The notes below the pieces were generated by a model that was not told the DNA's origin, ran no database searches, and was given only the letters and a program-made list of their open reading frames with translations. 64,000 nt of DNA, taken from positions 34,224,001 through 34,288,000 of the forward strand of contig CATNEN010000038.1 in the NCBI GenBank assembly GCA_950097015.1. The letters run 5' to 3'. Both the position numbers and the translations under genes were made by a program. Source of the stretch: Macrostomum hystrix. Lineage: Eukaryota > Animalia > Platyhelminthes. Within the stretch, counting starts at the first letter, position 1. Each line of letters begins with the position of its first letter. Below are positions 1-64,000 of the stretch, piece after piece.

Positions 1-381
1 AGACGTTGTCATGGTTAATCAATGAACTCACCAGATCAAGCTGTGGCCATTGTGCCTTCAGATAAATGTAGCTAAGTCGTTAAAAAAGAATCACAGCAAG
101 TATTTTGCCTGTACTTGTCAACGTGAATGTATTTTTTTAATTTTAATGCGCAGATGACAATCACAGAGAAACATCTCTAAAAGCTGCTGCTTTTGAAGAA
201 TTTAAAGGCACAACTAGGGTAAAAGCTTTTAAAATGTGATGTATGATGCGTAGTTGAAAAGCTATTTGACAGACACTTTAATAGACAACGGCCAATAAAA
301 TGAAACTGCTTTAGTAACTGCTTCGACTTTCACAATAAATGTCCGCTGCATGTTTCACAAGCGAGTCTCACTAGCAACAAA

Positions 382-1221
382 ATGGGACCACTGCTAGCTC
401 AGCTAGTCCTGTTGCAGATTTTGAACAATCAAGCCACCAGCTGCAGAACCACCTTCCACCCAATTCTCACGGCGAACTGTGTGTCAAAAGTTCACCAGCA
501 GGCGCTCAATCTTGACATCGCGGCCTGCGCACTCCGCTGTCGGACAGCTCCGAGGTGCCGAGCCTTCGCCATGGAGCCGTCGACTCCGACGACGCAGCAG
601 CTCTGCCTGTTGTTCGCATTCGATGCCTGCAGCTCGCAGCTGCTGCTCGATCCCAGCTCGTGGAGCAGCGGCTGCGGCAGCAGAAGGCTCCGAGTGTTCG
701 TCAAGCAGTCGGAGGGTCTCGAGCCGGGCCGACTGTGTCCAGCCGACTATCGATGGGTGAGCGGCGTCAGTGGCAGCCAGTTCAAGGGATCGCTGTACAA
801 GGCTGCGGGGAACAGGCAGGTCGGGAGCTGGAACACCCAGGCTGTCAGCTGCCGGAGCTTCCTGAACATCTTGGAGGGCTCCGCCATGCCGCTGACGAAG
901 CTGGCCGATCTGAGCAGCGTCCAGGAGCTCCAGGATGTGAGGACGTCCATTGAACTCGCCAGTGGTGACATCTGGGTGGGCGCCACCTCACTGGGCAACG
1001 GCAGCTGGGCCTGGCCTGACTGCGGCTGGCCGCTGCCTCTCAGTACAACCGGCAATGGCGGACTGTGGAACACTGGCGAGCCCAACGAAGCAAACAGCAG
1101 CGACATTAGGGCCAGGATTTTGAGCTCGGGCCTCTCGGACCGACCCGCCAGTTTGCAGTTCTATAACGGTGCCTGCGAGTGCTCTGATCCATTTTCGTTC
1201 TTCACTACTACTGGCCTATGA
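382..1221 (+). CDS. Secreted PAN/apple-like + C-type lectin-like protein, paralog 1 (intronless)
   Basis: 279-aa ORF with a hydrophobic signal peptide. PAN-like C-x3-C-x5-C-x-AF...C-x-LF motif (CALRCRTAPRCRAF...CLLF). CTLD hallmarks CP..Y/W, A..C, L..L...EL, IWVG, W.W.D, W..GEPN, ACE. Confidence 0.85.
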   Translation: MGPLLAQLVLLQILNNQATSCRTTFHPILTANCVSKVHQQALNLDIAACALRCRTAPRCRAFAMEPSTPTTQQLCLLFAFDACSSQLLLDPSSWSSGCGSRRLRVFVKQSEGLEPGRLCPADYRWVSGVSGSQFKGSLYKAAGNRQVGSWNTQAVSCRSFLNILEGSAMPLTKLADLSSVQELQDVRTSIELASGDIWVGATSLGNGSWAWPDCGWPLPLSTTGNGGLWNTGEPNEANSSDIRARILSSGLSDRPASLQFYNGACECSDPFSFFTTTGL

Positions 1222-1320
1222 AGAGTTGTCATCAAGCTTAGGACTTAAGAAGGATGAATGTTCTTGTTTTATTCTTAATTGTGTCCTTGTTGGCTTACTG
1301 ATCTACTTAGTTTGCTTGTG

Positions 1321-1425
1321 TGAGATTCGCGGGCCAGAATTCGCGATCTTGCTTTGTTCTACAATTTCGAATCCGGGAGTGCAACGGCGCCTGCGAGTGC
1401 TCGGGCCCGTTTTGGTACTTTTGGC
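1321..1425 (+). pseudogene. Orphan 3'-terminal fragment of a PAN-CTL paralog
   Basis: Reads RARIRDLALFYNFESG, then after a 1-nt frameshift NGACECSGPFWYFW. Homologous to the last ~30 codons of the paralogs (RARI...NGACECSDPF). Confidence 0.75.
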
Positions 1426-1845
1426 AATACGTATGGTCTATTCGAAAGTCTGTGGTCAATACGTATGGTCTATTCGAAAGTCTGTGGTCAATACGTATGG
1501 TCTATTCGAAAGTCTGTGGTCAATTCGTATGGTCTATTCGAAAGTCTGTGGTCAATACATATGGTCTATTCGAACTGTGGTCAATACGTATGGTCTATTC
1601 GAACTGTGGTCAATACGTATGGTCTATTCGAACTGTGGTCAATACGTATGGTCTATTCGAACCAAAGATTATAAATACCAAATACCAAATACCAAATACC
1701 AAAGATGATAAATTATAAATTTAAATTTAATTAAAATTAATTAATTAATTAAAATTATAAATTTAAAATTATAAATTATAAATAAATAGGGTATTTATAA
1801 TCTTTGATTCGAGCTGTGGTCAATACGCATGGTCTATACGAACTA
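1422..1845. repeat. Minisatellite, 32-bp then 29-bp units (TGGTCAATACGTATGGTCTATTCGAA[AGT]CTG), interrupted by a MITE
   Basis: About 8 tandem units to 1662 plus one displaced unit at ~1807-1845. Confidence 0.9.
1663..1806. mobile_element. 144-bp MITE, P-element-superfamily-like
   Basis: TIR CAAAGATTATAAATACC...GGTATTTATAATCTTTG; 8-bp TSD ATTCGAAC/ATTCGAGC; CANRG terminus. Confidence 0.7.
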
Positions 1846-2664
1846 TAAATTATCAATGTGAACTACCAGCTATAAAATAAAAAAGCGCACTATGAATACC
1901 ATAGACATAAATATGTCAGCTAAAATGTCTTAGGGTAAAAAGAAATCCTTCGCGTCCGTCTGTCAACTTTCCTTTTAACGGCCATAGACAAAACGACGAC
2001 TTTCGAAAAGCGAAGAGCACTCAATCTGAGATCGGAGCGCTTCTTAATTGATTGCTATCCGCTGCTCTGTTTAGTGTTAAAAATCAACCAATTAGTTTGT
2101 ACTCAGTTATCCCAGACAGTCAAACGGTAACAGCCGTGCAAATTCCTGGCAGTCAGGTATGTGACACCTGCCAGAGAGTATATGGTGCTTAATTGTAAAC
2201 TGATAATGTCAGCGTTAATGAAGACCGTTGCAGATAATGTCAATAAAAGTCAAAATCTAAATCGATCAATGCTTGTCAATCAAAAATGAATCTGTTGATT
2301 GCCTTCCGTCCGTCTGCATTAGCAGCCCTGCATTAGAATAACAAAATAGAACGGAAGGGACAGCATGAAAAGTAAGCACTATACGAGCTTGACTGAACTG
2401 ACGTCCTGCTGGCACTAAAAGCCCCAGCTCTGGCGTCTATTGAGGCCTTAGCAAAATTATAACGACATGTTTGAGAGACTGGCGACGCAAGCCTTGAGCC
2501 CATAAAAGTGATACAGTGAGAGTTATATTTGTCGCCATGGAGACACATTTAGTGGCCCAGTACGGCTATAGAAAGCAAGCATTTCTAAAAAAGTCTATCT
2601 AAAAAAAATCGTCAAAGCTAGAGCCCAGAACTTTTTCCATTGGCTAAAAGCACAGAGAGTAGCC

Positions 2665-3507
2665 ATGTTTGCTCTGCTGGCTCATCTACTCCTGCTGCAC
2701 ATGCTGAGTTGTCCAGCCGCTAGCTGCGGCAACTTCCACTCGATTCTTACATCGAACTGCGTGTCACCAGCCTACCAGCGTGTGATGTCAGTCGGTCCAG
2801 ACCTCGCCTCTGGTACCGTGGCCTGCGCTGCTCGCTGTCGAACAGCTCCGAGGTGTCGAGCCTTCGCCATGGAGCCGTCGACTCCGACGACGCAGCAGCT
2901 CTGCCTGCTGTTCGCATTCGATGCCTGCAGCTCGCAGCTGCTGCTCGATCCCAGCTCGTGGAGCAGCGGCTGCGGCAGCAGAAGGCTCCGAGTGTTCGTC
3001 AAGCAGTCGGAGGGTCTCGAGCCGGGCCGACTGTGTCCAGCCGACTATCGATGGGTGAGCGGCGTCAGCGGCAGCCAGTTCAAGGGATCGCTGTACAAGG
3101 CTGCGGGGAACAGGCAGGTCGGGAACTGGAACACCCAGGCTGTCAGCTGCCGGAGCTTCCTGAAAATCTTGGAGGGCTCCGCCATGCTGCTGACGAAGCT
3201 GGCCGATCTGAGCAGCGTCCAGGAGCTCCAGGACTTGCGGTCAACCACTGGACTCGCTAATGAGGAAGTGTGGGTGAGTGCAGCTCTTCTGGTCAACGGC
3301 AGCTGGGCCTGGTCTGACTGCGGCTGGCCCCTGCCCCTCATAGACGCCAGCCGTGGTGGACTGTGGGTAGCAGGCGGTCCGAACAGTCTCGGCAGCGCAA
3401 CTGTTCACGCGAGGATCGTGGGCGCCGCTATCAATGACATTGCGGACTCGCGGGATTACCATGGAGCCTGCGAATGCATTGATCCATTTTGGTTGTTTTC
3501 GCTGTAA
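2665..3507 (+). CDS. Secreted PAN/apple-like + C-type lectin-like protein, paralog 2
   Basis: 280-aa ORF with signal peptide; same domain motifs as paralog 1; GPN in place of EPN. Confidence 0.85.
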   Translation: MFALLAHLLLLHMLSCPAASCGNFHSILTSNCVSPAYQRVMSVGPDLASGTVACAARCRTAPRCRAFAMEPSTPTTQQLCLLFAFDACSSQLLLDPSSWSSGCGSRRLRVFVKQSEGLEPGRLCPADYRWVSGVSGSQFKGSLYKAAGNRQVGNWNTQAVSCRSFLKILEGSAMLLTKLADLSSVQELQDLRSTTGLANEEVWVSAALLVNGSWAWSDCGWPLPLIDASRGGLWVAGGPNSLGSATVHARIVGAAINDIADSRDYHGACECIDPFWLFSL

Positions 3508-3924
3508 AGCTTCTTTATACACTTTAGTTCTCCGAGGCAGTACATTTTGAAATTAATAGAAATACGAGTAGTGTGATGCTCGATATCTCTTTGACACTAA
3601 CATGCTGCACCGAGACAACATCTTTATAGTCTAGGCACAGACACAGAATTAAACATTGCAAGGAATATCCTTTGTCACTGCGATAATTCGACTAATTTAT
3701 GCCGATGATTTTTTCTGCACTTATATTCAATAATTTCACTTGTTTCTTGCGAGACAAGGCAATTTATTAGTTTATGCTTAGTAAACACACTGACGACTTT
3801 TGTAATGGCAACTGCACTAAGAGAGTAAAAGCTTTTTCTATCTCAAATATCTAAACAATATTATTAAAGCAGCTTTTTTGCAGCAAAATAAAAAAATGTA
3901 ATTTTTTAATTGATAAACAAATTT

Positions 3925-4106
3925 CACCTAACCCGATTGGGCCAGATGTACAGCCGACAGCAATTGCGCGGCGCATCGAAAGGCTGCGTACGACTGTTCA
4001 GTCCGTGGACTGTGGGACGACACACTCAGCCTCAATTTCGCCAGCATCACTTCAGATGCTAGTAACGATTAAACTGCTGAATTGACTAAATCAAATTTAG
4101 AGTTCA
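3925..4106 (-). mobile_element. SINE family A, partial copy (no tRNA head)
   Basis: Matches the body of the full copies at 7931-8228 and 21990-22290. Confidence 0.7.
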
Positions 4107-4189
4107 GTTTGTTACTAAATCTACCATGGCTCCACCATGCTGCTGACTTCGAGTTCGCGCCGATCTAACCATAGGCTGAAACCCCTCTA

Positions 4190-4821
4190 GGCCATACTCC
4201 GGAGGGTGACTGGTACGCCGGAGATTTCCGGCGTACCAAATGAGTTTTCCAAAAAATTGGCGTACCACCGATTCGAAAAAGCATTTGGCGTAACACCTTT
4301 GGCGTACCACCAAGCTGAAGTTGAATTGGCGTACCACTTTTAGCGTACCATTGGCACCACCAGGCAAAAATTGTTGCCAGAGTAAAAACTTTTTGTAATT
4401 TTGCGTAAATTACGACATAAAAGATACGACTACATCACACGACAATGTATTTTACGTAAAAAATTGCATATATTTTTTCCTGCATTGTATAACTTGATTA
4501 ATCATTTTATAAATATATTAATAAAATATTGTAGCCTAGTATTATTGGTAAATAAATTTCTGAGCGCTGATTATATCTGTTATTTTTTAATAATTGTTAA
4601 AGTTTGTCCGCTATATTTTTACCGTTTTCAAAGTCGAAATGTTATTATTATTATTATATTATTATTATTATTATTATTATTATTCTGTTATTATTTTTAG
4701 TGCCGCAACGTTATACACTGAGGGACCCCCACGTCTTTCTTTTGGCGTACCACTGGTGTACCACTTGGGAATCCTCCTTTTTCCTTCCGGCGTACCACAT
4801 TACACCATCCGGACTATGGCC
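4190..4821. mobile_element. MITE with ~35-bp imperfect TIRs and GGCGTACCAC subterminal repeats
   Basis: Left end GGCCATACTCCGGAGGGTG..TGGTACGCCGG; right end CCGGCGTACCAC..CACCATCCGGACTATGGCC; flanked by duplicated (C)TCTA(G); about 9 GGCGTACCA-like motifs; AT-rich centre. Confidence 0.75.
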
Positions 4822-4953
4822 TCTAGGTAATAAACGGATTTTATGTTCTTTTAAAAGAAACTGAAATTAACTACAAGGAGCTTATTGCAATACGCGGAAT
4901 CCAGGGACCAATGAAGAGAAACCTCTATAGGCCAATGTATTCATCTAAAAAAT

Positions 4954-4961
4954 GTATAAAA
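4954..4961 (+). promoter_or_regulatory. Putative TATA box of paralog 3
   Basis: TATAAAAA ~60 bp upstream of the ATG at 5016, with CCAAT motifs at ~4908 and ~4932. Confidence 0.4.
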
Positions 4962-5015
4962 AGGAAAAGTGTGACATTCATAAGCAAAAAACACGGCATC
5001 TGAAAGGGGAACAAC

Positions 5016-5891
5016 ATGCAGTTGAGCCGCAAGATTCAAAAGTTTCTTCTCATTCTGGGGTTTGCTATGTCGCTGCTGAATAGCCAGCCAAACACTGCTG
5101 ACTGCGGACGGAGGGTCCCCTTCCACCCGATTTGGACCTCGAACTGCGTGTCCCCTCAGCACCTTCAGCTGCTCAGTCTTGACATCGCTGCATGCGCACT
5201 CCGCTGTCGGACAGCTCCGAGGTGCCGAGCCTTCGCCATGGAGCCGTCGACTCCGACGACGCAGCAGCTCTGCCTGCTGTTCGCATTCGATGCCTGCAGC
5301 TCGCAGCTGCTGCTCGATCCCAGCTCGTGGAGCAGCGGCTGCGGCAGCAGAAGGCTCCGAGTGTTCGTCAAGCAGTCGGAGGGTCTCGAGCCGGGCCGAC
5401 TGTGTCCAGCCGACTATCGATGGGTGAGCGGCGTCAGCGGCAGCCAGTTCAAGGGATCGCTGTACAAGGCTGCGGGGAACAGGCAGGTCGGGAACTGGAA
5501 CGCCCAGGCTGTCAGCTGCCGGAGCTTTCTGAGCATCTCGGACGGCTCCGCCATGCCGCTGACGAAGCTGGCCGATCTGAGCAGCGTCCAGGAGCTCCAG
5601 GATGTGAGGACGTCGACTGGACTTTCAGCTGAGCAGATCTGGGTGGGCGCCGCCTCACTGAGCAACGGCAGCTGGGCCTGGTCTGACTGCGGCTGGCCGC
5701 TGCCTCTGCTTAAGACGAACACTGGAGGACTTTGGAAGCCGGGCGAGCCAAGCAATCCGAACAGGGTGGGAAACCGTGCCAGGCTATTCAGTGCCGATAT
5801 GGCAGACTCGGACAGCAGCGAGCAGTTCCACGCAGCCTGCGAATGCGCTGATCCATTCTTCTCTGTTTCTGCCGTTGACTTTCTGCCGTAA
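5016..5891 (+). CDS. Secreted PAN/apple-like + C-type lectin-like protein, paralog 3
   Basis: 291-aa ORF with signal peptide; same motifs; EPS in the ligand loop. Confidence 0.85.
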   Translation: MQLSRKIQKFLLILGFAMSLLNSQPNTADCGRRVPFHPIWTSNCVSPQHLQLLSLDIAACALRCRTAPRCRAFAMEPSTPTTQQLCLLFAFDACSSQLLLDPSSWSSGCGSRRLRVFVKQSEGLEPGRLCPADYRWVSGVSGSQFKGSLYKAAGNRQVGNWNAQAVSCRSFLSISDGSAMPLTKLADLSSVQELQDVRTSTGLSAEQIWVGAASLSNGSWAWSDCGWPLPLLKTNTGGLWKPGEPSNPNRVGNRARLFSADMADSDSSEQFHAACECADPFFSVSAVDFLP

Positions 5892-5971
5892 ATGAGCAGC
5901 GGTGTCAGAGCAGCTTCTACTCGAGTGATTCTATCGGCTGTCTGAGCAGAGGGACACAGATTTGATGCTTT

Positions 5972-6918
5972 TGTTGTGAGCTGCGTCTCACAACGCCCTT
6001 GCCCCGACCCCTGCGTTCTCTAAACTTTCCACCCCCAGTCACCTGCTCAATCCAGTTCTACCCGGCCCCGTCTTAGCCCACCCTCCTTTTCGTTGTTTTT
6101 CACTCGCCCATTGGCTGCCCCCTGCGCCGTCTTCGCTTTGGGGGCTAGCCCAATCAGGTCTCTCGCCAAGGAGACTTCTGATTGGCTAGCCTTCCACCTT
6201 TGCTCTCTCTCTCTCGGCTCTCGACCCTGTGAGTTTTGCCCCCACTCCCAGCCCTGCGTGGCTTAGCCTCCCCCGGCCCTGCGTGGCTCCGCTCTGCCCC
6301 GTCCAGCCATATGCTCTCGCCCCCCACCCTACGCTGTTATTTATTCGCGCGCGCTGCCCGTGGCCAGCTCGCCCGCGCCGCTCCGCCCGAGTACTGCCTT
6401 GAGAACGCTGTCTTGAGTTAGAGCAATAACTTAAATAGGAGGTTAGGCGCGAACGATTGTTATAGAATAAATTACGCAGCCTGAGACACTTCGATTGATT
6501 TGAGTGCAGCGTTCGATCCCTCCCGTTAAGAAAAGCTTTAACGAGTTATTTACTCGTATTTGTCCGTGCTCCAAACTTGTTCATCTGCCCGAAATCTGCT
6601 ACTTCCCAAGCTCATCATCATCACCTTTCTCCTCCAGAGTCTTCTCTCGAGTCTGCGAAGCGTCGGTACGCCTCCAGACCGTCATCCAGCTCTCTCTGGG
6701 GCTGTCGAGTGGCTACCTGCTCGCAGTGAAATCACTCGCGCATCTTCTGTGTCGGGCTTAGCGAGTGTCTATACGCTCCAAGCCCATTCCGTTTCCGCTC
6801 GGAGTGTCTGAACGCCTCGAGGGTCGCCGCGTCCCATCCCTCATCCCCGGCAAGCTTTGGGCAGTCTGTACCCGAACCCTGGCTACCACGCCTGCGAGCG
6901 GTAGCGGCAATTACAACA
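5972..6918 (+). mobile_element. Solo LTR (Ty3/Gypsy-like)
   Basis: TGTTGT...ACAACA termini; perfect 4-bp TSD CTTT (5968-5971 and 6919-6922); internal CCAAT boxes and AATAAA at ~6466; no coding remnant. Orientation tentative. Confidence 0.8.
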
Positions 6919-7930
6919 CTTTCTATTTGTTTCAATCAGAATTCCTGTTCAGAGTTCAGGCTTGCAGCGAGATGCATGCACGTCAGACAACTGACGTCAG
7001 AGACAAGTTCTAATTCGGAAACATATTCTACTGAAAATTAGGAATCAAATATAATTTTGCCTTCATCTTTCTTTGCTCTGGTTAACGCCTGAAGGCACGA
7101 AACTAGGTCGATAGCAACTTCAAAAAGAATTGACCATGGGCCACTGAATATTTAACTTTTAAACAGTAGACCACGGGCCTTTTTGAAATACCGACATGTA
7201 TCGCCCAAAACATTCCACCAATCGCGATAAAAATCCAGCTCACGGGCTAAATTTCCGCTCCATCCGATGAAGCAACTTCCAGAATCACAGAACATCAGCA
7301 TCGTCGAAATATTCAACTATATTCGTCGGAGTCTCTGGTGGCAAGAACCACCAATATAGGCATCATGTTGCTGCTCGAAAAATCTCATCATTTAATTATG
7401 TCCGCTATCATTGTTGACTATTTTGGATAGATCGAATTATTTTTTTTTCATTTCTGAACCAATATGGATTCGCCATAGAGTTTATATATAGTAGAGCAAT
7501 GTTACTTGTCATAGGGCGGAAAATGTAGCTTCATTTTTGGACTTTCACGAAAATCGGTCATTCTGTTTGGGAGCTATCGTGAAGTAGGCAGCGGGTATTT
7601 GAAATGCCACTGTGGTCTTTCCCCAAGGGAGAAAGTCTTAGAAAATCTCCTTTGTGAATTATTTTCATTTTAACCGAATAATTTTCCTTTTTCACGTCTT
7701 CCTTTTCATATTCTTTGAATCGGAAGTATATCGAATCGCCCAAAGCTTTGACATGCAAGTGTCTGTGGGATATTGCGATTGACAGCTGGCTCCAAAAAGT
7801 TTTCCTTTTTGTAGTTTAATAGACAAATGAAGTTAGTAAAGATGAAAAAACCGAAAATAGAAGTTTGTAATCAAGCGAATTTGCAATGCTTTTTGTCTAC
7901 TATTAGTAGCACATTTTTTCTGGTCGCCTA

Positions 7931-8228
7931 ATAATTAAATATAATAACTGATTACACCTGCCCCAATTAGGCCAGTTTAGCACAGCAGCAGCTATTGCGC
8001 GGCGCATCTGAAAGCTGCGTACGGCTTTTCAGTCCATGGACTGGAGGGACGCCACACCCACCTTCAATTACCACAGCCAATGCTGGTACCAATTTAACAG
8101 CTGAGTGAACTAAAGCAATATAGAGTTAAGTGTCTTGCTAAAAGGCACAATTTTTTCCAGCCGAGTTGGGAATCGAACCCCGACCACCAAGTCGTGAGTC
8201 CGACGCTCTAACCACTAGGCTACAGCCT
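7931..8228 (-). mobile_element. SINE family A, full length (tRNA head + CORE-like domain)
   Basis: The reverse strand has A box TAGCCTAGTGG and B box GGTTCGATTCCC, then a CORE/MIR-like GTGCCTTTTAGCAAGACACTTAAC...CAGCTGTTAAATTGGTACC segment and an AT-rich tail. Confidence 0.85.
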
Positions 8229-8348
8229 TCGGCAGCTTAGTTTTGTGAGAATACCCGTTTAATTTAGCGAATCGAGTAAAACGATATTTTTCATTTTTTC
8301 ATAAACCATCGTAACGATAAAAAAGTTATCGCACTTTAGATATTTTGT

Positions 8349-8598
8349 GCCAGATGTACAATTGAGCCAGATGTACAATTGAGCCAGATGTACAATTGAG
8401 CCAGATGTACAATTGAGCCAGATGTACAATTGAGCCAGATGTACAATTGAGCCAGATGTACAATTGAGCCAGATGTACAATTGAGCCAGATGTACAATTG
8501 AGCCAGATGTACAATTGAGCCAGATGTACAATTGAGCCAGATGTACAATTGAGCCAGATGTACAGTTGAGCCAGATGTACAATTTAGCCAGATGTACA
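8349..8598. repeat. Minisatellite, 17-bp unit GCCAGATGTACAATTGA, ~15 copies
   Basis: Direct tandem repeats. Confidence 0.95.
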
Positions 8599-8937
8599 AG
8601 TGGCTTAAGACGCTTGCACGTTACAAAATAGTATATCTTTCTACTGGCCTCACCAATCGTGTTCATTAAAAAGTATAACCTGTCCTGATCCCATACATTC
8701 AATCAAATCATCAGTTCATGCAACTCGGGATATGCAACTCTAGCGCTGCAGCCAATGAGGTGAGCTTGATCCCAATACGACTCTACAGATCAAAATCTGC
8801 TTTTGACAACTGTGAAAGTGAGCAAGTTTAAAGCTGTATCTGAAATAGACTGCCATTTTATATCCTTACTTTCTTACTATCTGCACAGTCAGCGATCTTT
8901 ACAAGTGTGTTGTTACGGTCCGAGGTAATTTAGTAAG

Positions 8938-9411
8938 ACGTGGAGCAGCGGCTGCGGCAGCAGAAGGCTCCGAGTGTTCGTCAAGCAGTCGGAGGGTCTC
9001 GAGCCGGGCCGACTGAGTCCAGCCGACTGGGTGAGCGGCGTCAGCGGCAGCCAGTTCAAGGGATCGCTGTACAAGGCTGTGGGGAACAGGCAGGTCGGGA
9101 GCTGGAACACCCAGGCTGTCAGCTGCCGGAGCTTCCTGAACATCTTGGAGGGCTCCGCCATGCCGCTGACGAAGCTGGCCGATCTGAGCAGCGTCCAGGA
9201 GCTCCAGGACTTGCGGTCAACCACCGCTAATGAGGCCTGGTCTGACTGCGGCTGGCCCCTCCAAGCTACAGCCATGGAACGCCTATGGAATGGTGGCGGA
9301 AGCGGCTCCAACGTACGTGGCCGGATAGTCAGCCTGGGCCTATCGGAGAGAAGCGGCTCCATGAGTTTCCATGGCGCTTGCGAGTGCAGCGATCCGTTCT
9401 GGCTTTTTTAA
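8938..9411 (+). pseudogene. 5'-truncated, internally deleted PAN-CTL paralog 4
   Basis: Near-identical to the paralog core from WSSGCG onward; lacks the signal peptide and PAN N-terminus; deletion removes the WVG motif; reading frame stays open to the stop at 9411. Confidence 0.8.
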
Positions 9412-9521
9412 CAATACGCTGGCGAGAGAGCTCTAGCTGTTTGGAATCTCTGCTATCCCAAATAGGCCCCTGGCTAAACTCTGATTCGTAGAATTGTAGA
9501 TGTGGCTTTCTTCCTCAAGAG

Positions 9522-10688
<1,167 letters not shown>

Positions 10689-11078
10689 CTCTAGAGGAAC
10701 TGTGAGCAAAATTGAAAAAATACTAACGGAAGTTACGGAATATATGAATAGTTTTCAATGCATTGCAAAAGTAACGTCAGTGGTAATAAAAAAGACAACA
10801 CAGAGAACTCCAAATACACATTGCTTTTGATTCTTAAGTATTGGTTCGACTTTTCTGTTTAAATAGAGACATATAATTGCTTTGTCCTCACATGTAGCAG
10901 AATTTATGACATAAATAGTATCAACGCTGGGAATCTGGGAATGGTTCTCGGGGTTTTGAACATGAATCAATAAGCATTAGTCCAAATAAGGCAGCTGTAA
11001 ATTATAAGTCGAAAACGCCCATTTCAATAAGGAAAAGCGAATAGACTTTCCCGCACGCGTTAGATCCCGCACTGAGCT

Positions 11079-12362
11079 TTAGTCTATGGTCGTGGGCACC
11101 ATTGTCGAGCTGCAGAATGAGAAAGTCCCACCAGGTTCGTCTGAGCTGCCGCATTCTGAGAAGGCTCGCAATCGTCGAAGCTCGAGGTGTGTGTCACCCT
11201 GGTGCTGGTGGTGGTGGTGCTGCTGCTGCTGCTTAAACTGCCTGTTAGCCTTGCGCTTGCACAACGGGTGCAGATACCGCCGAAAGTTGCTGCTGAACCG
11301 GTGGTTGCTGTGCAGACACACAGACAGGTCGACCGCGAAGAATGCCTGGCTGATTGTGTTGCTGACAACCACCAGCATGGAGAACACGGCCGGCTGCAGC
11401 AGCTTCCAGTACCAGGTGTCCACAAGGGTCCAGATCACCATGGGAATCTGGAATAGCAGGAAACTGTTGGCCGACAGCAGGACAGCGCGAGTTGCCTCGC
11501 GACCGTGGCCAAGAATGTGACTTTTCTGGCTGTGCTGAGCCTGATGGTGATGATTTTGATGATGAAAGCGCTGCGGCAGACGATCACGAAGTCGGTGCTG
11601 ACGCTCCGGATGGCGCAGTTGCCAAATGATGCCCAGACTGCAGATCAGGCAGATTAGCGCAGGCAGTAGGGAGGAGTTTACGGCGACAAAGACGGGCGGT
11701 ATCGCCGGCGGAACAATGCTGTCACTGGCCTTTCCGTCCGCATCGATGCTGTGCAGTCGGTGATAGCCGCTGCCAGCCACCTGGAAGCCCTGGCCTGGGC
11801 AGCTGGCATATAGCACGGAAACGAAAGCCTGGAACAGCAGGATAGGCGGAATGCTGGTGGCAAGGCTGTACAGCCACAACAGGCCGATGAAGCTGCGAAC
11901 TCTGGACTGCGGCATTGCTGACAGGGGCCTGCGGATGCGCAACAGTTTCAGACCAGTCAGGAGCACCGTCTGCCAGCTGTGAGCCGTGAAAGCCACGCTA
12001 CGCAAGGTCCAGGCGATGGGGTGGGCGTAGGCGATGTAACTGAACGGCCCAGGACCACCCGACAGCGGGGCGGAGTTCTCAACACAATGACTGACAGTGT
12101 CCAACAGGTTGAACAGCAAGAATGCCGTGTCACTGATGCAGAAGCTGACGAAATGGTCATTGACCTCGGCGCTGAGCGGATAGCGCAGCAGAGTGGCAAA
12201 GCATGCCGCGTTGAGGGCGGCGCCAATAGGCAGGAAGACAGCCTGCAGCGCTGTCAGGCTGTAAATGGTCAGCCGGACATTTTCCGATGGGCTGTAGGCG
12301 GCCTTACGGAATTCCGGCGTACAGTTGGCCTGCCGCAAGGTGAAGAACATTGTGCCCTCCAT
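11079..12362 (-). CDS. Intronless divergent rhodopsin-class (class A) GPCR, orphan peptide/chemoreceptor-like
   Basis: About 427 aa from the ATG at 12362; seven hydrophobic segments; G..LN in TM1, ISD in TM2, W in TM4, P in TM5, F..FQIP in TM6, F...F helix 8; DRY and NPxxY are degenerate. Confidence 0.8.
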   Translation of the reverse strand: MEGTMFFTLRQANCTPEFRKAAYSPSENVRLTIYSLTALQAVFLPIGAALNAACFATLLRYPLSAEVNDHFVSFCISDTAFLLFNLLDTVSHCVENSAPLSGGPGPFSYIAYAHPIAWTLRSVAFTAHSWQTVLLTGLKLLRIRRPLSAMPQSRVRSFIGLLWLYSLATSIPPILLFQAFVSVLYASCPGQGFQVAGSGYHRLHSIDADGKASDSIVPPAIPPVFVAVNSSLLPALICLICSLGIIWQLRHPERQHRLRDRLPQRFHHQNHHHQAQHSQKSHILGHGREATRAVLLSANSFLLFQIPMVIWTLVDTWYWKLLQPAVFSMLVVVSNTISQAFFAVDLSVCLHSNHRFSSNFRRYLHPLCKRKANRQFKQQQQHHHHQHQGDTHLELRRLRAFSECGSSDEPGGTFSFCSSTMVPTTID

Positions 12363-12405
12363 TGTTGGAATACAGGCGCTGCCCAACGCACTCCAATCTG
12401 TTGCT

Positions 12406-12460
12406 GACTTTGCTAGACTTTGCTAGACTTTGCTAGACTTTGCTAGACTTTGCTAGACTT
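12406..12460. repeat. 10-bp tandem repeat GACTTTGCTA x5
   Basis: Direct repeats in the 5' region of the GPCR. Confidence 0.9.
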
Positions 12461-13019
12461 GTTTCAGCTTTTTTATGAACTCAGCGCACACTGCTATATA
12501 TTCCACTCGGAAAGGCAGTCCAAGCAGTTTAGATATAGGAGCCTAAAATGAATTTTATTATTTTTTCTCTAGGCCAGTGTACGCCTAGACAAGACACCGA
12601 GGCAAAAATGTGCGGTGAACATTATGCGCGATTGAAATGAACGCTGGAAAAAAATTATCGAAACTAAAACGAACTGCCCGAGCCAATCAGAAATTAGAAT
12701 GGGTTTTGAATGTTTTTAAAGGCTTCAACTTTTTCATATTTGTGTGCCTTCAATCTGTGGCTGTTTATTAACAATGAAGGTCATTTGATAACATACATCA
12801 CCAGGTTAACCAATTGTACTCGTAAGTCTGTGTAGATATGTGTAGAAAAACTAAACAAGAAAACTACTTAGTAGCACGCAAATACGTTTGTTGCAATAGC
12901 TGCACAGCTAGTACACATATTTTTTGCATGGGTACGTGAGGTGCACCGCTTTTTATTTTGTCTACTAATATGTTAGTACACTAGCTATACAGTTGGTACA
13001 GTCTCCGTTAGTCACAAAT

Positions 13020-13990
13020 TAGCATTGCGATTAGAGCGTCGGATTCATGACTTAAAGGTCGGGGGTTCGATTCCCGACTCCACTGGAACGATTGGTGTCC
13101 TTTAGCAAGACACTAAACTCTGCATTGCTACAGTTCACCCAGCTGTTAAATGGGTACCAGCACTAGCTGGGGTAATTGAGGGTGGGTGTGGCGCCCCCCC
13201 TTGACTTACTTGACTTAGCGGCAGGGAGCCTCCATGACGGACGCAGCGAGGAGGCGGCCGATGCCGCCCATATCGCTAACCCCTGGCAGCCAGACGGCCT
13301 CCAGCGAGGCGGTGCCGCTCAGGGTGGTCCGTCGGTCGATTCCGCCGCGTGATCTTCCTCGCCATAGGCTGGGAAGAACTCAGCTCGGCCGGTATCCCGG
13401 AGGAAGTGGGCGAGCTGTGAAATGTTTTCGGGCGAGCAGGCTTCGACAAGGGTCGGCGCCGGCCCGAGATGTTTTTGCATAGCCCGGGTGAAGGCCGGGC
13501 AGTGGCAGATGAAGTGCTCGGCGTTTTCTCGTCCGGAGCAGCAGAAAGGACACATTTCCTCAGGCACGTGGCCTTGGAGGTAGCGGTGTCTGGTGAAGCA
13601 GCCATGTCCCGAGAGGGCTGGTGACTGCTCTCAGGTCTCTGCGGTTTAGCCTAAGCAAGGCTTTACGTAGATTACTAGAGGGGGTTGGCACTGCAGACCT
13701 GGACTGGCGACAGTTCAGGGTGCTAGACCACCTCCATCCAGCGGTTGATGCTGGAGTTGACCACAGAGGCGGGGATCGGGGCCTCCGGGCCCGGGACCAT
13801 CAGGGAGCTGGCTGCGCCAGCCTTAGCAAGCTGGTCCGCCATCTCATTCCCTGTGAACCCGGCATGCCCAGGCGTCCCCCCCCAGTCCATGGACTGGAAA
13901 GCTGTACGCACCCTTCAGACGCGCCGCGCAATAGCTGCGGCTGTGCTGTCGGCTGCACATCTGTGGGGCAGGTGTAATCAATTACTTTCA
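13020..13990 (+). mobile_element. SINE family A split by a LINE insertion (halves ~13020-13200 and 13871-13990)
   Basis: B box GGTTCGATTCCC and CORE-like domain; the SINE sequence resumes at CAGTCCATGGACTG after the insert. Confidence 0.85.
13201..13870 (-). mobile_element. 5'-truncated non-LTR retrotransposon 3' end (RNase H + CCHC knuckle; I-group/R1-LOA-like)
   Basis: PGHAGFTGNEMADQLAK (RNase H); LSGHG...CPFC-x8-H-x4-CPAF zinc knuckle; (TAAGTCAAG)-type tail; TSD GGCG(T)CCCCCCC on both sides; contains stops and frameshifts. Confidence 0.88.
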
Positions 13991-14034
13991 CTTATATTAT
14001 ACACTTAGTACATTTTTTGTACAGCTTGAACGCT

Positions 14035-14120
14035 ATGTTCTTCATCGTCAGGCAGTGTACACTCTCACTGTTCCTTGGAGGTTGGCCCCTCAGCAGCTAG
14101 TAGCTGTGTCTGCGCTGAAA
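14035..14120 (-). mobile_element. SINE family B fragment
   Basis: TCATCGTCAGGCAGTGTACACT...GTTGGCCC shared with the copies at 51390-51755 and 57769-58080. Confidence 0.55.
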
Positions 14121-15002
14121 AAAATATACTTTTAATTTACTTTTATAACTTTAGCTGAAGTAAGCAAATCTCCAACTCTTGAGACAAAGACCTGAGACAA
14201 ATCAACCGTGCCGGTAAAGTTTCAATCCCCTATCTTCTAGATCTTGTGAACCTGTGAAACGTATCAGCTGTTTGGGTATCAATTTATTTTAAAAAAAACT
14301 CAGTCAATCTTTTAGATTATTTGTATCAGCTTTCAAGCAGAAATTGACAGTGTCATAAATGCATTAATTAATTACAATGGCATGGCCAGGTGTGTTGAGT
14401 TAGGTTACAAAACAGACCATGAAAGGATCGTAATGTGGTTCTTCTTATCTGCAATGTCGGTATAGAAATGGGGTGGTTTTTTAGAACTAATCTTTCAGGC
14501 CAGCAGTGCACAAGTTACTAGCCTAGTGACAATATTTTAACTTGCTTGACTTGCTAGCACTTCTGTTTGCACTTCGCTTAAATTCTAAACAGGAAACTGA
14601 CAGTGCGCGTGCTTGCTCAGCTAGTTATAAATTGGATTTTTTCAACTCGTTGTCTACTACTAAATTCAATTAAGTAAGTAGTATTAAACGCATTTTCTGG
14701 TTCATTGATTTGCACACAGTTTTCTATAACTATAAGAAAGTGGCTACCCATTTATAGACCTAATTTTGTGACGTGATTAGACCTAATTCTATTCTATTCT
14801 ACAGCCTTAAAATTAAGTTAATAGCCAAGTCAATAAGCTTAAAAAACGACTCATCAATATGATTCTTATATAGCACTAGCCAAATTTGATTGCTGACACA
14901 ATTTAACCTTGATTTTGGCGAACGAAAACAAATTTATACAGTCTAGTTAGACAACGACACATTGAAAATTTATTTTTTATTGCAACATTTATAATTAGGT
15001 CA

Positions 15003-16256
15003 TTACATATGCTTGAACAGTGCGTAGAATGAAAACAAATGTCGGTGAATGTACATTCGAATGAATATGTATCCTAACTCACCGTTCAACTTACGTGTGT
15101 TTGCTTTGCACTTCACTGCATAAAAAGTTTGCTGAATATTGGGAATGTCAGCTGAATACTGGGAATGTCAGCTGAATACTGGGAATGTCAGCTGAATACT
15201 GGAAATGTCAGCTGAATACTGGAAATGTCAGCTGAATACTGGGAATGTCAGCTGAATACTGGGAATGTTAGCTAAATACTGGGAATGTCAGCTGAATACT
15301 GGGAATGTCAGCTGAATACAGGGAATGTCAGCTGAATACTGGGAATGTCAGCTGAATACTGGGAATGTCAGCTGAATACTGGGAATGTCAGCTGAATACT
15401 CGGAATGTCAGCTGAATACTGGGAATGTCAGCTGAATACTGGGAATGTCAGCTGAATACTGGGAATGTCAGCTGAATACTGGAAATGTCAGCTGAATACT
15501 GGGAATGTCAGCTGAATACAGGGAATGTCAGCTGAATACTGGAAATGTCAGCTGAATACTGGGAATGTCAGCTGAATACAGGGAATGTCAGCTGAATACT
15601 GGGAATGTCAGCTGAATACTGAGAATATCAGCTGAATACTGGGAATGTCAGCTGAATACTGGGAATGTCAGCTGAATACTGGGAATGTCAGCTGAATACT
15701 GGGAATGTCAGCTGAATCTTCAGGATAATCTATTGGGGATATCAGCTGAATCTTCAGGATAATCTAGTGGGGATATCAGCTGAATCTTCAGGATAATCTA
15801 GTGGGGATGTCAGCTGAATATTCAGGATTATCTGGTGGCAGTGTCAGCTGAAGCATGAGAATGATCTGCATGAAGTGACTAAGCCTTCGAGAGTTTCATC
15901 ACACTGAGCTCACCAACGCAAGTGTAGTAGAATGCCAAGTAGTTGTGGTATCCGGGACATGGATCGCCAAACGCGGACTTGCTGGCTTTCGTGCTGCAGC
16001 TCAACTGACCGTCGCAGGCGGCAGTCATGACTGACTGAACATTGTCACTGTTGCAATAAGTCGGTGATTGATTCGTGCAGCTGGCGGAGAACACTGAGCT
16101 CTTCCCGAACGTCGCCAAGTTGACGGAGATTATCAGCGGTGCGCATTCCGCTATCATTGTCTGGTTTTCGCAAACGATGCTCAGCGTTGCCATAGCAACG
16201 GGAAGCGCACCAGATAGGCACAGAATGGCCGCCAGAAGCTCAGAGACTGTCGGCAT
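15003..16256 (-). CDS. Secreted SUEL/Gal_Lectin (rhamnose-binding lectin) domain protein 1
   Basis: Exon 16256-15914 encodes a signal peptide plus IVCE...C...A.FGK...C...C...ACDG..SC...AS..FGDPCPG..YL...YTC, ending at donor G|GTGAG. A putative in-phase terminal exon at 15115-15003 is followed by AATAAA (less certain). Confidence 0.82.
15130..15850. repeat. Intronic minisatellite, 20-bp unit GGGAATGTCAGCTGAATACT, ~29 copies plus degenerate units
   Basis: Direct tandem repeats. Confidence 0.95.
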
Positions 16257-16829
16257 CTTCTTGCAAGTAGAATTCGGCCAATTTTCGTTGCAGCTGAAGC
16301 TTTTATATTTTATTGGAAGGCTAAAGAAGAGAGTTAATTTGTATAACAGCAATAGGGTGAGACTTTCCTGGACCAGATTTCTCCCCAGCTCCCATTTCTG
16401 TCCCTCCTCTACACCCGCGTCTCCTTCATCCCTACATGTAGTCTGCCGCCAAAAATAAGCAACCTTTCGTGTAATTTATTTTTTTTATAGATAGATTTTT
16501 GTCTTTCGGTTATAAGTCAGCCCTAAGATTAATTTTCGCACGTTTTGTCAAAATCCAGGTTCCAGATTATCTACATAATATAATTTAGTCTCCAAGCAAA
16601 GCCTTCCAAAATAAAAAAATTATGACACGATAAAATATATTCGTGAGATTCACCGATTTCTAAATAGTCTCTTCACTTTGATCCGAAACTTCACTTGAGA
16701 CATTTTCATAATTTTACTTCAGATTTGTCCGAAATATCGAAACAAATTATTAATTATTAATTACTAATTAATAATCTGTCTAAAATATATGTTCCTGAAA
16801 AACTTCAGGAACTTCAAGAAGCTGAAGCT

Positions 16830-17725
16830 GAAAAAGCTTCAGGAATGAGAATTCTAGAGAATTTAAAGCTTCAGGAATGAGAACTCTAGAGAATTTAAAG
16901 CTTCAGGAATGAGAACTCTAGAGAATATAAAGCTTCAGGAATGAGAACTCTAGAGAATATAAAGCTTCAGGAATGAGAACTCTAGAGAACATAAAGCTTC
17001 AGGAATGAGAACTCTAGAGAACATAAAGCTTCAGGAATGAGAACTCTAGAGAACATAAAGCTTCAGGAATGAGAACTCTAGAGAATATAAAGCTTCAGGA
17101 ATGAGAACTCTAGAGAATATAAAGCTTCAGGAATGAGAACTCTAGAGAACATAAAGCTTCAGGAATGAGAACTCTAGAGAACATAAAGCTTCAGGAATGA
17201 GAACTCTAGAGAATATAAAGCTTCAGGAATGAGAACTCTAGAAAATAGAAAGCTTCAGGAATGAGAACTCTAGAGAACATAAAGCTTCAGGAATGATAAT
17301 TCTAGTTAAAATGAAGCTTCAGGTATGAAACTTCTTGGGATAATGAAGCTTCAGGAATGAGAATTCTAGGAAAAAATGATGCTTCAGGAATGAGAATTCT
17401 AGGAAAAATGAAGCTTCAGGAATGATAATTCTAGGAAAATGAAGCTTCAAGAATGAGAATTCTAGGAAAAATGAATCTTTAGGAATGAGAATTCTAGGAA
17501 AAATGAATCTTCAGGAATGATAATTCTAGGAAAATGAAGCTTCAAGAATGAGAATTCTAGGAAAAATGAATCTTCAGGAATGAGAATTCTAGGAAAAATG
17601 AAGCTTTAGGAATGAGAATTCTAGGAAAAATGAATCTTCAGGAATGAGAATTCTTGGAAAATGAAGCTTCAGGAATGATAATTCTAGGTAAAATTAATCT
17701 TCATGAATGAGAATTTTAGGAAAGT
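16830..17725. repeat. Minisatellite, ~32-bp unit (AAAGCTTCAGGAATGAGAACTCTAGAGAATAT and variants), ~28 copies
   Basis: Homogeneous left block; variant right block contains GAAnnTTCnnGAA and TTCTAGGAA motifs. Confidence 0.93.
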
Positions 17726-18299
17726 GTATTTAAAGTCGCGTTTAAATAGGGAGTCTTCTAAATGAAAGTTTTAGCTAACCTTGTTTTTAAGAATTCCCTG
17801 CGTGGGAGCTAATAAAATCTTCTAATATTAAAAAAAACACACCTTTCAGCCACTGCTAAACTAAATTTACATCCATATTTAGTCAATCCATGTAGGGTAT
17901 AAATCGATCATCTGTGGAAAATTCCATTGAAAAGTTGCCTTTTCTATACTAAGCATTTACAGCTTAGCGAAATTATAAATCAATTTTATGCGATCCAGTT
18001 TTGTATTAACTAATTTTATTTAACGCTAAAAACAACGACAGCCTAATTTCTGCCTTACTGACAAGTTCATTGGCGACTGTGGTTAAATAAACCCTTTATG
18101 GTCATTGTGTGGCCCTAACGTATGTGACTAATTAGCCGCTTAGTTAACTCAGCTCTCTCAGAGCTCTGCCACAATTTTTCTGGGAATTCCACATTGCATG
18201 GCTTTTAGTTAGACACTGTTGGCCTCAACTACGATGATCGATGATGATTCTCATTCCAATTCTCACTAAATATCATTCTAACTAAATCAAATTCTCTAT

Positions 18300-18582
18300 A
18301 AATCTCATTCCCATTCTCACTTGATCTCATTCTCACCCAATCTCCAATCTCATTCTCACCCAATCTCATTCTCACCCAATCTCATTCTCACCCAATCTCA
18401 TTCTCACCCAATCTCATAATCATCCAATCTCATTCTCACCCAATCTCATTCTCACCCAATCTCATTCTCACCCAATCTCATTCTCACCCAATCTCATTCT
18501 CACCCAATCTCATAATCATTCAATCTCATTCTCACCCAATCTCATTCTCACCCAATCTCATAATCATTCAATCTCATTCTCA
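18300..18582. repeat. Minisatellite, 17-bp unit CCAATCTCATTCTCACC-type
   Basis: Direct tandem repeats. Confidence 0.9.
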
Positions 18583-18690
18583 ACTTTTTTCTTGTCAAAT
18601 CTTAATCCCCTAAATTATGCGAATAATTTGAATGCGAATATCGTTTAAGTTTACAAGCAGTAAAACAAGATCGAAATTCTTAGAATTAAA

Positions 18691-21600
18691 CTATGGCTTG
18701 TTTCTAGGAAAGGCTTTGCCGTGCAACCTGTACGGCAGCGGGCCGGGCAGCCATGCTCGGCTCAGCATGCGGAGGCTTCGGGCGTCGAACACGGCCGCGT
18801 AGCTGCGCATCCGAAGGCCGTCTAGAATCAGCGTCACCAGGTAGCCACCGTCCTCTTTGACAGCCCCGTTGGCGGCGACAAACTGCGGCTCGCACGGATA
18901 ATGATGCTGACGAAACCAGACGGCGTCGGTTGAGTCGATTACAGCCGGATGGCCGCAAAGACTCCGCCTGGCCAAGCTGATGTTGGCGAGATTGACGCCG
19001 TCACTTTTCATTACTATGCCGTAGGCAAAGCAAGCGGCCTGCGGGCGGACGGGGAATGTCAGATGATGGACTGTCAGATGATGCACTGTCAGATGATGGA
19101 CTGTCAGATGATGGACTGTCAGATGATGCACTGTCAGATGATGGACTGTCAGATGATGGACTGACAGATGATGGACTGTCAGATGATGGACTGTCAGATG
19201 ATGCACTGTCAGATGATGGACTGTCAGATGATGGACTGTCAGATGATGCACTGTCAGATGATGGACTGTCAGATGATGGACTGTCAGATGATGGAATGTC
19301 AGATGATGAACTGTCAGATGATGGACTGTCAGATGATGGACTGTCAGATGATGGACTGTCGAAGAAGTTTCTCAAACTATGAATGTGAAATTTCGGCTAG
19401 CATGGTTTTACGAACTATAATTAGACACCAGTCTGGGTAAACAGTTTTGCCAGATAGCAAGCTAGAGTACAAAGGAAATTATCTAGAGCATATTTCTGTT
19501 GCGCAATGTTCTGATGATTGCCGACTATTGATTGTCAGGAAATTGTTTTGAAGTGCTCAGCATTGTTTGCCAAAATATTTTCAGCTTTTTTTGCTAGCCT
19601 GTACTTCATTCAGCAGCCAATGCCAATATAGAATATTGTACTACAGCTAGCTTGGTGTACTTTTAGCAACTGCAGATTAGTCAGGATTTAGTATGACTTG
19701 GAGTAGTTGATTGTTAAATAAAATTTGCGCATGCTATTGTTGGGCATGTTTCATAGTTTGCTATTCTCGAAAATGAAGAGCGCCAGACAGCCAAGAGATT
19801 GGCTCACCTGGTGGCGCCTGGCTTCGTTAATCACCGGCATCTCCAGGTGAACAAGGTGAGGCAATGACGCGGGCGGTGGTACCACTTCCGAGGTCACGAT
19901 TCCACTGACCAGGTCGATAGTATAGCGGCGCAGTTCGCTTGTTATTGGCACCTTGTCTCTGAGCAATAATTCGTGAATTTGTGCCCATATGATCAGTTTT
20001 TGTTTACTGGATGTTTTGGTGTGTGCATGATGCTGCGGCGTGAGGTGGGTGCTGCGGCGTGAGGTGGGTGCTGCGGCGTAGGGTGGTGCTGCGACGTGTG
20101 GTGGGAGCTGTAGTTTCGTATGCATGTTGCTCTGCCGGGTTGTTTTGTGCCGTGGGGTGGGCGCTGCAGCGAGGGGTGGGTAGTGCGATTTGGGACGCAT
20201 GTTGCGCTGTAGGGTGTGTTGCTGTGTGGGTTAGATGCTTTGATTTGTGTTTTGCACCTTGGAGTTTGCTGCGGCGTGAGGTGGGTGCAGCGTGGGGTGG
20301 GTGCTGCAGCGTGGGGTGGGTGCTGCAGCGTGGGGTGGGTGCTGCAGCGTGGGGTGGGTGGTACGGAATGGCCTGGCTTTTTTACATTTGTTTATTAAAA
20401 GAAACGTCTAAAAGAACCCACTCCCTCCAAACCTCAGTCTGTCATCGTTGAGAACGTCTAGTTCCAGGCCGGCGAAGAAGCCGATGTCCGGGTAGGCGGT
20501 GGCGTGGAACACAATCCGTTTCTCATCATCGTAGGCGTTCAGATGATGCATCAGGTAGCGACCGTCGTGTACAGAGAGCCGTTTGACGGAGCCGGACTTC
20601 AGCGCCACCAGGTAGACATCGGCGGGTCTGTCCGGCTGCCAGCGCAGCGATTTAAACGGCTGGGCCGTAAGCAGCATCCGGCGGGTGTCGATGTAGAGTG
20701 GAGCCGCGAAAATAATTGCGTAATTCTGCGTGAGGCTAAAGCTGTGCATGTAGGGCAGCCTGGCTGCTGGCACCGACCAGCTGGCCACCACCTCAGCGTG
20801 GCCGGCCTCTTTATAGCGCAGAAGGCGAATTTTACCATCGAGAAACGGAGCCACGGCGATTGTGGTGACGAAATTGATGAGGCAGCCGGTATTGCCAGCC
20901 TCCGGCAGCGGGTGCGCGCTGGAGATCTGTGAAAGCATGCTCAGCTGGCGACCGTTCACTCGGAGCTCGATGCGGTCCTCTGGGAGATTGTTTAAACATT
21001 TTGAAACATTTTATGATCATTGTGGGACAACATATTGAAATATAAATATCTGCAGGAGACCTGCAGCCAGCAAGGAGGCAATTCTGCCCATTTCGCTGAC
21101 TCCTGAGCACACACGCACACATATACTGTACGCCGGTACACACTCTAATCGTCACACTCTCACTGTGCCTTGGAAGTTGGCCCTCAAGGGCGTAAATTGC
21201 ACGATAAGCCTTCAAGCCTTCTCTCCGCGGCTGCGCCCTAAATAAATTTGGCCTTAAATTGCTGTGAGAGGCGAGCTCGGTGGACCGCTCTGCTAACCTA
21301 TCCTCCTTCTTGTACGAGTAGGATAAGCTTCTAAACGTATTTTAGAATCGAGATTACAATTAATATGATCTAGAATGAAAATTAAAAACAGTTGCCTCAC
21401 TGGTCACCAATCCATTGATATCGAAAGTGTAGCTCCTGGCGTAGTCGTTGGTTGCAATGTAGCTGGCCTTGGAGTGTTGGCCATCTCCACCCAGCCTAGC
21501 CACATTCACATTCATATTGTCCAGTCCATTGATCAGCGCTCTATACTTCTCTTGCCGAGTGTACTCAGGCCGGACGGACTCAAACATGAGGTAGGGCGCG

Positions 21601-22582
21601 ATATCGCCCGAGGCCAGGGACTCGTTGAGCTGACGGCTCCTGAGCAGCTGCGATGTAAAGCGGCCCTCCCGACGGGCGTTCGGCGCCGACGAAGCTTCGT
21701 CGTTGAAGTCCAGCTTGACTAGGCGTGCGAAGCCGTCGAATGCGTGCTGTACGCTCCGGTTGCCGACTGAGAACACGCCTAGCCCGTTCCACACCACCTG
21801 CTCATTGTGGAGAGGGGGTGTGCACTTTGAAAATCGTCCATTTTGTTAATAACATTTGAAGGTCATATTGTTTTCAGTCCTGTGAAAGACTGCCAAATCA
21901 ACTTTAAAAAATTGCTTTCAGAAAGTCATTTTAAAAATGGTCATTTGCGATGGTCATCGGAAGTCACTATTTTGCCATCAAAGTTGACGCGCGGGTTGTA
22001 GCCAAGTGCTTAAAGCGTCGGACGCTAGACTCGAGGGTCGGGGGTTCGATTCCCGACTCCACTGGAAAAATGTGTGCCCTTAAGCAAAACACTTAACTTT
22101 GCATTTTTTCAGTTCACCCAGCTGGTAAATAGGTAGCAGCATTTAGATGGGGCAATTGAGGGTGGGTGTGGCGTCCCCCCAGTCCATGGACTGAACAGCC
22201 TTCAGATGCGCCGCGCAATAGCTGCGGCTGCACATCTGGCCCAGATGGGGAAGGTGCTTGAAATTCTTATTAATTAATTAATTATTAGTATCATTCAAAC
22301 CGGTCATTGGAAATGGTCATTTGAGACGGTTCAATAGTCATTTTAAAACTATCATTCCATGCTAAACTTTACCGACACAGCCGGAAAGTCGGCCGGTAGC
22401 GACGGTCTGAAGACAATCTTCTTGTCGGTGTGGGCACTCCAGTCGGATCTGTAGAGCAGTTGAAAGTTTTCGAATAAAGATTTCGTCCTGGCTGCACCGT
22501 TACAGATGGGTGGCTGAAGGACTAGCATTGTGGCTGCTAGCATACGGAGGAGGCCGCTGCCGATAAGAAGCAATGACGTCAT
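18691..22582 (-). CDS. Carotenoid oxygenase (BCO/RPE65 family), 5 exons, ~550 aa
   Basis: Exons 22582-22373, 21797-21401, 20979-20433, 19958-19808 and 19038-18691 join in phase via GT-AG (1653 nt). Motifs WNGLG.F, H.FDG, DN.NVN, four Fe-binding His (SAHP, YMHSF, MHHLNAY, RLHG), E.P.IN, EPQFV..EDGG. Confidence 0.92.
19057..19360. repeat. Intronic minisatellite, 15-bp unit TGTCAGATGATGGAC, ~20 copies
   Basis: Direct tandem repeats. Confidence 0.95.
20025..20362. repeat. Degenerate G-rich repeat (GCTGCAGCGTGGGGTGGGT-like)
   Basis: Tandem and degenerate copies in the BCO intron. Confidence 0.7.
21040..21300 (-). mobile_element. SINE family B (tRNA-derived head)
   Basis: GCAGCCAGC.AGGAGGCAATTCTGCCC.TTCGCTGACTCCTGAGCACAC body; head AGCAGAGCGGTC on the reverse strand. 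Confidence 0.75.
21990..22290 (+). mobile_element. SINE family A, full length
   Basis: A box TAGCCAAGTG; B box GGTTCGATTCCC; CORE-like domain; (TTAA/TTA)-rich tail. Confidence 0.85.
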
Positions 22583-22647
22583 CAAGACTATTGAAAACTG
22601 ACTAGGCTTCCAAAAATCAGCATATACTGATGTGTGGCTTGCCCGTC

Positions 22648-22655
22648 ATTTATAG
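22648..22655 (-). promoter_or_regulatory. Putative TATA box of the carotenoid oxygenase gene
   Basis: CTATAAAT on the minus strand ~70 bp upstream of the ATG. Confidence 0.45.
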
Positions 22656-22904
22656 CCCATCTGTAAGTTGGGTTATTTGAGGCCAGGTCAATAGCGAATG
22701 ATTAATCCCCTCAGGGCGGGCAGATATCTACCCGGATTTTTTCTCCCTATTCAAAAATCGGAAAATCGACACCGCGACAAAAATAATTCGAGTGCAGTAA
22801 AAGGCCACACCCGGGGGGTGGTTAGTCTAAGCCAACTTGTCAAGATCCGTCACGCGAAGACTGATTTGTTATCATGGGATGGGACAGAAAGATTAGGGGG
22901 GGAG

Positions 22905-23500
22905 AGAAGGATTGGATGTAGGGAGGCAAGAATTGGATGTAGGGAGGGAAGGAGTGGATTAAGGGAGGCAAGGAGTGGATGAAGGGAGACAAGGAGTGGA
23001 TGTAGGGAGGGAGGGAGTGGATGAAGGGAGGGATGGAGTGGATGTAGGAAGGGAAGGATTGGATGTAGGGAGGCAAGGAGTGGATGTAGGAAGGGAAGGA
23101 TTTGATGTAGGGAGGGAAGGAGTGGATGAAGGGAGGCAAGAATTGGATGTAGGGAGGCAAGAATTGGATGTAGGGAGGGAAGGAGTGGATTAAGGGAGGC
23201 AAGGAGTGGATGTAGGGAGGCAAGAATTGGATGTAGGGAGGGAAGGAGTGGATGAAGGGAGGCAAGGAGTGGATGTTGAGAGGGAGGGAGTGGATGAAGG
23301 GAGGGATGGAGTGGATGTAGGAAGGGAAGGATTGGATGTAGGGAGGGAAGGATTGGATGTAGGGAGAGAAGAATTGGATGAAGGGAGGGAAGGAGTGGAT
23401 GTAGGGAGGCAAGGATTTGATGAAGGGAGGGAAAAATTGGATGTAGGGAGGGAAGGAGTGGATGTAGGGAGGCAAGGATTGGATGAAAGGAGGTAAGGAG
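22905..23500. repeat. Purine-rich minisatellite, 21-bp unit GGATGTAGGGAGGGAAGGAGT-like
   Basis: About 28 variant units between the divergent BCO and acylphosphatase-like genes. Confidence 0.9.
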
Positions 23501-23775
23501 TGAATTTAGGAGTGAAGGATTAAATTGACTGCTGCCTTTTTATTTCTGAAGAAAAATAATTTGACTTACCTCGTGAAAGCAATTGATTGCACTTATATTA
23601 TTTTGAAAATTACCATAGATAACTAAAATGATATGTCTGAAAATGCGAAATAGCATATTTTGACAATGAAAACTCGTTCTGAGTTGAATTTTCATATTGG
23701 GGCGTAGTTATGATAAAAAAATCCTGTCGTTTTCCGGAACAACTACTCCTTAGTCTCGTCAGTATCGTCAGTAGT

Positions 23776-26154
23776 ATGTCGCACATCATGCCCCGCAAGG
23801 CCAGCTTAAAGCGCCGATTTTCTGGCTATTCGCTGCACTTCAAATTGGTGCCAAAATTCAGCAGCCTGTCGAGTGGCTTCAGCACGCGTGAAATTAGCGC
23901 ATCTGTGCGGCCTTTAGTGCTGCGGATTCGAGCCAAGGCACGCGAACTGCGTCTGACTGGCTACGTGCGGCTGGCGCTGCCGCAGTCGACCGGTCGGTAC
24001 TCCGCCTGGCTGGAGGGAGAATCATTGGGTCGCTGTCTGAATCAGGACAGCCTCCTGGTCTGGCTCAGCAACCTAGTCAGGGAGCCAGAGGCCGAACTGC
24101 TACCAAGGCTGTTTCTTAGAAAGTCCAGCGAGACGTTCCCTTACAGCCAAGGAGGTGAGGCTGAAGGGTTGAGTGCGAGGTGAGGGAGGAAGTGAGGGAG
24201 GAGGTGGGGGAGGAGATGAGGGAGGATGTGGGGGAGGAGATGAGGGAGGAGAAGGGGGAGGAGCTGGGGAGGAGATGAGGGAGGAGGTGGGAGAGGAGGT
24301 GGAGAGGAGATGAGGGAGAAGGAATGATACGAGGAAATAATTTATCGAGAAGGCGAGGCTGAAGGTTGTGTGGGCGGATGGAGAAGAAATGTAGTTAAGA
24401 GGTGAGGGAGAATGTGATGGGGAGGGGTAGTTAAGAGGTGAGGGAGAATGTGATGGGGAGGGGTAGTTAAGAGGTGAGTGAGAATGTGATGGGGAGGGGT
24501 AGTTAAGAGGTGAGTGAGAATGTGATGGGGAGGGGTAGTTAAGAGGTGAGGAAGAATGTGATGGGGAGGGGTAGTTAAGAGGTGAGTGAGAATGTGATGG
24601 GGAGGGGTAGTTAAGAGGTGAGGAAGAATGTGATGGGGAGGGGTAGTTAAGAGGTGAGGAAGAATGTGATGGGGAGGGGTAGTTAAGAGGTGAGTGAGAA
24701 TGTGATGGGGAGGGGTAGTTAAGAGGTGAGTGAGAATGTGATGGGGAGGGGTAGTTAAGAGGTGAGGAAGAATGTGATGGGGAGGGGTAGTTAAGAGGTG
24801 AGGAAGAATGTGATGGGGAGGGGTAGTTAAGAGGTGAGTGAGAATGTGATGGGGAGGGGTAGTTAAGAGGTGAGTGAGAATGTGATGGGGAGGGGTAGTT
24901 AAGAGGTGGGGAAGAATGTGATGGGGAGGGGTAGTTAAGAGGTGAGGAAGAATGTGATGGGGAGGGGTAGTTAAGAGGTGAGGGAGAATTTGATGGGGAG
25001 AGGTAGTTAAGAGGTGAGGAAGAATGTGATGGGGAGAGGTAGTTAAGAGGTGAGGAAGAATGTGATGGGGAGAGGTAGTTAAGAGGTGAGGAAGAATGTG
25101 ATGGGGAGGGGTAGTTAAGAGGTGAGTGAGAATGTGATGGGGAGGGGTAGTTAAGAGGTGAGTGAGAATGTGATGGGGAGGGGTAGTTAAGAGGTGAGGA
25201 AGAATGTGATGGGGAGGGGTAGTTAAGAGGTGAGTGAGAATGTGATAGGGAGTGGTAGTTAAGAGGTGGGGAAGAATGTGATGGGGAGGGGTAGTTAAGA
25301 GGTGAGGAAGAATGTGATGGGGAGGGGTAGTTAAGAGGTGAGGGAGAATTTGATGGGGAGGGGTAGTTAAGAGGTGAGGAAGAATGTGATGGGGAGAGGT
25401 AGTTAAGAGGTGAGGAAGAATGTGATGGGGAGGGGTAGTTAAGAGGTGAGTGAGAATGTGATGGGGAGGGGTAGTTAAGAGGTGAGGAAGAATGTGATGG
25501 GGAGGGGTAGTTAAGAGGTGAGGAAGAATGTGATGGGGAGGGGTAGTTAAGAGGTGAGTGAGAATGTGATGAGGAGGGGTAGTTAAGAGGTGAGTGAGAA
25601 TGTGATGGGGAGGGGTAGTTAAGAGGTGAGTGAGAATGTGATGGGGAGGGGTAGTTAAGAGGTGAGTGAGAATGTGATGGGGAGGGGTAGTTAAGAGGTG
25701 AGGGAGAACGTGATGGGGAGGGGTAGTTAAGAGGTGATGGAGAACGTGATGGGGAGGGGTGAGGGAGAATGTGATGGGGAGGGGTAGTTAAGAGGTGAGG
25801 GAGAACGTGATGGGGAGGGGTGAGGGAGAATGTGATGGGAGGGGTTGTTAAGGATGTCCAGTAAGAATTTCAGAATGCTGATTAGAATATTGTTGCTAGC
25901 CCATCACCCCGCACTGGGCCTTAGGTTCTGACGTCAACAGCGTCTGGATATGCTGCGACGCAGTCAAAGACGATCAGGATGATGATATCCACAGTTTCGA
26001 CTGCGAAAGTGCTAGCCCAATCAATGCCCGCAGCCGCAGTAGTCACGTCAGCGGCGGCAGTAGCAACGGCGATACAATGCCTGGCGTGCGCGGCTTTGTT
26101 ATCCAAGCTATTCACATTGTGCCAACTGATCGAACACCGTTTAAAGGGCTTTAG
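23776..26154 (+). CDS. Putative acylphosphatase-like-fold protein (2 exons: 23776/23788-24154 and 25925-26154)
   Basis: RAKARELRLTGYVR...LEG...LLVWL resembles the acylphosphatase A..LGL.GWVRN...EG...WL segment. Donor G|GTGAG at 24154 is in phase with acceptor TAG|GT at 25925. Exon 2 ends V..IHIV...PFKG. The canonical VQGVGFR loop is absent. Confidence 0.5.
24180..25850. repeat. Intronic G-rich minisatellite, 36-bp unit TGATGGGGAGGGGTAGTTAAGAGGTGAG(T/G)GAGAATG, ~40 copies
   Basis: 180-bp (5x36) periodicity; preceded by a GGAGGA-type low-complexity tract. Confidence 0.95.
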
Positions 26155-26346
26155 AATCTGTACTTTAAAACTGGTCGAGATTTGTACGTACTTGTCAAAG
26201 AGTCTAGTAAATAATTAAAAAAACAATTCAAAAAATTAGCTCTATCAGACAATAAGTAGTGTGGCAAAATATTTTTGAATAACTACGAACAAAAAACGAA
26301 GACTTTCTTTAAATAAATAATTGCTTTTGTACAAGTAGCAGTTTTA

Positions 26347-26778
26347 TCATCAGGAACTGGTGGTCCATCAATCATCAGGAACTGGTGGTCCATCGATCAT
26401 CAGGAACTGGTGGTCCTTCAATCATCAGGAACTGGTGGTCCATCAATCATCAGGAACTGGTGGTCCTTCAATCATCAGGAACTGGTGGTCCATCAATCAT
26501 CAGGAACTGGTGGTCCATCAATCATCAGGAACTGGAGGTCCTTCAATCATCAGGAACTGGAGGTCCTTCAATCATCAGGAACTGGTGGTCCATCAATCAT
26601 CAGGAACTGGTGGTCCATCAATCATCAGGAACTGGAGGTCCTTCAATCATCAGGAACTGGAGGTCCTTCAATCATCAGGAACTGGTGGTCCATCAATCAT
26701 CAGGAACTGGTGGTCCATCAATCATCAGGAACTGGAGGTCCTTCAATCATCAGGAACTGGAGGTCCTTCAATCATCAT
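26347..26778. repeat. Minisatellite, 25-bp unit ATCATCAGGAACTGGTGGTCCATCA, ~17 copies
   Basis: Direct tandem repeats. Confidence 0.95.
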
Positions 26779-27191
26779 CGCAGAATAAGACAACACAATT
26801 AAAAAGCTTAGTTAGCAACGGTAGGTTTTTGTACTTATATGTTCCGGTACTGATCTATCGAGTGCAAATAACTACCACTTTCTTTTTATAATTTAACTAA
26901 ATTTGCTAAAGCAGCAGTTGTTTAATCATCAAAACAATTAGCGACGTTTAATTTAGGAGTTAATCTTCTGATTTGTGGTTACTCATTTGAGCAGACTACC
27001 TATCGTTGCAGTGCTCAGAGACCCTTGCTGCGCAAATGGCCAGGCTAAAGGCTTTCTAGCCAATGAGCAAATAGCGAAAGAATAAATAAGACCTATAAAA
27101 ATGAAAGCCAATTAAGCACTTAAAGCAAGCTAGAAATGAAAAGTATAGACTGCTAACTAATTGGTGTTTTTTTTCTTTTTGCTGTAGAAAG

Positions 27192-29054
27192 ATGACAAGA
27201 ATTCCTAGTGATATCGGCTTGATCTTGATTGCCTTGGTTCACTTTGGTGAGTTTGTTAGACATTAAACGATCAATAATACAAAAAAGCACCAGTTAAACA
27301 CGACTCACCTGTTAGACACGAGTCGTCTAGCTGTTAGACACGAGTCGTCTAGCTGTTAGACACGACTCACCTGTTAGAATTAGAAGCGACTCACCTGTTA
27401 GACACGACTCACCTGTTAGACACGACTCACCTGTTAGAATTAGAAGCGACTCACCTGTTAGACACGACTCACCTGTTAGACACGACTCACCTGTTAGACA
27501 TGACTCAACTGTTAGGCACGACTCACCTGTTAGACATGACTCATCTGTTCGACACGACTCACCTGTTAGACACGACTCATCTGTTAGACACCACTCATCT
27601 GTTCGACACGACTCACCTGTTAGACACGACTCACCTGTTAGACATGACTCATCTGTTCGACACGACTCACCTGTTAGACACGACTCATCTGTTAGACACG
27701 ACTCATCTGTTCGACACGACTCACCTGTTAGACACGACTCGCCTGTTAGACACGACTCACCTGTTAGACACGACTCACCTGTTAGACACATTAGAGTGTT
27801 GCGACTCGCTTTAACGAATCACAGGCTGCACGGGCCCAGCTGTTCAGTCAGTGCTTGTCTGCGAATTCGAAGTTGCCATCATAAATTGCACAACGCTGAG
27901 CACTCAGCAGCAGCCACTCGTATCAACTTACCTTTCTGTGATTGAAATCAAATCACAGAAAACGGCAAATCCGACAACCTTCACGCTCCTGGCTGTGTTC
28001 GAGATACCAACACCATTAGCAACTGCTGGAGTGACAAGTCTGTTTGGGCTGTCACTGAAGCCTGTCAAGACCTGCCCGAGTGTTCAATTGCCGCTACCAA
28101 CGACATCTTCGGAGATCCCTGTCCTAATAACTTCAAGTACCTGTTCGTCAACTACTCATGCGTCGGTGAGACCATGCATGCGTAATGCGATTTTATTGAA
28201 GGCTTTTTTATCCTCTACGTGATCTCCCCTCTCAGTCTCTCTCCCAATATCCCCTCTCAGTCTCTCTCCCAATATCCCCTCTCAGTCTCTCTCCCAATAT
28301 CCCCTCTCAGTCTCTCTCCCAATAACCCCTCTCAGTCTCTCTCCCAATATCCCCTCTCAGTCTATCTCCCGATCTCCCCTCTCAGTCTCTCTCCCAATAT
28401 CCCCTCTCAGTCTCTCTCCCAATAACCCCTCTCAGTCTCTCTCCCAATATCCCCTCTCAGTCTATCTCCCGATCTCCCCTCTCAGTCTCTCTCCCAATAT
28501 CCCCTCTCAGTCTCTCTCCCAATATCCCCTCTCAGTCTCTCTCCCAATCTCCCCTCTCAGTCTATCTCCCGATCTCCCCTCTCAGTCTCTCTCCCAATAT
28601 CCCCTCTCAGTCTCTCTCCCAATATCCCCTCTCAGTCTCTCTCCCAATCTCCCCTCTCAGTCTATCTCCCGATCTCCCCTCTCAGTCTCTCTCCCGATCT
28701 CCCCTCTCAGTCTCTCTCCCAATATCCCAATATCCCCTCTCAGTCTCTCTACCAATCCCCACCCTCAGTCTCTCTCCCAATCTCCCCTCTCAGTCTCTCC
28801 GCAATCTCCCCTCTCCTCAGTCTCTCTCCCAATCTCCCCTCTCAGTGTCTCCGCAATCTCCCCTCTCCTCAGTCTCTCTCCCAATCTCCCCTCTCAGTCT
28901 CTCCGCAATCTCCCCTCTCCACAGTCTCTCTCCCAATCTCCCCTCTCCAGTCTCTCTTCCAATCTCCCGTCTTCTCTGTCTCTGTCTTCTTTTTTCCTTT
29001 GTCTACTCGTATAACTAATATCAAGCAGTCACACCTTGGATCTGGTTAAAATAA
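27192..29054 (+). CDS. Secreted SUEL lectin domain protein 2 (one frameshift: pseudogene or assembly indel)
   Basis: Exon 1 (27192-27246) is a signal peptide. Exon 2 (27825-28165) reads LVCE..C...IEIKS, then after a 1-nt gap at ~27955 AENGKSD...C...C...ACQ...C.I.A.N..FGDPCPNNFKYL.VNYSC, ending at donor G|GTGAG. Putative last exon 29029-29054. Confidence 0.75.
27298..27790. repeat. Intronic minisatellite, 18-bp unit CACGACTCACCTGTTAGA
   Basis: About 26 tandem units. Confidence 0.95.
28220..28968. repeat. Intronic pyrimidine-rich minisatellite, 25-bp unit CCCCTCTCAGTCTCTCTCCCAATAT
   Basis: About 29 tandem units. Confidence 0.95.
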
Positions 29055-29950
29055 TATGGGTCTATAATGGATCACGAATAACAAGCATATCAGGCAGGTA
29101 ATGTTGACGGTAAATGAAAATTCACTATTCGTTTTACTCGAGTAGTCTATTATAACTTGTACCTGCAACGTGTAGTTTAAATTTAAATTTCGTGCAATTT
29201 ATAGCGATACAGAAAATTTAGCATTGTTAACAGTTGAAATATACCTGCGCGCTAAATAATAAATATAAACGATCGGCTCCTATATGATCCTCGATCCTGA
29301 CAACGTAGATCCTGAGGACTGAGCTGCCTTGGAAAAGCGAAACGCCTTTGTTTTTTAAACAATGATATATTTATTGGAGGTAGATAGATAAAATAGCTAC
29401 AATTTACCATTTTTCTCTTGAATTAAGCAGCAACCAATGTTACTGCCTGATACTCGTACTTATATACTCGTAGCTTGTCCTATGCTGCTTGAATACGTTT
29501 GTTAAAAATACAGAAGCAATTTTTTGGCAGAGCTGCTTTTGCTTTTGTTTCGTCATTTAAAATATTTAAGCAGCTTTTCACATAAATTTTTAATTGCACT
29601 GCTTTGTCTTATCTACACAGCTATAGATGGTTGTTATATATCGATAAAAAAATTCTACCATTATGATGAGGTGACGAATTATTAAAATAGTTAGCCACTA
29701 ATTTATACCTATTTACCTACTAATAACGAGGTCAGAAAAAAACGAAGTAGAATAGGTCTAATGAAGCTTTTCAATGTACGCTCGTAGTATAGTTTTATTT
29801 GACTGTGCAAACAATTAACATCATCATCAGTGTAACAAAAGGCATTTTCGCATTTTCTAGTCGACCCGAGTGTCGTGTATCGTAGTTTTTTAAACTAGAT
29901 CTAATTACTTTATTTTTCTAGAAACGCTTCACATCAATAGCTTCCATTAA

Positions 29951-30358
29951 CAGTAGGACTACCAAGCCATTTTGCCGCCCGTTTTTATACCAAGGAATTC
30001 CCCCCCTGACAATTTTTGCTGCACCTGAACGGAACAATGCAAGCACACGAAACTCAAGAACACGGCCCAACTTTTTGTTGCGCATCTTCTGAAACAAGAA
30101 ACGAGTCGCCAGCTCTTCAGACCGTCGAGATATTCAATGTTTCTGGCCGAAGGTCCGATTTTTCCCATAAGAGCTAGTGTATTTCATACACCCCTATACA
30201 CGAATTTGCACTGTGCCTCAGTGCGGCCTTTCCAGACCTTCAAACTTTATCAGCATGTCACCCGAATGTGCTTGCATCATCTCGGACTTCGGCGGTCACC
30301 GACCTTTATCTAGACGGAGCAGCCCCTTGGTATAGTACCCCCCTTGGTAGTTCTACCG
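29951..30358. mobile_element. MITE family 'CAGTAG', copy 1
   Basis: TTAA|CAGTAGGACTACCAAG ... CTTGGTAGTTCTACCG; ~270-bp core similar to 60002-60535. Confidence 0.75.
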
Positions 30359-31590
30359 AACTATTAATTGCATCTTGACGGCTTTTTAGATAAGAACAAA
30401 AACAGTTACTCTTTGTTCAAAATTAAAGAAACTAGTCTTTGAATTACTATATTTAAGTATCAGAAAAAGTTTTTTTTGGTCATAGTTTTAGAAACATGAT
30501 TTCATTTATTTAAAAGCCATCTTCTCGCAACCTGCGGCTGCACAACTTTAAGGAAACAAAAATCCAGGAAATCGACATTCTCGGCTATAAAACGACGTTC
30601 TCACATTCTCAGCCACTCAGCCGCAGTCCTCGATTAAGCGAATTGCAATCGAATCGATATGCCTAATTGTTAAATGTCACCCAAGTGTTAGAGCAGCACT
30701 AGAAATCCTTTCTGGGATGTATTTCTAAAATGTGATGTGTTAAATTGGCACATTTTGTCAGTAAACTGCTTTAATTACGCGATTTAAAACAATAGGCCTT
30801 ATTGAATTAAATATACGCAACAATATGATATAGTGTAGACATTGTCAACAAATGATTCATTGACTAGTGATATTATTGCCAATGTAAATTGATCAGAAAG
30901 GATAGCGAGATAGAGAGATTCTCTCTCTGTATGTACAAAAGCATTTTGAGTATACATGTTGGTATTAAGAATAACACCAGTTTGTCACTAATATTTGCTT
31001 CAATTACTTAACCTGAATGGGAATTCACCAGCTTCACGTTTAGCAGTGATTTCAGCACCAATTCGCTCAGCAGTGAAAACAGGATTTGTAGTATATTGAA
31101 CTTTTACAAATAAACATGTGCTTCCTTTTATTGTACCATCTCATACAGTCATACTTAATAAATTAATTTGAACATAGGCCTACAATGCCTCAGGTTTTGT
31201 CTTGATAAAATTTACTGTAATAAGATAAGATAAGATAACTCCATAACATTTTAGCCTATTTTTGAATGAGTATGTAACAACTTGTCTAAAGAAGATTAGC
31301 AGATAACTTTTAAAAGACTAGTTAAATATTTTTTAGAAAAAAAAACTTTTTTGTCTTTGTTAAAAGTATATGTTACTGAATTTATCACTACTAAATGTTG
31401 AAGCTTTTTTCTTATTTTCTGTCTAATTAAATGTTTTCAAAACTTCTCTGGAAAAGGAACTGTCTGCAAAGTGCTGAGAATTCTTATTATCAATAGTTTT
31501 CAGTATTATTCCTAATTAGCAACTCTAACCTATTTCAGGTAGCTTAACTGAAAGAAATGAAATTGCCATAGATTGTTTAATCTAACAAAA

Positions 31591-32984
31591 ATGCTTAGCG
31601 TATGCCGCCGTCGATTCTGTTTCTATCTGCTGATTTTGTTAGCCATCATGTCCAGTACAGCCATCATCATGCTCACAAGGCATAGGCCAAGAAGGCTGTC
31701 AGCTTTGCCGCCAGCGAGTTACCACCAGTTTAGCACATTCCAGACCCCAGTCGGCATCACAGAGCAGCTGTCTCGCATTGTCCATCAATCGTGGCGCAAT
31801 GACGACCAACTGCCTGGCAGATTTGCCGCCTGGCGAGCCAGCTGGCTCACCTGCCTGCCTGGCTGGCAGCACCGACTCTGGACTGACGAAGACAACCTGC
31901 TGCTAGTGCGCCAGAAGGTGACTGATCGTGAGCTGTTTTTATTATATTTGACTGCATGGAGAGTCACTTTGTCTAAAAGTGGTTTTTTTTTATATTTTTC
32001 CAATAGTAATATAATTGATTGCAACTGCCCCAAACTGATCGGATGTGCAGCCGACAGCACAGCCGCAGCTATCTCAATGGGCTGGAGGGACGCCACACCC
32101 ACCCTAAATTAACCCAGTTAATGCTGGTACCCATTTAACAGCTGGGTGAACTGAAGCAATGTAGATTTAAGTGAAGATCTTGCTGAAGGACACAATTTGT
32201 TCCAAGGGAGTCAGGAATCGAACTTCCGACGCTAAACCATTAGGTTACAACCCACTTTTTGTCCTTAGCTTATTGTCCAGTTGGTTCGATTTTTGAACTA
32301 GTTCATAGAAAAGAACTCAATAATTAAGTTAATCTGTCAGCCAAAACAAACACAATACAGGCGCCGGACTTTCTTGATCACTACCTGCGCTACACTGAGA
32401 ACATTCAGCGTGCCGACTCGGTGCGCTATCTCTACCTGTATCATTATGGCGGCCTGTACACCGACCTGGACAACGAGTGTCTGCAGCCATTTGAGCACTA
32501 CCTGTTAGGCAATGGTGTTAATAGCTCCGTAGCTGAATGTGGCGTCCTGCTCAGCAGTATGAGCAGGCGCCGTCAACGTCCAGGCAAGCGGCCTTACATT
32601 GAAAACTCGCTGATGTTTGCTCGCCGACCGGGCCATCCGTTCTGGCTGACTGTTATAGAGGCCATGGCGGAACGGGCTCGTCTAGTTGGGTCCACAGTGC
32701 AGGAGACGGTGGACATCACGACGGGACCACAATTGCTCATGCACGCTTTTGATAGATTTCGAAATGGCGCCTCCGGTGACGATCGTCATGGCCCAGTTTG
32801 CCTGCTGCCTTCGAAATTGTTTAATCCGTTTTCGTGGGACACCGGCGTGGTTAGTGCTCAAGGACCGTGTCGAGATCTCAATCGCATGACGGACGCTCAA
32901 CTAGCTAACTGTCGGAAGCAGCATCGAGCTACAGCGTTTGTGCTGCAGTATCACGCGCAGAGCTGGGGTGCTGGCCGGCTCTGA
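31591..32984 (+). CDS. Glycosyltransferase, GT32/Gly_transf_sug (DXD) family, type II membrane protein (2 exons)
   Basis: Exons 31591-31917 and 32361-32984 join in phase 0. N-terminal TM anchor; RIVHQSW, W....WTD, QRADSVRYLYLYHYGGLYTDLD, HPFW, TTGP, H.QSW motifs (SUR1/Och1-like). Confidence 0.9.
32005..32252 (-). mobile_element. SINE family A (intronic, internally deleted)
   Basis: GGGACGCCACACCCACCC...GGTACCCATTTAACAGCTGGGTGAAC...GGAATCGAAC. Confidence 0.8.
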
Positions 32985-33702
32985 TAATGAGGAATGACAT
33001 GCAAAGCTGGGGTGCTGGCCGGCTCTGATAAGGAGGAATGACATGCAGAGCTGGGGTGCTGGCCGGGTCTGATAATGAGGAATGACATGCAAAGCTGGGG
33101 TGCTGGCCGTCTCTGATAATGAGGAATGACATGCAGAGCTGGGGTGCTGGCCGGCTCTGATAATGAGGAATGACATGCAAAGCTGGGGTGCTGGCCGGCT
33201 CTGATAAGGAGGAATGACATGCAGAGCTGGGGTGCTGGCCGGGTCTGATAATGAGGAATGACATGCAAAGCTGGGGTGCTGGCCGTCTCTGATAAGGAGG
33301 AATGACATGCAGAGCTGGGGTGCTGGCCGTCTCTGATAAGGAGGAATGACATGCAAAGCTGGGGTGCTGGCCGTCTCTGATAAGGAGGAATGACATGCAG
33401 AGCTGGGGTGCTGGCCGTCTCTGATAAGGAGGAATGACATGCAAAGCTGGGGTGCTGGCCGTCTCTGATAAGGAGGAATGACATGCAGAGCTGGGGTGCT
33501 GGCCGTCTCTGATAAGGAGGAATGACATGCAGAGCTGGGGTGCTGGCCGGGTCTGATAATGAGGAATGACATGCAAAGCTGGGGTGCTGGCCGTCTCTGA
33601 TAAGGAGGAATGACATGCAAAGCTGGGGTGCTGGCCGTCTCTGATAAGGAGGAATGACATGCAAAGCTGGGGTGCTGGCCGGCTCTGATAAGGAGGAATG
33701 AC
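32957..33702. repeat. 44-bp tandem array made from the glycosyltransferase's last codons, stop and 3' UTR, ~17 copies
   Basis: Unit GCAGAGCTGGGGTGCTGGCCGGCTCTGATAATGAGGAATGACAT; the first unit contains the real stop codon. Confidence 0.95.
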
Positions 33703-34429
33703 GTAACCGAAATTTATCGGCGAACTTGTCGCGATCGCAATTGTTTCCTGGAACCATTGTACGAGTACTTCGATGGTTTTCCATGCGCCTCTATAATTTT
33801 TGTTTGCACTTTTATATGCCAATCATGACCACTAATTTTAATCTAATCACGCGTGTTAAGTACGTCTTTCAAGTTATCAGCTGTTGTAGTATGTTATTAG
33901 CCATTCAATGTAGCCTTCTAAATTTTAACGTTCTCTGTTTTTAAAAAGTGCCTTACAAGAATAAATGACTGTTTGTTATCATAGACAGTGTATTAAATTG
34001 CATTTTTTGTAAAAAATAATTGTTTACGATGATAGTTATTTCGAGCTACAAAATTAAAAACCTTTTTGCGTCTTAATTGTACACAATTGACTCCAATCTA
34101 ATTGATCCGTGCTCTACGAACGTACTTTCCTGTACATCCAATAATAAAGTTTTAATTGGAATAGGTTTAGTCACGTGCTTGTGTCTGTTTACAGTAGAAA
34201 AACCTCGAGCGGGTACTGGTTGTAGGTTGGGCTAGGTTGTAATTTCGATCTGACTACTGCTAGTAGTATCAATATTTATGTAGTAATTAAGATGTAGTAA
34301 ATCAATCTTTAAAAAATGGTTACAGGCAAGCGGTAAAGTAGCTCGTACGTAGCAAAATTAAAGTACAATTCAACAAATTGTACAATAGCTAGTATGATTG
34401 TTTGTGATAATCAGCTGGCAATCATTCAG

Positions 34430-37400
34430 CTAGATGATAGCTAAGGTCGCGACCGGGTCGCCTTGTCGTTGCGCCCGGCGCATCAGCAGCAGCCGCTGTT
34501 GCTGATCCTGCAGCCGATGCTGCACCAGCTGCTGGCCAAGTCCACCACTGGCCTCGTCGGTGGAGTCGCCGCACCGGCCGCAGGTCAGGGCGTTCATCAG
34601 GTGACGCCGAAATCTCCTGCTGATGACACACAGTGTCACCGGATTGCTGGCCGAATAGGCCGACGGCAGAACCTGCGAAAGTTTCAGACGGCTGGCTGCT
34701 GTATTTGCGGAGATAATCTACCTGATCAGTCCGCTGTACATCTCCCGTGTCTCATCTCTCCCCTTTCCATCTCTCCCGTGTCCCATCTCTCCCCTTTCTA
34801 TCTCTCGCGTGTCTCATCTCTCCTGTGTCTTATCTCTCACGTGTCCCATCTCTCCCCTGTCCCATCTCTCCCCCTGTCCTATCTCCCGTGTCTCATCGCT
34901 CCCATATCTAATGTCTTCCCAGTCTCATCTCTCCGCATTCAATCTTGTTGTGTTTTGGAATTCTTCTAAAAGAGTTATTTATGGTTACTGCATGGCCCCC
35001 TCGAGTCAGGTGAATGAAGACGGTAGATTTAATAAGAGAAAATAAGCAACAGGTTAGACAATCACCTTAGCAACCATCTTGAGCACCAGGAAGGGACCGC
35101 TGACCCTGTCGGCCCAGAAAAAGAAGTGCAGCATCACCAGGTAGTCGGGGCCCCAGGCAACGAAGAACACGAGTGCTAGGCAGAGGGACAGCTTGGCCAG
35201 CTTCTTGCGACCCTCGAAGGCGTTGCTGGCAGCGGCTGAAGCACCGGCTGGCCCAGAGCCGTCACCGGCTGCGCTTCTCATCAGTTTGCCAGCCATTTTG
35301 CCATAGAACAGAGCGATTAGGAGGCCAGGCGCTAGGTAATAGGCCAGCAGTTTGCCAATCAGCATGCCCACACGAAAGCCGTCGCCCCAGGCGTCGGGGA
35401 AAGGAAAGCAGCTGCGCAGGGACAGGCAGCCGTTGGACTTGTTGAAGCCGGCGACAGCGCCCGTGATGTTTTGTTTTTCGGCTGCCAATTCAGCGTCTAG
35501 CGGCAGAGGGACTCTGCGTTCGACTATGTGCGCGCCCAGTGTCCACGGTATCGATAGCAGGGCTGGGCGGGGTGGGTGATAAGCATGTTGCTCAACCTAG
35601 AGATGCACTTTTGAGATTCGTAATACTAAACAGTAATAATTATAATACGCCCCTAATAATAATAACTGATTACACCTGCCCGCATAGTGTCTTTTCTATT
35701 TGTAAAAATCATTTTACAAAGTCGCGATCAGGTGCCACCAGACACGCAGTTCTGCCGATTTCGCTGACTCCGGAGCACACACTCGCACACATTGTCATCG
35801 TCAGGCAGTGTACACTCCCACTGTGCCTTGGCGTATTTTGCACGACAGGACACGCGCCAAACCCTCTCTCTGCAGCTGCGCCACAAATCTAACGTGGCCT
35901 CGTCGCGGGATCGAGCTCAGCGACTTCGGTATCCCCCTAGGAGGGACGCCACACCCACCCTCAATTACCCAACTAATGCTGATACCCATTTAACAGCTGC
36001 TTGAACTGGAGCAATGCAGAGTTACGTGTCTTACTAAAATACACAAATCGTTCCAGTGGAGTGCGGAATCGAACCCCCGACCTCATGAGTCCGAATCTAC
36101 CCACTATAGGATACAACCCACTAACATAATTAGTTAATAACAATATTTGAGCGGTGCATCCAAAGGGTTTTTTCACATCAGTTCAGTCCATGGACTGGTA
36201 AGGGATGCCGCCTTACCGGAAACCGGATAATGCTATAGAGCAGGGGTAGGCAAACTTATTTGCTGGCGGGCCAAAGAGAGAGCCTAAAAGACGACAGCGG
36301 GCCGCATTTACTGTTTAAATATGAGATAGGGGAGAGATGAGACACGGGAGAGATGAGACACGGGAGAGATTAGACACAGGAAAGATGGGACACGAGAGAG
36401 ATGAGACACGGGAGAGATGAGACACGGGAGAGATGAGACACAGGAAAGATGGGACACGAGAGAGATGAGACACGGGAGAGATTAGACACGGGAGAGATTA
36501 GACACGGGAGAGATTAGACACGGGAGAGATTAGATACGGGAGAGATGAGACGCGAGAGAGATTAGACACGGGAGAGATTAGACACGGGAGAGATTAGACA
36601 CGGGAGAGATTAGACACGGGAGAGATTAGACACGGGAGAGATTAGACACGGGAGAGATTAGACACGGGAGAGATTAGACACGGGAGAGATTAGACACGGG
36701 AGAGATTAGACACGGGAGAAATTAGACACGGGAGAGATTAGACACGGGAGAGATTAGACACGGGAGAGATTAGACACGGGAGAGATTAGATACGGGAGAG
36801 ATGAGACGCGAGAGAGATTAGACACGGGAGAGATTAGACACGGGAGAGATTAGACACGGGAGAGATTAGACACGGGAGAGATTAGACACGGGAGAGATTA
36901 GACACGGGAGAAATTAGACACGGGAGAGATTAGACACGGGAGAGATTAGACACAGGAGAGATTAGATACGGGAGAGATGAGACGCGAGAGAGATGAAACA
37001 GGACACTGTAGATGTCAGAAGAGGCAACGGGCCGGATTTGGGAGCTTCGAGGGCCGCATCTGGCCCGCGGGCCGGAGTTTGCCGACCCCTGCTATAGAGC
37101 CAATTTTTACAGCCGTAGCAGGTAAACTGAAGCAGTGGTTAAGCTTAAGCTATAGCTCGCACATAAGATCCCATCCACATACACTATCTATGCACTTGTC
37201 AGCCGTCTGCAAGTGGAGGCACGGCAAAGGTTGATATTCAGTTCGATTCATATGTGGCAATACGGACGCGGACCACAGCTAGCAACCCAATGCTCGATCA
37301 TCAGTCCAACCGCTGAATCGACTTCTCTCCTCTCCTATTTATCATCTTGTTATCTATCCTCACTGGGGACTGACAAGCATGCAGGCTTTCATCGGCATTG

Positions 37401-40400
37401 GCGGAACTCTCACTTGGCAACTGAATGAAGTACTGCTTCTTTTGATACGAGTAGCAAACCTGTAAATTATCAAGGACATGGAGACTTGACTCTCACTTCA
37501 CTCTCCCTCACTTCACTCTCCCTCACATCACTCTCCCTCACTTCACTCTCCCTCACATCACTCTCCCTCACTTCACTCTCCCTCACTTCACTCTCCCTCA
37601 CTTCACTCTCCCTCACTTCACTCTCCCTCACTTCACTCTCCCTCACATCACTCTCCCTCACTTCACTCTCACTCACATCACTCTCCCTCACTTCACTCTC
37701 CCTCACTTCACTCTCCCTCACTTCACTCTCCCTCACATCACTCTCCTTCACTTCACTCTCCCTCACTTCACTCTCCCTCACATCACTCTCCCTCACATCA
37801 CTCTCCCTCACATCACTCTCCCTCACATCACTCTCCCTCACTCTACTCTCCCTCACTCAATTCTCCCTCACTTCACTTTCCTCTCCACTAACTCTTCAAT
37901 CTGATCTTCCTGTACTTTTAGGTGACATGACATGGCATATTTCATTTGTAGTCACTAATACGAATGTTAGCTTATGGTCATCAGTGCTTCACAGTTTACA
38001 GTTTATTGCGAAAACTGTTTTAAAAAAATTGACATTTCAGTAGTTAATAGTGATAAAAAAACTGCTAAAACTTAGCTTATAAAAGTGCAGCTCACCAGCC
38101 AGCAGCCAGCCAGGCCAATCTTAGGAATGAGATTCGGGTGTGAACTTGTCAGCGCAGCCATCGGGCGCGTGATTGCTAAGCACCTGCGCGATGTGATTGT
38201 AATTGTGTTTTGTTAGGCGTGAATATCGATTTCGTTAAATTAAGAGGTGTTAATATATTATTTTAAATTAACAGATTTTGAGCCATCGATGAACTTTTAG
38301 TTGACCCACTGACTCAATGACTCACTGACCCAATGACCCACTAACCCAATGGCCTACTGACTCAATGACCCACTGAACCAATGACCCACTGACTCAATGA
38401 CCCACTGACTCAATGACCCACTGACTCAATGACCCTCTGACTCAATGACCCACTGACTCAATGACCCACTGACTCAATGACCCACTGACTCAATGACCCA
38501 CTGAACCAATGACCCACTGACTCAATGACCCACTGACCCAATGGCCTACTGACTCAATGACCCACTGAACCAATGAGCCACTGATCCAATGACCCACTGA
38601 CTCAATGACCCACTGACTCAATGACCCACTGACTCAATGACCCACTGACTCAATGGCCCACTGACTTAACGACCCAATGACTCAAGAGAGTCCATGACCC
38701 ATTTAATAGTTTAGCCATGGATGCTAGTTAAAGCCCAGCATTTTTGTAGGCCTTAGAAATTAAATCCCTATCCATTAATTCCCATATTAGTCACCCATGA
38801 TAGTACAGGCGCACCCACAAAGGCTGCAATATTTGTCTCTCGATTCCAATATGAAGATTCAATAAAAATTGAAAAGCTATTTGTTGAGGCCTAGATTTGA
38901 TTGATTTTTTTCAATTATTCGACAATCGATTTAGCAATTGAGAATTTCTAGCCGTGGGGTGCTCAAACAAGGAGAAATATCTAGGCAGACTCTAGATACA
39001 TAAAATTTGAATTTAGTAACTAAACTTTTTGTAATTTCTTAGGAAAGTATTTTGAGCTTTTATTTACACACCTTCACTCAATACTTGTCTTACTGATTTT
39101 GATTCTCTGCAGTCATGAGTCTCACTCATTCTCTAAATCCTTCCCGGTTCTCCTCTCTCTCCTTCTCTCTTTCTTTTTCTTTCTCTCCTTCCCTCTTTCT
39201 TTTTCTTTCTCTCCTTCTCTCTTTCTTTTTCTTTCTCTCCTTCCCTCTTTCTTTTTCTTTCTCTCCTTCCCTCTTTCTTTTTCTTTCTCTCCTTCCCTCT
39301 TTCTTTTTCTTTCTCTCCTTCCCTCTTTCTTTTTCTTTCTCTCCTTCCCTCTTTCTTTTTCTTTCTCTCCTTCCCTCTTTCTTTTTCTTTCTCTCCTTCC
39401 CTCTTTCTTTTTCTTTCTCTCCTTCTCTCTTTCTTTTTCTTTCTCTCCTTCTCTCTTTCTTTTTCTTTCTCTCCTTCCCTCTTTCTTTTTCTTTCTCTCC
39501 TTCTCACTTTCTTTTTCTTTCTCTCCTTCTCTCTCTCTTTTTCTTTCTCTCCTTCTCTCTTTCTTTTTCTTTCTCTCCTTCTCTCTCTCTTTTTCTTTCT
39601 CTCCTTCTCTCTCTCTTTTTCTTTCTCTCCTTCTCTCTCTCTTTTTCTTTCTCTCCTTCTCTCTCTTTTTCTTTCTCTCCTTCTCTCTCTCTCTTTCTTT
39701 CTCTCCTTCTCTCTCTCTTTTTCTTTCTCTCCTTCTCTCTCTCTTTTTCTTTCTCTCCTTCTCTCTTTCTTTTTCTTTCTCTCCTTCTCTCTTTCTTTTT
39801 CTTTCTCTCCTTCTCTCTCTCTTTTTCTTTCTCTCCTTCTCTCTTTCTTTTTCTTTCTCTCCTTCTCTCTCTCTTTTTCTTTCTCTCCTTCTCTCTTTCT
39901 TTTTCTTTCTCTCCTTCTCTCTCTCTTTTTCTTTCTCTCCTTCTCTCTTTCTTTTTCTTTCTCTCCTTCTCTCTCTCTTTTTCTTTCTCTCCTTCTCTCT
40001 CTCTTTTTCTTTCTCTCCTTCTCTCTCTCTTTTTCTTTCTCTCCTTCTCTCTCTCTTTTTCTTTCTCTCCTTCTCTCTTTCTTTTTCTTTCTCTCCTTCT
40101 CTCTCTCTTTTTCTTTCTCTCCTTCCCTCTTTCTTTTTATTTCTCTCCTTCCCTCTTTCTTTTTCTTTCTCTCCTTCTCTCTCCATTATTATCTCGCTCA
40201 TTCTCTCTCTTTATAACAGAGCAATAATCTGATTGGTTCGTTTGATAATGTAAATGCAATGAGATTGGATGAGTGACTAATGATGCCTCTACTCTATTTT
40301 TGAGACCGTGAAAAAAGCACTTCAAAAAGCAACAACAGATCCTAAATTTACATTCTCAATTTGTTTTTGAGGAAATTGACACTTTTGTTTTAACGCAGAG

Positions 40401-41717
40401 TAGGAAGAAAATATATTAGGTGTGAATAAAATTTTCGCATTTCTTCAACAGGACATACTTGCTGGCAGGTGATTGGCAGTACTTTAAGATCCCAGAAAAG
40501 GAAATGAAAGTGAGTTTTTTTGCTTGAAGTATGCACCTGTCCTTTGAGTAGCAGATTATCGTTAAGAGACTAGGAAAACCACTAGAAATTTATTTCTAAA
40601 CTTTTGATTTACTGCTGATACTGATTGTACTGTACTGTATATTGTAAGAGCGAGATAATTTGCAGATAGACAGGTGCAAATTCATTATCTATTCTACCAG
40701 CCTGCCTGTTGATGTTACCAGCCTACATGTTGATGTTAAACTAATTTAACTATATGATCTCTAAACTTATTCAAAACCACCCGCTCTTCATTTTCCTCTT
40801 TTTACGAATCATTCTTCCCATTGTGCTCATTCTTCTCACTGTGCTCACTCTTCCCATTGTGCTCATTCTTCTCACTGTGCTCACTCTTCCCATTTGTGCT
40901 CATTCTTTTCATTGTGTTCATTCTTCCCACTGAGCTCATTCTTCCTATTTTTGCTCATTCTTCCCATTGACTTCATTCTTCCCACTGAGCTCATTCTTCC
41001 TATTTTTGCTCATTCTTCGCTTTGTTTTCATTCATCCCATTGTGCTCATTCTTCTCACTGTGCTCATTCTTCTCACTGTGCTCATTCTTCCCATTTGTGC
41101 TCATTCTTCCCATTGTGTTCATTCTTCAAATTGTGCTCATTCTTGCCTTTGTGCTCGTTCTTTCCATTGTGTTCATTCTTCCCACTGAGCTCATTCTTCC
41201 CATTGTGCTCATTCTTCCCATAGTTTTCATTCTTCCCATTGTGCTCATTCTTCCCATAGTTTTCATTCTTCCCATAGTTTTCATTCTTCCCATTGTGTTC
41301 ATTCTTCCCATTGTGCTCATGCTTCTCTCCCCTATCGCAGTCTCACCTGTCGATGGACATCGCCAGCAGGGTGAATACTGACACGCCCAGCGTTAAGAAG
41401 CGACAAAAATACAGCGCCTTGCAGAAGAATAATGGCAACTCGACGCCGAAGGTGCTAATCAGATTGCACGGAATAAACAGCAGCAGGTAGATACAGTCGG
41501 CAATGGCCAGGTTAGTGATGAACACATTTGGCATTGTGCGCAGGCTACGTCGGGTGGCAACCACGCAGATGAGGGCAGCGTTGCCTACGAGACCAAATAC
41601 GAAAATGCAGATTTGCAGGGACACGTACACAGCGTCAAGGAGTCCGATTCGGGGCTTGTAGCCGATGCAACTGCAGTTGGCATCTGACGTCGAGAATTCA
41701 GCGCTGTTATTCCACAT
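34430..41717 (-). CDS. Neuropeptide GPCR of the bombesin/endothelin/CCHamide (excitatory peptide) receptor group, 4+ exons
   Basis: Exons 41717-41347, 38183-38096, 35596 (or 35562)-35066 and 34672-34430. Motifs GN, RTMPNVFITNLAIAD, GVSVFTLLAMSIDR, RKKLAK, FFVAWGP and NPVTL (NPxxL is typical of this group). The TM4 junction is uncertain. Confidence 0.85.
34729..34940 (-). repeat. Degenerate 17-bp TCTCCCGTGTCTCATC satellite (remnant of the hAT MITE family at 36241 and 41839)
   Basis: Reverse complement of the internal repeat of those MITEs. Confidence 0.7.
35655..36120 (-). mobile_element. Composite: SINE A (35941-36120 head/core, 35655-35685 tail) with a SINE B piece (35725-35935) replacing its middle
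   Basis: Segments match the respective SINE families. Confidence 0.7.
36241..37091 (+). mobile_element. Non-autonomous hAT MITE with an expanded internal 17-bp satellite
   Basis: TIR CAGGGGTAGGCAAACT / AGTTTGCCGACCCCTG; perfect 8-bp TSD CTATAGAG; internal (ACACGGGAGAGATTAG-type)n array of ~39 units. Confidence 0.92.
37490..37880. repeat. Minisatellite, 15-bp unit CTCACTTCACTCTCC
   Basis: About 26 tandem units. Confidence 0.95.
38303..38700. repeat. Minisatellite, 16-bp unit TGACCCACTGACTCAA
   Basis: About 24 tandem units. Confidence 0.95.
39150..40183. repeat. Polypyrimidine minisatellite, 26-bp unit TTCTCTCCTTCCCTCTTTCTTTTTCT
   Basis: About 1 kb almost purely C/T. Confidence 0.95.
40810..41320. 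repeat. Minisatellite, 18-bp unit CATTCTTCCCATTGTGCT
   Basis: About 28 variant units next to the donor at 41346. Confidence 0.92.
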
Positions 41718-41838
41718 GCTGTCGTTGGCGTATTCTACAGGGAATGTCGGATACAGACAAGTAATGGCTCTGTAGGAACTCGTTAAAGATATAGTAGATA
41801 ATGGGAGACCAATACGAGCAACCAATGACTGTCTATGG

Positions 41839-42370
41839 CAGGGGTCGGCAAACTTATTAGCTAGCGGGCCAAAAAGAGAACCTAAAAGACGGCAGCGGGC
41901 CGCATTGACTGTAGAAATATAAGAGAAATATATCAGAGATAGGGAAGAGACGATATGACGGGGAGATGAGAAAGGGGAGAGATGAGACAGAGGAGAGATG
42001 AGACAGAGGAGAGACGAGAGGCGGTAGAGATAACACACGGGAGAGGTGAGACAAAGGAGAGATAAGGCACGGGAGAGACTAGACACGGGGGAGATGAGAA
42101 AGGGGAGAGACGAGACACGGGGGAGATACAGGGGAGAGATAACACACGGGAGAGATGAGGCACAGGAGAGGTGAGACACGGGGGAGATGAGAAAGGGGAG
42201 AGACGAGACACGGGGGAGATAAGACAGGGGAAAGGTGACACACGGGAGAGATGGGATAGGGGAAAGATGAAACAGTATATACTATAGTTGTCGGAAGGCC
42301 GGGCAACGGACCGGATTTAAGAGCTTTGAGGGCCGCATCTGGCCCGCGGGCCGGAGTTTGCCGACCTCTG
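41839..42370 (+). mobile_element. Non-autonomous hAT MITE, second copy with a degenerate internal satellite
   Basis: TIR CAGGGGTCGGCAAACT / AGTTTGCCGACCTCTG; perfect 8-bp TSD GTCTATGG. Confidence 0.92.
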
Positions 42371-42929
42371 GTCTATGGCCACGTTTCGCAATATCTGTCT
42401 TGCTTAACTGCCCATAACTTTGGGCATAGACATTTAGAGCGTGCAAACAATGATGACGCGAGAGAACATGATAGACGCTGCAACTGCCTATGGGTTATGA
42501 CCGAGGCAGTGACCGAGGGCGCTTCGCCCATAGACAGTACAGACGAGAGCTGCGCGCTCTCGATGAAAAACATCCTGGCACTCATAGCCCATTGATAAGT
42601 CGGTTCTTTACGTTCACTTTAGACAACATAATTGGAGGCGTCGGAGTTGGAAGTTATGAAGTAGGTAATAAATAAATGATATGCTGCAAACATCTTATTT
42701 CTGTCAGACATCGCGAAATAAATCCGCGGTTGGATAAAAACAGGGTAGAAACTGTAGAAATTCCTAGTTAAACACTAAGTTTAAAAAAGTTGAGTGCGAG
42801 ACTTCAAAGAAAGGCAATGCGGTAGAAATTCCACAATATTCGAATGAGAGACTTTTAACTAAGTAGTGACAATCTTATTAAGTAAAAAATAGTTCACAAT
42901 ATATGAGACTGATCAAAAAAAGTAATAAT

Positions 42930-43985
42930 GAGAGAGTAATAATCGAGTGACTGACAAGAGTAGAGAGTGACAATCGAGTGACTGACAAGAAGAGAGAGTG
43001 CCAATCGAGTGACTGACAAGAAGAGAGAGTGACAATCGAGTGACTGACAAGAAGAGAGAGTGACAACCGAGTGACTGACAAGAGTAGAGAGTGACAATCG
43101 AGTGACTGACAAGAAGAGAGAGTGATAATCGAGTGACTGACAAGAAGAGAGAGTGACAATCGAGTGACTGACAAGAGTAGAGAGTGACAACCGAGTGACT
43201 GACAAGAAGAGAGAGTGACATCCGAGTGACTGACAAGAGTAGAGACTGACAATCGAGTGACTGACAAGAAGAGAGAGTGACAACCGAGTGACTGACAAGA
43301 GTAGAGAGTGACAATCGAGTGACTGACAAGAAGAGAGAGTGATAATCGAGTGACTGACAAGAAGAGAGAGTGACAATCGAGTGACTGACAAGAGTAGAGA
43401 GTGACAACCGAGTGACTGACAAGAAGAGAGAGTGACATCCGAGTGACTGACAAGAGTAGAGAGTGACAATCGAGTGACTGACAAGAAGAGAGAGTGACAA
43501 CCGAGTGACTGACAAGAGTAGAGAGTGACAATCGAGTGACTGACAAGAGTAGAGAGTGATAATCGAGTCACTGACAAGAGTAGAGAGTGACATCCGAGTG
43601 ACTGACAAGAGTAGAGAGTGATAACCGAGTGACTGACAAGAAGAGAGAGTGACATCCGAGAGACTGACAAGAGTAGAGACTGACAATCGAGTGACTGACA
43701 AGAAGAGAGAGTGACAACCGAGTGACTGACAAGAGTAGAGAGTGACAATCGAGTGACTGACAAGAGTAGAGAGTGATAATCGAGTCACTGACAAGAAGAG
43801 AGAGTGATAATCGAGTGACTGACAAGAAGAGAGAGTGATAATCGAGTGACTGACAAGAAGAGAGAGTGACATCTGAGTGACTGACAAGAGTAGAGAGTGA
43901 CAATCGAGTGACTGACAAGAGTAGAGAGTGACAATCGAGTGACTGACAAGAAGAGAGAGTGAAAATCAGGAGACTGACAAGAAGA
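42930..43985. repeat. Minisatellite, 31-bp unit TCGAGTGACTGACAAGA(GT/AG)AGAGAGTGACAA, ~33 copies
   Basis: Direct tandem repeats. Confidence 0.95.
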
Positions 43986-44550
43986 TAGTTATCGAGTGAG
44001 TGGAGTGACAAGGTAGGACTGATTATCGAGTGAAGTTACAAAGATGAGACTGGTGTTAAGCAGTGACACAAGACTTTGATCTGTTTTGATTATGTAATTT
44101 GCTCTTAAGGCAGAAAAACTTCTTTAGTGTCGATTTTTACACCCCACGGTTCGCGAGAGTAAACACCATGCATGCGGCAGAGTGTAAAGATAATTTTATT
44201 GATTACCAAATAAACTGGTGACAGGTGAGTTGAAATTTGAAGCTGAGTTAACATTATGAAATTGTACACTCATTGAGCAAACTCACATTGTAGCCAAGAT
44301 CAATATTGTTAATAACTGCAGTGTCTGGATGCCGGCAGAGCTTGCAGCTGTTGTTGATTTGAAGTGTGAGAGGGCAGTATTAGCCTTGCGAGACCAGCAT
44401 TTACACTGAATTTAGCCTGCTGAGCTGGCCTAGTCTCTGATTGGCTGGGCATTAGCTAGGCGATTGGGGCTTGCTGCCTGCCGAATGGCTGCCAATGATA
44501 GCAGAAATGACAGCCAAGATAAGATAAATTGGGAGAAAAAGCTGACAGGA

Positions 44551-44890
<340 letters not shown>

Positions 44891-45573
44891 AGGTAAAGCA
44901 ATGAGGCGGATATGGGAACTAAATGTGGGATAATTAATCTAGCTGCAGTAAATACTGAAGCAAATCCTTTTGCGAATCCTTGAAAAAGAGGATCCTATCT
45001 GTGACAAGCAGCAGCTCTCGCTGATTTAAAAATCCAAAGCGCGGTCGGGTTCAATGAAATCTTTCAGCCGACGTCGGCCCGATGACCCTACGCTGCAGCT
45101 GTTATATACGCATATGTGTAATTCGATTTCGCCGCTTCCACAAAAAGCCGTTCGCCCTGAAGTCAGGTCAGGGCTAAAGAGGCTTGTCCTCGGGACATCA
45201 AAGGGTCGAGCTGGTGATATTACTATGGCATTGAGGAGCAGTGAGAATTCTCTAATCCATGAGTAGAAATTTTGTTCAGTTTGTCGAGCTCAACGATATC
45301 AGATTTCTCACATAGCTCCTTGTGTGGATTTAAATCGATTTTTTCTTAATCGACAGCTTTTTTAAACAGCCGGTTTAAATCTCCCATCCGAGCGAAATGT
45401 GCGCCTAGTGACGATTTCATCACTTGAGTCTAAATTAAGCGTAGCTATAAGCTTTCGTTGAGATCCTTTTGAATCACTATTGACGCCAATGCTTTTGGAT
45501 ATTGGTCTCGGCGCTATCTTTCTCTGAGGTGTTGGCTCAGGCTAGTCGAGATTTGTCTATGGCTAGAACCATT

Positions 45574-45648
45574 GGGGTCAGTGGCAGAGCGGTTAACACG
45601 TTTTCCTTTCGCAACAAGGTCCCTAAGCTCGACTCCGCGGATAGGCCA
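45574..45648 (+). mobile_element. SINE family B tRNA-like head only
   Basis: TGGCAGAGCGG A box and GCTCGACTCC B-box-like motif; matches the reverse-strand heads at ~58020-58080 and ~51680-51755. Confidence 0.6.
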
Positions 45649-45724
45649 TAGGATACGCGGATCTGTATACTTTGTAGACAGACCCAGATTTTAACAGTGA
45701 AACTTATTCGTCTATGGCAATCTT

Positions 45725-47110
45725 ACATCTGTCACAAAGTATAAGTTCAAATCTGTCAGAGATACATATGTTGACAGCAACGCGAGTTCACAACCATTTT
45801 TTCTTGCCTTACCCGCCATTGCAAGAATATGCTTAATAGACAGGCAGCGCCTGGTTCACAGCTACAACACTGGACGGGACTGGAGGAGACTGGCCATTGA
45901 CCTCGGAATCAAAAGGACGACAGCAAACTTGATCCTAAAGCGCTATCTAGAGGAAAACTGGACAGAATACAGAGCAAGAGGAGGGGCTAGACACGTGAAA
46001 GTAACTGAACGGATGCCTCAAGCACTTCACTGACATGTTGCTGAGAAGCCGACCATCACATAGAATGAAATTCGAGAGAGGCTGACTGTTGAATTTACCG
46101 ACGCACCCGCTGTTTCTACTCAATGCCTGAGCAAGAAGCTAGACGGCACTCTGATAACCTTAAAAGACGTCAGGCATGTGCATGCGTGCTGGAATGCGCC
46201 AGGCACCATGGATGCGCGAGCGATGTACATGCAATGGATGATGAATTAGGGTCATCTTCAAGAGCATCGCATATGCGCCGATGAATGTGGCTTTGACTTG
46301 TGGACTTCGCGGTCTAAAGGCTGGTCAGCTGCTGGCGATCGTGCTGTGCGAATTACCGATGGTCAGCGCGGTCCCAATGTCACCGTCGTTCTCGCGGTGA
46401 GTCCGCAGCTTGGATTGGTTCACTATGCATGTCACGTTGGTGGCTTCACAGAAGAACGCTTCACTGCATTCTGCTCGGAGGTGTCTGTACTTGTTGACGC
46501 ACCAGCGTTGATGGTGGCGGATAATGCGAGAGCCCACACCAACGTACCTCCGATGTAAATGGAAGACCAAACCATACGTTTTCTACACGTGCATTCTCCG
46601 TTTCTCAATGCGACTGAGATGGCCATCTTTCTGGCAGTAAAGAGACGACTGACAGAACCGGCAGTGGTTCGAGAGCTGGGTGATCGCGCCGCCGCAGCGC
46701 AGGCTGCGATGACATTGCACAACTGGCGACTGAGCATTATGATTTGCGAATTGCATGTCAGCATGCCTCAGCCTCATCTGACACATGACCACTGCCTTAC
46801 GATGGCACCTGCACACGTTAAGTTACGGACAGGCCTGCTTGGATCGTCGCAATATTTTTGTTTGAATCAGTTTACAACTGATTGACTGTAGCAGACATGT
46901 CAGCATAGTGAATTACTTTGCTTTGATTTGAGAGTACTGCTCAAAATATACGTTTGTTTCGTTATCTGTTCATTGGACATATTTCAAGTTACTTATGACA
47001 GAATCGATCTTAACCATAGAGTTTAACCATAGACTCTTAAGTTGGCGTTCGGCTTGCAAGCAGAATGTATGCTATCTATGGCCGATATGAAGTTACTTGT
47101 GTGACAGACT
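45725..47110 (+). mobile_element. Decayed IS630/Tc1/mariner-superfamily DNA transposon (transposase pseudogene ~45836-46885)
   Basis: One frame reads an HTH (DRQRLV...LAIDLGIKRTTANLILKRY...RGG), then DECGF, DNARAH and SPFLNATE, with at least 4 in-frame stops. Degenerate inverted ends TCTGTCACAAAGT / ACTTGTGTGACAGA. Exact termini uncertain. Confidence 0.85.
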
Positions 47111-47334
47111 TGACTAAAAATTTAGCTAAAGGTCGTCGAAATGCAGTAAATTTCTATCTTTCGACCCTGAGAAATAGCAAGAAAAATGTCTTCACTATTG
47201 TGCAATCTTCACACACCCCTCGAGGAGAGAGCCACATCTATTAGGAGCGTAGTTAGTACATAGACAGTACACAGAGAGTCAAAGACAAATGTACACACAA
47301 ATTTAAAGGTGTGTGGCCGCAATAGTCACTCAGT

Positions 47335-47373
47335 TGTGTGTGTGTGTGTGTGTGTGTGTGTGAGTGTGTGTGT
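47335..47373. repeat. (GT)n microsatellite
   Basis: Dinucleotide repeat. Confidence 0.95.
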
Positions 47374-48147
47374 CTGCTCAGGGTTAGGCAGAATCGTCTC
47401 AAACAGAATTCGCGAATTAGCCTAACACTGTGACCTTTACATAAACTTTTGTGCTCAATGACATTTTTATATCTAATATTTAATATGCAATCCCTTATCA
47501 ATTGTAGCACACAGACGCACGCTTGATATAAAAAAGCACAAAATTGAAAACCGAAAGTGGGTGTGGTGACTGGACATGGTTTTTAGGGGCTGTTAAGATA
47601 GACGAAAAACCATGTACAATCTTAGGAATACCTAAGTCTTAATGCTGAGCAAAACACTAAAAGCGAATGGAAACAAAACTTTTGTTTGTTTGAGTTAAGC
47701 TTTGAATATTCTTTTCAAGAGCCAACTTTTCTGAGGAGCTTTGGTTGGACACTATCTATTTAAGCACACTGCTACTCAAATTCGCTTGGTAAGCTAATCC
47801 TTCTTTTAATCAGAAAATCAGTATTAATCAGTATTTCTATACTGCTTACGAGTATACGTACTTTTTTAATCTCTATGTAGGATGAAAAACATGGTCAAAT
47901 AGAAACTTCCATTAGACAAGTGAAGTTTGTTCCTTACTTTCTTACAAGACTTTTCCACTTCAGCAATTTATTTTAAGACGGCATTCGCTGATGAAATGCA
48001 AATCCAGAATTATCTCAATGATAAATGAAGATTCTAATTAAAACAACTTGTTCCTTTAGTCAGTGCTTCAGTAGAAGTAGATTCTAACTAACTAGAAAGC
48101 TAGTAAGGTTTCACACTTGCAACATCTATATAAAAAATCAACGATGG

Positions 48148-48920
48148 AATCCTAGAACCGAAGCAGGAACTGTAGTATCGTAGCAGGAATCTTAGAATCG
48201 TAGCAGAGATCATAGAATCGTAGCAGGGATCTTAGAATCGTAGCAGGAATCCTAGAATCATAGCAGGGACTGTAGAATCGTAGCAGGGATCTTAGAACCG
48301 TATCAAGAACTGTAGAATCGTATCAGGAATCCTAGAATCGTAGCAGGAATTGAAGAATCGTATCAGGAATCCTAGAACCGTAGCAGGGATCTTAGAATCG
48401 TAGCAGGAATCCTAGAATCATAGCAGGGACTGTAGAATCGTAGCAGAAATTTTAGAATCGTAGCAGGAACTGTAGAATCGAAGCAGAAATTTTAGAATAG
48501 TAGCAGGAACTGTAGAACCGAAGCAGGAACTGTAGAATCGTAGCAGGGACAGTAGAATCGTAGCAGGGACTGTAGAATCGTAGCAGGGACTGTAGAATCT
48601 TTGCAGGGACTGTAGAATCTTTGCAGGGACTGTAGAATCGTAGCAGGGACTGTAGAATTGTAGCAGGAATCTTGAACCGAAGCTGGATTTATGCAATCGT
48701 AGCTGGATTTATGGAATCGTAGCAAGATTTTTGGAATCGTAGCTGGATTTATGGAATCGTAGCTGGATTTATGGAATCGTAACTGGATTTTTGGAATCGT
48801 AGCAAGATTTTTGGAATCGTAGCAAGATTTTTGGAATCGTAGCTGGATTTATGGAATCGCAGCTGGATTTATGGAATCGTACAGTGCTTTTATGAAATTG
48901 TAGAAGGATTTATGAAATCG
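48148..48920. repeat. Minisatellite, 20-bp units (TAGAATCGTAGCAGGGACTG grading into GGAATCGTAGCTGGATTTAT) directly upstream of the amidase gene
   Basis: About 38 variant units. Confidence 0.92.
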
Positions 48921-48963
48921 TCCTCTCCTAATTAAACATTTATCATCATTGGAGGCAGCTGAC

Positions 48964-51900
48964 ATGCAGCAGCTGCCGCGCCAACTGGCGGTCACAGTCA
49001 GCGGCCTGCTGGCCTCCCTGCCACTTCCTCACCGTTTCACGACCGTCGCGGCTCTCGGGGGCGGCGGCGGCCTAGTCCTGACGGCGCTACTCGGTCGTCG
49101 CCTCCTGAACGACTGGCGGCAGAAGCGTCAACTCCGAGCCGCTCTGGCCGCCAAACGGGCCGCTCGTCAGCGCGCCAAGCTGGACTTTGGCGCCTACCTG
49201 GCCCGCCAGACGATGCCGGAGGCTGAGGAGGCCGAGATCGCCGGGCTGACCGCGCGCCAGCTGGTGAGTCGCCTGCGCGACGGCAGCCTGAAGCCGGATC
49301 GAGTTCTTCTGGCCTTTCAACGTCGCGCCTACCGGATCGATCAGCGGCTGAACTGCGTGGCGGAATTCCTCCAGCCGGATCTGTCCGAGGTCAACCTCGA
49401 TGGTCCGCTGGCCGGTTTGCCGGTCAGCGTCAAAGAGAACTTCGCCCTGCGCGGCTTGGACACATGCGTCGGCTGCGCCGTGTTTGTCGGCCAACCAGCC
49501 GAGGCGGACTGTCTCGCGGTGCGCCAGCTCAAAGCTATCGGCGGTGTTCCGTTTGTGCGCACAGTGGTCCCGCAAACCATGCTGTCGGTGAGCGCTTCTT
49601 GGCGGCGCTTCCAATAGTTGTGTACAGCTGTTCAGTCCGTGGACTGGGGAAGCTATGTCACCCACCCCAAATTTCTAACCCAGCTGATTCTAGTACCCAT
49701 TTTACTGCTGGGTTAACTAAAGCACTAAGGAATTAATTAGTACCTTGCTTAAGGGCTAAGATTCGAACAACCGACCCCAAAATCGGAAGTCGTTGAAAAT
49801 TAAATTAACTAGTTTTTTCTAAGCAAGCAGCTTCTCCACCGGTTTTTAAAGGCTCCAAAACTTATAACCCGTCCTGGGATTTGGGTTGGGTGCTGCGTTG
49901 TTCGTTGGAAATGCGTTGTTCGTCCAATTGCGGGTTAGCTTCCGCATGCCCCCCACGCCTGACCACACCTGCACTAGACAATGAATCTACCCAAAAAGTT
50001 AATAACGCAACTTTAGTTCTACTTGCCTAATATTTATGTATAAAACATGACCGCCTTGACCTACCCACCTGCTTGTAAAGATTGTGTAAAGCGGCTGATT
50101 AGCAGAGCGGTCTGGCGCTTTTGCGCCGAATAAATTTCAGGAGCGCAACTGCGGAGAGTAGACATACACACAGCCTCAGGCATACACACAGCCTCAGGCA
50201 TACACACAGCCTCAGACATACACAATCGTGTGATTGCGTGCACAAGATTCAGCGGAATGGGCAGACTCGGCTCCTCGCTGGCTGCGGGACTAGTGCCAGC
50301 AAGTGATGTGCCATTGCACCCAAGCCGTCCTGAAATAATATTATTCCTAATTATAATAGTTATATCAAAAAATAAAAGTAATAGTAATAATAAGTATTGT
50401 TACTGTTATTAATATTATCAAGGACGTTGTAGCCTTGTGATTAAAGCGTCGGAATCACGACCTGAAGGATCTGTAACAATTTGAGTGGTTTAGCAAGGTA
50501 ATCAATGTATCGCACAATAGCTGCTGTCGGCCCCACAATACTCAAATTAATAATAAAAATATAGATTTACACATTTTTTCTATTCATATATTATTTTTCA
50601 GGTGCTTAGCAGCAATCCAATCGACGGCACAGCGCTCAACCCGGCCAATCCCAGCCGCTGCCCCGGCGGCAGCAGCTCCGGCGAGGGCGCCCTCATCGCC
50701 GCCGGCGGCTCTCCGCTCGGCCTCGGCACCGACATCGGCGGCAGCGTGCGCACCCCAGCGGCCTGGTGCGGCGCAGCCAGCCTGAAGGCCACCGGAGGCC
50801 GCCTGAGCCGCCTCGGCATGCGCGGCACAGGGCCGCAGCGCCTGGTGGAGCCGGCCTGGGGTCCGATGGCGCCAGATGTCGACTCACTCGAGCTGCTGAT
50901 GGAAGCCCTACTGGAGCCGAAGACTCCGTTTCCACCGATTCTGACTGACCCGACGGTGCCACCGCTGGGGCTGCGAGCGCCGTCAAGAACATCGCCGGTC
51001 GACAGTGAAGCGAAGCTCACGATTGGCTACATGGTGTCGAATGGACAGATGAGGGCGGCGCCGTGCATGGAGCGGGCTGTTCTGCTGGCCAAGTGAGCAT
51101 GCCAGCTGGTCTTTCAAAATCTCAGCCAAACCACCTTCCTTATTGGGCCAGGTGTGCATCAGACAGCACAGCCGCAGCTATTGCGCGGCGAATATGAATG
51201 AATTGGCTGCTTACGGCTTTTGAGTCCATGGACTTAGGGTGACGCCACACCCACCATTAATTATTCCAACAAATGCAGGTACCCAATCTAACAACTGGGT
51301 GAGCTAAAGCACTGCTAAAGGACACATTGTTCCATTGGAGTCGGGAGACGAGCCCCCGACCTTTAAGTCGTGAGTCCGATCCGATCTAATATTAATAATA
51401 TAATTGCAGGAGGGCTGCAGACAATGGAATAAAATTCAGTTGACACTAGACCCGCAGCCAGCGAGGAGGCAATTCTGCCCAATTCGCTGACTCCTGAGCA
51501 CACTATGTACGCAGGCACACACTCACACACAGGAGCGTACACCGAGCTGCCCTGACTTTCTCATCGTCAGGCCAGTGTACACTTAACTGTGTACAGTTAA
51601 TTGTAAGTTAGCCCTCAAGGGCGTAAATCGCATTGCAAGCCCCCAAGCCTTCGCTCAGCGGCTGCGCGACAAATGAACGTGGCCTCGCCGTGGAATCGAG
51701 CACAGGGAACTTGGTGCGAGAGGCAAATGCGGTAGACCGCTCTGCCTTTCACGCCCTCCAATGATTTGAATATGCAAAACGGATCCGATAGTTAGGATGT
51801 CTCAGGCACTAACTCATTTTTTGTATTCCCGAAAGTGCCATAAAGAAATGGCAGTTTTTATCTGAACTTCCGGACTTGTTTTATGTATGCTACAAACATT

Positions 51901-52652
51901 AGCCTGAAATCTCACGACTCCGATTTAATAGAGATCGCCTAGCCGCTCGCGGCCATCGCCTAGTGCCGTGGTCTCTGCCACCGAGCCTATCAACAGAGGC
52001 CTTTCCCATTGTGGAGACCTACGTCCGCTGCGTCTGGTCCGATGCTGGTCGCTACATGGCCAACCAGCTGCGGCACGACGCCACTTCGGCGTCAGTCGCC
52101 AATTTTGCCACTTTGCTTCGCATACCCGTGCCGATTCGTCGCTTCCTGGCTGTCCTGCTTCGTTTGCTGGGCAATGAGGAAACGGCCCTGGCGCTCAGCT
52201 GCCTGTCCGGCTTGGACTCCGTGTACAATCTCTGGGCTCTGTCGCAGCGGCTGGTGGACAAGCGAGTTGAATTCTTAGCCGACTGGCAGAGACACGGCTT
52301 CGACGCTGTCCTGTGCCCGGCCAACGCAACTCCGGCACCGCCAGTTGACGACCGGACTGTGACAATGGCCTGCCTAGCCTACAATGTCCTGTTCAACCTG
52401 TTCAATCTACCAGCCGGAGTGCTACCGGTGACACGCGTGACGCAGGCGGATCTGGACGCGCTGCGCCAGCCGGTTAGAGCCGGCACAATGAGCTGGGAGG
52501 CAGACCTGGTGGCCATGCAGCAGGGCTCTCTTGGCCTGCCCGTGGCTGTGCAATGCGCTGCCCTGCCTTGGCGCGAAGACGCCTGCCTGAGGCTGATGCG
52601 CGAGGTTGAGGCAGCGGTTTCCGACGACTGGCGACGCAGCGTAGAGAAGTGA
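48964..52652 (+). CDS. FAAH: Fatty acid amide hydrolase (FAAH1-like amidase signature enzyme), 3 exons, ~611 aa
   Basis: Exons 48964-49587, 50602-51092 and 51932-52652 join in phase. N-terminal TM; [12 protein letters not shown] (catalytic Lys); GGSSSGEG and GTDIGGSVR (Ser-cisSer); GLPVAVQ...EDACLRLM. Confidence 0.92.
49612..49792 (-). mobile_element. SINE family A, degenerate
   Basis: CAGTCCGTGGACTGG...GTACCCATTT..GCTGGGTTAAC...ATTCGAAC. Confidence 0.7.
50100..50345 (+). mobile_element. SINE family B, degenerate
   Basis: AGCAGAGCGGTC head; 3' part CCTCGCTGGCTGCGGGACTAGTG...GTGCCATTGC; AT-rich tail. Confidence 0.65.
51143..51380 (-). mobile_element. SINE family A
   Basis: GCAGCTATTGCGCGGCG...AGTCCATGGAC...GACGCCACACCCACC...GGAGTCGGGA. 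Confidence 0.78.
51390..51755 (-). mobile_element. SINE family B, full length (tRNA-Ala-like head)
   Basis: Reverse strand GGCGTGAAAGGCAGAGCGG...TCGCA...GCTCGATTCC; shared body; (TAA)-rich tail. Confidence 0.8.
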
Positions 52653-52921
52653 CCATTGGATAGGAATGCTGACAGATACTGAGGATGCCATTATTTTACT
52701 TGAGTCATAGAACAAGTGCCAAAATTTAATCTGCAAGCTACTCATATTATTTTCAAGATCCAGCAAATTTTAAAGCCTGAGCCTAGATGGCTTTGGCACT
52801 CCTTTTGATTTTTAAATACTAACTTTTACAGTAATTAACAGTAATTAAAAATTAAGCCGAATTGAATTTTTTGTTTTATACATGGTATATACGTTAAAGA
52901 CTGCCCGGATTTGTAAAATCG

Positions 52922-53098
52922 AGCCCGTACAACAATACGACGTCGCCTGACTTTCCCTATCAGCAATTAGGAAATTTTACATGACGCCGATCGGAAATCC
53001 GACGAAAAAAAGACTGAACGTCGATGCAGTCTAAAATATCTGCGGTCTAACGTCGGAAAATCTGCGGACGTCGGCCGACGTCTGGTTTTTTGTACAGG
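52922..53098. mobile_element. Small putative MITE
   Basis: Imperfect inverted ends CCCGTACAACAATACGACGTCG / CGACGTCTGGTTTTTTGTACAGG. Confidence 0.45.
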
Positions 53099-53186
53099 AT
53101 TCATGGTCGCGATCAATAAAATTTTCTTATTGATTTTTCATATTACAGTAATATATATTCAGGTGTTATAGAACTTACATCATTTC

Positions 53187-53359
53187 CAGGGGCGTAGCCA
53201 GGATTTTTTTGGGGATATCGGTTTTGGTTCTATCCAGCGTATCCAGAATAAAAAAGAATTAATTAATTTCTTTCGAAGAAACTGAATACGAAAAAATTTG
53301 AGACATCAAATTTTGGGGGTATCGGCCGATACACCGATACCCCCCTCGCTACGCCACTG
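53187..53359. mobile_element. hAT-like MITE
   Basis: CAGGGGCGTAGCCAGG / CCTCGCTACGCCACTG termini; TSD degenerate. Confidence 0.6.
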
Positions 53360-56274
53360 ATTATTGTGAGCCAAAACTTGACAACATTGAGAGTTTTAAG
53401 TAATCATCCGAAAATAGGTGTATCTCTTTCTTCGATTTCTATTGAATTTTTATAAAACATCACTATACATAGAAATAAAAAACAGAAGCTGTTGATGTAA
53501 GAAAAAATTAAGCTAAGTACTTCAAACCAGAGGAGAACTTTTTTCATCACCTCTAACTGCATGAATTCGGAACTGTCTGGAGAAAACAGTCTGATTATGC
53601 AGCTGTCGTAGGTGGGGGGCAATACTACTACGGGGGCGCCACTGCAAGCAGGGGGCGCCACTAAATGCAGGGGCGCTACTACCATGGGGTGCCACATATA
53701 GTTTCGCTAGCCGATTGGGGGGGTCGCGGCCCCACATTGCCCCTGGCGCGGCTGCGCCCCTGAAGCAGCTATTAGCTATGTGATAAATGAGGGATGTTTA
53801 ATTGATAGTTAGAACAAAAGTTCCGAGGTTGATTTAGGAGGTAAAAAAGCCAGTCCCAAGCGGATTTAAGTAAATCGCATGTCACTTTAGTCTCGAGTAC
53901 TTGTCTGAGTGTAAGTTTTGCGGGACAGACCGCCCATACGTTGCACCGCCATGTAGTGTTTTAATTGGAATAGGTAATAAAAATATTATTCCTGCTGCAA
54001 ATAATTAATTTGTAACCCTGTTGCTAATATTTTACGCGCAGTTTTCTTAGTAGTCTTGGTCTAAATTGTTCATTAATTATAATGTATATTTGTTTTAAAG
54101 TACGAAATTTAAAGTACGAAGAGGCAAGACAATCAGTACGTAATTCGTTCACATGTTTAAACCGCAATAAACATATTTCATTTTAAATATGGAATTGCTG
54201 CGTATCGATTGCGCATTTTTATTGAAAGTCCCGTTAATTATCTACAACTACTTATAGGGCCATTATATAGCTACCAAATAGATAACGAAATAAATAAATA
54301 TTATTAAATAAATATGACTATTCAGTTCATTTTGAATCGGATATTTTTTATTACAAACTTATTGATAGTGATGGATCTACTGACAGGCCTACAGTGACTG
54401 ATAGGTCTATTCAAATAGCATTTGCTATTGGCTAGGCTAGGCTGCAAAGTACAAATTATAACTAGCTGCTTAACTGCTTTGATAATTTTCAAACAGTTAG
54501 GCCTGTTTTAAAAAAAGTAGGGCCTAGGGCATGGCCAGTCTAGCCCCCTAGGCCCTAGACTTAGTCTTAAAACTAGCCTGGCAAAGAGCATAGTACTAGG
54601 GCCTAGCAAATTCTACTTAGCATGCTGTGTAAAATAATTTCTCCATGCATGCTCAAGAAAGGCTATCAAGCATGTCTAATTGTTGATATATTTCCCTGAA
54701 CACATGTGATCAAACAAAGTTCAATCAAGTATTCAAAGATCAATGCCTGTGTGTCTGCACACTTGACATTGTGAATTTGTGTCCAGTTTGCAGAAACTTT
54801 ATTCTCTAACAAATTTCTCTATTTAATTACCTAGCTAGGAAAAAATTTACTAGCCTATAAAAGCATTAATAATATAGGCCTAAGGTATAATTTTTTAATA
54901 TAAGGTACATTTTTGAGAATTTATACTTTGTGTTAGGCCTAGTCAGGTAATTCAGTAGCCAAGGGCAAGGCCTAATATAAACAGTTTGTCTACCTCGAAG
55001 TAGGCCTATAGAAAGTTTTCAAATATGTGTAGAATTTAGATTTTAGATTTAGAATTTAGAATTAGGAATTTAGAAAATTTATCACCTAAGTTAGGGCCTA
55101 TTTGTTTAGGTGTTGTAAAAGTAAAACAAAGGTGGCGTCAATGTGCTGTTTATGTCACATATTATGGCATTCTTTTCAAATAGTTTGTTAAACACTTTTT
55201 CTGAAAAAAAATTGTAAATCAATAGAAAAACAATCGGAAATTATTTTGAAACAAACAGCATCAATGGAAAAAATGAAACAATGAGGAATAATTAAATGAT
55301 GAGTTGCAAATGTTGTGTCCAAATTCTGTAGGATCACATGTCAAAATTCAGCAGGGAGTTTAGCATTGTTGCTGGGCAGCCCTTCAGCATGGTGTTAATA
55401 GCCTTTGAGTATGTGTTAGTTAGGTAGAAAATTAGTAGAGCTTGTAAGCAGATTGCAGAAGATGTGCCAATACTCCCCTGCTACTAACTAGGCCTCTTAT
55501 CCCTATAGACACTCCCAAGCATGTCAACTATTTAGTTTTTATCTTCCCTTATCTTCCTTTAGCAGTTGTTAAGTTAGGCCTAGCTGAAGTTTGTAAGCCT
55601 GCCAAGTATGATGTATTTGTTTCCCAACATTGACCTTATTAACTGGTCAATGAAACTATTGCTCCCAATTATAAGTTTTAACAAAAGCAACACATGTGGC
55701 TTATGTTTTCTCTATACACTTGTGCAATTTATGAACCTAAAATAAAACTATATGTATTCAGTTTCATGCTGCCATTCTTTATTGACATATTTTCAAAGTT
55801 TGCAAACTAGTTAAATAAAATTTTTGACAAAAAGTTTTGAATATTTTTCTATTGATGCTAACTGCTGTTTAAAAAAATTATGACTTAAATAGCTAGACAT
55901 GTACTTTTTGAGATATTCATATCCAAAGTGTGTTTCACAATCCTCCTAATGTTGCCCTCATTAAATTGGCCTTAAATTTTATTATACACACTGAACTCAT
56001 TTATTAATCTACCTTCACAAAACTTTAGCACTCTTTTTATGCACTCAAGCTTTACACTGACACCTTGGAAAAAGAAAATGCTGCAGTAGTTTTTCAGATA
56101 TTTGGAAGGGGGCTCACAGTGGACAAAATATTTTTGTTAAAATAGTAACTGGCTTTTTCTATATTATAAGTCCTAAGCATTAAATTTTAGACAATATTAT
56201 AATAGGGATTCTAGTTTTTGAAATAGTATTTCTGTATTTCTAAAAGAAAGTACTTAAATTTCATCACCTGCAAG

Positions 56275-59200
56275 TCGGACATCACCTTCAAGAAAGTCAA
56301 GCGGTCTATCCGCGTCAAGCAGCCGCCAGTGGTTCTGCCAAAGCCTGACACAGAGACTCAGGCGGGTGGTTCGGACAGCGAAGAGGAGGCAACAAATGCG
56401 TTATTCAAGTTACAATCCGCCTCTAAACAGCCTACTTCCACTTCGAAGTCAACAGAAGCTGCAGCTGCATCGAAGGCGCCGCTGCCACCGACACAGCCAG
56501 TTTTAAAGGCGTCATCATCGGCGCTGTCCTTCCAGGACGATCTGCTAGCCGACGGTGGCGAAGAATTTCGGGTTAAAAAGTCCAGCAACAGTCGCAAACT
56601 GGCTAAAAGGAAGCGGCTGCTCTATGATCAAGCCGCAGCTGCCGCCGCCGCTGCAGCATCTTCAGCATCAACCGGCAGGGTTGAAAGCTCTGTCAAAGAA
56701 TCTGACGAGATTCAAGAGGTTGAAATGGAAGACGATTATCCAGTGTCTGTGCAGCAGTTGCAATCTCAGGTTGGAGAAAATAAGTTAATCTTTTTTTCTT
56801 TTCGAAATTCGCTTTTCGCTACTTTAAGTAGATTAGACGCCTTTCTCTGTGAAAAAAACATTGCCAGATTGCAAGCCAAGGCATTCCGGACAGTCGCACC
56901 GTCTACCAGCTAAAACTGCAGCGTCAGTTGGCCGCCCGGGCTCGCCTTGCCAACGCCGGCGGCGATAGTGACGATGCCGACGGTGACGGCGATGCCACTG
57001 GCGGCGGTCAAGGCGACGACGACTCTGATGACGCGGCCGACGTTCTAGACGATGACGGCAGCGGAATCCGAGTGCGCCTGCTGGGCACCCTCAAGCCGGA
57101 GGCGGAGCGGCGCCAGATGCGGGACCAGTTCCTGGCCGCCGAGCACGGCTCCCCGACTTCGGCGCGCTCCTACCGCGACTTTGATGCCAAGATCTCGAAT
57201 AGAAACTACGGCAACTTCCGCGACGAAGACGACAACGACGAAAATGAAGCCTACGTCGGCTTTGCCGGCTCAGAGAGCTACGAGCAGCAGCAGCTGCGTC
57301 GGGCCGCCAACCTCGCCGGCTCGGCTGCCATCGCCGCCGCCGTGTCGGGCGGTGACGACGATTTCAGCGTCGTTGACGGCGGCGGAGGAATCTTCAGCCG
57401 TCTGCCTTCGACGCCTGGCGTGGCCTACGCTGACCTTCGCGAACGCGTCGACGCTGATCGTCGCCGACTAGTCGAACTAGCCGCCAACGAGGTCGACCGA
57501 CTAAACGCGGCACGTCGCGAGCTGGCCGACTGTCAGGAGCGCCTGGCGGAGCGGGAGGCCCGCCTGCCGCGCCTAGAGGCGGCCTATCGCGACCTGGCCA
57601 GCCTGCGGTCTCACCTGGCCGACTATGCCGACTGCATGTGCGAGAAGCTTGGCCAAGTTGAACTGCTGGAGCGCAGATTGCTTGGCGCTCTCGGCGAACG
57701 GGCTCAGAGGCAGATCCGGCGACGACGCCAGGATGTTCGAGACGAGAGCAGCGCTGGTCGCGGCGGTGAATAATAGTTATTTTATATTGCAGGAGGGCTG
57801 CGGGCAATGGCACATCATTTAGTGACACTAGACACGCAGCCAGCGAGGAGGCAATTCTGCCAATTTCGCTGACTCCTGAGCACACACGCACACAGATACT
57901 TTACGCAGGCGCACGCTCACACAGGTGCGCACATCTGCCCTGACTTTCTCATTGTCAGGCAGTGTTCACTTTCACTGGCCCTCAGAGGCGTAAATTTTAC
58001 GCCAAGCCTTCTTTCCGCTGAATTGAGCTTAGGGACATTAGTGCGAGAGGCAAACGCGTTAACCACTCTGCCACCGACACTCGCGGCGGTGGTGAGTAGG
58101 AAGAGTTCATAAACACTCCTCTGTTTATGAATCGTAATCTCTTTGGGGTTGGCCTTTGCTGCATGGCGTAAATAGCGCGCGACTAGCCACCAAAGCCTTC
58201 TCTCTTCTCACCTCTGGATTTTGGTGGCGTCTGTCATGCTATCCCAGAATGCCTGCGTAAGCCCCACTAATTAATTTAAGACTCATAATTGACCAGTCTC
58301 AAACTGCTTCGGTTGCAGAAGACGAAGCTACGATTCGGCGCGTGGCCGAGCGGGAAGCTAGGCGCACTCGACGAAGAAGACAGCGCGAACTAAGTGGAGC
58401 GGATGCGGCTCACGACAGCGGCCAGAGCAGCGACGATGAGGAGACGACCACAGAGCGGATGGCTCGAGAATCGGCCATAGACCAGGTTAGGCCTTATTCG
58501 TTGTCTTATTTACCGGTATTAGCTGATCAATGGATTTTAGTTTGTAGGTCCTGGTTTGGATGTTCTTAAGAGCCGGACCTACGACTTAAAGGTCAGGGGT
58601 TCGATTCTTGACTTAGAACTTAGCTCTGCTAGCTAGACTAGACAGCCTGATTGTCCCATTGACTAATATCTGTGCAGGTGCGCCACGTGAAAGAGTCGCA
58701 GCTATTCTCAGACGTACTGCCAGAGTATTGCCAGCTAACGGAGCTGCTGGACCGTCTGGCCGCTTTCCGTTCCGCTCAACCCGATCTGTACGAGCGAGCC
58801 AGACTGCCCGCGTGCTTGGCGCGCCTGCTGTCGCCTCTGATTCGCGTCGACCTGCTGCTGTACAATCCGCTGGCAGCCGACTGTCCGTCGTTTGATCGCC
58901 ACGCTTGGCTTGGACAGGTGCTGAATTATCTGAGACCCGATGAACATCCTGAGGAGATCAAAGTTGTGCCTGGCTTGATAGAACTAGTACTGCTGCCTCG
59001 GCTGACTGATCTGGTTGAACAGGTAAACTCGGCATGCTTTTGAAGGCTTATCTTGCTCCTTTAGCTTCTGTTGTCAGCTATATTCTGTCAGCTCATTATC
59101 TTCTGTTGTCAGCTATATTCTGTCAGCTCATTATCTTCTGTTGTCAGCTATATTCTCTGACAGCTCATTAGCCTCTGTTGTCAGCTATATTCTGTCAGCT

Positions 59201-60968
59201 CATTATCTTCTGTTGTCAGCTATATTCTGTCAGCTCATTAGCTTCTGTTTGCAGCTATATTTTGTCAGCTCATTAGCTTTTGATGTCAGCTATATTCTGT
59301 CAGCTCATTAGCTTCTGTTGTCAGCTATATTCTGTCAGCTCATTAGCTTCTGTTGTCAGCAATATTCTGTCAGCTCATTATCTTCTGTTGTCAGCTATAT
59401 TCTGTCAGCTCATTATCTTCTGTTGTCAGCTATATTCTGTCAGCTCATTAGCTTCTGTTTGCAGCTATATTGTGTCAGCTCATTAGCTTCTGATGTCAGC
59501 TATATTCTGTCAGCTCATTAGCTTCTGTTGTCAGCTATATTCTGTCAGTTCATTAGCTTCTGTTGTCAGCTATATTCTGTCAGCTCATTAGCTTCTGATG
59601 TCAGCTATATTCTTTCAGCTCATTAGCTTTTGATGTCAGCTATATTCTGTCAGCTCATTAGCTTTTGTTGTCAGCTATATTCTGTCAGCTGTTCTCACTA
59701 AGCAGTGGTTGCTAAAAATTATCAAACACTACAATCAATAGCTGCAATTCACCATACAGGTGTGGGATCCAATGTCCAGCGGAGAGAGTCAGCGACTCAG
59801 CGGACTGCTCAGTCGGTTAGTTCGCAAATTTCCTTCGGTCCACGCTGGTTCAGCTAGAACTCAGCAGCTCTGCCTGGCTGTGCACGATCGCCTGTCCGAG
59901 TTTGTCTCCAAGGAGCCTTTCATACCGCTGATGCTGGCTAAGCCGGCCGAGTCCACCTTCTATAACAGGCAGCTGGTTCAGGTAAGCAACTTATTTATTA
60001 ACAGTAGAACTACTAAGGGGGGCCTGATAACTGCACCCGAACGGAGCAACGCAAGCACACCAAAAATTATGAACACGGGCCAATTGTTTGTTGCGCATCT
60101 TTTGAAACAATAGTTAAGTCGCCAGCTCTTCAGACCGTCGAGATATTCAATGGTTCTGGCCGAAGGTCAGATTTTTTCCATAAGCGCTAGTGTATTTCAT
60201 ACACCCCTATACACGAATTAGCACTGCACCTCAGTTGCGGCCTTGCCAGGCCTTCATAATCTATCAGCATGTCATCCGAATGTGCCTGCATCATCTAGAG
60301 TCCAGACGGATTTGCTGGACCTTCAAGGGCAACAACAGGTGGAAATAGGCCACTATGGACACCCTGACTCGAATTTCTCCAATTTCACTGATCAAGCCTA
60401 AATATTAGGCGCAGCTCATTCACAGGGCATCATCGCCTAGTCTGTCAACCAATCAGTCACCACCTAACGCTGTTAGAATTCAGGCGCTGCCAACAAATTT
60501 CAGGGGGGTGGCAAAATAACTTGGTAGTCCTACTGTTAAATAGTAGAAGTGCTTCGTCGCAATCCAATCAGTTCTAATGCATAAATAAATGCCTGACTCG
60601 TTCTGCAGGCCATCAAGCTATTCACAAATGTTCTCCGCTTCTCCGAGCTGTTGAGTCCCAAGGCGATTCACCGGCTGAGCGCCGATTGTCTGCTAAGTCG
60701 CTACATCCTAGTTGGCCTAGGTAACTTGCCTGTCACCGATCGCCTGGTGACAAGATTGGACGCCATCCTGACAGCCCTGCCAGCCGATTTCCAGCTGCCC
60801 CGACCGTTTGCCGAGCTTGTCAAACGGATCATCGCCTCGGCGTCGGCTGTGCCGTCGGCGCCGACTGTAGCGTCGCTTGGCTTCGGTGGCAGCGTCGGCG
60901 GCGGTCTCTCGCCAACGTCTAGACTGGTGCTGAAAAAATTATCAAGCCTTTATTGGGTTAGCCAATGA
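56275..60968 (+). CDS. PAXBP1: PAXBP1/GCFC2-like (GC-rich sequence DNA-binding factor, Ntr2-related spliceosome disassembly factor), 6 exons visible, no genomic ATG
   Basis: Exons 56275-56769, 56868-57765, 58319-58485, 58678-59022, 59760-59981 and 60609-60968 join in phase. Motifs FKK..R.IR, LSF.DD..EEFRVKKS..SR, GIPD, EQQQLRRA, RRRQDVRDES, RRVAEREARRTRRR, FSDV..EY, YNPL, WDP.S. Confidence 0.88.
57769..58080 (-). mobile_element. SINE family B, full length with 11-bp TSD TCGCGGCGGTG
   Basis: TSD at 57758-57768 and 58081-58091; head GTGTCGGTGGCAGAGTGG on the minus strand; AT-rich tail at the left end. Confidence 0.9.
59061..59690. repeat. Intronic minisatellite, 35-bp unit TTAGCTTCTGTTGTCAGCTATATTCTGTCAGCTCA, ~18 copies
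   Basis: Direct tandem repeats. Confidence 0.95.
60002..60535. mobile_element. MITE family 'CAGTAG', copy 2 (intronic)
   Basis: TTAA|CAGTAGAACTACTAAG ... CTTGGTAGTCCTACTG|TTAA. Confidence 0.82.
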
Positions 60969-61029
60969 GGTTGAACAATTCCTTTACAAAATCCCGCCCA
61001 TGTCTGAAATAGTACCTGACATTGGCCCT

Positions 61030-61172
61030 TCCCGTCACCTGATCCCCAATCCCATCACCTGAGAATTGCCAATCCCATCACCTGATCCCCAATCCCATCA
61101 CCTGAGAATTGCCAATCCCATCACCTGATCCCCAATCCCATCACCTGATCCCAAATTCCATCACCTGAGAAT
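61030..61172. repeat. Short tandem repeat (CCAATCCCATCACCTGA..) in the 3' UTR
   Basis: About 7 alternating 20/22-bp units. Confidence 0.85.
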
Positions 61173-61809
61173 CGCCCTGGCCGAAATGTATCCCAGGATT
61201 TTATGTTAAATTGTGTGGTCTGATCGATAAATCAGGCACTGGACTAGCTGCATTTGTTGCTTTTTCATGAACTTTATATTATTTTTTCTTTGTTGATGAT
61301 TGCTTTGTTTGTGCTGCAAAAAATTCTAGCAAAAACTGTATAAACTATTTATATTAACTGTATGCTTGCCTGAATAAATAAATAATTACCTGAAGCTGAT
61401 TTTACAAATTACGGTTCATGCTCTAGGCATGCAGTTTTAAGGTCATGTCCAGTGATCAGGACCGATTAATCAAAGCTGTTATGAAAAGTACTCTATGTGA
61501 AATCAAACCTTTCAGAGATGCCTTTCCCTCTTCAACGGAAAGTCGACCAGAAGGCCATCTAACTTATTTTGGTCGGAGGGTCCGGACTCTTAATTAAGAC
61601 GCTCGATTTAAACGGCAACTATAGTTTAGATACAAAAACACGGAAGTAATTTGTTTCAGCACAGTAAAAGTTTCCTGAATAAAATTACTTTCGCGGTAAA
61701 TTTTGTTATTTTATTACAAAGTAGCAATTTTTTATCAAGTCGCTGATACAGTTGACCAACTGTTTTCTTTGTGTAATCATCTGTGTCTCAGTGACTATCA
61801 GTTCGTGAA

Positions 61810-62128
61810 CTGTGTCAGCGACTGATTCACTGTGTCAGCGACTGATTCACTGTGTCAGCGACTGTGATTCACTGTGTCAGCGACTGATTCACTGTGTCAG
61901 CGACTGATTCACTGTGTCAGCGACTGATTCACTGTGTCAGAGACTGATTCACTGTGTCAGCGACTGATTCACTGTGTCAGAGACTGATTCACTGTGTCAG
62001 CGACTGATTCACTGTGTCAGAGACTGATTCACTGTGTCAGAGACTGATTCACTGTGTCAGCGACTGATTCACTGTGTCAGCGACTGATTCACTGTGTCAG
62101 CGACTGATTCACTGTGTCAGCGACTGTG
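61810..62128. repeat. Minisatellite, 20-bp unit ACTGTGTCAGCGACTGATTC, ~15 copies
   Basis: Direct tandem repeats. Confidence 0.95.
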
Positions 62129-63124
62129 TCTTTGCGACGGTGATCAACAATGTCAGTTAGTGACCTTGGTTAACTGTCTCACTCATGTTAGTCGTAATTT
62201 TGTCACTTTGTTTTAAGCTTCAAATGAAATTCATTCCCGCTAAAAAATAGGGATGTTTCTTTGGGTGATTCCAGTTGAAATCTGCGGTGTTTCCAGAAAA
62301 AGAAACAGCCGAACGCTGGAAACATACCAATCGGATGATTCCATGCTTAGAATCTACCCAACTGGGCGTTTTCTCGGTGCTTCTTGGTGGCGAAATGGAA
62401 TCACCTAAAGAACCCTCCAGTTCGGAAGATTCCATGCTCAGAAACCGCCGAGGAATCGCCCGTAAATAATTCTCTGGTTGTCCCATGGGCCACTGGTTCG
62501 GGTGATTCTTCGGCGGTTTCCGCACAATTTACGGTTACATCGGCTGCTTCCTGGGTGGTTTCTTGAACTCTTGTGAGATAGGGGGGATTTTGGTAGATTC
62601 CACTCCTATTTTGCACAAAACCCGCCGAAGAAGCAGCCGAATTTTTTACAGGGTTTTCTGAAGAAAAAAATTTTCAGCTACTTACCTACTAAAATCTATC
62701 GAAAAAAATCGAATAGTTTTATTTTTTTTTTCGTGGCATTTTTCATAAACGCATCGGCCATCACTGTGAGCAATTTGAGTGACTTTATGATATACGCAGT
62801 TGTCAAGTAAAGAGTTTCGTGACAGAATTGCATAGTGCACGACCCCACTCCTTGTGGAATGAGTAGTAAGGCGCAATGAGTCGCTGGTCTCACAACCATA
62901 AAACTCCTTTCTGTCTGAGTTTAAGGTCGAACAAAGCTTGACGAGGTACAAGCCGATGCCCAGATTTTAGCTATCAGGTATCAAACGAGTTAAATTGAGC
63001 TACTACGTAAATTGTGAAAGTGGCTTATATATGGAGGCGTGGGTTAAATTGTCGATTGAACAAGTAACATAACATGATGCACGGTCTTAACTGTGGATTT
63101 ACTGGCTATTAACCCTTGGTTAAT

Positions 63125-63700
63125 CTGTGGACTTAAGGGCTCCATCGTTGACTTGGGGGCTCCATCGTGGACTTAGGGCCTCCATCGGGGACTTGTGGGC
63201 TGCATCGTTGACTTGGGGCTCCACCGTTGACTTGGGGCTCCACCGTTGACTTGGGGCTCCACCGTTGACTTGGGGGCTCCATCGTGGACTTGGGGGCTCC
63301 ACCGTTGACTTGGGGGCTCCATCGTGGACTTGGGGCTCAATCATTGACTTAGGGGCTCTACATTTCCAATGTCATAGACACATTCGCATTCCATATAGAC
63401 ACATTTCCAATGTCATAGACACATTCGCATGCCGTATAGACACATTTCCTATGTCATAGACACATTCGCATGCCATATACACATTTCCTATGTCATAGAC
63501 ACATTCGCATGCCGTATAGACTGCACATTTCCAATGTCATAGACACATTTCCTATGTCATAGACACATTTCCTATGTCATAGACACATTTCCAATGTCAT
63601 AGACACATTTCCTATGTCATAGACACATTCGCATGCCGTATAGACTGCACATTTCCAATGTCATAGACACATTTCCTATGTCATTGACACATTCGCATGT
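63125..63700. repeat. Two abutting minisatellites: ~21-bp GACTTGGGGGCTCCATCGTT-like (63125-63358) and ~20-bp CACATTTCC(A/T)ATGTCATAGA (63360-63700)
   Basis: Direct tandem repeats. Confidence 0.9.
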
Positions 63701-64000
63701 CATTATCAGCGTGTCCAGAAAGACTATACATGCTTGTTGGCATCGATTGCTAAATTTAAACAACATAAATGCAGCATGGGCGTCATATGATGACTGTGTT
63801 ATATTTAGGCATAGCGTCAGCCTGACGCCATTTTTCTAGCCTTGCGGAGTTAAGTTCGACATTTGCACATGCATTCATTTTAGTCGCAACACGTTTGGCT
63901 TGCCATTGCAAAGAGCTATTTTTAGAAACATATGTACACAGAGAACGAAACATACATATATATAGAAACGACTCATATTTTATACGTCTGTCAGTAAGAA

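What the first reader, a model, noticed from the sequence alone, without database searches (positions are those of the whole stretch)
382..9411. Lectin cluster with a constant core and variable tips: candidate gene-conversion diversification system
Seen: in the three intact PAN-CTL genes and the truncated fourth copy, a ~420-bp central block (e.g. 525-947, ~2825-3235, ~5195-5615) is almost identical even at synonymous sites. The signal peptide/N-terminus and the last ~90 codons are heavily diverged. The divergent 3' part holds the CTLD ligand loop: EPN, GPN, EPS and a deleted loop in the four copies, with LSD, IND, MAD and LSE at the WND position. Diagnostic SNPs are patchwork. Copy 4 matches copy 1 at SWNT/LNIL/MPL but copy 2 at DLRSTT.ANE. 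Copy 3 matches copy 1 at LDIAACAL and DVRTS but copy 2 at GNWN. Known: this loop sets sugar specificity in C-type lectins. Inference: repeated conversion or recombination through the shared core homogenises the scaffold and shuffles variable recognition ends, giving a possible immune, self-recognition or mucus receptor repertoire.
Basis: partly seen in the sequence, partly recalled or inferred. Interest (0 to 1): 0.82.

Follow-up and report, generated by a model that had tools for sequence, protein, structure and literature searches.

The report
Flatworm lectin genes with homogenised core
Three intact genes and one broken copy of a secreted lectin-like protein in a Macrostomum-type flatworm share an almost identical middle part that is copied between genes while both ends stay very different and get recombined. 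This is a clear, genome-wide case of a known evolutionary process in an undescribed gene family of unknown function.

Summary
c1 (382-1221), c2 (2665-3507) and c3 (5016-5891) are intact intronless ORFs. c4 (~8937-9411) is a 5'-truncated relic. A ~420-bp core has synonymous divergence (dS) of 0.03-0.05. The ends have dS of 0.6-1.1, and the flanking DNA is unalignable.

Seven intact paralogs on this chromosome share the core. Trees built from the 5', core and 3' segments conflict significantly, and a PHI recombination test gives p<1/5000.

The pattern holds across the family:
- The genome has at least 136 PAN + C-type-lectin-like genes.
- In 50 others I sampled, third-codon-position diversity falls from 0.69 to 0.13-0.30 in the homologous core.
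- The 5' edge of the core is sharp and common to most genes.
- A 186-bp core is at least 96% identical in at least 40 copies on three chromosomes.
- Genes pair the same 5' end with different 3' ends, and the reverse.

Best reading: germline gene conversion and recombination between loci, limited to the core. There is no evidence for a programmed system, an immune role or a switch in sugar specificity. dN/dS in the ends is 0.4-0.65, and the Ca2+/sugar motifs look degenerate.

The scan had already found this pattern in another cluster of this family (s1-258398). It is a new member of a known kind, of moderate interest.

The parts
382..1221 (+). c1: intact intronless gene, 279 aa (signal peptide, PAN/apple-like domain, Cys-rich linker, divergent C-type-lectin-like domain)
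   Evidence: ORF. PAN_1 scores 20.0 bits against a cutoff of 21.4. PDB phmmer hits DC-SIGNR and langerin CRDs at E~1e-3 with EPN aligned.
382..524 (+). c1 variable 5' module (signal peptide plus N-terminal half of PAN); unique among the paralogs
   Evidence: 5' dS against the other paralogs is 0.76-3.0. Nucleotide identity is 38-75% in 60-nt windows.
525..947 (+). c1 homogenised core (C-terminal half of PAN, linker, and the lectin-like domain through its second helix)
   Evidence: 95-99% identical to 6 other intact copies on the same chromosome. dS is 0.03-0.11. GC3 is 0.83, against 0.64 in the 5' module and 0.70 in the 3' module.
948..1221 (+). c1 variable 3' module (WIGL-like strand, long-loop region with EPN at 1078-1086 and LSD at the WND position, C-terminal CxC)
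   Evidence: dS is 0.6-0.8 against c2 and c3 but 0.10-0.12 against d1, d2 and d3 at 34.85-34.86 Mb. Homology with d1 continues ~200 bp past the stop codon.
2665..3507 (+). c2: intact gene, 280 aa; most divergent 3' module (GPN / IND)
2833..3234 (+). c2 homogenised core
   Evidence: 98% identical to the c1 core. Coordinates of RCRTAPRC...VQELQD.
5016..5891 (+). c3: intact gene, 291 aa (EPS / MAD); the 3' part of its 5' module is shared with d3 and d4, 620 kb away
   Evidence: c3-d3 identity is 82-100% from alignment column 120 of the 5' module onward. The 5' tree joins c3 with d3 at 97/97 support.
5193..5614 (+). c3 homogenised core
   Evidence: 98% identical to the c1 core.
8937..9411 (+). c4: 5'-truncated, internally deleted relic (no ATG, no signal peptide, no PAN; 2-codon deletion; Cys to Ser; WIGL region and loop deleted)
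   Evidence: The frame opens directly after TAG TAA at 8931-8936. Core part 8939-9209 is 97% identical to c1. The junction region DLRSTT is of the c2 type.

Best explanation
These are members of a large family (at least 136 loci) of intronless genes specific to a flatworm lineage. They encode small secreted proteins with a PAN/apple domain, a Cys-rich linker and a divergent C-type-lectin-like domain.

The paralogs are old: their ends and flanks are saturated or unalignable. A central segment is repeatedly copied from one paralog to another by non-allelic (ectopic) gene conversion in the germ line. This happens between neighbours, between clusters 0.6-1.5 Mb apart and, in the larger subfamily, between chromosomes.

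The ends are too diverged to pair, so exchange tracts stop at the edge of homology. That keeps a sharp, shared boundary, and the core remains the only substrate for further exchange. Tracts or crossovers that start in the core and run out through one end, where two genes still share that end, create new 5'/3' combinations.

Shown: stepwise dS, incongruent segment trees, mosaics, lack of flank homology, raised GC3 in the core, the family-wide trough and the common boundary. Inferred: that the mechanism is conversion limited by homology, that the ends are kept distinct by selection, and that the products are secreted binding proteins. Their ligand and role are unknown.
For: - dS among all 21 pairs of the 7 intact chromosome-38 (contig C38) paralogs is 0.03-0.12 in the core. 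It is 0.56 to >3 in the 5' module and 0.3-1.1 in the 3' module, except where pairs share that module.
- Fisher tests of core against ends give p = 2e-12 to 3e-17.
- Segment trees conflict. AU tests reject c1+d1+d2+d3 on 5' data (p=2e-5), and reject d1+d2+e1 (p=5e-5) and c3+d3 (p=0.008) on 3' data.
- PHI is 0.284 against a permuted mean of 0.469 +/- 0.012, p<1/5000. Nine of 21 pairs have runs of shared polymorphic sites with permutation p<0.005.
- c1/c2/c3 share no flank homology. c1 and d1 are homologous only from the core's 5' edge to +200 bp.
- Copies on other chromosomes are not homogenised: the C39 copy is 63-90% identical in the core (76% over the whole core match) and the C30 copy 87%.
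- Family-wide, third-position diversity runs 0.69, then 0.13-0.30, then 0.6-0.72. The core is the most similar segment in 1577 of 1596 pairs, and 348 pairs have a core at least 93% identical with a 5' identity of ~0.46.
- 5' breakpoints fall within ~10 codons in 250 of 283 pairs.
- 290 of 310 pairs with a hard core at least 96% identical have no flank homology.
- A 186-bp hard core is at least 96% identical in all 40 scored copies, out of 142 candidates, on C3, C38 and C39.
- GC3 is 0.78-0.83 in the core against 0.60-0.70 in the ends, as GC-biased conversion would give.
- The fold is confirmed. The AF2 model of family member L029 has pLDDT 95.5 and matches C-type lectin CRDs at TM 0.73-0.84. 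The family profile hits only C-type lectins and one PAN domain in the PDB.
Against: - There are no reads, population data or sister-species DNA. Conversion is therefore inferred from a single assembly.
- Pairs are not phylogenetically independent, so the counts of pairs overstate the number of events.
- The clades tested by AU were chosen after seeing the trees.
- The core is also strongly conserved at protein level between species: M. lignano proteins carry very similar core peptides. Part of the low diversity is therefore plain purifying selection.
- The C30 and C39 copies used as 'unconverted' controls are pseudogenes.
- Raised GC3 could also reflect codon usage.
- Only 57 of at least 136 members could be analysed.
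Confidence: 0.8

Rival explanations
1. A recent burst of duplication followed by locally accelerated change of the ends. This could be focal hypermutation or strong diversifying selection, as proposed for cone-snail toxin genes. On this view the core shows the true young age of the copies.
For: Both dS and dN are raised in the loop region among the same gene pairs: dS 0.5-0.6 against 0.15-0.2 in neighbouring strands. The d1/e1 segmental duplicate is 95-100% identical over 2.7 kb but carries a 66-82% patch in the lectin loops.
Against: Flanks of genes with near-identical cores are unalignable in 290 of 310 pairs, and for c1/c2/c3. Point mutation cannot give identical 3' ends on four different 5' ends, nor the rejected segment trees. 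dN/dS is below 1 everywhere. The 5' modules are at saturation (third-position diversity 0.69) yet keep the PAN cysteine pattern.
Confidence: 0.08
2. A programmed diversification system. The constant core would serve as the homology anchor for regulated, possibly somatic or germline-targeted, recombination that makes new receptor or lectin combinations within individuals. Truncated copies such as c4 would act as donor cassettes.
For: The modular, patchwork structure, the common sharp boundary, the relic copies carrying mixed markers (c4) and the very large copy number.
Against: There is no expression site with silent cassettes: most copies are complete ORFs with their own ATG and signal peptide. 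There is no conserved motif outside the core at the junction. Every observation is explained by ordinary germline exchange. No data on individuals or tissues exist.
Confidence: 0.05
3. Constraint on the nucleotide sequence of the core itself, without any copying between genes. The cause could be a structured RNA, a small-RNA target or an overlapping reading frame.
For: Long open frames exist in other frames and on the opposite strand of the core. The core is GC-rich.
Against: Different subfamilies have different core sequences: more than 30% nucleotide difference in 532 pairs. No single sequence is therefore required. There is no Rfam match. The predicted folding energy is not unusual, z = -1.09. 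Constraint would not produce incongruent trees or mosaics.
Confidence: 0.04
4. Assembly or polishing artefact. On this view paralogous cores were collapsed to a consensus.
For: None found.
Against: The cores are not identical: each pair differs at 8-20 sites (3-11 synonymous plus 2-10 non-synonymous), and copies carry private differences. Boundaries lie at codon-level positions common to more than 50 intact ORFs on several chromosomes. Tract ends differ between pairs. Independent M. lignano protein records show the same conserved core peptide.
Confidence: 0.03

Closest known systems
Concerted evolution by region-limited interlocus gene conversion, with 'islands of divergence' kept distinct (reviewed in PMC3924837; examples PMC3728101 for GOT1 paralogs in Tigriopus and PMC7042247 for the CEACAM family; abstracts only were read)
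   Same: Tracts of near-identity inside old duplicates. dS changes stepwise along the gene. Segments give different trees. Conversion creates new combinations. Divergent regions persist beside homogenised ones.
   Different: Here it involves tens to more than a hundred dispersed intronless genes on several chromosomes. The boundary is common and sharp to within a few codons, and it cuts through the PAN domain. Both ends, not one region, escape homogenisation.
Sea-urchin Sp185/333 (SpTransformer) immune gene family (PMC1988830, PMC5103432, PMC5491942; abstracts read)
   Same: Small, clustered genes for secreted proteins. Diversity is a mosaic of shared sequence blocks attributed to recombination, conversion and duplication.
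   Different: Sp185/333 genes have two exons, repeats and element patterns, and no lectin or PAN fold. An immune role is shown for them and not here.
Diversifying gene conversion from pseudogene cassettes (chicken/rabbit Ig and antigenic variation systems; review PMC3924843, abstract read)
   Same: A conserved segment gives the homology, variable segments are exchanged, and truncated copies exist.
   Different: Those systems have one expressed locus, silent donors, dedicated initiation (for example AID) and somatic or clonal change. None of this is seen or testable here, and most copies here are complete genes.
C-type lectin CRDs of the DC-SIGN / SIGN-R1 / CD23 / CEL-I / codakine type
   Same: Same fold for a family member: Foldseek TM 0.73-0.84 normalised to the target, rmsd 2.1-2.9 A. 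A WIGL-like strand, W-x-W and an EPN motif occur in many members.
   Different: The proteins fall below the Pfam Lectin_C threshold. The WND motif is replaced (L-x-D). In c2 and c3 EPN itself is lost. There is an N-terminal PAN domain and a C-terminal C-E-C-x-x-P-F tail.
Macrostomum lignano 'Apple domain-containing' and 'C-type lectin domain-containing' proteins (UniRef100_A0A1I8H3Z5, A0A1I8HTM9, A0A1I8GTV8; PAA63283.1)
   Same: Closest public relatives of the family profile, E 1e-155 to 1e-43, with the same PAN + CTLD layout over the full length and very similar core peptides.
   Different: They are only ~31% identical to c1. The chromosome-38 subfamily has no close counterpart among the listed representatives. 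No DNA was available to test for concerted evolution.

Membership tests
C-type lectin-like domain (CTLD) superfamily | CTLD fold (two helices, two sheets, long-loop region) | tested here: met
   Met for family member L029 (33% identical to c1): AF2 pLDDT 95.5 and Foldseek hits to SIGN-R1, DC-SIGNR, CEL-I and CD23 at prob 1.00, TM 0.73-0.84. c1's own model was too poor to use (pLDDT 59).
C-type lectin-like domain (CTLD) superfamily | Sequence match to the curated family model (Pfam Lectin_C) | tested here: not met
   No Lectin_C hit for c1-c3 even at E<=10, nor for any of 57 members at E<=0.01. Only the family profile reaches PDB C-type lectins, E 9e-6 and weaker.
Ca2+-dependent sugar-binding C-type lectins | Complete Ca2+ site 2: EPN or QPD, a downstream Glu, and WND | tested here: not met
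   c1 has EPN but LSD for WND. c2 has GPN/IND, c3 has EPS/MAD, and in c4 the loop is deleted. The large subfamily has EPN...E[N/D]...L-x-D. Canonical sugar binding is doubtful for the window's genes.
PAN/apple domain | Match to PAN models and the conserved cysteine pattern | tested here: inconclusive
   PAN_1 scores 20.0 bits against a cutoff of 21.4, and PAN_4 is below cutoff. The profile hits PAN domain 1hky at E 3e-4. A M. lignano homolog is named 'Apple domain-containing protein' by UniProt.
Concerted evolution by interlocus gene conversion | A tract with much lower synonymous divergence than the rest of the gene and its flanks | tested here: met
Concerted evolution by interlocus gene conversion | Segments of one alignment support different trees; recombination tests are significant | tested here: met
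Concerted evolution by interlocus gene conversion | Paralogs within a species more alike in the tract than orthologs between species | not testable with these tools
Programmed diversification systems (Ig gene conversion, antigenic-variation cassettes, VLR assembly) | One expressed locus plus incomplete silent donor cassettes | tested here: not met
   At least 57 complete ORFs with their own start codon and hydrophobic N-terminus. Relics such as c4 are the minority in the loci read.
Programmed diversification systems (Ig gene conversion, antigenic-variation cassettes, VLR assembly) | Sequence change within an individual or clone | not testable with these tools
   Needs reads or cDNA from single animals and tissues.

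The most novel reading that the evidence does not exclude
The constant core is not just a by-product of gene conversion. It would be the anchor of a regulated recombination process that reshuffles N-modules and lectin loop modules of a family of more than 130 genes, using relic copies as extra donors. Individual worms, or their germ lines, would then generate new combinations at a high rate. That would make it an invertebrate receptor-diversification system of the FREP / Sp185-333 / Ig-conversion type in a flatworm.
Probability: 0.05. Interest if true: 0.9.

Novelty: new member of a known kind. Interest (0 to 1): 0.45.

Why it matters
This is a very clean natural example of how gene conversion limited by homology can split a gene into a 'constant' centre and two 'variable' ends, and then shuffle those ends. 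It operates on a genome-wide scale: a 186-bp coding segment is at least 96% identical in at least 40 genes whose neighbouring codons are saturated.

It also marks an undescribed, greatly expanded family of secreted PAN + lectin-like proteins in Macrostomum-type flatworms. That family is a candidate repertoire of binding proteins for immunity, mucus or reproduction, and the animal is a tractable laboratory model.

It does not reveal a new mechanism.

Tried and rejected
- Word search with c1 found nothing, not even the protein itself.
- Pfam Lectin_C gave no hit.
- The AF2 model of c1 was unusable (pLDDT 59). I folded family member L029 with a richer alignment instead.
- Windows with dN/dS above 1 in the variable ends: none found.
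- Known RNA families in 1-10000: none. RNA folding of the core is not unusual (z = -1.09).
- Literature searches for this family in Macrostomum found only adhesion, seminal-fluid and gut papers that mention C-type lectins in passing.
- Fetching the rest of the family failed.
I therefore have no sample or expression information for the Logan/ENA homologs and no M. lignano DNA.
- The 'stops inside' column cannot be used to count pseudogenes. Several such loci hold intact ORFs.

Full report
**What is there**

The first 9.4 kb of the window hold four tandem copies of one gene type, all on the + strand.
- c1 382-1221, c2 2665-3507 and c3 5016-5891 are uninterrupted ORFs of 279-291 aa with hydrophobic N-termini.
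- c4 is open only from ~8937, directly after two stop codons. It has no ATG, no signal peptide and no PAN part, and it carries a 2-codon deletion, a Cys-to-Ser change and two larger deletions.
- Self-BLAST and a flank-inclusive alignment show that homology is confined to the ORFs. Intergenic DNA is not alignable.

**Check of the observation**

The core (c1 525-947) matches c3 5193-5614 and c2 2833-3233 at 98% and c4 8939-9209 at 97%.

| Pair | dS core | dS 5' end | dS 3' end | Fisher p, core vs ends |
|---|---|---|---|---|
| c1/c2 | 0.054 | 0.76 | 0.77 | 2e-12 |
| c1/c3 | 0.032 | 0.94 | 0.61 | 4e-13 |
| c2/c3 | 0.043 | 1.06 | 1.09 | 3e-17 |

dS values are Nei-Gojobori estimates; the Fisher tests are.

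**What the proteins are**

- Pfam gives only sub-threshold PAN hits (PAN_1 20.0 bits, cutoff 21.4) and no Lectin_C hit.
- c1 alone reaches DC-SIGNR and langerin CRDs at E~1e-3 with EPN aligned.
- A profile of 57 family members hits only C-type lectins in the PDB (mosGCTL-1 at 9e-6, CEL-I, Reg4, mincle, codakine, selectins, snaclecs), plus one PAN domain (1hky).
- The AF2 model of c1 was poor (pLDDT 59).
- The model of family member L029, built with a richer alignment, has pLDDT 95.5. Its C-terminal half matches SIGN-R1, DC-SIGNR, CEL-I and CD23 CRDs at TM 0.73-0.84.
- The exhaustive profile search found 1623 relatives. The best full-length ones are Macrostomum lignano proteins named 'Apple domain-containing' or 'C-type lectin domain-containing'.

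This supports the lead from earlier notes that the genome is a Macrostomum-type flatworm. The canonical Ca2+/sugar site is incomplete in c1 (EPN but LSD) and lost in c2 (GPN/IND) and c3 (EPS/MAD).

**The subfamily on this chromosome**

The c1 core has 11 matches in the 220-Mb genome:
- the four copies in the window;
- four at 34.845-34.864 Mb (d1-d3 intact, d4 broken);
- one at 32.72 Mb (e1, intact, 95%);
- two broken copies on other contigs (C30 at 87%, C39 at 76%).

Among the seven intact genes, core dS is 0.03-0.12 in all 21 pairs. The ends behave as modules:
- c1, d1, d2 and d3 share one 3' module (dS 0.04-0.12) on four different 5' modules.
- d1 and e1 share a 5' module (dS 0.08) but differ in the 3' module (dS 0.38).
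- c3 shares part of its 5' module with d3 and d4.

The formal tests agree.
- Segment trees conflict. AU tests reject the 3' clade on 5' data (p=2e-5) and the 5' clades on 3' data (p=5e-5 and 0.008). The clades were named after the trees were seen.
- The PHI statistic is 0.284 against 0.469 +/- 0.012 in 5000 permutations.
- A GENECONV-like run test gives p<0.005 in 9 of 21 pairs.

The extent of homology varies from pair to pair.
- c1 and d1 are homologous only from the 5' edge of the core to ~200 bp past the stop. Everything else is at random level.
- d1 and e1 are a 2.7-kb segmental duplicate at 95-100% identity with a 66-82% patch in the lectin loops.
- The C39 pseudogene is only 63-90% identical to c1 across the core. 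The core is therefore not intrinsically invariant at the DNA level.

**The pattern is family-wide**

A six-frame search with c1 finds at least 136 loci of the same ~250-300-aa intronless architecture at 26-40% identity, on many contigs.

- Among the 50 that are not of the chromosome-38 subfamily, third-codon-position diversity is 0.69 in the 5' module, 0.13-0.30 in the homologous core and 0.6-0.72 in the loop region.
- The core is the most similar segment in 1577 of 1596 pairs. In 348 pairs the core is at least 93% identical while the 5' module is at ~46% and the 3' module at ~57% nucleotide identity.
- Both kinds of mosaic occur: the same 5' with different 3', and the same 3' with unrelated 5'. 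L034 is one example, combining an L032-type 5' end with an L023-type 3' end.
- Change-point analysis puts the 5' switch within about ten codons, just before R-C-Q/R-A-F of the PAN domain, in 250 of 283 pairs. The codon alignment shows the switch within 1-3 codons in most genes, with no conserved motif upstream.
- 3' switches cluster at G-V-K-Y-K (the start of the lectin domain) and at two later positions.
- The 186-bp hard core of the large subfamily is at least 96% identical in all 40 scored matches, out of 142 candidates, on C3, C38 and C39.
- Of 310 pairs with such cores, 290 have no flank homology within 700 bp on either side.
- GC3 is 0.78-0.83 in the core, 0.60-0.64 in the 5' module and 0.65-0.70 in the 3' module.

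On the L029 model the 5' boundary lies after the PAN helix. The constant part comprises the last PAN strands plus the Cys-rich linker. In the chromosome-38 subfamily it also includes the lectin domain through its second helix.

**Mechanism**

The simplest account is old paralogs whose central segment is repeatedly overwritten by non-allelic gene conversion.
- Tracts end where homology ends. This explains a sharp boundary that all members inherit.
- The core stays the only good substrate for further exchange.
- Exchanges that run out through an end still shared by two genes, or crossovers within the core, give new 5'/3' pairings.

The raised GC3 fits GC-biased conversion but could also be codon usage.

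Selection probably keeps the ends distinct. However, dN/dS in the ends is 0.4-0.65 overall and 0.4-0.5 in the loops, where dS is also raised. The diversity therefore looks like old, retained and exchanged segments, not recent positive selection.

M. lignano proteins carry very similar core peptides, and distinct core sub-types have counterparts there. Purifying selection on the protein adds to the conservation, and homogenisation acts within subfamilies, not across the whole family.

**Rivals**

- A recent burst plus focal hypermutation fails on the missing flank homology, the mosaics and the tree conflicts.
- Constraint on the nucleotide sequence fails because subfamilies have different cores. 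There is also no Rfam hit and no unusual RNA folding.
- Assembly collapse is unlikely. The cores differ at 8-20 sites per pair, tract ends differ between pairs, and the boundary is in frame in more than 50 intact ORFs. It cannot be excluded without reads.
- A programmed diversification system is not excluded but has no support. Most copies are complete genes, and nothing beyond germline patterns can be seen.

**Comparison and novelty**

This is concerted evolution by region-limited gene conversion with islands of divergence, a well-known process (PMC3924837, PMC3728101, PMC7042247; abstracts only). Its mosaic block structure recalls Sp185/333 (PMC1988830).

Three things are unusual: the scale, the sharp common boundary inside a domain, and the fact that both ends escape homogenisation. 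I found no paper on this family.

The scan had already noted the same kind of pattern in another cluster of this family in this genome (s1-258398, judged ordinary region-limited conversion). My results agree and extend it to the whole family.

**Limits**

- There is one assembly and no reads, no population data and no sister-species DNA.
- Gene pairs are not independent.
- The contig is not human. The genes are intronless, so no spliced model was needed.

Noticed in passing
window 1425-1661 and 8345-8599: Two clean minisatellites lie in the spacers of the lectin cluster: a 32-bp unit x 7.7 at 96% match, and a 17-bp unit x 15 at 98% match. Further minisatellite-like repeats that read as long repetitive ORFs lie at about 18.7-19.3, 22.8-23.5, 32.9-33.8, 37.5-38.0, 39.1-40.2 and 42.9-43.9 kb. 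GC skew is extreme around 24-26 kb (0.83).
   Followed up: no
window 9926-10147 (-): A short ORF just downstream of the truncated c4 looks like a fragment of a BED/hAT-type zinc-finger transposase (C-x2-C ... H-x4-H context). It could be related to the truncation of c4. It was not scanned against any library.
   Followed up: no
window 11079-12386 (-): An intronless 435-aa ORF gives weak hits to rhodopsin-type 7TM and to the Srw chemoreceptor family (7tm_1 E 3.5e-5, Srw 22.0 bits against a cutoff of 22.2). It has a His/Gln-rich loop and tail. A second 7TM-like ORF fragment lies at 41343-42179 (-).
   Followed up: partly
L016 (G000:C38:32.72 Mb) vs L014 (G000:C38:34.864 Mb): The two loci form a 2.7-kb segmental duplicate, 1.5 Mb apart, at 95-100% identity. 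It carries a sharply bounded 66-82% patch exactly over the lectin loop region. This is the clearest single 'cassette replacement' in the subfamily.
   Followed up: partly
L060 (G000:C3:8.383-8.393 Mb), ORFs at +5015 and -8258: The two neighbouring genes have 97-99% identical core, middle and 3' modules, but their 5' modules are only 45% identical. Short block chimeras also occur, for example LLAGT+GNWSM against LLAGTDYWWP and LYSGTGNWSM. This suggests very short exchange tracts.
   Followed up: partly
protein P0004 (Logan assembly, 1080-nt contig) vs L030 (G000:C34:4.73 Mb): A public short-contig protein is 78% identical overall to L030. It is nearly identical through the core and most of the lectin domain but has a different N-module and tail. 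It could be an allele, a paralog or a sister-species copy.
   Followed up: partly
protein P0001 (M. lignano UniRef100_A0A1I8H3Z5, 3072 aa): The best public hit has four full-length matches to the family profile within one 3072-aa model. It is probably several tandem intronless genes merged by gene prediction.
   Followed up: no
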